Positions 1 through 64,000 of a stretch of DNA of 64,000 nucleotides are shown one piece after another; the first letter of the stretch is position 1, and each line of letters begins with the position of its first letter. Both the position numbers and the translations under genes were made by a program. The notes under the pieces are model-generated. The model was not told where the DNA came from. It did not search any database and worked only from the letters and a program-made list of their open reading frames with translations. The stretch is from Eledone cirrhosa (taxonomy: Eukaryota). The stretch lies in contig OZ024743.1 in assembly GCA_964016885.1 (NCBI GenBank), forward strand, positions 242,048,001 to 242,112,000. The letters are read 5' to 3'.

Positions 1-771
1 CTAAGCTTTCTAAACCTATTGTTATTACTCTGGGGTACTTGTTCCCATCCGAGTGCTAAAGCTACATACCGAATTTGCATTCGTTAGCTTGGCCGCGAAC
101 TAAAGCTTCGTTAATGCTGTACTAAAATTGGTATTTTACTCCTAGAATTAACGATTAACTGATTAATTTAAATAGACGATTCTATTGATTGATTAATTGT
201 TTATGGTTGTTTGATAACTTCTGGTTGAGTGCTTAATTCGGTTTGTCGAAAGGAATTCATTCCTTTGTCTCAAATTGGAATTCACCACCAAAGTGAAGGT
301 TACCTCCCTTGGAGAAAACCACGTGTCGATAGCGAAATTTAATGCTAAAGCATACCCGCAGAGGCTAAAGAACACAAGACTTGCTGAAGAAGGAAATCCT
401 TTGTTCTGTCATCAAAAACCATTAACTTGCAGACTCCTGTAAGCGGAATTTGTCGATCTTGGATTTGCAGAAACCTAGCGCTGATGTTGTGTGCTGTATG
501 TGATGTATATCGTGCGCTATACGATATGCATTATATATTTTGCATTCAGTCTCACCGTTTTGTTCAGGTCAGTCTAAAATCTTTTCCTGAGTCCTGTATG
601 TTCGTTGCTCTGGTGATGCGGCTGGACTGCTGATCGCTATATTTGATTTGCTAAGCTTTCTAAACCTATTGTTAGTACTTTTCCCCATCCGAGTGCTAAA
701 GCTACATACCGAATTTGCATTCGTTAGCTTGGCCGCGAACTAAAGCTTCGTTAATGCTGTATTAAAATTGG

Positions 772-772
<1 letters not shown>
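1..772. repeat. Partial tandem repeat (period ~650 bp), non-coding, PLE-pLTR/retrozyme-like
   Basis: ctaagctttctaaacctattgtta...ccatccgagtgctaaagctac...aaaattggta occurs at 1-133 and again at 651-772, and ends in a (TA)n run. Confidence 0.7.
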
Positions 773-803
<31 letters not shown>

Positions 804-903
804 AGTATTGAAGTTTCCGTTGAACATTGAAAAGTCATAGGAGTGAAGAGTGCTCTATGTAAGTACCAGAGAAAAATGTAATGTATAATAAACAATACAA
901 TAT

Positions 904-981
904 AATTAACTCATTACCAGAGGTTTCCCGAATAAGACGAATACGAAAAACGTCCTCATTCGTTCGTCGGACAAGGCAATT
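904..981 (-). ncRNA. Type I hammerhead ribozyme, U4C core variant
   Basis: Minus strand: stem I AAUUG-C-CUUGU/AUGAG-U-UAAUU, core CCGACGA, stem II CGAAUGAG/CUUAUUCG, GAAA, stem III ACC-UCU-GGU, GUA site. It lies downstream of the minus-strand PLE fragment. Confidence 0.7.
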
Positions 982-2267
982 TAAAACATAGTGAAATATT
1001 TGGAAAGTCTCCTCAAGAAATGCAAAATATATATAAATAAAAGTAATGAAAGAGATATATAAAAAAAATATAAGGAAATATAGTTAGGTTATGTGTATAT
1101 GTATGTATATACACTCACAAATGTACATATGTGTGTATGTACAAATGCATGTGTATGGTGAAAATGTGTGCGTAAGTATATATATGAGGGCAAGTATATT
1201 TGTGTATATGTGACCACAAATACGTATGTAATATGAATTGAAAAAGAAATTGTATGAAAATATAGTTGACACGCATCCAGATACAGGTATTAAATACGCA
1301 TACGCGTATGAAAGCACGCGTATAAACACACACACACGCGTGGTCACTTATATGCGGAAGATAAAGAGGGAAGGGAGTGTAATAGTAAAAAGAAGTGTCA
1401 TTCTCGATATATGTATAAAAATGAAACAATATATGAGAATGAAAATGTTTAAATCAAAGAGAAAGTAATCAATTAACACTAGAGAAAAGAAAACAAACAT
1501 AGGTACGCACGTACATACACATATATATATAAAAAAAATATTTATACACACAAATACGTACAGACAAAAGCGCATGCATGCGTACATACATACACACGAG
1601 GCACGTATATATATATATCGCCCCATGTATATCTAATCACACGTACGTACACGACTATATATATATACACATATACATACACACCCATACATACATATAC
1701 ATATATACACATATACATACACATACACATACATTCATCCGCATACACACACAAGTAAAAATAAGAATGTAAAAAACTTAGATATAAAAAAAACTAGATA
1801 AAAAAACACACATACACACATATATACGTACGTACGCACACGTACGGAGGCGTTCGTATACATATACAGAACGTATACACACATAAGCACACTCGGACAC
1901 ATAGATACAGATTATAAATCAGCCATATGAATAAATGAGTACAAATATAAAATCGGCTGCGAAACAACAGAATATATCTGATGTGGAAAACGCAAGTGAC
2001 AAGTGATATCAGGTAGTGAAAGAAAATGGGGAAGTAAAATGTGGAATGTGAAGATATTAGGCAAGTGAATCGAAAAGTAGGGGGGGGGGGTACTGGTGGA
2101 TGTGAAGTAAAAATAAAAATAAAATTAAAAATAAAGTTAAAAATGAAAGTAAATCAGAAAGAGAAGTCTGTAAAGAGGATAATTTAAGGAAAGTGAAGAA
2201 TAAGAGTTTATGGAGGATAAGTATCTGAAAGTGAGTTAAGTTTATATGAGCTGGGAAGCAAGTGTGA

Positions 2268-3210
2268 TTACATTTGTGGGCAACTGGTGAAAATTTCTGT
2301 TTTTGTATTTAGGCAGGTTTTTGGTGATTTAAGGTTCTGTAAAATCCAATATTTTTCACTTATGCAGAATGTGCATCTTCTTGTTCCTCTTGCATATTCT
2401 TTAGATTGGTTCAAAATTGACCAATCCAATTTATATTGGATACCTTGGTCTTTCAAATCACATATTCTGCTAGCCAGGGCTGTTGTGAATCTTTTTTCTG
2501 GATTGCGGAAAGATGCGACGTGTGAGTAATAACGCGTTTTGAATTTGTCTTGTGTCATACACACATACTGTTCGCTGGTGGCTGGTTGGTTGTTGCTGAT
2601 GGTTGTCACTTTAGCCGCATATACACTGGCTTTGGTGTTGCATTTACCTTGTAATGGGCATGCACTTTTGACTCTACAGGAGCAATTTTGATGTTCTCTG
2701 GGTGATTTCTTATTGATGATATAAGATTTAATAGGGGGACCGCAGGAATAGCTAATTCTGACACAGTTTCTATTGAAGATCTTATAGTATCTATGTGTTC
2801 TAGGGAAATGTTTATCTAAGAGCTCTAGGAATGTTTTGCCTACATTAGTTTTAACTGCTAGAGAGTAGGGGGGTGTGAACCAGATTATTTTTCTTTTCCT
2901 ATTATTATGTTTAAAAGAGTTAGTATTGTTGGGTATGTACTTTATCGGTTCGCTAAATCCGCTATTTTGAAGGGCTTTATTATAGTAGGGGATGCCTTAT
3001 TGAAAATAGCTTCTGAGGAAGAGAGGGTGGAGATCCTACGGCTAATATTAGGGATAAGGTTTTTAAAAACTATAGGAGGATGGCAAGAGCCTTTATTTAT
3101 ATATTTTAAATTTTCATGGTTTATGGTATGGTTTATAAGAAGCAGTAGGCAAATCTAGGTTTATATCTAGAAAATTAACATTGGAAAGGTTAGTGTCAAA
3201 AGTAATTTTA
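2268..3210 (-). mobile_element. 5'-truncated, degenerate Penelope-like element (RT thumb, Cys linker, GIY-YIG endonuclease)
   Basis: Minus translation gives NCSCRVKSACPLQGKC and VYAAKV...FKTRYYSH...CTFCISEKYWI, matching the PLE at 26.3-28.8 kb. Frameshifts are present. Confidence 0.85.
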
Positions 3211-3258
3211 AGATATATATATATATTAAGATATATATATATTAAGATATATATATTA

Positions 3259-3475
<217 letters not shown>

Positions 3476-3477
3476 AA

Positions 3478-3700
3478 GGCGTGTGGCTGAGTGGTTAGAG
3501 AATTGGATTCGCAATCGTAAGGTTATGAGTTCGATTCCTGGACCAGGCGATGCGTTATGTCCTTGAGCAAGACACTTTATTTCACGCTGCTCCTTCTACC
3601 TGGAGTTGCGACCGATAGATAGTATTAGCCATTGGAAAGACCAACGGAAACATTGTTCCCTCGGTCCGATTTGACGAAAGTCGATCGTCCTATAAAAAAA
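3478..3700 (+). mobile_element. tRNA-derived SINE with CORE-like domain
   Basis: A box TGGCTGAGTGG, B box GTTCGATTCC, then tgtccttgagcaagacacttt (CORE-like) and an A-rich end. Confidence 0.75.
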
Positions 3701-3861
3701 AAAAAAGAAAATATATATATATATATATATATGTATATGTATATAAATATATATATGCATGTGTGTGTAATATATATATATGTATATGTATATAAATATC
3801 TATATGCGTGTGTGTGTAATATATATATATATAAATATATAAATATATATATGCGTGTGTG

Positions 3862-3897
<36 letters not shown>

Positions 3898-3902
3898 ATA
3901 TT

Positions 3903-3942
<40 letters not shown>

Positions 3943-4060
3943 TTCACGATTTCACCGAACTTATATTCATAGAAATTTTTGGACTTGACTCGCTCTTCCT
4001 CACTTTTCGTTGCTTCACCATCTTTGTTTGTTTACACTCTCGCTGTTCCCTTTATTTACA

Positions 4061-4164
4061 TTCCCAACGACTTTCTTTAGCCATTGCTCGCACCAACCGG
4101 AGGTATATGGTCTTTAAAGCGAAGAAATACCGATCATGGTGAATACCGATCACTGATGAAGGAC
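4061..4164 (+). ncRNA. Permuted HHR-like motif, family 1, partly degenerate copy
   Basis: GGUAUA|UGGUC...GAAAUACC...GAUCA-CUGAUGA-AGGAC. The linker is altered relative to the 4705 copy. Confidence 0.5.
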
Positions 4165-4704
4165 CACTTTATTCATATGTAACCCATATGCAACTCCGCA
4201 GCACGTTTATTCTCATATTTACACATATTTTTTTCTCCCGCTGTGACCCGTATATTTCGTTCTTACTGCTTCCTCTTTCTCTGTATCTTTACCCTCTCTA
4301 ACAGTCACTCTCTCTGTTAGCCTCTTCCTCACCCTTCACTCACTCACTCTCTGTTACTACCTCTCCTCCTCCTCCTCCTTCTTCCCGTTTGACCTGTGCG
4401 TAATTCTTTTCTTTCACACGCTTGGCCAGGGCGGTCGGCATTTTTTCTCTCTCTCGTCTACGATTTCACAGAACTTATGTTTACCGAATTCACAGACTAG
4501 ACCCCTTCTTCCTCCCGTTAGACCTGTGCGAAATTCCTTCCTTGCTCACATTTCAACCAGGTTTGATGGTCTTTATTCTCTCTCGTTCACGATTTCACCG
4601 AACTTATATTCATAGAAATTTTTGGACTTGACTCGCTCTTCCTCACTTTTCGTTGCTTCACTATCTTTGTTTGTTTACACTCTCGCTGTTCCCTTTATTT
4701 ACAT

Positions 4705-4806
4705 GTCCCAACGACTTTCTTTAGCCGTTGCTCGCACCAACCGGAGGTATATGGTCTTTAAAGCGAAGAAATACCGATGATAGTTGGAAGATCACTGATG
4801 AAGGAC
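4705..4806 (+). ncRNA. Permuted HHR-like motif, family 1
   Basis: Stem III GGUAU/AUACC, site AUA|, stem I UGGUCUU/AAGAUCA, GAA at 4768-70, CUGAUGA at 4795-4801. Confidence 0.65.
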
Positions 4807-4839
4807 CACTTTATTCATATATATATGAATATATATATG

Positions 4840-4934
<95 letters not shown>

Positions 4935-5354
4935 CGTCATAAGAAGCGAGTAAATGTTTGGCGTCAAGAAGGACATCCGGCAGTAAAACATTGCTTCATA
5001 AAATCCTGTCTAACCCATACCAACACGTGAAAACGATGATAGCTGATGATGATGTGTGAATGTATATGCATACGTGTGTATGCAACATAACTGTAACCTT
5101 TCTGTTTCTGGACGTAATTGATGTTTAATTAACCAGTGATGCGTAACCAAAATCTCAGAGCAGAACCTAACAAATGGCTCTCGCTTTAGTTACAGGAACA
5201 AAACAGTGATCGCTTCATCTCAATAAGTTCTCTATATTGGATTCTTGTATTTTTGTTTGTTAATTTGTTTGTTTTGTGTTTTGTTTTGATTTTTTTTTTT
5301 TTTTTGCTGTTGTTTGTCTCATTTTTATTTTTAACTGCATCACCTTTGTCTATA

Positions 5355-5640
5355 TCACCGCTGGAATGTTAGTGTTGGGCCTCCATCGATATCGACGACC
5401 GGTGTTCTAATTGTTTGGAACGAACCGAATTTACGTGAAAGTGGATTGGGAATTCCACAGACACATGTACGCTTTACGTAATTCTCAGGGAGACCCAACG
5501 TGACACAATGTGTGACAAAACTAGCCCTTTGAACTTCAGCTAAACGGACTGGAGCAAAATGAAATAAAGTTTCTTGCTCAAGTACACAACACGCCGCCAA
5601 AAATCGAATTGCCATCTATACGATCGCGAACTGATCACCG
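5355..5640 (-). mobile_element. Degenerate tRNA/CORE-like SINE
   Basis: Minus strand has ttcgattt...gtgtacttgagcaagaaactttatttc, similar to the 3478 SINE. Confidence 0.55.
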
Positions 5641-7282
5641 GAACCAGTAAGGTACGATCTTTTTCAATCACCGCTTAAATATTATTGGAATGACAGTCCG
5701 CATTTCTATTTATGTATGTCGTCTGATTTATGCACCCTACTGCTACCAAGGCCTTTTACCAAGTTCGTCTCCTTTTAATTCCAATAGTCAATAAAACTCA
5801 ATTATAATTCTCCCGTTTCTCTAACAAATTAGATATTTTCCATCTATGTCATCCATGTCGTCCTTTCACACGTGATAGAATCATAGGCACCATCATCATC
5901 TTTTAAACCCGGAAAATCGCAACCCTGTCCTTTTATCTCTTTTCTACAGTTTCCTTGGCCTTTAAAAAATATGCAGTATTTAGTAAAATGTCAATGTAAC
6001 TCCCGGATACGAAGGTTTGGCCTTGTTTTTTTCAACCAGTGAGAATGGAAAAGAGGACATGCACACGCATGAAAACAAGGCACACACTTGCTTATACATA
6101 TACACAGACGTACACACATACACATGCATATACAAATGCACATACTGCCTATTCTAACGTAAACATAAGAATTTGTTATACAATTCTGTTTTCCAATTTT
6201 GCTGACAATCCATATTGGCAATTCATATAAACAGCCAAGATAACAACCAGTTTGCCTTGTTCTTTGGTTGCAGCACAAATAGATTCTTTTATGAAGGATG
6301 AAAAGAGAGAGAATCTGTTTGACTTTTCCATGTTGGCATAATCTCTAAAACTATTCTAAGTCAATCTGATGTTTGAAATCGAATTTTGACAGAAAGAGTG
6401 AAATACGTCTACAAAAGTTAAGTATCATGCATAGAAACACTTTAAGAATCCCACCTACAGTATTTTAACGAAAAAGAAAAATATATAAGATGGAAGAGCA
6501 AGAATACGTTTTCTCATAAACCCATTTTACATTTACCGAATATACAGCAAGTTTTCTGTTTTTCATCTTTCCCAAAAAGTTAATGATACGAACAATAAGT
6601 GAAGAAGCAATCTTTAAATAAAATTACAAAATTACATTTTTTATGCCGAGACGAACGTTGTAGTGTATTGAGAAAATCTACTTTGGTACACGAATTTACA
6701 CCATCCTGCGAACGGGTTTCAATTGATTTTCACTAAGAAACGTTCACCAGTTAGTACCACATGCAACCATATTAGCAAGACAATCTTGAAAAGTACAAAT
6801 CAGCACCATGACTTCATCAATTTGATTTTACGAGCAGGTTGTTCTGTTGATCTACCACCTCACATATCAGCGAAATTTCTTGTATATATTTTGCATAAGA
6901 TCCAGAGACATTCTTCTGAGTATTTCCGTCAGAATTTCTCTGGCGGAATATACATAAAACTAGCCTCGCTGTTGTTCATAAATATTGGATATAAAAAAAG
7001 CGCGATACGCCGTCTTTAAAAAAAGAATTGGGGACTAGTGTACTCTGAGATACACATTCTCTGAAGAAAAAAAAACGTATTGGTCACGACTATAATTGAT
7101 TGTAAGTCTATCTCCTTTATCATGGCTGACGGAAGTACTTATGGTCGTTCAATGTAAAAGAAACCGAAATAGATTCTAGCCAGATAAACCTCAAAGCTCT
7201 AAACAGACATTAATTCCATACTGTCCACAAAACTCTAGCTTGGAGATATGCAACACTAACAGTGGTGACTTACTGTTCGTTC

Positions 7283-7388
<106 letters not shown>

Positions 7389-7395
7389 TGTATGC

Positions 7396-7436
<41 letters not shown>

Positions 7437-7976
7437 AAGAATCATTTACATAACCATAAATAGTATAACTAATACTATATATATATATATATATACATAT
7501 ATATAGTATGACGGTATTAAAGTGATTATATCCCAACAAATACAGTCTGTGACAGTCCTTCCGTTTTCAGTTAAGACATATTCATATGCCTTACACCCTA
7601 CAAGGCAGGCCTTGGAGGACAGCATGAATGTCACAGGATCCTATTTGTCTTTTTCTAGCAATGTAACGACCTTTGTTAATCGAAAAGAAAGTCAATCCGA
7701 TATGAAAACATATTTTCATCGACTTAATATATAGTATATTTTTATGTCATACTGTATATTCAAGTGAGTATATAATGCAGGGAATATTTTGGTTTTTATA
7801 TTATTTTAAGTCGCTAGATATAGTCCTTTCTTCTTGCTTCCCACCCCATCTATACGTTATTCAGTTTTATAGCAACGCGTACTTATTTATAAATCATACG
7901 AAGAGGCATTATTTTCTTTTTCTTCTACTTTCTTTTGCAACGATTGCGTGATATGTTTTAGGTAAAATTACATCAA

Positions 7977-8073
<97 letters not shown>

Positions 8074-8170
8074 TATATATATATATATATAAGTATATAT
8101 ATATATATATAAGTATATATATATATTTATAAGTATATACGTATATGCATATATACACACTCACACACAA

Positions 8171-8232
<62 letters not shown>

Positions 8233-9259
8233 ATACACACAGAGACATATATATATATATTCTTATGATCCGTTTTTTGTTTTTCTCTTCGTATTATATT
8301 CTTTTTCCATTATACAATATATGCAATATTCCTAAACTGCTTTTCTATTTATCAAAGATGTTTCTGTCACATATTAGCAATTTCCTTATCGTTAAGTGTA
8401 TCTAATATTTTAAATATACCCGGATTCTTCTTTCATTTCCTAACCATTTTCTTTCTTGCTTCATTTTTCTTCTTTTTGTTTTTACCAAACCACCTTCCTG
8501 TTTTCTACATATTGAAATATGGTGAGAAAGGAAACCAATAGACGCCAGAACAGATATTATTTTTCAGTGTATTTTTAACAAATTATCCTCAAGGGGAGTC
8601 TGTATTATTATTTTCGTAAATCAAACAGGTTTTCTTTTTAAGTATAGAGAAACGTCTCAGGTTTCATATTTCGTATCTAGTCCCTGGTGTTATTGTCTGG
8701 TAATTTCGTGCCCACGGGACTTATCTCCTGTTCACACAGGTCTTATTCTTTTTCTGGAATAATAACGAACTATCTTATTGAAGTTTATTGGTTATTTGGT
8801 ATTCTGTATAGAGAATATCTCCTAGTTGGTCTATGGAAGGTAATTTTACCTACGGCTAAAACTGAAAGACACCACTGCGGGAAGTGAATCGATCGATAGA
8901 ACTCCGTCGTTCACGGCAACGTGTAGATATTAGCCTCCACCTACACATTAACATAATCACTAAACCTAAAACAACCAGTGCGTCATTATATAGTTACACC
9001 TGCATCTCCTTCCCTAGTGCCGCATAGCAATGAAATACGAATATGTAGCCATGAAATTAAAGAAACAAGCAAATAAGTAAATTATTCGAACCAATTCTTT
9101 AACATATATGAACCGGAGCGACTACCCCCTATGGTAATTTGATACCTTTGCCTACTTACCATCCCTACAATAATGTACGAATAATTCTCCCCCCCCCCCT
9201 CTGTATGCCTACAAAAATAGCCATCTACATCATATGACTCCTGAAGGGGACTGCTACCA

Positions 9260-9355
<96 letters not shown>

Positions 9356-9466
9356 TCCAGTTCCACAGTGAAATAACAACCCCACCAGGAACTGGGCATA
9401 TCAGAGTATTGACAAAATTATACAACTCAACAACATATGTACTTGTCTATACCACACTAATTCGGA

Positions 9467-9519
9467 CTGCCTGAAGAGGTCACAGCCAAAGATGGCTGTC
9501 ACCGAAATATATATAGCAG
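9467..9519 (+). ncRNA. Type I hammerhead ribozyme (canonical core)
   Basis: CUGC-CUGAAGA-GGUCACAGCCA(AAGA)UGGCUGUCACC-GAAAUAUAUAUA-GCAG, within a ~310 bp repeat (9350-9660) that has a homologue at 58250-58590 (-). Confidence 0.9.
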
Positions 9520-9677
9520 AAATAAACGAAGCTAAATTTTAAACATTTGACTTTTTATTTTACTTTATTTTACATTACTGCGGAGTAACCAAACGAACCT
9601 GCGCACTTCGTCGAGTGCTCCAGCCTGCATATTGAGGTGTTGGTATACAACCAACATATACTCAAAATCTCTCTCTA

Positions 9678-9734
<57 letters not shown>

Positions 9735-9810
9735 CGAAGGAAATGTGGTACGGAACCAGGTGGACCATAACGCACCAAAGTACTCAATACTTAGGGTAGT
9801 AGAGTGGGTA

Positions 9811-9938
9811 ATAGGAACGAGTAGGACCCCGACGGCTGAGCTCAAGCCGTTACGACGGCTAATTCTGGACTAAATTTAGTCCAGAATTAGCCGTCGAAAC
9901 GGCTTGTGCTCAGCCGTCGGGATCCTACTCGTTCCTAT
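9811..9938. repeat. Near-perfect ~128 bp palindrome containing the 3' half of an HHR
   Basis: Arms are centred on ctggactaaatttagtccag and include GAAACGGC...GCCGUC|GGG. Related pieces occur at 45758-45815 and 62720-62858. Confidence 0.8.
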
Positions 9939-9940
9939 AT

Positions 9941-10065
<125 letters not shown>

Positions 10066-10339
10066 CATTCTCAGCCTTTATCTGCCCACTCCAAGGCGAA
10101 GACCTCCTCAAGCCGGTACGAATGGTTTCTATTCAAAGCTATTTTTATCCATGTAACGTCCATAGATTTATCGATCTATCTCATATTTTCCGCTCATCCT
10201 CTGTTTCCTCACCCTTGTGCCTAGATCTACTTTCTTTACACATCTTGTCTATCTGTTATCATTTGTTCGTGCCGTATGCCCTGCGCATCCCCATTTTCTC
10301 TTCTTAGCATGTTTCATGATATATTGAAAAGTGATGGAT

Positions 10340-10530
10340 AGGCATAATTGGTAGAGTATTGGATAACATACACATTGCATTATTTATTTTGGCTCTTTGC
10401 ATTCTGAGTTCAAACCCACCAAGTTCAACTTTACCTTTCATTCTTTTGGTGTCTATAAATTAATGTATATGTCAAGTACTGGACTTGATTTAATCAAAAT
10501 TACCCTTCTCCTGAATTTGCTTAGAAATCA
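10340..10530 (+). mobile_element. Degenerate tRNA-derived SINE (Deu/Nin-like body)
   Basis: gagttcaaac B box followed by caactttacctttcattcttttggtgtc, similar to the copies at 42.2 and 63.9 kb. Confidence 0.55.
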
Positions 10531-11149
10531 ATAGATTCCTTTATATCTTATACTTGTATTTACTTTCTCATCCATTGGCAAGTTTTCCTGCCGTTTTTAG
10601 TGATTCCTAATGGCATCTTCCCATATTTCTTCGTGTGTTTCCTAAGCTTATGTTCCATGTTTATAGTTATGAGCCATGATTATGCTCAATAAATCATTGT
10701 TTGTATAAAATACTGGTCAAACAATGTTTTTATCTCTCTTCTGATAGAGAATAAACCATTCATAAAATAGAAGAATTTTATGAGGATTTATATTCTAATT
10801 ATAAATACTTCAGGGTTTCAGAAAATTATATAATTGTTGAAAATGCTAATTTATTCCTATTTAATGAAATTAGGAATTTCTTAAAAGATATTAAAATTGG
10901 AAAAGTACTATATGAAGATGACGAATTCCTTGTAGTTAAGATGTAAATCTCAGCATAACATCGTAGCTTCGATTCCTAGACCGAGTTGTGTTTTGTGTTC
11001 ACGTTGCTTCAGTACATCCAGCTTAAAATGAGCACCAGCAGTGGCTTGAGGTTAATCCTGCAATGAACTGGCACCCTCTCCTGAGAGATTCTTGTACTCA
11101 CAGTGGATTAACACCAACGAAACCGAGATAAGCTCTGACATGATGAATC

Positions 11150-12100
11150 TCTGTGCTTAGGAAAGAAAGAGAGAAATCTCCGTATGAAATACATCAAATC
11201 AAACAGAATCCCCAGCAGCTGAAACAATGGAACAATGCCATCATTGTAATTTTATACTCAAAACGTGACATTACAAATCTTAAAAACTACAAAACCATCA
11301 GCTTCTTGTCTAACATGTACCGACAATTCAAATCGCATCAATACTCTCTTGCATTTGTATCAACAAAGAGAAAATGTAGGGTTCTGAACTGGGTTTTAAT
11401 AATTGACCATTTACAGGTCATGAACCAACATATTCAAAACATGGAGCATATAGACAACCATTGTGTTCAGATTATATTGATTATGTGAAAGCCTTCAGTA
11501 GCATGATATTCCGACTGTGCTTGAAGTTCTTATTGATCAGAACATACATCAAACTTATATACAACATATATAGCCACGGTTCATCAGTTATAAGACTTCA
11601 CACTGAAATCGCAAAGATCAACATTGTTAGAGAAATATAATAGCAATATTGCATGGGTGTATGTTATCATCAAACATTTTAATGCTGCGCTGTGGATCAC
11701 ATTTAAAAGGCTAAACAGGGATGAAAAAGAGATAAACATAAATAGTTAGTATTTAAGTCTCTTAAATTTCTCTGAAATAATTTTTATATGCAAATGATGC
11801 TAACGACAGGAACAACAGTTAAATGAATTGAACCCTAATGATGATATTAAATAAAATATAAAACATGCATATAAAAAGTAAAATATTCACAGGCAACCAT
11901 GATAGTATATTTAGAGCAGATTGAATATTGTACAGATAGAATATTGTTATTGGACAGCTGGTAAACACGGAATAGGGTCATATAAAGAAAGTACAATTAC
12001 GAATCTTAAAATATTGATGTGCTTTTGGTAAAATAAAAATATCATGAAAAGCACGATGTCATTTTTCCTGAAGCGTAGACTATTTTACCTGTGTATAATA
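11150..12100 (+). mobile_element. Degenerate RTE-clade LINE reverse transcriptase fragment
   Basis: QWNNAIIVILYSKRDITNLKNYKTISFLSNMY and IDHLQVMNQ resemble RTE RT N-terminal motifs. Many stop codons. Confidence 0.7.
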
Positions 12101-12749
12101 CAAATGATGTATACACACTCTCATACACACATGTATGTTTTATGACTTTCGTTATATCGGACCGAGGAAACAACGTTTCCATAGGTCTCTGCAATTGCTA
12201 ATACTATTTATCGGCCGCAACTCCAGTTAGAAGGAGGAACGTGAAATAAAATGTCTTGCTGAAGGACATAATGCATCAACTCACAACCTTACGATTGCAA
12301 ACTTTCCGCCGAATGGCTGGACCAAACAGCACCAAATTTGCACCATAGATGTAACGTTTTCCAAGTAAAAAGGTGAGGGTATTTTTGTCTACTGAATTTT
12401 GTTAAAAGATTAAAGACATTATTTAAATATTCACTTCTTTAAAATTTCAAATGTCAACACTTCCGGTTATACGTCATTCCTCACTTTTTCTTATGACGTC
12501 GCACAACATTCCCCTCTTATTCTTAGTCTGTATGTCTGGCTGTCTGCATTAGATAACCTTTTTCGAAATATTTACTTCTGCGTTCACAGACGGATTTTTT
12601 TAGTTTCAGAAGATCCCGTTAAGTGTGAAAGCAGCGATTCTTTGCTTAAACTTTAATCTGTTATTTTAATATATATATTCGTGTACAGATATTTTTGCAT
12701 ACACAAAAACAAAAACTTATTTATTTCACGAAAGCACAGACGGCTTATC

Positions 12750-13567
12750 GACATTGTTACTGTTCGAGGTTAGAGGACCACAGTCTTTCCAAGATCTGAG
12801 AACCATCAATGGCCATCAATGTTCCACTTACCGTTTGGCTTGCCAGATGCGTGGTATGTTACACGATGACAGCCATTGGCACCTCGCCCTGCAAGAAGCA
12901 GCAACTGCTAAAGTCCCTTTCAGCTGCGAAAACCTTTTGCTGCACAACTGCGATCTCGCTGACCCTCTCGGACTGTGGAAAACCACCCTGAAAGTGTATC
13001 TGAGGACATCCTCCACCGCACATGCAGACACAATCCAAACGTAACATACGATGTCGTTTTCAATGAGGCGCTCATTTGTCTTGAAAACTGTGTGCTGGAG
13101 ATTGGTTGTAGGCCTCTAAGTCACTACATCTTACCTGCTCCTGACAGGAGTGTCCAGAGGTCAACATCTACAGAGCTTCTCCGCAAGCTACGAAATCAGT
13201 GATTATCCTATGGTCAATTGTATGTAGGATGCTCTAGGGTGAGCTCGCCAAACAATCTCTTCATCTTTATTCTGGAGGGCCGAACAAAAAATATTGTATA
13301 CTCTGAGGCTCTAACAATCTAATTTAAATATTTTCTGTTACTTAGAATTTCCATTATGGATGTACAACTTAATGTTTGTTAAAAAATGTGTTCTCTGTCC
13401 AGCCTTTATTGTTGTAACTATCAATTTTCTTTAACATACTGGCTGCTGAACTGGGGAATCCTAAAAAGTATTCAAACCCAACATGAGAGCACGTTAACCC
13501 CCCCCCCCCTCGTTGACTTGAGAGGGCGTGCGGTATTCCTGACAAGATAAAATGCCGGTATACCTAG
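12750..13567 (+). mobile_element. Internally deleted Helitron remnant
   Basis: VRGPQSFQDLRTING..TYRLACQMRGMLHDD.HW (Rep-helicase linker) is joined to a C-terminal helicase motif GQLYVGCSRV. A possible 3' hairpin and CTAG lie at 13564-67. Confidence 0.8.
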
Positions 13568-13639
13568 ATACATATATGCATGCATGTATGTATGTGTAGA
13601 AAATATCTGTAGATTTGACAAGGGAAATTATATTATTTA

Positions 13640-14470
13640 TTTATGCTCATACACGGAACAAAAGCGTTACCTAAGGACTTACCCTGTTCGAAACTGACAT
13701 GTTAAATTTAGTTGCTAGCATCAAGTTTCGTAAATACCATACTTCCTTCCAACATGGACGTGTAAATGACATTAAAACATTCAAATCAACTCGGAATGTT
13801 TTTGTATTTTCAGGCAAAACAAAATATTTATATGAACTAGATAAGGAAAATATAAAAACATTTTCCTTAATAGCGTAACAAATAAATACCAGAAGGCCCC
13901 AAACCTAATATCTATGACAAGATTAATGAGGTCAATGGTATTGTCACGAATTTTAAAATAGACAATAAAGCTTAGCTAAATGTGGTACCTTCATTACCCT
14001 GAAGAATCACAAACCTGATTTCACAAATAGGTCTAGTTGTAGACCAATAAATCGTGCTAGAACAGAGTTAGGACTAGCTAGCAAACAAATTTATAAAGAC
14101 ATCAACATTAAAAACACCAATCTCTCACTGAGGCATAATACAACCTCTGTCATATACTGGTTCACAGAAATCCCCTTTAAGAACAGGGCTAAATTCACAC
14201 AACCACGCTCTCCTAGATAGTGGTTTTAAGGACAGAATTAAGTGCACACCCAATCAATCCCAAACCAACCATACTAAAATACTAATAGTAAAAGAAAATT
14301 ATCTGGTTCGCATCCTCCTTTTCACCTAAAGTAAAGAATATGTAAGACATTTTTAGATTTAATAGATTGATATTTTCCATGTCAACATAGAGACAGTAAA
14401 ATATTCAATCGCATTTCCGTCAAGATATATTATTCATGTGGCCTATATATGAGATCAAAAATTACAGCAG
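13640..14470 (+). mobile_element. Highly degenerate PLE fragment
   Basis: TLKNHKPDFTNRSSCRPINRARTELGLASKQI and KIFNRISVKIYYSC are homologous to the PLE ORF. Confidence 0.7.
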
Positions 14471-14653
14471 AGTATATACCCGACGTAAATCCAAGCGTCT
14501 CGTGTAGGATTAAATAGAACCGCTGTCTCCAACAGAAATGTAATATGAATCCGTTGTGTATGACGCAGAGATTACGCACAACACCACATAAAATTGTCAA
14601 GCTAGCGAAAGATATGTTGATATGGTGTAAAATCGTTTCAAAGGACGTTTCTA

Positions 14654-15195
14654 CTCACATCGAAAGGTTTCTACTCACAGTCGCAAAGGTTGAGGAAAAC
14701 ATGTGTAAAGATCGACGGATCACTCTGGATGCTCTCTGCATTTTGCTTCCTGAGGTTTCCCGAAGCACCATTCGCAGGATTTTAACGGAAAAATTGCCAC
14801 TGTCTCGTCGGAAATTGACGGTCCCCCCGCTCCTTTGTTCGTCGTGAATTTCAGTACGACCAGCTGTAAACTCTCTACACCACTTGCGAACGTTTTTGAC
14901 ATCCATGCACGACTGTCCATACACTTCCGTCAATTGGCGATGAATTTCAATCGGTTCAACGCCTTTTGCGTTCAAAAACCGAATAACTGCGCGAACTTCG
15001 CACTTGGCGGTAGCGTTCAACGAAAGCTCCATATCTCAACGGCTGCCAAGCCAAGACTGAGCATCCCAGCAAAGCGCACATGCTTGTTTGTGAGTGAAGG
15101 AAGCACCAGTCACAACACTGTTGCCAACAGCCGTACAAACAGTTTATCTGCTTCCCCATCGCTTTGGAGACCTTACTTTTGGGATTGCCCTCGTA
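14654..15195 (-). mobile_element. Mariner transposon 5' fragment (TIR and N-terminal HTH of the transposase)
   Basis: VRAVIRFLNAKG..PIEIHRQLTEVYG...VRKWCREFTAGRTEIHDEQRSG. The terminus TA-CGAGGGCAATCCCAAAAGTAAG is typical of mariner. Confidence 0.9.
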
Positions 15196-15227
15196 TATAT
15201 ATATAGTGTGTGTGTATATGTGAGTGA

Positions 15228-15270
<43 letters not shown>

Positions 15271-15469
15271 TATAATTTTTGAGAACGCTTAATATCAGGA
15301 ATACAAATATATAAGATGAATAAATACTTCAATATAACGTTAAGTAAAGCTGTTATTCTCCGATAAAATCCACACACTTTCCTTGTTCACAAAATCATTA
15401 AAAAACATTGTGCTTTGAATGATGGACTCGTATAGGTTCTTTCTATTCTACTTGATATTTATAACCACT

Positions 15470-15522
15470 ATCATCATCATCATCTGCTGCTGCTGCTGCT
15501 GCTGCTGTTGTTGTTGTTGTTT

Positions 15523-15566
<44 letters not shown>

Positions 15567-15636
15567 TGGTGGTGGTGGTGGTGGTGTTAGTGGTTTTTGT
15601 GGTGTAGTGGTGGTGGTGGTAGTAGTAGTGGTGGTG

Positions 15637-15668
<32 letters not shown>

Positions 15669-15974
15669 GGTGTTGGTGGTGGTGGTGGTGCGGTGGTGGT
15701 GGTGGTGTGGTGGTAGTGGTGGTGTTAGTGGTGGTGGCGGTGTAGTGGTGGTGGTTGTGGTAGTAGTAGTGGTGGTGGTGGTTGTCGTCGTCGTCGCCGT
15801 CGTGCTTGTGCTGATGCTGGTAGTGGTGGTGGTTGTTGTAAATGTTGCTGCTGCTGTTGTTGTAATTGCGGTGGTGGTGGTAGTGGTGGTGCTGGAGCTC
15901 GTGGGAGGGAAGTGGTGGTGGTGGTTGTGTTGGTGGTGATGGTGGTGGTGCTGGTGGTGTTAATAGTGGAGGAG

Positions 15975-16025
<51 letters not shown>

Positions 16026-16060
16026 ACGGCGGCGGCGGCAGCAGCAGCAGCAGCAGTTGC

Positions 16061-16093
<33 letters not shown>
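15470..16093. repeat. Compound trinucleotide microsatellite (GGT/GTA/GCT)
   Basis: Direct inspection. Confidence 0.95.
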
Positions 16094-16853
16094 TAAAAGA
16101 ACGAAATGGTTTTCAGTGTGCTATATTTTCATTTTCTATTTATTACATTATCGAAAAAAGAAAAAAATATTCGAGGATATTTAATAGGTTTAGGTATGAA
16201 ATTACCTGGTTGTATAGGTTTGTAAAGTTGGATTTCAATGTGTGTGTTTATGTTTGTGCCTCTGTATGTGTTGTAGTGTTTCTGTGGCCGTGTGTGGTGG
16301 ATATCAATGTGTATGTGTGTGTATATGTTTATGTTTGTGCCTCTGCTATACTGTATGTGAGTGGTTGAGTGTAATAGATATCAACGGATGTGTGTATATG
16401 TATGCGTATGTTTGTGCTTCAGTGTATGCTCTTGTGTGAGTGTGTGTTTGTGCCTCAATGTATGCTCTTGCGGGTGTATGTGCGTGTGTGAGTGTGTGTG
16501 TATGTGTGTGTGTATGTGTTAAAGTGTAATGTGCATATATGTAGGTAATATACGATATTTATGTGTGCATAGGTGTGGTTAAGAACGTAGCATATCAGTG
16601 TGATATTTTTATAAGTTTTGATGTTTTGATTATTTAGCTTATACATACATACTAACGCACGCACACAAATATATACACACACACACACACACACATACAT
16701 ACATACATACATACATACATACATACATACATACATACATACATACATACATACATACATACACATTGATATATGCATGATATTGCTAGATACACAAAGA
16801 CATCCGAACTATTGTTTGAAAGGCGGATATGATGAATGCTCATATATATATAT

Positions 16854-16915
<62 letters not shown>

Positions 16916-19284
16916 GGGGGAGATCATTAATGATGGTTTTCCAAAGGAGATCAGAAAGAAACCAGTTATATAATGTACTCAATATATTACCAGAGAAGAA
17001 TTATATTTATTTTATATAGAAATTACTTCTACACCACTAGGAATGTTTCATTCGTATGAAATCTGTCTTGCTGTTTCAGCTAGTGTGTTGCCTGTTGTGA
17101 CTGGTGTTGTTAGTGGTTCAATCTTTATCGTTTATCGGAATAAACCTTAGAACATTCATAGGAATGAAACAATTGTAGTCTTGTTGAAGTCATTTCTATA
17201 AAATGTATATATATGTTTATGAATGAATGTATGTATGTATATACGTATGTACGTATGTATGAATGTATGTATGTATGTACGTACGTAAGTATGTATTATG
17301 TATGTATCTATGTATGCACATAAGTACTTTTGTATTATGTATGTACGTATATATATATCTATGTATGGCAAGTCGTTCTTCAGCGCTACTGCTAATATGT
17401 AACCCAGTACAACCCGTGCATGGTCGGGTCGTTGGTGACTAAACCAGCAACCCCTCCAAGCCTGCCTGGTGTGGAGGGTGATTTTGGACACCCGGTAGGA
17501 TGAAAAACACAACCGTCAAAGAGCAGAGGATCTCAGGAAAGTCAACGCACATCCAATAATTTTTTTTAATTTTTTTTGTGGAGCGAAAGACTCCTAGTCT
17601 TCATTAAGACATCTTTCTTGGCGAAGATCACTCTGATATAAAACCTCCGACTTCGTTTGCATCCAATGATGTAGACCAGTTCTTCTTTTTGGGTAAATGC
17701 ATTCGGTATTCAGGGAGTGGGATGGACCCCGTGCAAAGCCTTTCCTCACTTAAAAAGCTTCAAGCACAGCCATTGCTTGATATATATTTTCTGCGATGCA
17801 TCGCATTATTGGCCATAGCCAAGTCCCTATCAGGACTATGAAGCCACGTCCGTGAGGCTCATGCTTATGTATCAAGCGATGGCATTACACCTGATTACAA
17901 CTTTTGCTTCGTAAGCCCTTGATTCTGTAATCAATCTTACTGCGAGAACTATACAATAGACTTTAGTTGACTAATACTTTGTGAATGGAATTTTATCCAA
18001 ATTTCCACATCAATTTAAATGTTACTTAACACGCAAGAATTTGCATATCTGCATATACACTTGCGTAAGTATACGTCTACGTGTAGTATGTGTATATATA
18101 TATGAATTTCTATAACCCAGCAGCTTTAGCAGAACGTAAAATAAAAAGAGAATTCACCTGACTATTAAGCTACAGTGCTTTTTATTTGATGATATCTGAA
18201 TATCAACAAAATGTTTTGTTAACTCTTGGCAAGTTAACAGAATTGGACAACTTCCGATTATGAACAGATTTATCTTCTGCAGCAATAATGTCGTTTGACA
18301 GCTTCCGGTCGCTGTTTAGTGACATGGAAATACTGTGACTGGTTGCACAACTGAAAGCTATTCTCTTTCGATATTACCCTTTCCTTTTTACTAGTATTTT
18401 ATCAATATTCTTTTTTTTTTATGCACAAGTGTTAGAGATTTGTAGTAAGTTCTTGGGATATATGTTCTCAATGTAGTTTCAATAACTGTTCGAGTCCTTC
18501 CATTAAAGGAGCTCTCTTTTTCATACCTTTCTCTTTTGCACTTCTCGCACGCAACAATTACTTCTCTTTTACTGAAATGTAGCACGAATGATAATCCCGT
18601 TTTGACCTGCACAATCCTCCACCATTATTATTATGATTGTTATAATTATTTTTACTGCTAACCTGTTTAGACGAGTTTCTTTATATCGCTCTTCAAGCCT
18701 GAGTATAATAAGTTTGAGCTGCATCAAAGGATAATCTTTTAGATATATTTTCATACAGGGATTGTTTTAACATTTATATGTCTGTTTATACAGGGTTCAG
18801 ACAAAATAATATATTATTAGACACATTTTCCTTTTTCTATCTTATTCACATACAAGCTTAAAACAGTGACACCTAATTCCTACTGAACTAAACACCACAA
18901 AGAGAATGCAGCTCTAATTTACATTTCAAGGCAAAAAGAAATCTAGCTAGAACATTTTGCAACGAATATATATTGAAGGAGAAAAATATTGACATGTTTT
19001 GTGGAGGATAATATTATTGAGAGCCGTTCTAGGTTTAGGTTTAACAAACACAATACACACAATCAAACAAATACACGTACACACATGCGCATAGAAACAA
19101 AACACACAAAACCAACACACATAAATACATATATGAATACATACTCAGACACAAAGCACAACACATACAGTTGAAAAGTATATTTCAATTGTTGCAGTTT
19201 GAATGGAGAATAAATTTTTTTTTCAAACATATTTTGCCAGAGACAGATTTAGGGCATGGCACATGAAGACTAAAGAATGACCAG

Positions 19285-19866
19285 ATATTGGTGGCGGTGG
19301 TGTTGGTGACGTTGATGGTGTTGGTAGTGGTGGTGGTGGTGGCTGGTGATGTTGGTGGTGGTAGTGGTGGTATTGGTGGTGGTTGTGGTGGGGTGATGGT
19401 GGTTATGCAGGTGGTGGTGGCTGGTGATGTTGGTGGTGGAGTGGTTGTATTGGTGGTGGTAGTGGTGCATGTGTGTGTGTGTGGGGGGGGTTATGCTGGT
19501 TGTTGCCGTGGTGATGGTATCGGTGATGGTGGTGGTGTTGTTGTTCATGGTGGTGTTGGTGGTGGTCATGGTGGTAGTGATGGTGGTGGTGGTGATGATG
19601 GTAATAGTGGCGTTGGTCTTGGGGAAGTTGGTGGTGGTAGCGGTGGTATTGGTGTGGTTGTGGTGGTGGTGATGGTGGTTTGCTGGCGGTGGTGGTTTTT
19701 GCGGTGGTGATGGTAATATTGTTCTTCGTGGTGGTAGTGATGGTGATGGTAGTGGCAGTTGCATTGGTGGTGGTGGTTGTGGTGGTGGTTGCGGTGGTAT
19801 CGATGATGGTGGTAGTGATGGTGGTGATGACGGTGGTGATGGTATTGATGGTGGTAGTGGTAGTGA
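19285..19866. repeat. Degenerate (GGT)n tract
   Basis: Direct inspection. Confidence 0.95.
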
Positions 19867-19951
19867 ACAAAAAAATAGAGTAATGTAGAAAATGATGATA
19901 AAAATACATTAATGTAAAGATACAGGGGGAAAAACGATCAATGAATAGGAG

Positions 19952-19982
<31 letters not shown>

Positions 19983-20375
19983 AGAAAAAAAATGTAAACA
20001 TGAAATAATCAAAGAAATTTAAGAAAATAATATCATCATAGAGAGAGAAAGAGCTAGAGATAGATAGATAGATAGAGAGAGAGAGGGGGGAGATAGAAAA
20101 AGCCAAACAATGAGAAATTCTGAGTGTAAAAGCAAGTTGTAAAGACTGAGAGATTGAGAGAGTTGGGCAGGAATATTTCTTAAGGAATAAGAATAGAAAA
20201 AGAAAGGGAAAATGTTTTAAAGGAAATTCATTTTTCAGCAGACTGGAATGTTATCAATATTTATTGATATATAATACTGTCTCTGTTTTATAAAATTAAT
20301 TAGCGGAAACAAAACATATTGAAATATAGAAAGTACAGAAACTTATAAGCTATATAATGGCGTCTAAACAATAAC

Positions 20376-20442
<67 letters not shown>

Positions 20443-20479
20443 TAATTGTTTCATTTATTGGCCACAAGGGCCGACATAT

Positions 20480-23400
20480 AGGGGACAATATAATAGACGG
20501 GGGAAGTGATGGTTTACAAAGACATTGAGTAAATACAAATTAACAAAAGCAATTAACAATAAAAATTAAAACAATTTTTAAAAATTCACCAATAGGGGAG
20601 ATAACTACCCAGAGGCGACTCATGTACGCCACCGATCCTGAACCACACGACAATTAAAATAATTCACCAATATGGGGATAACCACCAAGAGGCGACTCAT
20701 GTACTCCACTGATCCTGAACCACACGACGCTTCGAGGGCACCCATGAAGGGTATCCCTCTTCCCCTCAAATCACCCAGGCTACAGACGCATGCTCTGAGT
20801 AGGTCCAGTCACACAGGCCAATATTCACCCACCTTTTAGCAAATGTACTGGGGGCAGCACTTCTCTCTCCACATTCGCCTTCCGTTCCAAATGAAACTTG
20901 AAAAGGTTGATGAGGGATTGGTCGAAGAGAAAAGTGTGTGTCTTCAGCGCATTCATCCTGGCCAACCACACAACCTCTTTCGGTACGGTCTCCGTACAGA
21001 GGAAAACTTCCTGCCCTTCCCGGCCAAAAGAAGGTGGCGTGGCGATCCTCAGTATGGACTCGGTCGATAGCCCGATCCGTCCTACGTGCGATAACAGCTG
21101 TTCAACATAGACCCACAAGTCAGTATACGGACGACATTAACGTGGTGGTGTCGAACACTTCGGAAATCGTGGTAGTTGGTTCCTTTTTATAAGAATATGA
21201 AAGGTTAACGGGAACAAAACTGAACCAAAAAGTTGGTGGGTTTGCTGGTCAGCATCTGAAGAGGCAAATCCATACCGGTCAACAATGTCGTCGGATGCTG
21301 ACCAGCCTGACCACTGAGTTGTCCCCATCCTGCCGCCAGTTACAGTACACCACTTCAAGGAGATCGGAGAAAAGGTCTGTCATATCTACGAAAAAGATCG
21401 TAGGGCAGAACATCAAAACCGGATGACTTGCGCCTCATGCAACCGACTATGGCATCCTGAATCTCGGCTGACGCTATCAGCCTTTCGCAACATTCAGCAT
21501 TGAAAATGGGAAAGTCGCGGTAGGAACGAAAACTCTCACCGTCTCCGACCCGCGCCCTCCATTAACCGCCGAGCAAGGTACTGGCAAAAGGTCGCACACA
21601 TCTACCTGGAATGGTTCGGAACGCTTTTGTTTCGGTCCGTCAAAGACCGAATCAGGATTTTGTTAATAGGCTACGCATCCACCACACCGGACAATCGAAC
21701 AGCTTTCGTTCGCTCGTTTATCAGAGCACTCCCCTTAGCTCTAACAATGCAACCTTCGCATTGAAAAAATGGCTTAATGCCATTATCACCGATAGCACGT
21801 CAGTTACAATGCCACTTCTAATCGCCTCGTTTAATTTAGCTATTAGCTCCCTCTCCTTTCTATTCTTTTCTAACGCTATCCTTTGAGATTCCCTAATCTC
21901 TCTCTAGAGAACACCCCGCCACCTGTTGCTGACGACCCCCACCCCACTGTTAACTTTCACTTAACTAAAGTGGTGACCCGGTCCCTGTAAGCTTTACGTA
22001 CCGGAAATGACATGTTCAGCTTCCAGTAACCAGGCCCTAGCCTGTGGGTTGTATCTAGTTCGACCATGCAGACCACAAATTTGTGATCTGAATGGACAAC
22101 CTACACTATTCTTATCTAGTCCTAATAGAAAAACCTATCAATATACGATCTAGATAACCCTATGTGGTTGGACCATGTCCACACTGGCGCATTAGGAAAA
22201 TTTACTCGGTACCTGTCAGGCAGTTGGAACTGGCTGATCAGGTACTTGAGGCTTTTGCACCACTACCTCCCTCCTGCTCCGATCAGTTACTTCCACAAAA
22301 TCGCAGCGTGCGTCTAAGAGACTGTTCCAGTCCCCCGCTAACAGTAAAGAGCGAGACGTTCCTAGAAACATATCCAAGTGCTTAAAGAAATCGGGGCGTA
22401 GAAAGGCATCACCTTTACTATTCCTCACGTCCAGGATCACCAACTTACCGTCTGGGTCCAGGAAGATCTACATTGCCTTGAGATCCAGGTATTTCCTAAA
22501 CAGCACTGCCACTCTACATCCCACTCCTGGCCGACTACGAGATCCGAAGATCTGATAGTCGTTGAAAATGGGGCTAGTGCTCGCGTGTTAGAAATCCTGG
22601 TGTTACTGACGGCAGTCACATCCATATCAAGTGACATGAGTTCGTTCAGCAAGCAACCCTACTTCCAGGATGACTCCAGACCACAAACCTCTTACTCTTA
22701 AGGTGGCTATGTTGGCTGGTTGATCGAGAGAGAAAAGGTTTACTTACATCCTGGAAGCTTGTGGAAGTCGAGTGATTTCTTTTTGGAACCCCTTTAGTAG
22801 TCTACTTTTGCCTAACAATAGGGATACCCGCATCACAAGGAAAACTACCCCTAATGTTCTTGTATGCACCAAATAACATACGTACCATCATGAGATCTTC
22901 CGGTACGCGGAATGTGCTTGCACCAAAAATGTTCATCTAGTTTTCGATATCTTGGATTCGTGCTATGAAGGTAACCAATTTCTTGTTGGCCCTTATTAGC
23001 ATGAAGTTTTGTGTGCTTTTTTGTTGTTGTGGTTGCGCTTATTTGCGTTCGGTTGATTGTGGTTGTGATGGTGTCGTTGGTGTTGTGGATATGTCTGTGT
23101 TTGTGGAGTGTGGTATATGTGATATCAGTTATTTGTGTGTGGGTGTGCTAGCAGTTTTCTTCTTGTGCCTCTTTTTTGTTTCTTGGGTCTTCTTGGAAGA
23201 TCCTCGTATTCGCTGTGAGAGTACGAAGTGTCTGCGTCTGTGTCAAAGCGCTCTGTGTTTGTGTTTGTGTGGGTGTTAGTGGGTGAATTTGAGTTTTGTT
23301 GATAGTGGTGGTTTAACTCATGTTGCTGCCGTTTCTTCCACAGTTGATGTGGCCGATGCTGGTATTGTTGGTTGTGAGGATGTTTGACTCCCATCCCGGC

Positions 23401-24330
23401 GTTTGCAGAAACGGAGGTTTGCGGTCCGCTGCATTTTTAAGCTGAAAGCAGAAGGCTCGCAGATGTGTTGTTTCGCCGCAAACCAAACAGTGCGGTTTTG
23501 GCTCCCAGTGACCACTTGTATAGCAGTCCTGTCCTGTAGGTGAACGTGATCCGGGATGTTTTTTTAACTGTTCCGGTTTGATTTGGCGAAGGATCTCCAA
23601 ATCCACCCCGAACCAGTTCTCTACCAGTTTTGGTTACATCTACGAGGATACCATATGTATCCTCCTCGATTTCGCAACCTAAGAGCCACAACATGTCCAG
23701 CCGTGGCGGGATCCTCGGTATGCGAACTCTCACTGTTCTTCTGTCCATGTGGGCCGTGTGTATTACACCGCGTTACTTCCTAAAGGGGGCCACTGAGTGC
23801 TGTATAGCAAGGGCTTCGGATTTAGACAGCACCGAGATGGTACCCAATTGTTTGCCCCCTTGTTATGTATTCGATGTTTTGTTGCATGCATTACAGTGCA
23901 GCCTCCACCTCAGTTTTGGGGGTTAATTTCGCTTTGCGAGTCTCCACTGAAATGCATTTATACATTACTTTCCTCCGCTGCACTGCCTTCATCGTTTCGG
24001 CCGGGGCGGTTGGGTTGGTTCAGGTTTTCTCACATTTGATAAGCTTCCATGTCTGGGCCAAACCTTGTTCTTTGTCTCTCAAGTCCATGCGAAAACATGG
24101 CCTTTTTTAGCTGCGAATGTGTTCTTGTTTTTGTTGTTCATTTTGTTGTTGTTCACGCTGTTGTTGTTGCTGCTGTTACTGGTGCTGGTGGTGTCATTGT
24201 TCACATTGTTGTTATTGTTGGTGGTGTTGCTGTTGTAGCTTTCACTTGAATCTTGTTTGCTGTTGTAGCTTTCACATGTTTCATTTTTACTGTTGCTTTT
24301 AGTGCTGTTCACGTTGTTGTTCGTGGTGTT
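20480..24330 (-). mobile_element. Degenerate L1/Tx1-like LINE (ORF1 zinc knuckle, APE endonuclease, C-terminus). Most of the RT is deleted
   Basis: CLVCGETTHLRAFC (CCHC), LLLAGDWN, SDH, GPGYWKLN and C-terminal KEVVWLARMN. An (AAT)n tract lies near the 3' end. Confidence 0.8.
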
Positions 24331-24510
24331 GTTATAAAGAATGTCATATGTTTCATTTATGTATGTACATACATACAGGTTTGCATCTATGCAGACAGCT
24401 CACTATAAATCCATCAGTCTACATACTTATTTTCCTACAAAACTTTTAGTTATCTACATCTACCTATACCTTTGCGAATCTCCCTTGTTCTCTCTTACTT
24501 TCTTTCACTG

Positions 24511-24600
<90 letters not shown>

Positions 24601-24611
24601 CCTCTTTGTAT

Positions 24612-24681
<70 letters not shown>

Positions 24682-24853
24682 GTATTAGTTATACTATTTA
24701 TGGTTATGTAAATACAAAACCTTATGCAGTTATAAGTATATTTTTTATATACACACCCTAAATAGTGGTAGGCAGTAATGTATTACTACCTTATTACCAG
24801 TAAGTTAAGTAGCTCAATGTAAAAACATCAGATGATTTACAGAGCAGTTATTG

Positions 24854-24900
24854 TGCTTACAGCTGTTTCCTCCAAATCGAGGTTTGGATTCTTCGGAGCA
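24854..24900 (-). ncRNA. Type I hammerhead ribozyme in the 3' pLTR (U4C variant)
   Basis: UGCU-CCGAAGA-AUCCAAA(CCUCGA)UUUGGAG-GAAACAGCUGUA-AGCA. Confidence 0.8.
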
Positions 24901-26346
24901 ATTTATGAATGCATGGACAGTTATATGACCTCATTTTCAGCCAAGAGACATACCGGTACATATGCAAATATTGTGGGTCAACATTCATTACAGAATTTAG
25001 AGTGGCAGTCCACACTTCGAGATTACATTTATATTAAGAGGTACAATCAAAAATCAAAAATACAGGTTAAAATACATGAAGATAAGCGGTTATATAGTGC
25101 AAATGTTATATGTGTGGCAAGCATGTGCGTCTTGTTTATATAGTGTGGCAGAGAGATGTGTGTGGTAGAGGCACTTAGGTAGGTAAACAAGTGTGTTAGG
25201 TTGGTAGATCTGGTGGCAAATTCTTTATATGATTGATATAGTCTGTGTGTGGAGAAATGTTATAAGCATTAAAAATAGTGCAAGCATTAAAAGTGTTAAA
25301 AGTATTGGAGATGCACAGCGAAGGGATGTCAAGTATTTCATGTACTTCGACATGTTCATGGTCAGGGGAGTGTATTTTTCGATTATATGCCCCTCACATA
25401 ATCCACGACAATTCGATATTGAGCGTTTGACAATCCAGTTAGAGAATCGTAGTCTGATGTTCTTTAGTTCAATACAGGAGGCTGTTACGTTTCGAGAAAC
25501 GACATTGAATACCACCCGGAAGTGTGTGTGTGGCTAAGGGGAGTTAATGCATGCGGGGAGGTAACTCCGGGGTTTCTATACCTAGCTATTAAAATGTGTC
25601 ACAATATAGACCCTAATTTCTATGGTGATGCGCATCCTCCAAAAAATTTTTAAAGCATAAAGTGTATTAACTATAGAGTAGTTTAATTAAGTTATGCTGA
25701 AGGTGTTCATATTATTATGGTGGATTAACCTCCATCGTAAGGTGCCACAAATGGATATTATAGATGATGAGCGAGGATTCTAAATTAATTATCTCTGTGG
25801 TTGTAGTCTACTCATAGGACCAGGCGCGGTGATTGCAGGATTGCTTCAGGACCCAATGATCTCTGGTAAGTTCTGGGTCATCGCTTGCTACATTGGATGT
25901 CGAAAGATAATCATCTCCAGGCCGGCCAGAGGTCAATCCGCAGTCCTCACGACCCCTCTCTGACCGCCAGATCATCCATATATGTACAACCCGCACGCCA
26001 GTTGCAATGCATTCATTCTCTGCGCTCAGCATCCTGGTCCTACTGCTCAACAGCGTTACTAGATTAAATCGTTTTTCATCTGTCTAAGGAAGGTGCTTCC
26101 TCCGCACAACATTATCAAACCGATCAATTCATGCTTAAATTACCTATAGAGCGGTGTAGTGCAGTTCAAGTGGGTGGATGTTGTCACACCTGCCGTAGAG
26201 GTATAAATGGGTATTCTCCCTGCGAAGGGTTCCAGAGGGATGTCGTTGTTTGTGTTATATTAGATCAGTTAGTGTTGGGTATGTAGTATAAGGTGTGCCT
26301 CTGGTGTTTGATGCTAGATGTGGTGTTTGGTTCCAGTCCGACATTG

Positions 26347-55000: not shown

Positions 55001-55999
55001 TTTAAAGTAAGATTTAATACCTACAAACATAGTTTTAAAAATGCCGTATTAGCTAATACAACATCCTTGGCTGAAATAATTAATAATTATAGAAAGAAGA
55101 ATATTGATTACAACCTGACCTGGAGCGTGCTCAAAAGAGCCACCCCTTGTCAAAATAGCAGATACGAGTGTAGGTTACGCTCCCAGGAACTTTTTCAAAT
55201 CATGAAATCTAAGGATATCCTATTAAATAAGCGACGGGAATTAATTATATCTTGCAATCATAGAATTAGAAGAACCTTCAAATATTATAAACCTAATTAA
55301 TATACACCTTACTCTTATATTTTACAAATTATTATAATTGATTTTTTAAATTTAATTAACCTATAATTAGTATTTTACTACAGGGAACTTCATAATTTTA
55401 TTTCCCTCTTACAGATCTCTTTTCCTAAAATGAATACCTAAATGTATACCTATAAATTAATTTAATTTCCTGTTATGTATCTAGATTCCTTGTAGTTTAA
55501 ATAAGATTGGTATTTCTCACTACTACCCTTATCCCAAAATGTTACTTTCCTTCGTTTTTAACAACACTCTTTAATAACATCTAATTCTTATTTATCACAT
55601 TCATATGAATTAATATAACTTTATCCCTATAAATATACCTATCAATTAATTTAATTTATTGTTATAGATCTAGATTCCTTGTGGTTTAAATAAGATTGGT
55701 ATCTCTCACTAATACACTTACCCTAACATTTTATTTTCATTCGTTTTTAACGTTATTCTTTAATAACATAAAATGTTCGTGTACCTTTCACTATCACCTT
55801 GGCTTGACCTCTTTTCACCCCTAAAGTATTCTTTTCATTCAAAACATAAGTCTGCACTCCTCTACCCCTAAATTAAATTTCTACTACTACTATTCTATCA
55901 ACTTGACCTCTAACTACTTTTCTATTTGTCAATTCAAAACCTGTTCCCAAACAGACCTTTTATATTAAATTTTTGTTTGTTTTTTTCAATAAACACATC

Positions 56000-56135
56000 T
56001 CATCATTTCTGAGGACGGCTTGTATATGTGAAGGTATGTATATTTTTTCTGATAATTTGTAATATTTTTACATAGATCTATATGATATACATACCAACAC
56101 ACTTTTACATCGCAGAAACGATCGTAAAATGATGA
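56000..56135 (+). ncRNA. Type I hammerhead ribozyme with a ~100 nt stem II domain
   Basis: UCAUCAUUU-CUGAGGA-[GGUAUGUAUAU/AUAUACAUACC]-GAAACGAUCGUA-AAAUGAUGA. The base of stem II is imperfect. Confidence 0.8.
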
Positions 56136-56187
56136 ATTTTTTAATATAAGGAACTTGTTCTTTGTTTTTATTTCATTGTTTTTAATA

Positions 56188-56366
<179 letters not shown>

Positions 56367-56399
56367 TCTGTGTGTCTCTCTGTGCGTATATATACAAGT

Positions 56400-56667
56400 A
56401 TAGGTGTGTATGTTTGTGCAGTGCCTTTGCTCACTATAAAAGCTTCACGGCACAGGCATTTCTTTCTATCTGGAGATCTCTCTGCACTTGTCGTCACATG
56501 GTACCAAGGGCCCAGCACTGTGTCAATAATTGTCACAAGTGTAGTGTTTGTACCAGAGTTTTCAAGTCGCTGGCTGGACTAAATGTCACACTCGTTAAGC
56601 GCATCGGTAGGGGTTCTCCTACATGGATATAAAGTAGTGGCCGTACTCGAAAACGAGTTGGCAGCCA

Positions 56668-56670
<3 letters not shown>
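56400..56670 (+). mobile_element. 3' end of an RTE-like LINE
   Basis: HKCSVCTRVFKSLAGL zinc-finger-like end and a terminal stem-loop gtggccgtactcg-aaaa-cgagttggcagccac. Confidence 0.55.
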
Positions 56671-56729
<59 letters not shown>

Positions 56730-56730
<1 letters not shown>

Positions 56731-57530
56731 ATCATTATGGATATACAGGGTTAAGTGGTAGAGGTGAATTAACAGAAAGGGGGGAACTATGTTTTTTTTA
56801 GTTTCTTATGGTTACTAAAAGCAATAGAATCAGCCAAGTTCTGGGTAGTAGAGAAAGAAATTTTAACGTTATATTTTTGTTAAATAATTCATAGTACTTA
56901 TGAGTAGGGGGGAAATGGTTGCGTATGATAGGGAAGAATCTTTTAGGGGGTTAGACGCTATATTACAGAACGGAGGATTAAACCATAACAGATTATGAGA
57001 CCTATTTGGGTGCAGTGTACTAGTTGTATTAGAACGGTTTACATGTATGTTTAGAGTATTTTTTTAAGTTCTTATGCGTAGTAGTGCGTGAGTTCTTAGT
57101 ATTGCGGGTAGGCTGTTGGTTAAGGTGTCTATTAGAACTAATCCTGAACTCATTGCTAGGAATAGGTAGCTAACCATTATAGGGAGACCGGTTATTTCTA
57201 TTAGTGTTTTTAAATCTAGAGAGACAAATCTATGAAATTACATTATTATTACTTAATCCATGAGTGGATAAAACAGCAGGTAGGTAATATATTGTATCCT
57301 TACAGTCTGATCTAGAAAGAGCCTCATTATAGTACCATGCTATTTCGTTAAATATGTTCTCATTTACAGATAGCCTAGAGATTCTATGTGAGATAGACAT
57401 TACAATAGATTTAAGAATAGAGGGGGTTGTGGAAAGACACTTTCAATAGAAGTTAAGATCTCACCGGGTTTATGATAAGGACGGTAGAGTCCTGAATCAA
57501 AGTCTAAAGTAGCGTCAAGGCTCAACTGTG
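56730..57530 (-). mobile_element. Degenerate PLE fragment
   Basis: LDATLDFDSGLYRPYHKP on the minus strand at 57465-57520. Confidence 0.7.
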
Positions 57531-58072
57531 CTAGAAAGACCAAAGCCTTTAAATCATAATTTTGATTCATCTACATTCTCCTTTTTTATTAACACCCCTT
57601 TTTCATTATTTGAAATATTTAAAAAAAACAAAACATAATTATCTTTTTAATTTTCTACTTGTTTATCTCGCTTTCTTCATAGTTATACCCCTTGTTATAC
57701 CTACTTGCTGTTTTCATTTCTTTTCCATCTTTTTTTAAACAGTTGAATTCGTAGGGTTTATAATGTATCATTATCCTCCTTATATTAATGCTCTGCTTAT
57801 ACAATTTTTTGCTTGACATTATTTCTCTGGCTTACTCACTTTGTTCGCTTGTCTTACATCTAATACGCATTGAGCACACTGTCCCCCTCACTACTGGCAT
57901 ATAATTCTCATAACTAATCACTCATCTCTCCTCTTCGATTAGTTTGTATGCTAATTTTGATATATACATAGATACAAACATACATATGTATATATGTGTG
58001 TGTGTGTGTCTATGTACGTATGTATATGTCTTGGCCATACTCGATAACGAGGGGGCAGGCATCATATATCTA

Positions 58073-58181
<109 letters not shown>

Positions 58182-58186
58182 ATATA

Positions 58187-58247
<61 letters not shown>

Positions 58248-58421
58248 AGTATATGTAGATTGTTTACCGACACCTCAGTAGGCAGATTGGAGCACTCGAC
58301 GAAGTACGCAGGTTGGTTTGTTTACTCCGGAGTAATGTAAAATAATTGTAATGTAAAATTAATGTAAAAAAAAAGTCAAATATGTAAAATTTGGCTTCGT
58401 TTATTATAAATTATAGATATA

Positions 58422-58474
58422 CTGCTATATATATTTCGGTGATAGCCATCATTGGCTGTGACCTCTTCAGTCAG
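58422..58474 (-). ncRNA. Type I hammerhead ribozyme, homologue of 9467
   Basis: CUGA-CUGAAGA-GGUCACAGCCA...UGGCUAUCACC-GAAAUAUAUAUA-GCAG, with a mismatch at the base of stem I. Confidence 0.75.
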
Positions 58475-58622
58475 TCCGAATTGGTGTGGGAAAGACAGGT
58501 ACACATATTGTTTAAGTGTGTTTTACTCCGTCAATACATCGATGTATTGATGGAAACATGTGTACTTACCTGTATTTCCCACCAGATGTGAGAAAAGCCA
58601 CAGACCCTCCAACTCAACTCTA

Positions 58623-58659
58623 TTTTTGAAAAGCAGAAGAACTGCGAAACCGGTAAAGG
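58623..58659 (+). ncRNA. U3-A8 hammerhead, second copy
   Basis: UUU-UUGAAAA-GCAGAAGAACUGC-GAAACCGGUA-AAGG. Confidence 0.65.
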
Positions 58660-59009
58660 AACCAAATAAATAGATATATTTTTTAAAATATAAGACTCCA
58701 GTTGCATTTTTGATTTTATCTTTTTTTCTTTATACTTTCACTCGTGTAGGACACCTCGGTTATTTTTGATTTTGTAAAAAAAACCTTACTTTCTAATATA
58801 TATATATATATATATATCCCCACTCCACCCGCCACCACCCCTACACGCCCCCACACCCTTCCACCACCTGTTTTACTTCATGTTTATTTTTATTTTTATT
58901 ATGCTTTTATATTTAATTTCATTTGTACCGTTTCCTCTCACCCCCTTTTTTCTATGTCTCTCCACCACTCCCCTACACACCCTTGGAACTCTCTTCCCAC
59001 ACACTTTTC

Positions 59010-59041
59010 ACCTGAAGAAGGGCTTATGCCCGAAACGTCGT
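59010..59041 (+). ncRNA. Minimal hammerhead core with weak stem I
   Basis: CUGAAGA-A-GGGC(UUAU)GCCC-GAAACGUC. Only 2 bp of stem I. Confidence 0.5.
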
Positions 59042-59203
59042 TCCCCACCACCACCCCACTCTCAAGAGCGTGAAACTAATAAACCTTTGCTCGTACTGCC
59101 TCTCTGTTTTGTTCCCGTTCAATATTTTACTATATATATATTTATATACATACATATATTTATAATATATAAGAACAAAAGATGGTTAAAAGAGTTCCAT
59201 GTA

Positions 59204-59270
59204 TTTTATTATGCGCATTTCAAAAACAAACATCATCATGCAATAATATTTGTGTTTTCATCAGATAAAA
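59204..59270 (-). ncRNA. Type I hammerhead ribozyme (canonical core)
   Basis: UUUUAU-CUGAUGA-AAACACAAAUAUUAU...AUGAUGUUUGUUUUU-GAAAUGCGCAUA-AUAAAA. The host repeat 59163-60139 has ~60 bp inverted termini. Confidence 0.85.
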
Positions 59271-60237
59271 CAGGAAGACATGATATGAAGGTTAAAAAAT
59301 ACTTGTGGATAGTTCAGTTTTAAATCAACATATGAGAAGTAGTTTTAGATTGATGTGTGATATTGGGAAAAATATTTTATTTAGAGGTGGGAGTTGGAAA
59401 GGATGAAAAAGAGGAGGAGATGAGAGTAAAAAGTGGAGAGGGAGGAGTATAATGAGGAAGGATGAGATAGGAGGAGAGATGGGTGATAGAGAGAGAGAGA
59501 TAGATTTTATAACTGAGAAAGATATATTGTTTTACATAGAGAGGTTAAAAACCGTTGGAAGATAATGTATAAATTAAAAGAATTTGAAAATTAACGAAGA
59601 GAAAAAAATAATGTAAAGTTAAGGTTTGTATATTGAGGGGTTTGATATGTGCGATGAAAAAGAAAATGTTAATATGTATTGAGAATAATATTTAGGGGTT
59701 TAATAATATGTGCGATGTTAAGAAAATGTTGATATGTATTATTAAAAGGAACAACAGGTTATTTAAGTAAGGAAATATTGTGAGATGACCATGAATGAGT
59801 TAGATGAAAGGGAGAAAAGTATAATGAATTGAGGATGAATAATCTAACGTCAAAAAAATGTATATGCTTACGAAGGATTTTTACAAGGTGATATAGAGTA
59901 AGAATGTATTGTATTATGTAATAATTGATTCTATGTTAGGCAAGAGTGAGAAAAGGTACAGATTAGGGGTTAGACATTAAAAGAAGAAGAGAAGAAAGGG
60001 AAGTGATAAATAGGAGCGATGTAGAATGAGTAACAAGTATTATAGAATGTATAATAACCTTTGAAATAAGGTAAAAAGATGAAATGCGCTTAATAAAATA
60101 CATGGAACTCTTTTAACCATCTTTTGTTCTTATATATTATGTATACTCCAGTCCTACAAACTGTAGAGTGCTTCTTATCCGATATCTGCATTGCTTTATT
60201 GTACTACAATAAAACTCACCTCCTACATACATATATT

Positions 60238-60355
<118 letters not shown>

Positions 60356-60385
60356 TATATATTTATATATAATATATATATATAT

Positions 60386-60435
<50 letters not shown>

Positions 60436-60902
60436 TTTTTTTTTTTTTTTCAAAGCACATTTGTTACTTTCATTTGTACGAAGTGTTACTGATATTTTCA
60501 TAATGTCAGATGAAGTATTGGTGATGCTTAACATCCTCCTTCAAATGTCTCTGATATGCCTAACATATTCCCATTTCTCTTTGTAGTTCTTTATCTTTCT
60601 TTCATTTTTTTTCTTTGTGTTGTTGTTCTTTTATGTCGTTTGCGATTTTCTGGGTTTCATTTTTACTTTTTTCTATTTATTTATTTATTTATTTGATTAT
60701 TTATTTATTTATAGTGTTTTATCTTCCGTTTTTTGTTGTTGTTTTTTTTTTGTTGGATTTATATTTTATTCTTAAGTTGTATTTTTTCACCGAACGAGAG
60801 ACGATTTCTGTATTTTACAAGTGCACACATCCACACACACACACACTGACACTGACACAGACACAGACACACATACACAGACACACACACCCGCTCACAC
60901 GC

Positions 60903-60965
<63 letters not shown>

Positions 60966-61170
60966 TATGTATACGTACATACATATATGTGTACAGACGC
61001 ACAGTAGTATGTATATATATATACATACATGCACATATATATATATATGTACGTATGTGTTTACCGAACATTTATTATAATGTTCGGTTTGTTTGTAAAC
61101 AAACAGCCCGAATTACGCCGTAGAGTGCTCGGCAACCATCGTCGCCCTTTTGTTCAACACTGACACAGGA

Positions 61171-61213
61171 ACGATGTACTAGTTTCAAGCTTATTAGCTA
61201 TCGTTAGCATCGT
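61171..61213 (-). ncRNA. Type I hammerhead with a G5A defect
   Basis: ACGAUG-CUAACGA-UAGCU(AAUA)AGCUU-GAAACUAGUA-CAUCGU. Part of inverted repeat 61050-61280 / 61508-61740. Confidence 0.6.
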
Positions 61214-61573
61214 ATACCTTTCTGTCAGATGATTGAACGTCTGAAAGTATATACTTTCCTAATGCATATTAACGGCTGAGCAGCCTAATTTGCATATCGA
61301 GTGAGTTAGTCGGCCGGGCATACCGAAAACGATAAATGGAAAAGAATTAAACGAAATTTCATTTCTCACTCTTAGTACGGCTGATACTTAAATATAAGTA
61401 TGTATACGTACATAAATATATGTGTACAGACGTACAGTAGTATGTATATATATATACATACATGCACACATATATACATGCACACATATATATATATGTA
61501 CGTATGATCAGCCGTTAATATGCATTAGGAAAGTATATACTTTCAAACGTTCAATCATCTGACAGAAAGGTAT

Positions 61574-61616
61574 ACGATACTGACGATAGCTAATAAGCTT
61601 GAAACTAGTACATCGT
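61574..61616 (+). ncRNA. Type I hammerhead ribozyme
   Basis: ACGAUA-CUGACGA-UAGCUAAUAAGCUU-GAAACUAGUA-CAUCGU, with an A.C mismatch at the base of stem I. Confidence 0.75.
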
Positions 61617-61932
61617 TCCTTTGTCAGTGTTGAACAAAAGGGCGACGATGATTGCCGAGCATTGTACGGCGTAATTCGGGCTGTTTGTTTACAAACAATC
61701 GGAACATTATAATAAATCTTCGGTAAACCCATACGTACATATATATATATGTGCATGTATGTATATATGTACGTATACATACTTATATTTAGGTATCAGC
61801 CGTACTAAGAGTGAGAAATGAAATTCCGTTTCATTGTTTTCCATTTATATATATATACATATATATATGTGTGCGTGTGTCTGTGTGTGTGTATGTATGT
61901 ACATATAGTATGTATATATATATATATATATA

Positions 61933-62023
<91 letters not shown>

Positions 62024-62363
62024 TGAGGATGTCTATGTGTGTGTAATAGTAAGTTTTTTTTTTCAATTTCGTGGATCTATATATTACGCATGCATTCATA
62101 TATTTAACTACATGCTTATACATACCCTATGTGTATGTGGAAACATGTATATGTCACACGTACAAATGTTGACATGAAGAAGATGGATATATTACGTAGA
62201 TATTATGATGTCATATGGATATAAACATTGTTTTTTCATCCATATATATATATATATGTGTGTGTATACAAAAAGTTATGAAATGAAAGGAGCTGTGTGG
62301 TTACTAAAAACAAGGTTTAGGATGGTGGTTAGGACGGAACAAGAGGAGAGAGGAAGAAGGAGT

Positions 62364-62474
62364 TTCCATCGTCAGCTGTAAATGTATCTCAAACTGATGT
62401 TTCGGCGCTGAATTACAGGACATCGGTGTAGTTCTGGTGCGCCCGAGGCCTCTTATTTATCAAAAGGCCAGGTA
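62364..62474 (-). ncRNA. Permuted HHR-like motif, family 3
   Basis: Minus strand: GGCGC...GAUGUC|CUGUAA-UUCA-GCGCC-GAAACAUC...UUACAG-CUGACGA. Stems I, II and III are all perfect Watson-Crick. Confidence 0.72.
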
Positions 62475-63799
62475 GAAAAGGAGAGAGAAAGAGAGGAAAA
62501 AATGGAGCAAAAAGGAAAGAGAGGGAAAGGAGGAAGAACAGGGGGGGGGGGAGATGAAGAGAGAGGAAGAAGGGGGAAAATAGGAAAGGAATAGAAGAAA
62601 ATAAATGAACAGATCCCATCGTGGGAAGACACAGGTGAAAGAAACATGCAAAAATGTAACCGTGGAAAAATAGGGAAAGTAAGTTGTGGCCAACCTGGGA
62701 GACTTTACATATATATATATAGGAAAATGTTTAACCCCAACGGCTTGATCTCTGCCGTCGGGGTTAATCATTTTCCTATTACCCACTCTACTACCCTAAG
62801 TATTGAGTACTCTGGTGCGTTATGGTCCATCTGTTCCTTACCACACCTCCTTCGCTATATATATATATCTTTACATGTATATGTGATATGTGTGTGTGTG
62901 TAGGTGTTTGTATTCCCGTGCAGCCGGAATTCGATGTCTTCACAAACTCCATATTCGATAAAATGTATCTTTGTCAAATATGAACTCGTAGTAAATTTTA
63001 GCCGAACTATTAGACCTCGCTGGTAAGACTGGGTCAATATATGGGCGTGGTGGTGGATAGGTGAATGAACGTGTGAATGTATGGGTAGATTGATAGGTTG
63101 GTGAACGGGTTGGTGAATATAGTAGAGTGATGAGTTGAGTGATGGGTAGATGGGTGAAGGGCAATAGATTGATGGATGAGTAGATGGGTTGGAAGACTGA
63201 TGGGTGGGTGAATAGGTGGACGTGTAGGTGTAGGTGGATGAATAGGTGGACGTGTAGGTGGGTGATTAGAAGGATAGATAGGTTGATTAAAGCTTTGGTG
63301 GGTAAAAGGTTAAAGGGTTGGATGGGCTGTTGGGTGAATTCGTGGAAGGGTGGATTCGTAAATAGACGGATGGATGCGTGGATGTATTGATGGGTGACTG
63401 AGTGAATGGGTAGATGGATGGTGTGTTAGAAGAAGCACTTGAAGCAGAGAACAAAAGAAAAATTTGTGAAGGGATCGATGTATATTTGAATGAGTGAACA
63501 GGGGTATGTGAACGTTAATAAATTCAGAAAACGTGGATAGAATGTTATATGTTTATATTGTGTTGCACAGCTGAATAATTCTTTTGTCCAATATGAGCCA
63601 GTATATTAATTGCAATTATCACCCATTGGTGGATATTAGTTATTATGCAAAATCAAACTTAAAATATATAAATATGTGAAACTTCGGTGAGCTGTTTGAA
63701 ATATATATCACTTAACTACCAAAAGTATGAAAGGCAAAGTTTCCGTCGGCGAGATTTGAACTCAGAGCGCGAGCATAAAAAATTCCTTTATCGACCTTG

Positions 63800-63990
63800 T
63801 GGTGGATTGGCAGTATCGGTAGTAGGTCGGACGCTATGCTTTGCGGCATAGAGTTATATCCCTTTACTTCATGGGTTTAAATCCTGAAGATGTTAGCTTT
63901 ACCTTTCATCCTTACGGGGTCGATAAAATAAAGTACCAGTAATGCACTGAGATAATTGCTGGCCTTGTGCCTAAAGTAGAAACAATTATA
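63800..63990 (+). mobile_element. Degenerate tRNA-derived SINE (Deu/Nin-like); an opposite-strand partial copy lies at ~63700-63775
   Basis: gggtttaaatcc...ctttacctttcatccttacggggtcgataaaataaagtaccagt...ggccttgtgcctaaagtagaaac. Confidence 0.7.
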
Positions 63991-64000
63991 TTACCGCGGT

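Follow-up and report, generated by a model that had tools for sequence, protein, structure and literature searches.

A hammerhead-type motif with an opened core and a predicted self-cleaving fold in non-coding repeats of Eledone cirrhosa

In Eckert 2023, hammerhead ribozymes are described as permutations of three blocks, C, G and S, which are assumed to be uninterruptible and for which six orders are listed (PMC10085705). Cleavage has been demonstrated for the SGC, CSG and GCS orders, and SGC RNAs have a short linker between stems I and II and require a joining helix in order to cleave. The SGC examples given there are almost all metatranscriptomic, type CSG was previously known from two metagenomic examples only, and a single GCS candidate stems from the genome of a known organism. 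Among the published hammerheads covered, no more than 1–2 nt separate CUGAnGA from stem II (PMC10085705).

The closest animal systems are linked to Penelope-like elements (PLEs). Minimal type I hammerheads sit in PLE terminal repeats, often with an extra base between positions 9 and 10.1 and with a conserved G10.1–C11.1 pair, and many animal hammerheads work as dimers (PMC4209133). Animal retrozymes, defined by type I hammerheads, have been tied to PLEs in a preprint (Li 2026, 10.64898/2026.07.22.740005). In Frangieh 2024, reverse transcription of an anole PLE starts internally, and its canonical hammerhead needs protein for cleavage and is dispensable for insertion in vitro (PMC11167929). Naiad PLEs were reported without canonical hammerheads in Craig et al. 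2021, where unexplained cores and half cores are flagged, including eight "half core" cases with an octopus Naiad among them (PMC8557442).

The window analysed here, a stretch of 64,000 nucleotides from E. cirrhosa, carries a permuted hammerhead-type motif on its minus strand at 62363–62478, in line with the core and stems proposed by a first-pass annotation. The core consists of CUGACGA (62369–62375), GAAA (62400–62403) and a GUC triplet (62419–62421), and all elements of a hammerhead core (CUGAnGA, GAAA, NUH and A15.1–U16.1) are present. Flanking it are stems I, II and III with 6, 5 and 5 bp, as annotated, for which related families show covariation. The window copy has the G10.1–C11.1 pair, and the 5 bp of stem III include A15.1–U16.1. 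By analogy with known hammerheads, the cut is predicted between 62419 and 62418.

Reading 5′ to 3′ on the minus strand, the motif opens with one strand of a closing helix, P0 (62473–62478), followed by the hairpin P4 (62447–62469, 9 bp) and the strand of stem II with G10.1 as its first base (62439–62443, pairing with 62404–62408). This strand would be expected after A9 and sits instead at the 5′ end of the motif. A linker containing the 5′ strand of a I–II joining helix (62432–62437) leads to block S (62413–62426), made up of a stem III strand, GUC and the stem I strand 62413–62418, which pairs with 62376–62381. After a 4-nt linker comes block G (62394–62408) with its stem II strand (62404–62408), GAAA and a stem III strand. 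A further linker, holding the 3′ strand of the joining helix (62388–62393), precedes the rest of block C (62369–62381), namely the stem I strand 62376–62381 and CUGACGA. Immediately after A9, the 3′ strand of P0 (62363–62368) pairs with 62473–62478 in 6 bp, one of them a G·U. The upstream hairpin had been recognised before, at 5 bp instead of 9, and the closing helix had been estimated at about 2 bp; it begins outside the edges then drawn for the motif.

The resulting block order is S-G-C, with P0 and P4 turning the A9/10.1 link into a four-way junction. A9 is joined to the stem II strand neither directly nor through 1–2 nt, since P0 and P4 intervene. The crossings of this junction (P0, P4, stem II and the G12–A9 face) hold 0, 3, 3 and 0 unpaired bases in the window copy's family, designated family 3. 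Among the matches listed, the strand after A9 forms 0–1 bp with the strand preceding GAAA. Two other parses were ruled out because they leave 0–1 bp of stem II: one takes the bases that follow CUGACGA for a second minimal core, the other treats the motif as an ordinary SGC hammerhead. The contact between stems I and II is provided by the joining helix between the two long linkers, the one after the 5′ stem II strand pairing with the one before the 3′ stem I strand, a feature overlooked in the first-pass annotation.

Two of the known non-circular types come close to this layout. It shares with type SGC (HRIMA-1 and variants, PMC10085705) the S-G-C order, the full core, a stem I–II linker of 2–5 nt there, a helix that connects stems I and II on their other sides, and at least two pseudoknots. 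However, block C is uninterrupted in type SGC, whereas here it is split: its stem II strand, together with one joining-helix strand, is placed ahead of the rest, and a four-way junction at A9/10.1 is formed by P0 and P4. Moreover, the window motif lies in a mobile repeat of an animal genome, whereas type SGC is mostly metatranscriptomic. With type CSG (CSG-1 and CSG-2, PMC10085705) it shares the circular strand order and can be described as C-S-G opened between A9 and 10.1; unlike type CSG, it ends within an added helix inside the core link and not at a peripheral strand. The minimal type I hammerheads of other PLEs (PMC4209133) resemble it in having an insertion at 9/10.1 and G10.1–C11.1. There, one extra base is inserted and the fold is nested and dimer-dependent, whereas here the junction adds two helices and the fold is pseudoknotted and predicted to be monomeric.

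The nested three-stem order of the Rfam hammerhead types I–III is likewise absent, the order being S-G-C. Rfam models gave no match at gathering score over the window, and near the motif no hammerhead match up to E 5, just 7 weak unrelated ones. Our literature searches, for which subscription papers lay mostly outside reach, returned nothing on non-circular hammerheads in animals and nothing on a four-way junction at A9/10.1. Judged by its predicted pairing, the layout is outside the six orders of Eckert 2023. If true, the hammerhead, which has been studied more closely than any other small ribozyme, would no longer obey the rule on which its "six possible permutations" rest, and non-circular permutations would move from environmental RNA to animal genomes, at high copy.

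The same plan recurs in further repeat families. Family 1 is represented on the plus strand of the window at 4061–4164, with a partly rearranged linker, and at 4705–4806, in a tandem unit of 642 bp; family 2 lies on the plus strand at 35238–35338 and 35766–35866, its tandem unit measuring 528 bp. There is a clear relationship between families 1 and 2 (77/105 identical columns, z 14). Family 3 shares 57/117 columns with family 1 and 56/118 with family 2 (z 2.8 and 1.7), which bears out the earlier statement that it has little sequence likeness to them. Its "independence", also claimed, holds for sequence and not for origin, since the six-helix plan is common to the families. All six helices (P0, P4, II, III, I and joining) are found in 9/9 copies parsed, as is a stem I-to-stem II linker of 3–5 nt. 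The S-G-C order with a short linker agrees with type SGC, and family 3 builds the common six-helix plan from different letters. Copies elsewhere in the genome keep the core and pairings, the point on which the first-pass annotation had let its proposal stand or fall: GUC, GAAAC and CUGAnGA are in register in 28 of 33 family-3 copies.

We measured how far helices had been rewritten by exchanging strands between family 3 and four other families. Positions that still pair after the swap number 5/32 in stem II, 11/40 in the hairpin, 20/40 in stem I and 25/32 in stem III. The description of the helices as "fully swapped" therefore goes too far.

Covariation was analysed in 15 natural copies of related families, with family 3 omitted (it was misaligned by MAFFT). 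In this alignment 88.9% of 506 cells are paired, and 19 of 34 pairs show compensatory, both-side changes that represent every one of the six helices, including 5/7 pairs in stem I, 2/5 in stem II, 1/5 in stem III and 5/6 in the joining helix. None of 500 shuffles scored as high and slid registers pair at 30–46%, although these controls are lenient and overstate significance because the structure was derived from the same, related sequences. No variation occurs in GAAA or at five of the seven positions of CUGAnGA, and C3 is almost invariant. Within families, substitutions fall at 2/396 core and 20/957 loop positions, which is no evidence of selection given that copies were chosen by similarity.

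The families differ in core detail. The junctions of families 1, 2 and 4 hold 0–1 unpaired bases per crossing, G10.1–C11.1 is missing from all three, and in the best parse of families 1 and 4 the base preceding GAAA is unpaired. More split-motif families or subfamilies were seen at L002:1231-1359(+), L194-L222, L037, L097, L149 and L160, some of them in flanks; they have AUC or AUA sites and rewritten helices.

Because family 3 is the sole family here combining GUC with G10.1–C11.1, it is the best family for an assay construct. The window copy itself, which had been put forward as the best construct, departs from the commonest letter at three joining-helix positions, with two departures in the 3′ strand, and at one distal stem III position. 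Its joining helix is reduced to 4 bp and its stem III to 5 bp, compared with 8 bp each in copy L002, and the G·U of P0 reflects a C-to-U change at a pair that is G–C in other copies. Since the damaged helix is the one that SGC RNAs need for cleavage (PMC10085705), an undamaged copy such as L002 is preferable. The window copy is a somewhat decayed insertion, with cleavage that is likely slower than that of its source copies; we judge it about as likely as not that it still cuts well.

The motif is carried by a non-coding repeat. At 62269–62707 (minus strand), between TA-rich microsatellites, lies a 5′-truncated copy covering unit positions 356–818 of the family-3 unit, which measures ~770–820 bp, is non-coding and ends in (TA)n. 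Family-3 units stand head-to-tail in loci L010, L023 and L029. Searching the 3.0-Gb genome gave 929 candidates for family 3, 2625 for family 1, 1513 for family 2 and 1714 for family 4, all of them first-look figures and not copy numbers, with 40 scored in each. The scored family-3 copies are 90–94% identical, the window copy itself aside, and the best-scoring copies of families 1 and 2 are 97–99% alike. A repeat search of the whole window was dominated by microsatellites. A de novo scan over 200 kb of other stretches yielded two strong matches and one weak match, its control giving 11 matches in 20 shuffles at a relaxed setting.

Among 30 family-3 loci, 25 end at unit positions 805–818, while their 5′ ends lie anywhere between 1 and 566; at the 3′ end a strict TA test is passed by 19, and two have an inverted piece. 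A fixed 3′ end at (TA)n, 5′ truncation and tandem or inverted copies make up the pattern expected of a Naiad-type non-autonomous element. Given the fixed 3′ end at TA, the motif strand is likely the RNA strand. The predicted cut falls at unit position 664, ~150 nt upstream of the usual family-3 3′ end.

The units also agree with retrozymes in being non-coding and tandem with one hammerhead each (~770–820, 642 and 528 bp). The animal non-LTR retrozymes of Li, Clavereau and Pollet (2026 preprint) likewise have non-coding units, a few hundred bases long and arranged head-to-tail, carry one hammerhead per unit and are proposed to be non-autonomous PLE derivatives. However, theirs is a type I hammerhead, which the motif here is not: it is non-circular and core-opened, with a long stem III.

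Naiad PLEs (PMC8557442) provide another parallel. Like the repeats described here, they target (TA)n, are truncated at the 5′ end, occur in tandem and inverted copies and have a motif near the 3′ end and, by eye, the same six-helix layout, whereas the window repeat unit has no ORF. Excerpts of File S5 of Craig et al. 2021 (PMC8557442) were read by eye and not computed, which misses matches broken by line ends; they comprised CTGATGA places 26–54 of 62, CTGACGA 4–23 of 23, CTGAAGA 4–33 of 43 and CTGAGGA 4–13 of 25, together with the whole of part 24 and 3′ ends. Within this material the split layout was seen in 10 of 54 Naiad consensi, and the ten represent five phyla: Bfor, Chem-3, Amil, Aacu, Anas, Movir-2, Plae, EuTe, Obim and Ovul. 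The hosts are a ctenophore, a hydrozoan, three corals, a box jelly, an acanthocephalan, a clam shrimp and two octopuses. By the same reading, a G–C pair closes stem II in all ten, no base is left unpaired at the junctions of the coral, acanthocephalan, clam-shrimp and octopus consensi, and stem I of Bfor is just 2 bp. In Naiad_Ovul the motif lies ~1 kb downstream of the ORF and ~90 nt upstream of the 3′ end.

Six nematode Naiad consensi, also read by eye (PMC8557442), have an unsplit type-CSG arrangement with a long joining helix, and one of them has a single extra base after A9. The spider, ostracod and squid Naiad excerpts do not parse into the split layout, and nothing resembling it was seen in the bivalve Naiad 3′ ends read. 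As a separate observation by eye, oyster and ark-shell Naiad 3′ ends share another conserved, self-complementary motif; it is no hammerhead and might represent a structured RNA of another kind.

Within the E. cirrhosa genome, protein searches for Naiad reverse transcriptase (RT) gave 62 and 151 matches; among 150 listed, the longest open frame is 298 aa. The Naiad RT remnants observed (L162:4800-6290, L163-L192 and L223-L250) are decayed, none being intact, in contrast to the young motif-bearing short repeats. Intact motifs were found beside 0 of 30 remnants with 1.5-kb flanks and 0 of 20 with 5-kb flanks, a motif profile gave nothing convincing behind the remnants, and no sequence link emerged between the repeat unit and these remnants of the genome. 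A pair of short patterns taken from the octopus Naiad in the literature had no match in the genome, while a looser one retrieved one decayed Naiad reverse transcriptase remnant. A decayed motif behind that remnant was considered and rejected, as it was mostly a short internal repeat.

Long PLE frames of non-Naiad clades are present in the genome. A link of the motif to PLEs with a C-terminal endonuclease was rejected after 30 GIY-YIG loci proved to be without it. In ten-kb GIY-YIG regions the motif occurred in 2 of 20, in neither case at the end of a PLE ORF, and the repeat units share no common stretch of at least 40 bp with GIY-YIG loci besides family copies. The PLE link suggested by the first-pass annotation is thus supported through the published Naiad consensi, with the layout read by eye, and finds no counterpart beside the remnants of this genome.

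Taken together, the motif is likely a new hammerhead layout, predicted to be active at family level, and was likely inherited from Naiad Penelope-like retroelements as a predicted self-cleaving ribozyme. What the sequences establish are the core letters, the six helices, their covariation and the repeat architecture; catalysis, stacking, circles and a partner enzyme are what we infer. We consider it probable that the motif is a self-cleaving, monomeric hammerhead that cuts after GUC in each tandem unit and keeps the ends clamped, favouring circles that are copied into (TA)n. As usual for hammerheads, stem II would stack on the G12/A9 face, while P0 stacked on P4 would make up the junction's other arm. 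The 4-nt linker between stems I and II, together with the joining helix, would replace the loop–loop contact and allow one motif to fold as a monomer. S-G-C wiring, a short I–II linker and a joining helix are compatible with cleavage, as has been proven for type SGC (PMC10085705). Given a long stem III whose loop is not palindromic, we would not expect cleavage to depend on RNA concentration.

Cutting at every unit of a tandem transcript would free unit-length RNA. Four helices (P0, II, joining and III) would span the cut, with ~25 bp in undamaged copies, so that the unit ends may stay clamped; judging from topology alone, this would favour circles or rejoining. A PLE reverse transcriptase acting in trans could then start ~150 nt downstream of the cut and insert 5′-truncated or tandem copies into (TA)n.

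The broader proposal is that the motif represents a seventh natural hammerhead topology, pseudoknotted and with a four-way junction opening its catalytic core, ancestral to Naiads from comb jellies to octopods as their ribozyme, abundant, circle-making and invisible to descriptors; taken as a whole, we lean slightly towards it. If true, it would explain the apparent absence of ribozymes in Naiads, which are dominant in many invertebrate genomes, and would place the motif among the most abundant ribozymes of such genomes while invisible to every hammerhead descriptor. It would also suggest an evolutionary series from the unsplit C-S-G of nematodes through one extra base at 9/10.1 to the full junction. 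The junction would then be a natural core site for grafting helices, of use in RNA switches and circular-RNA tools.

Alternatively, the motif could be a hammerhead-derived fold that no longer cuts itself and likely acts as a binding or start signal for a PLE reverse transcriptase. Its fixed distance from the insertion 3′ end would fit such a role, as would the canonical PLE hammerhead, which is protein-assisted and unneeded for insertion (PMC11167929). Yet the catalytic letters, including NUH and A15.1–U16.1, stay fixed while the helices are rewritten across families, and by eye they are kept across five phyla in the published consensi consulted (PMC8557442). With all catalytic letters kept, a mere binding site is hardly expected, and we regard this alternative as rather unlikely even though families 1, 2 and 4 have no G10.1–C11.1. 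Every published hammerhead covered by PMC10085705 keeps the link that the junction breaks, with at most 1–2 nt there, so the junction might disable the core.

Alternative wirings of an active ribozyme were weighed as well. P0 comes straight after A9 and might be the true stem II, and four-way junctions have two stacking options; however, the G–C closure belongs to the helix that ends before GAAA, both in family 3 and, by eye, in the ten Naiad consensi. A tandem transcript might also fold across two units, with CUGAnGA of one unit and the rest from the next giving C-S-G, and P0 closed by the whole spacer. The units are indeed tandem, nematode Naiads use the C-S-G order (by eye, PMC8557442) and many animal hammerheads work as dimers (PMC4209133). 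Against this, all six helices can form within ~120 nt, and in families 1, 2 and 4 the minimum-energy folds of single motifs contain the nested helices P0, P4, joining and III. We therefore view an active but differently wired motif as quite unlikely and retain the monomeric, S-G-C-wired hammerhead as the preferred reading.

A descriptor for the split order found five matches in the window, one from family 3 and two apiece from families 1 and 2, whereas 100 dinucleotide shuffles of the window gave six in all. With the core letters fixed and the rest shuffled, 0 of 200,000 sequences matched stems I, II and III plus the closing helix together, and five matched stems I and III alone. Plain folding did not reveal the motif (z –0.82), as expected for a pseudoknot. 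That repeat amplification produced these pairings by chance is highly improbable: copies within a family are non-independent and the plain fold is unremarkable, but the shuffle controls, the compensatory changes in all six helices and the recurrence of the plan in the sequence-unrelated family 3 all argue against it.

Several other elements of the window deserve mention. PLE ORFs with a C-terminal GIY-YIG domain lie at 26347–28844 (–), 2268–2996 (–), 38835–39654 (+) and 52784–55300; the window PLE ORFs have RWR and DKT motifs that fit the Hydra clade as described in PMC8557442. Pfam assigned no family to six window ORFs, these GIY-YIG PLE ORFs included. The PLE copy at 51956–56128 has long inverted arms.

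Adjoining the window copy, at ~62711–62860, is a short, often inverted repeat that contains GAAA and GUC as well as a stem III whose loop is palindromic. It has 33 further matches in other loci (e.g. L004, L006, L013, L039, L053 and L065), and no CUGAnGA was found nearby among the 14 matches listed. Its sequence suggests a half hammerhead, the other half being lost or elsewhere. Lastly, the window also contains ordinary minimal hammerheads of type I whose stem III is short, with CUGAnGA on the plus strand at 9471, 34436 and 41679 and on the minus strand at 38699, 58470 and 59264; canonical and rewired hammerheads therefore coexist here in different repeats.
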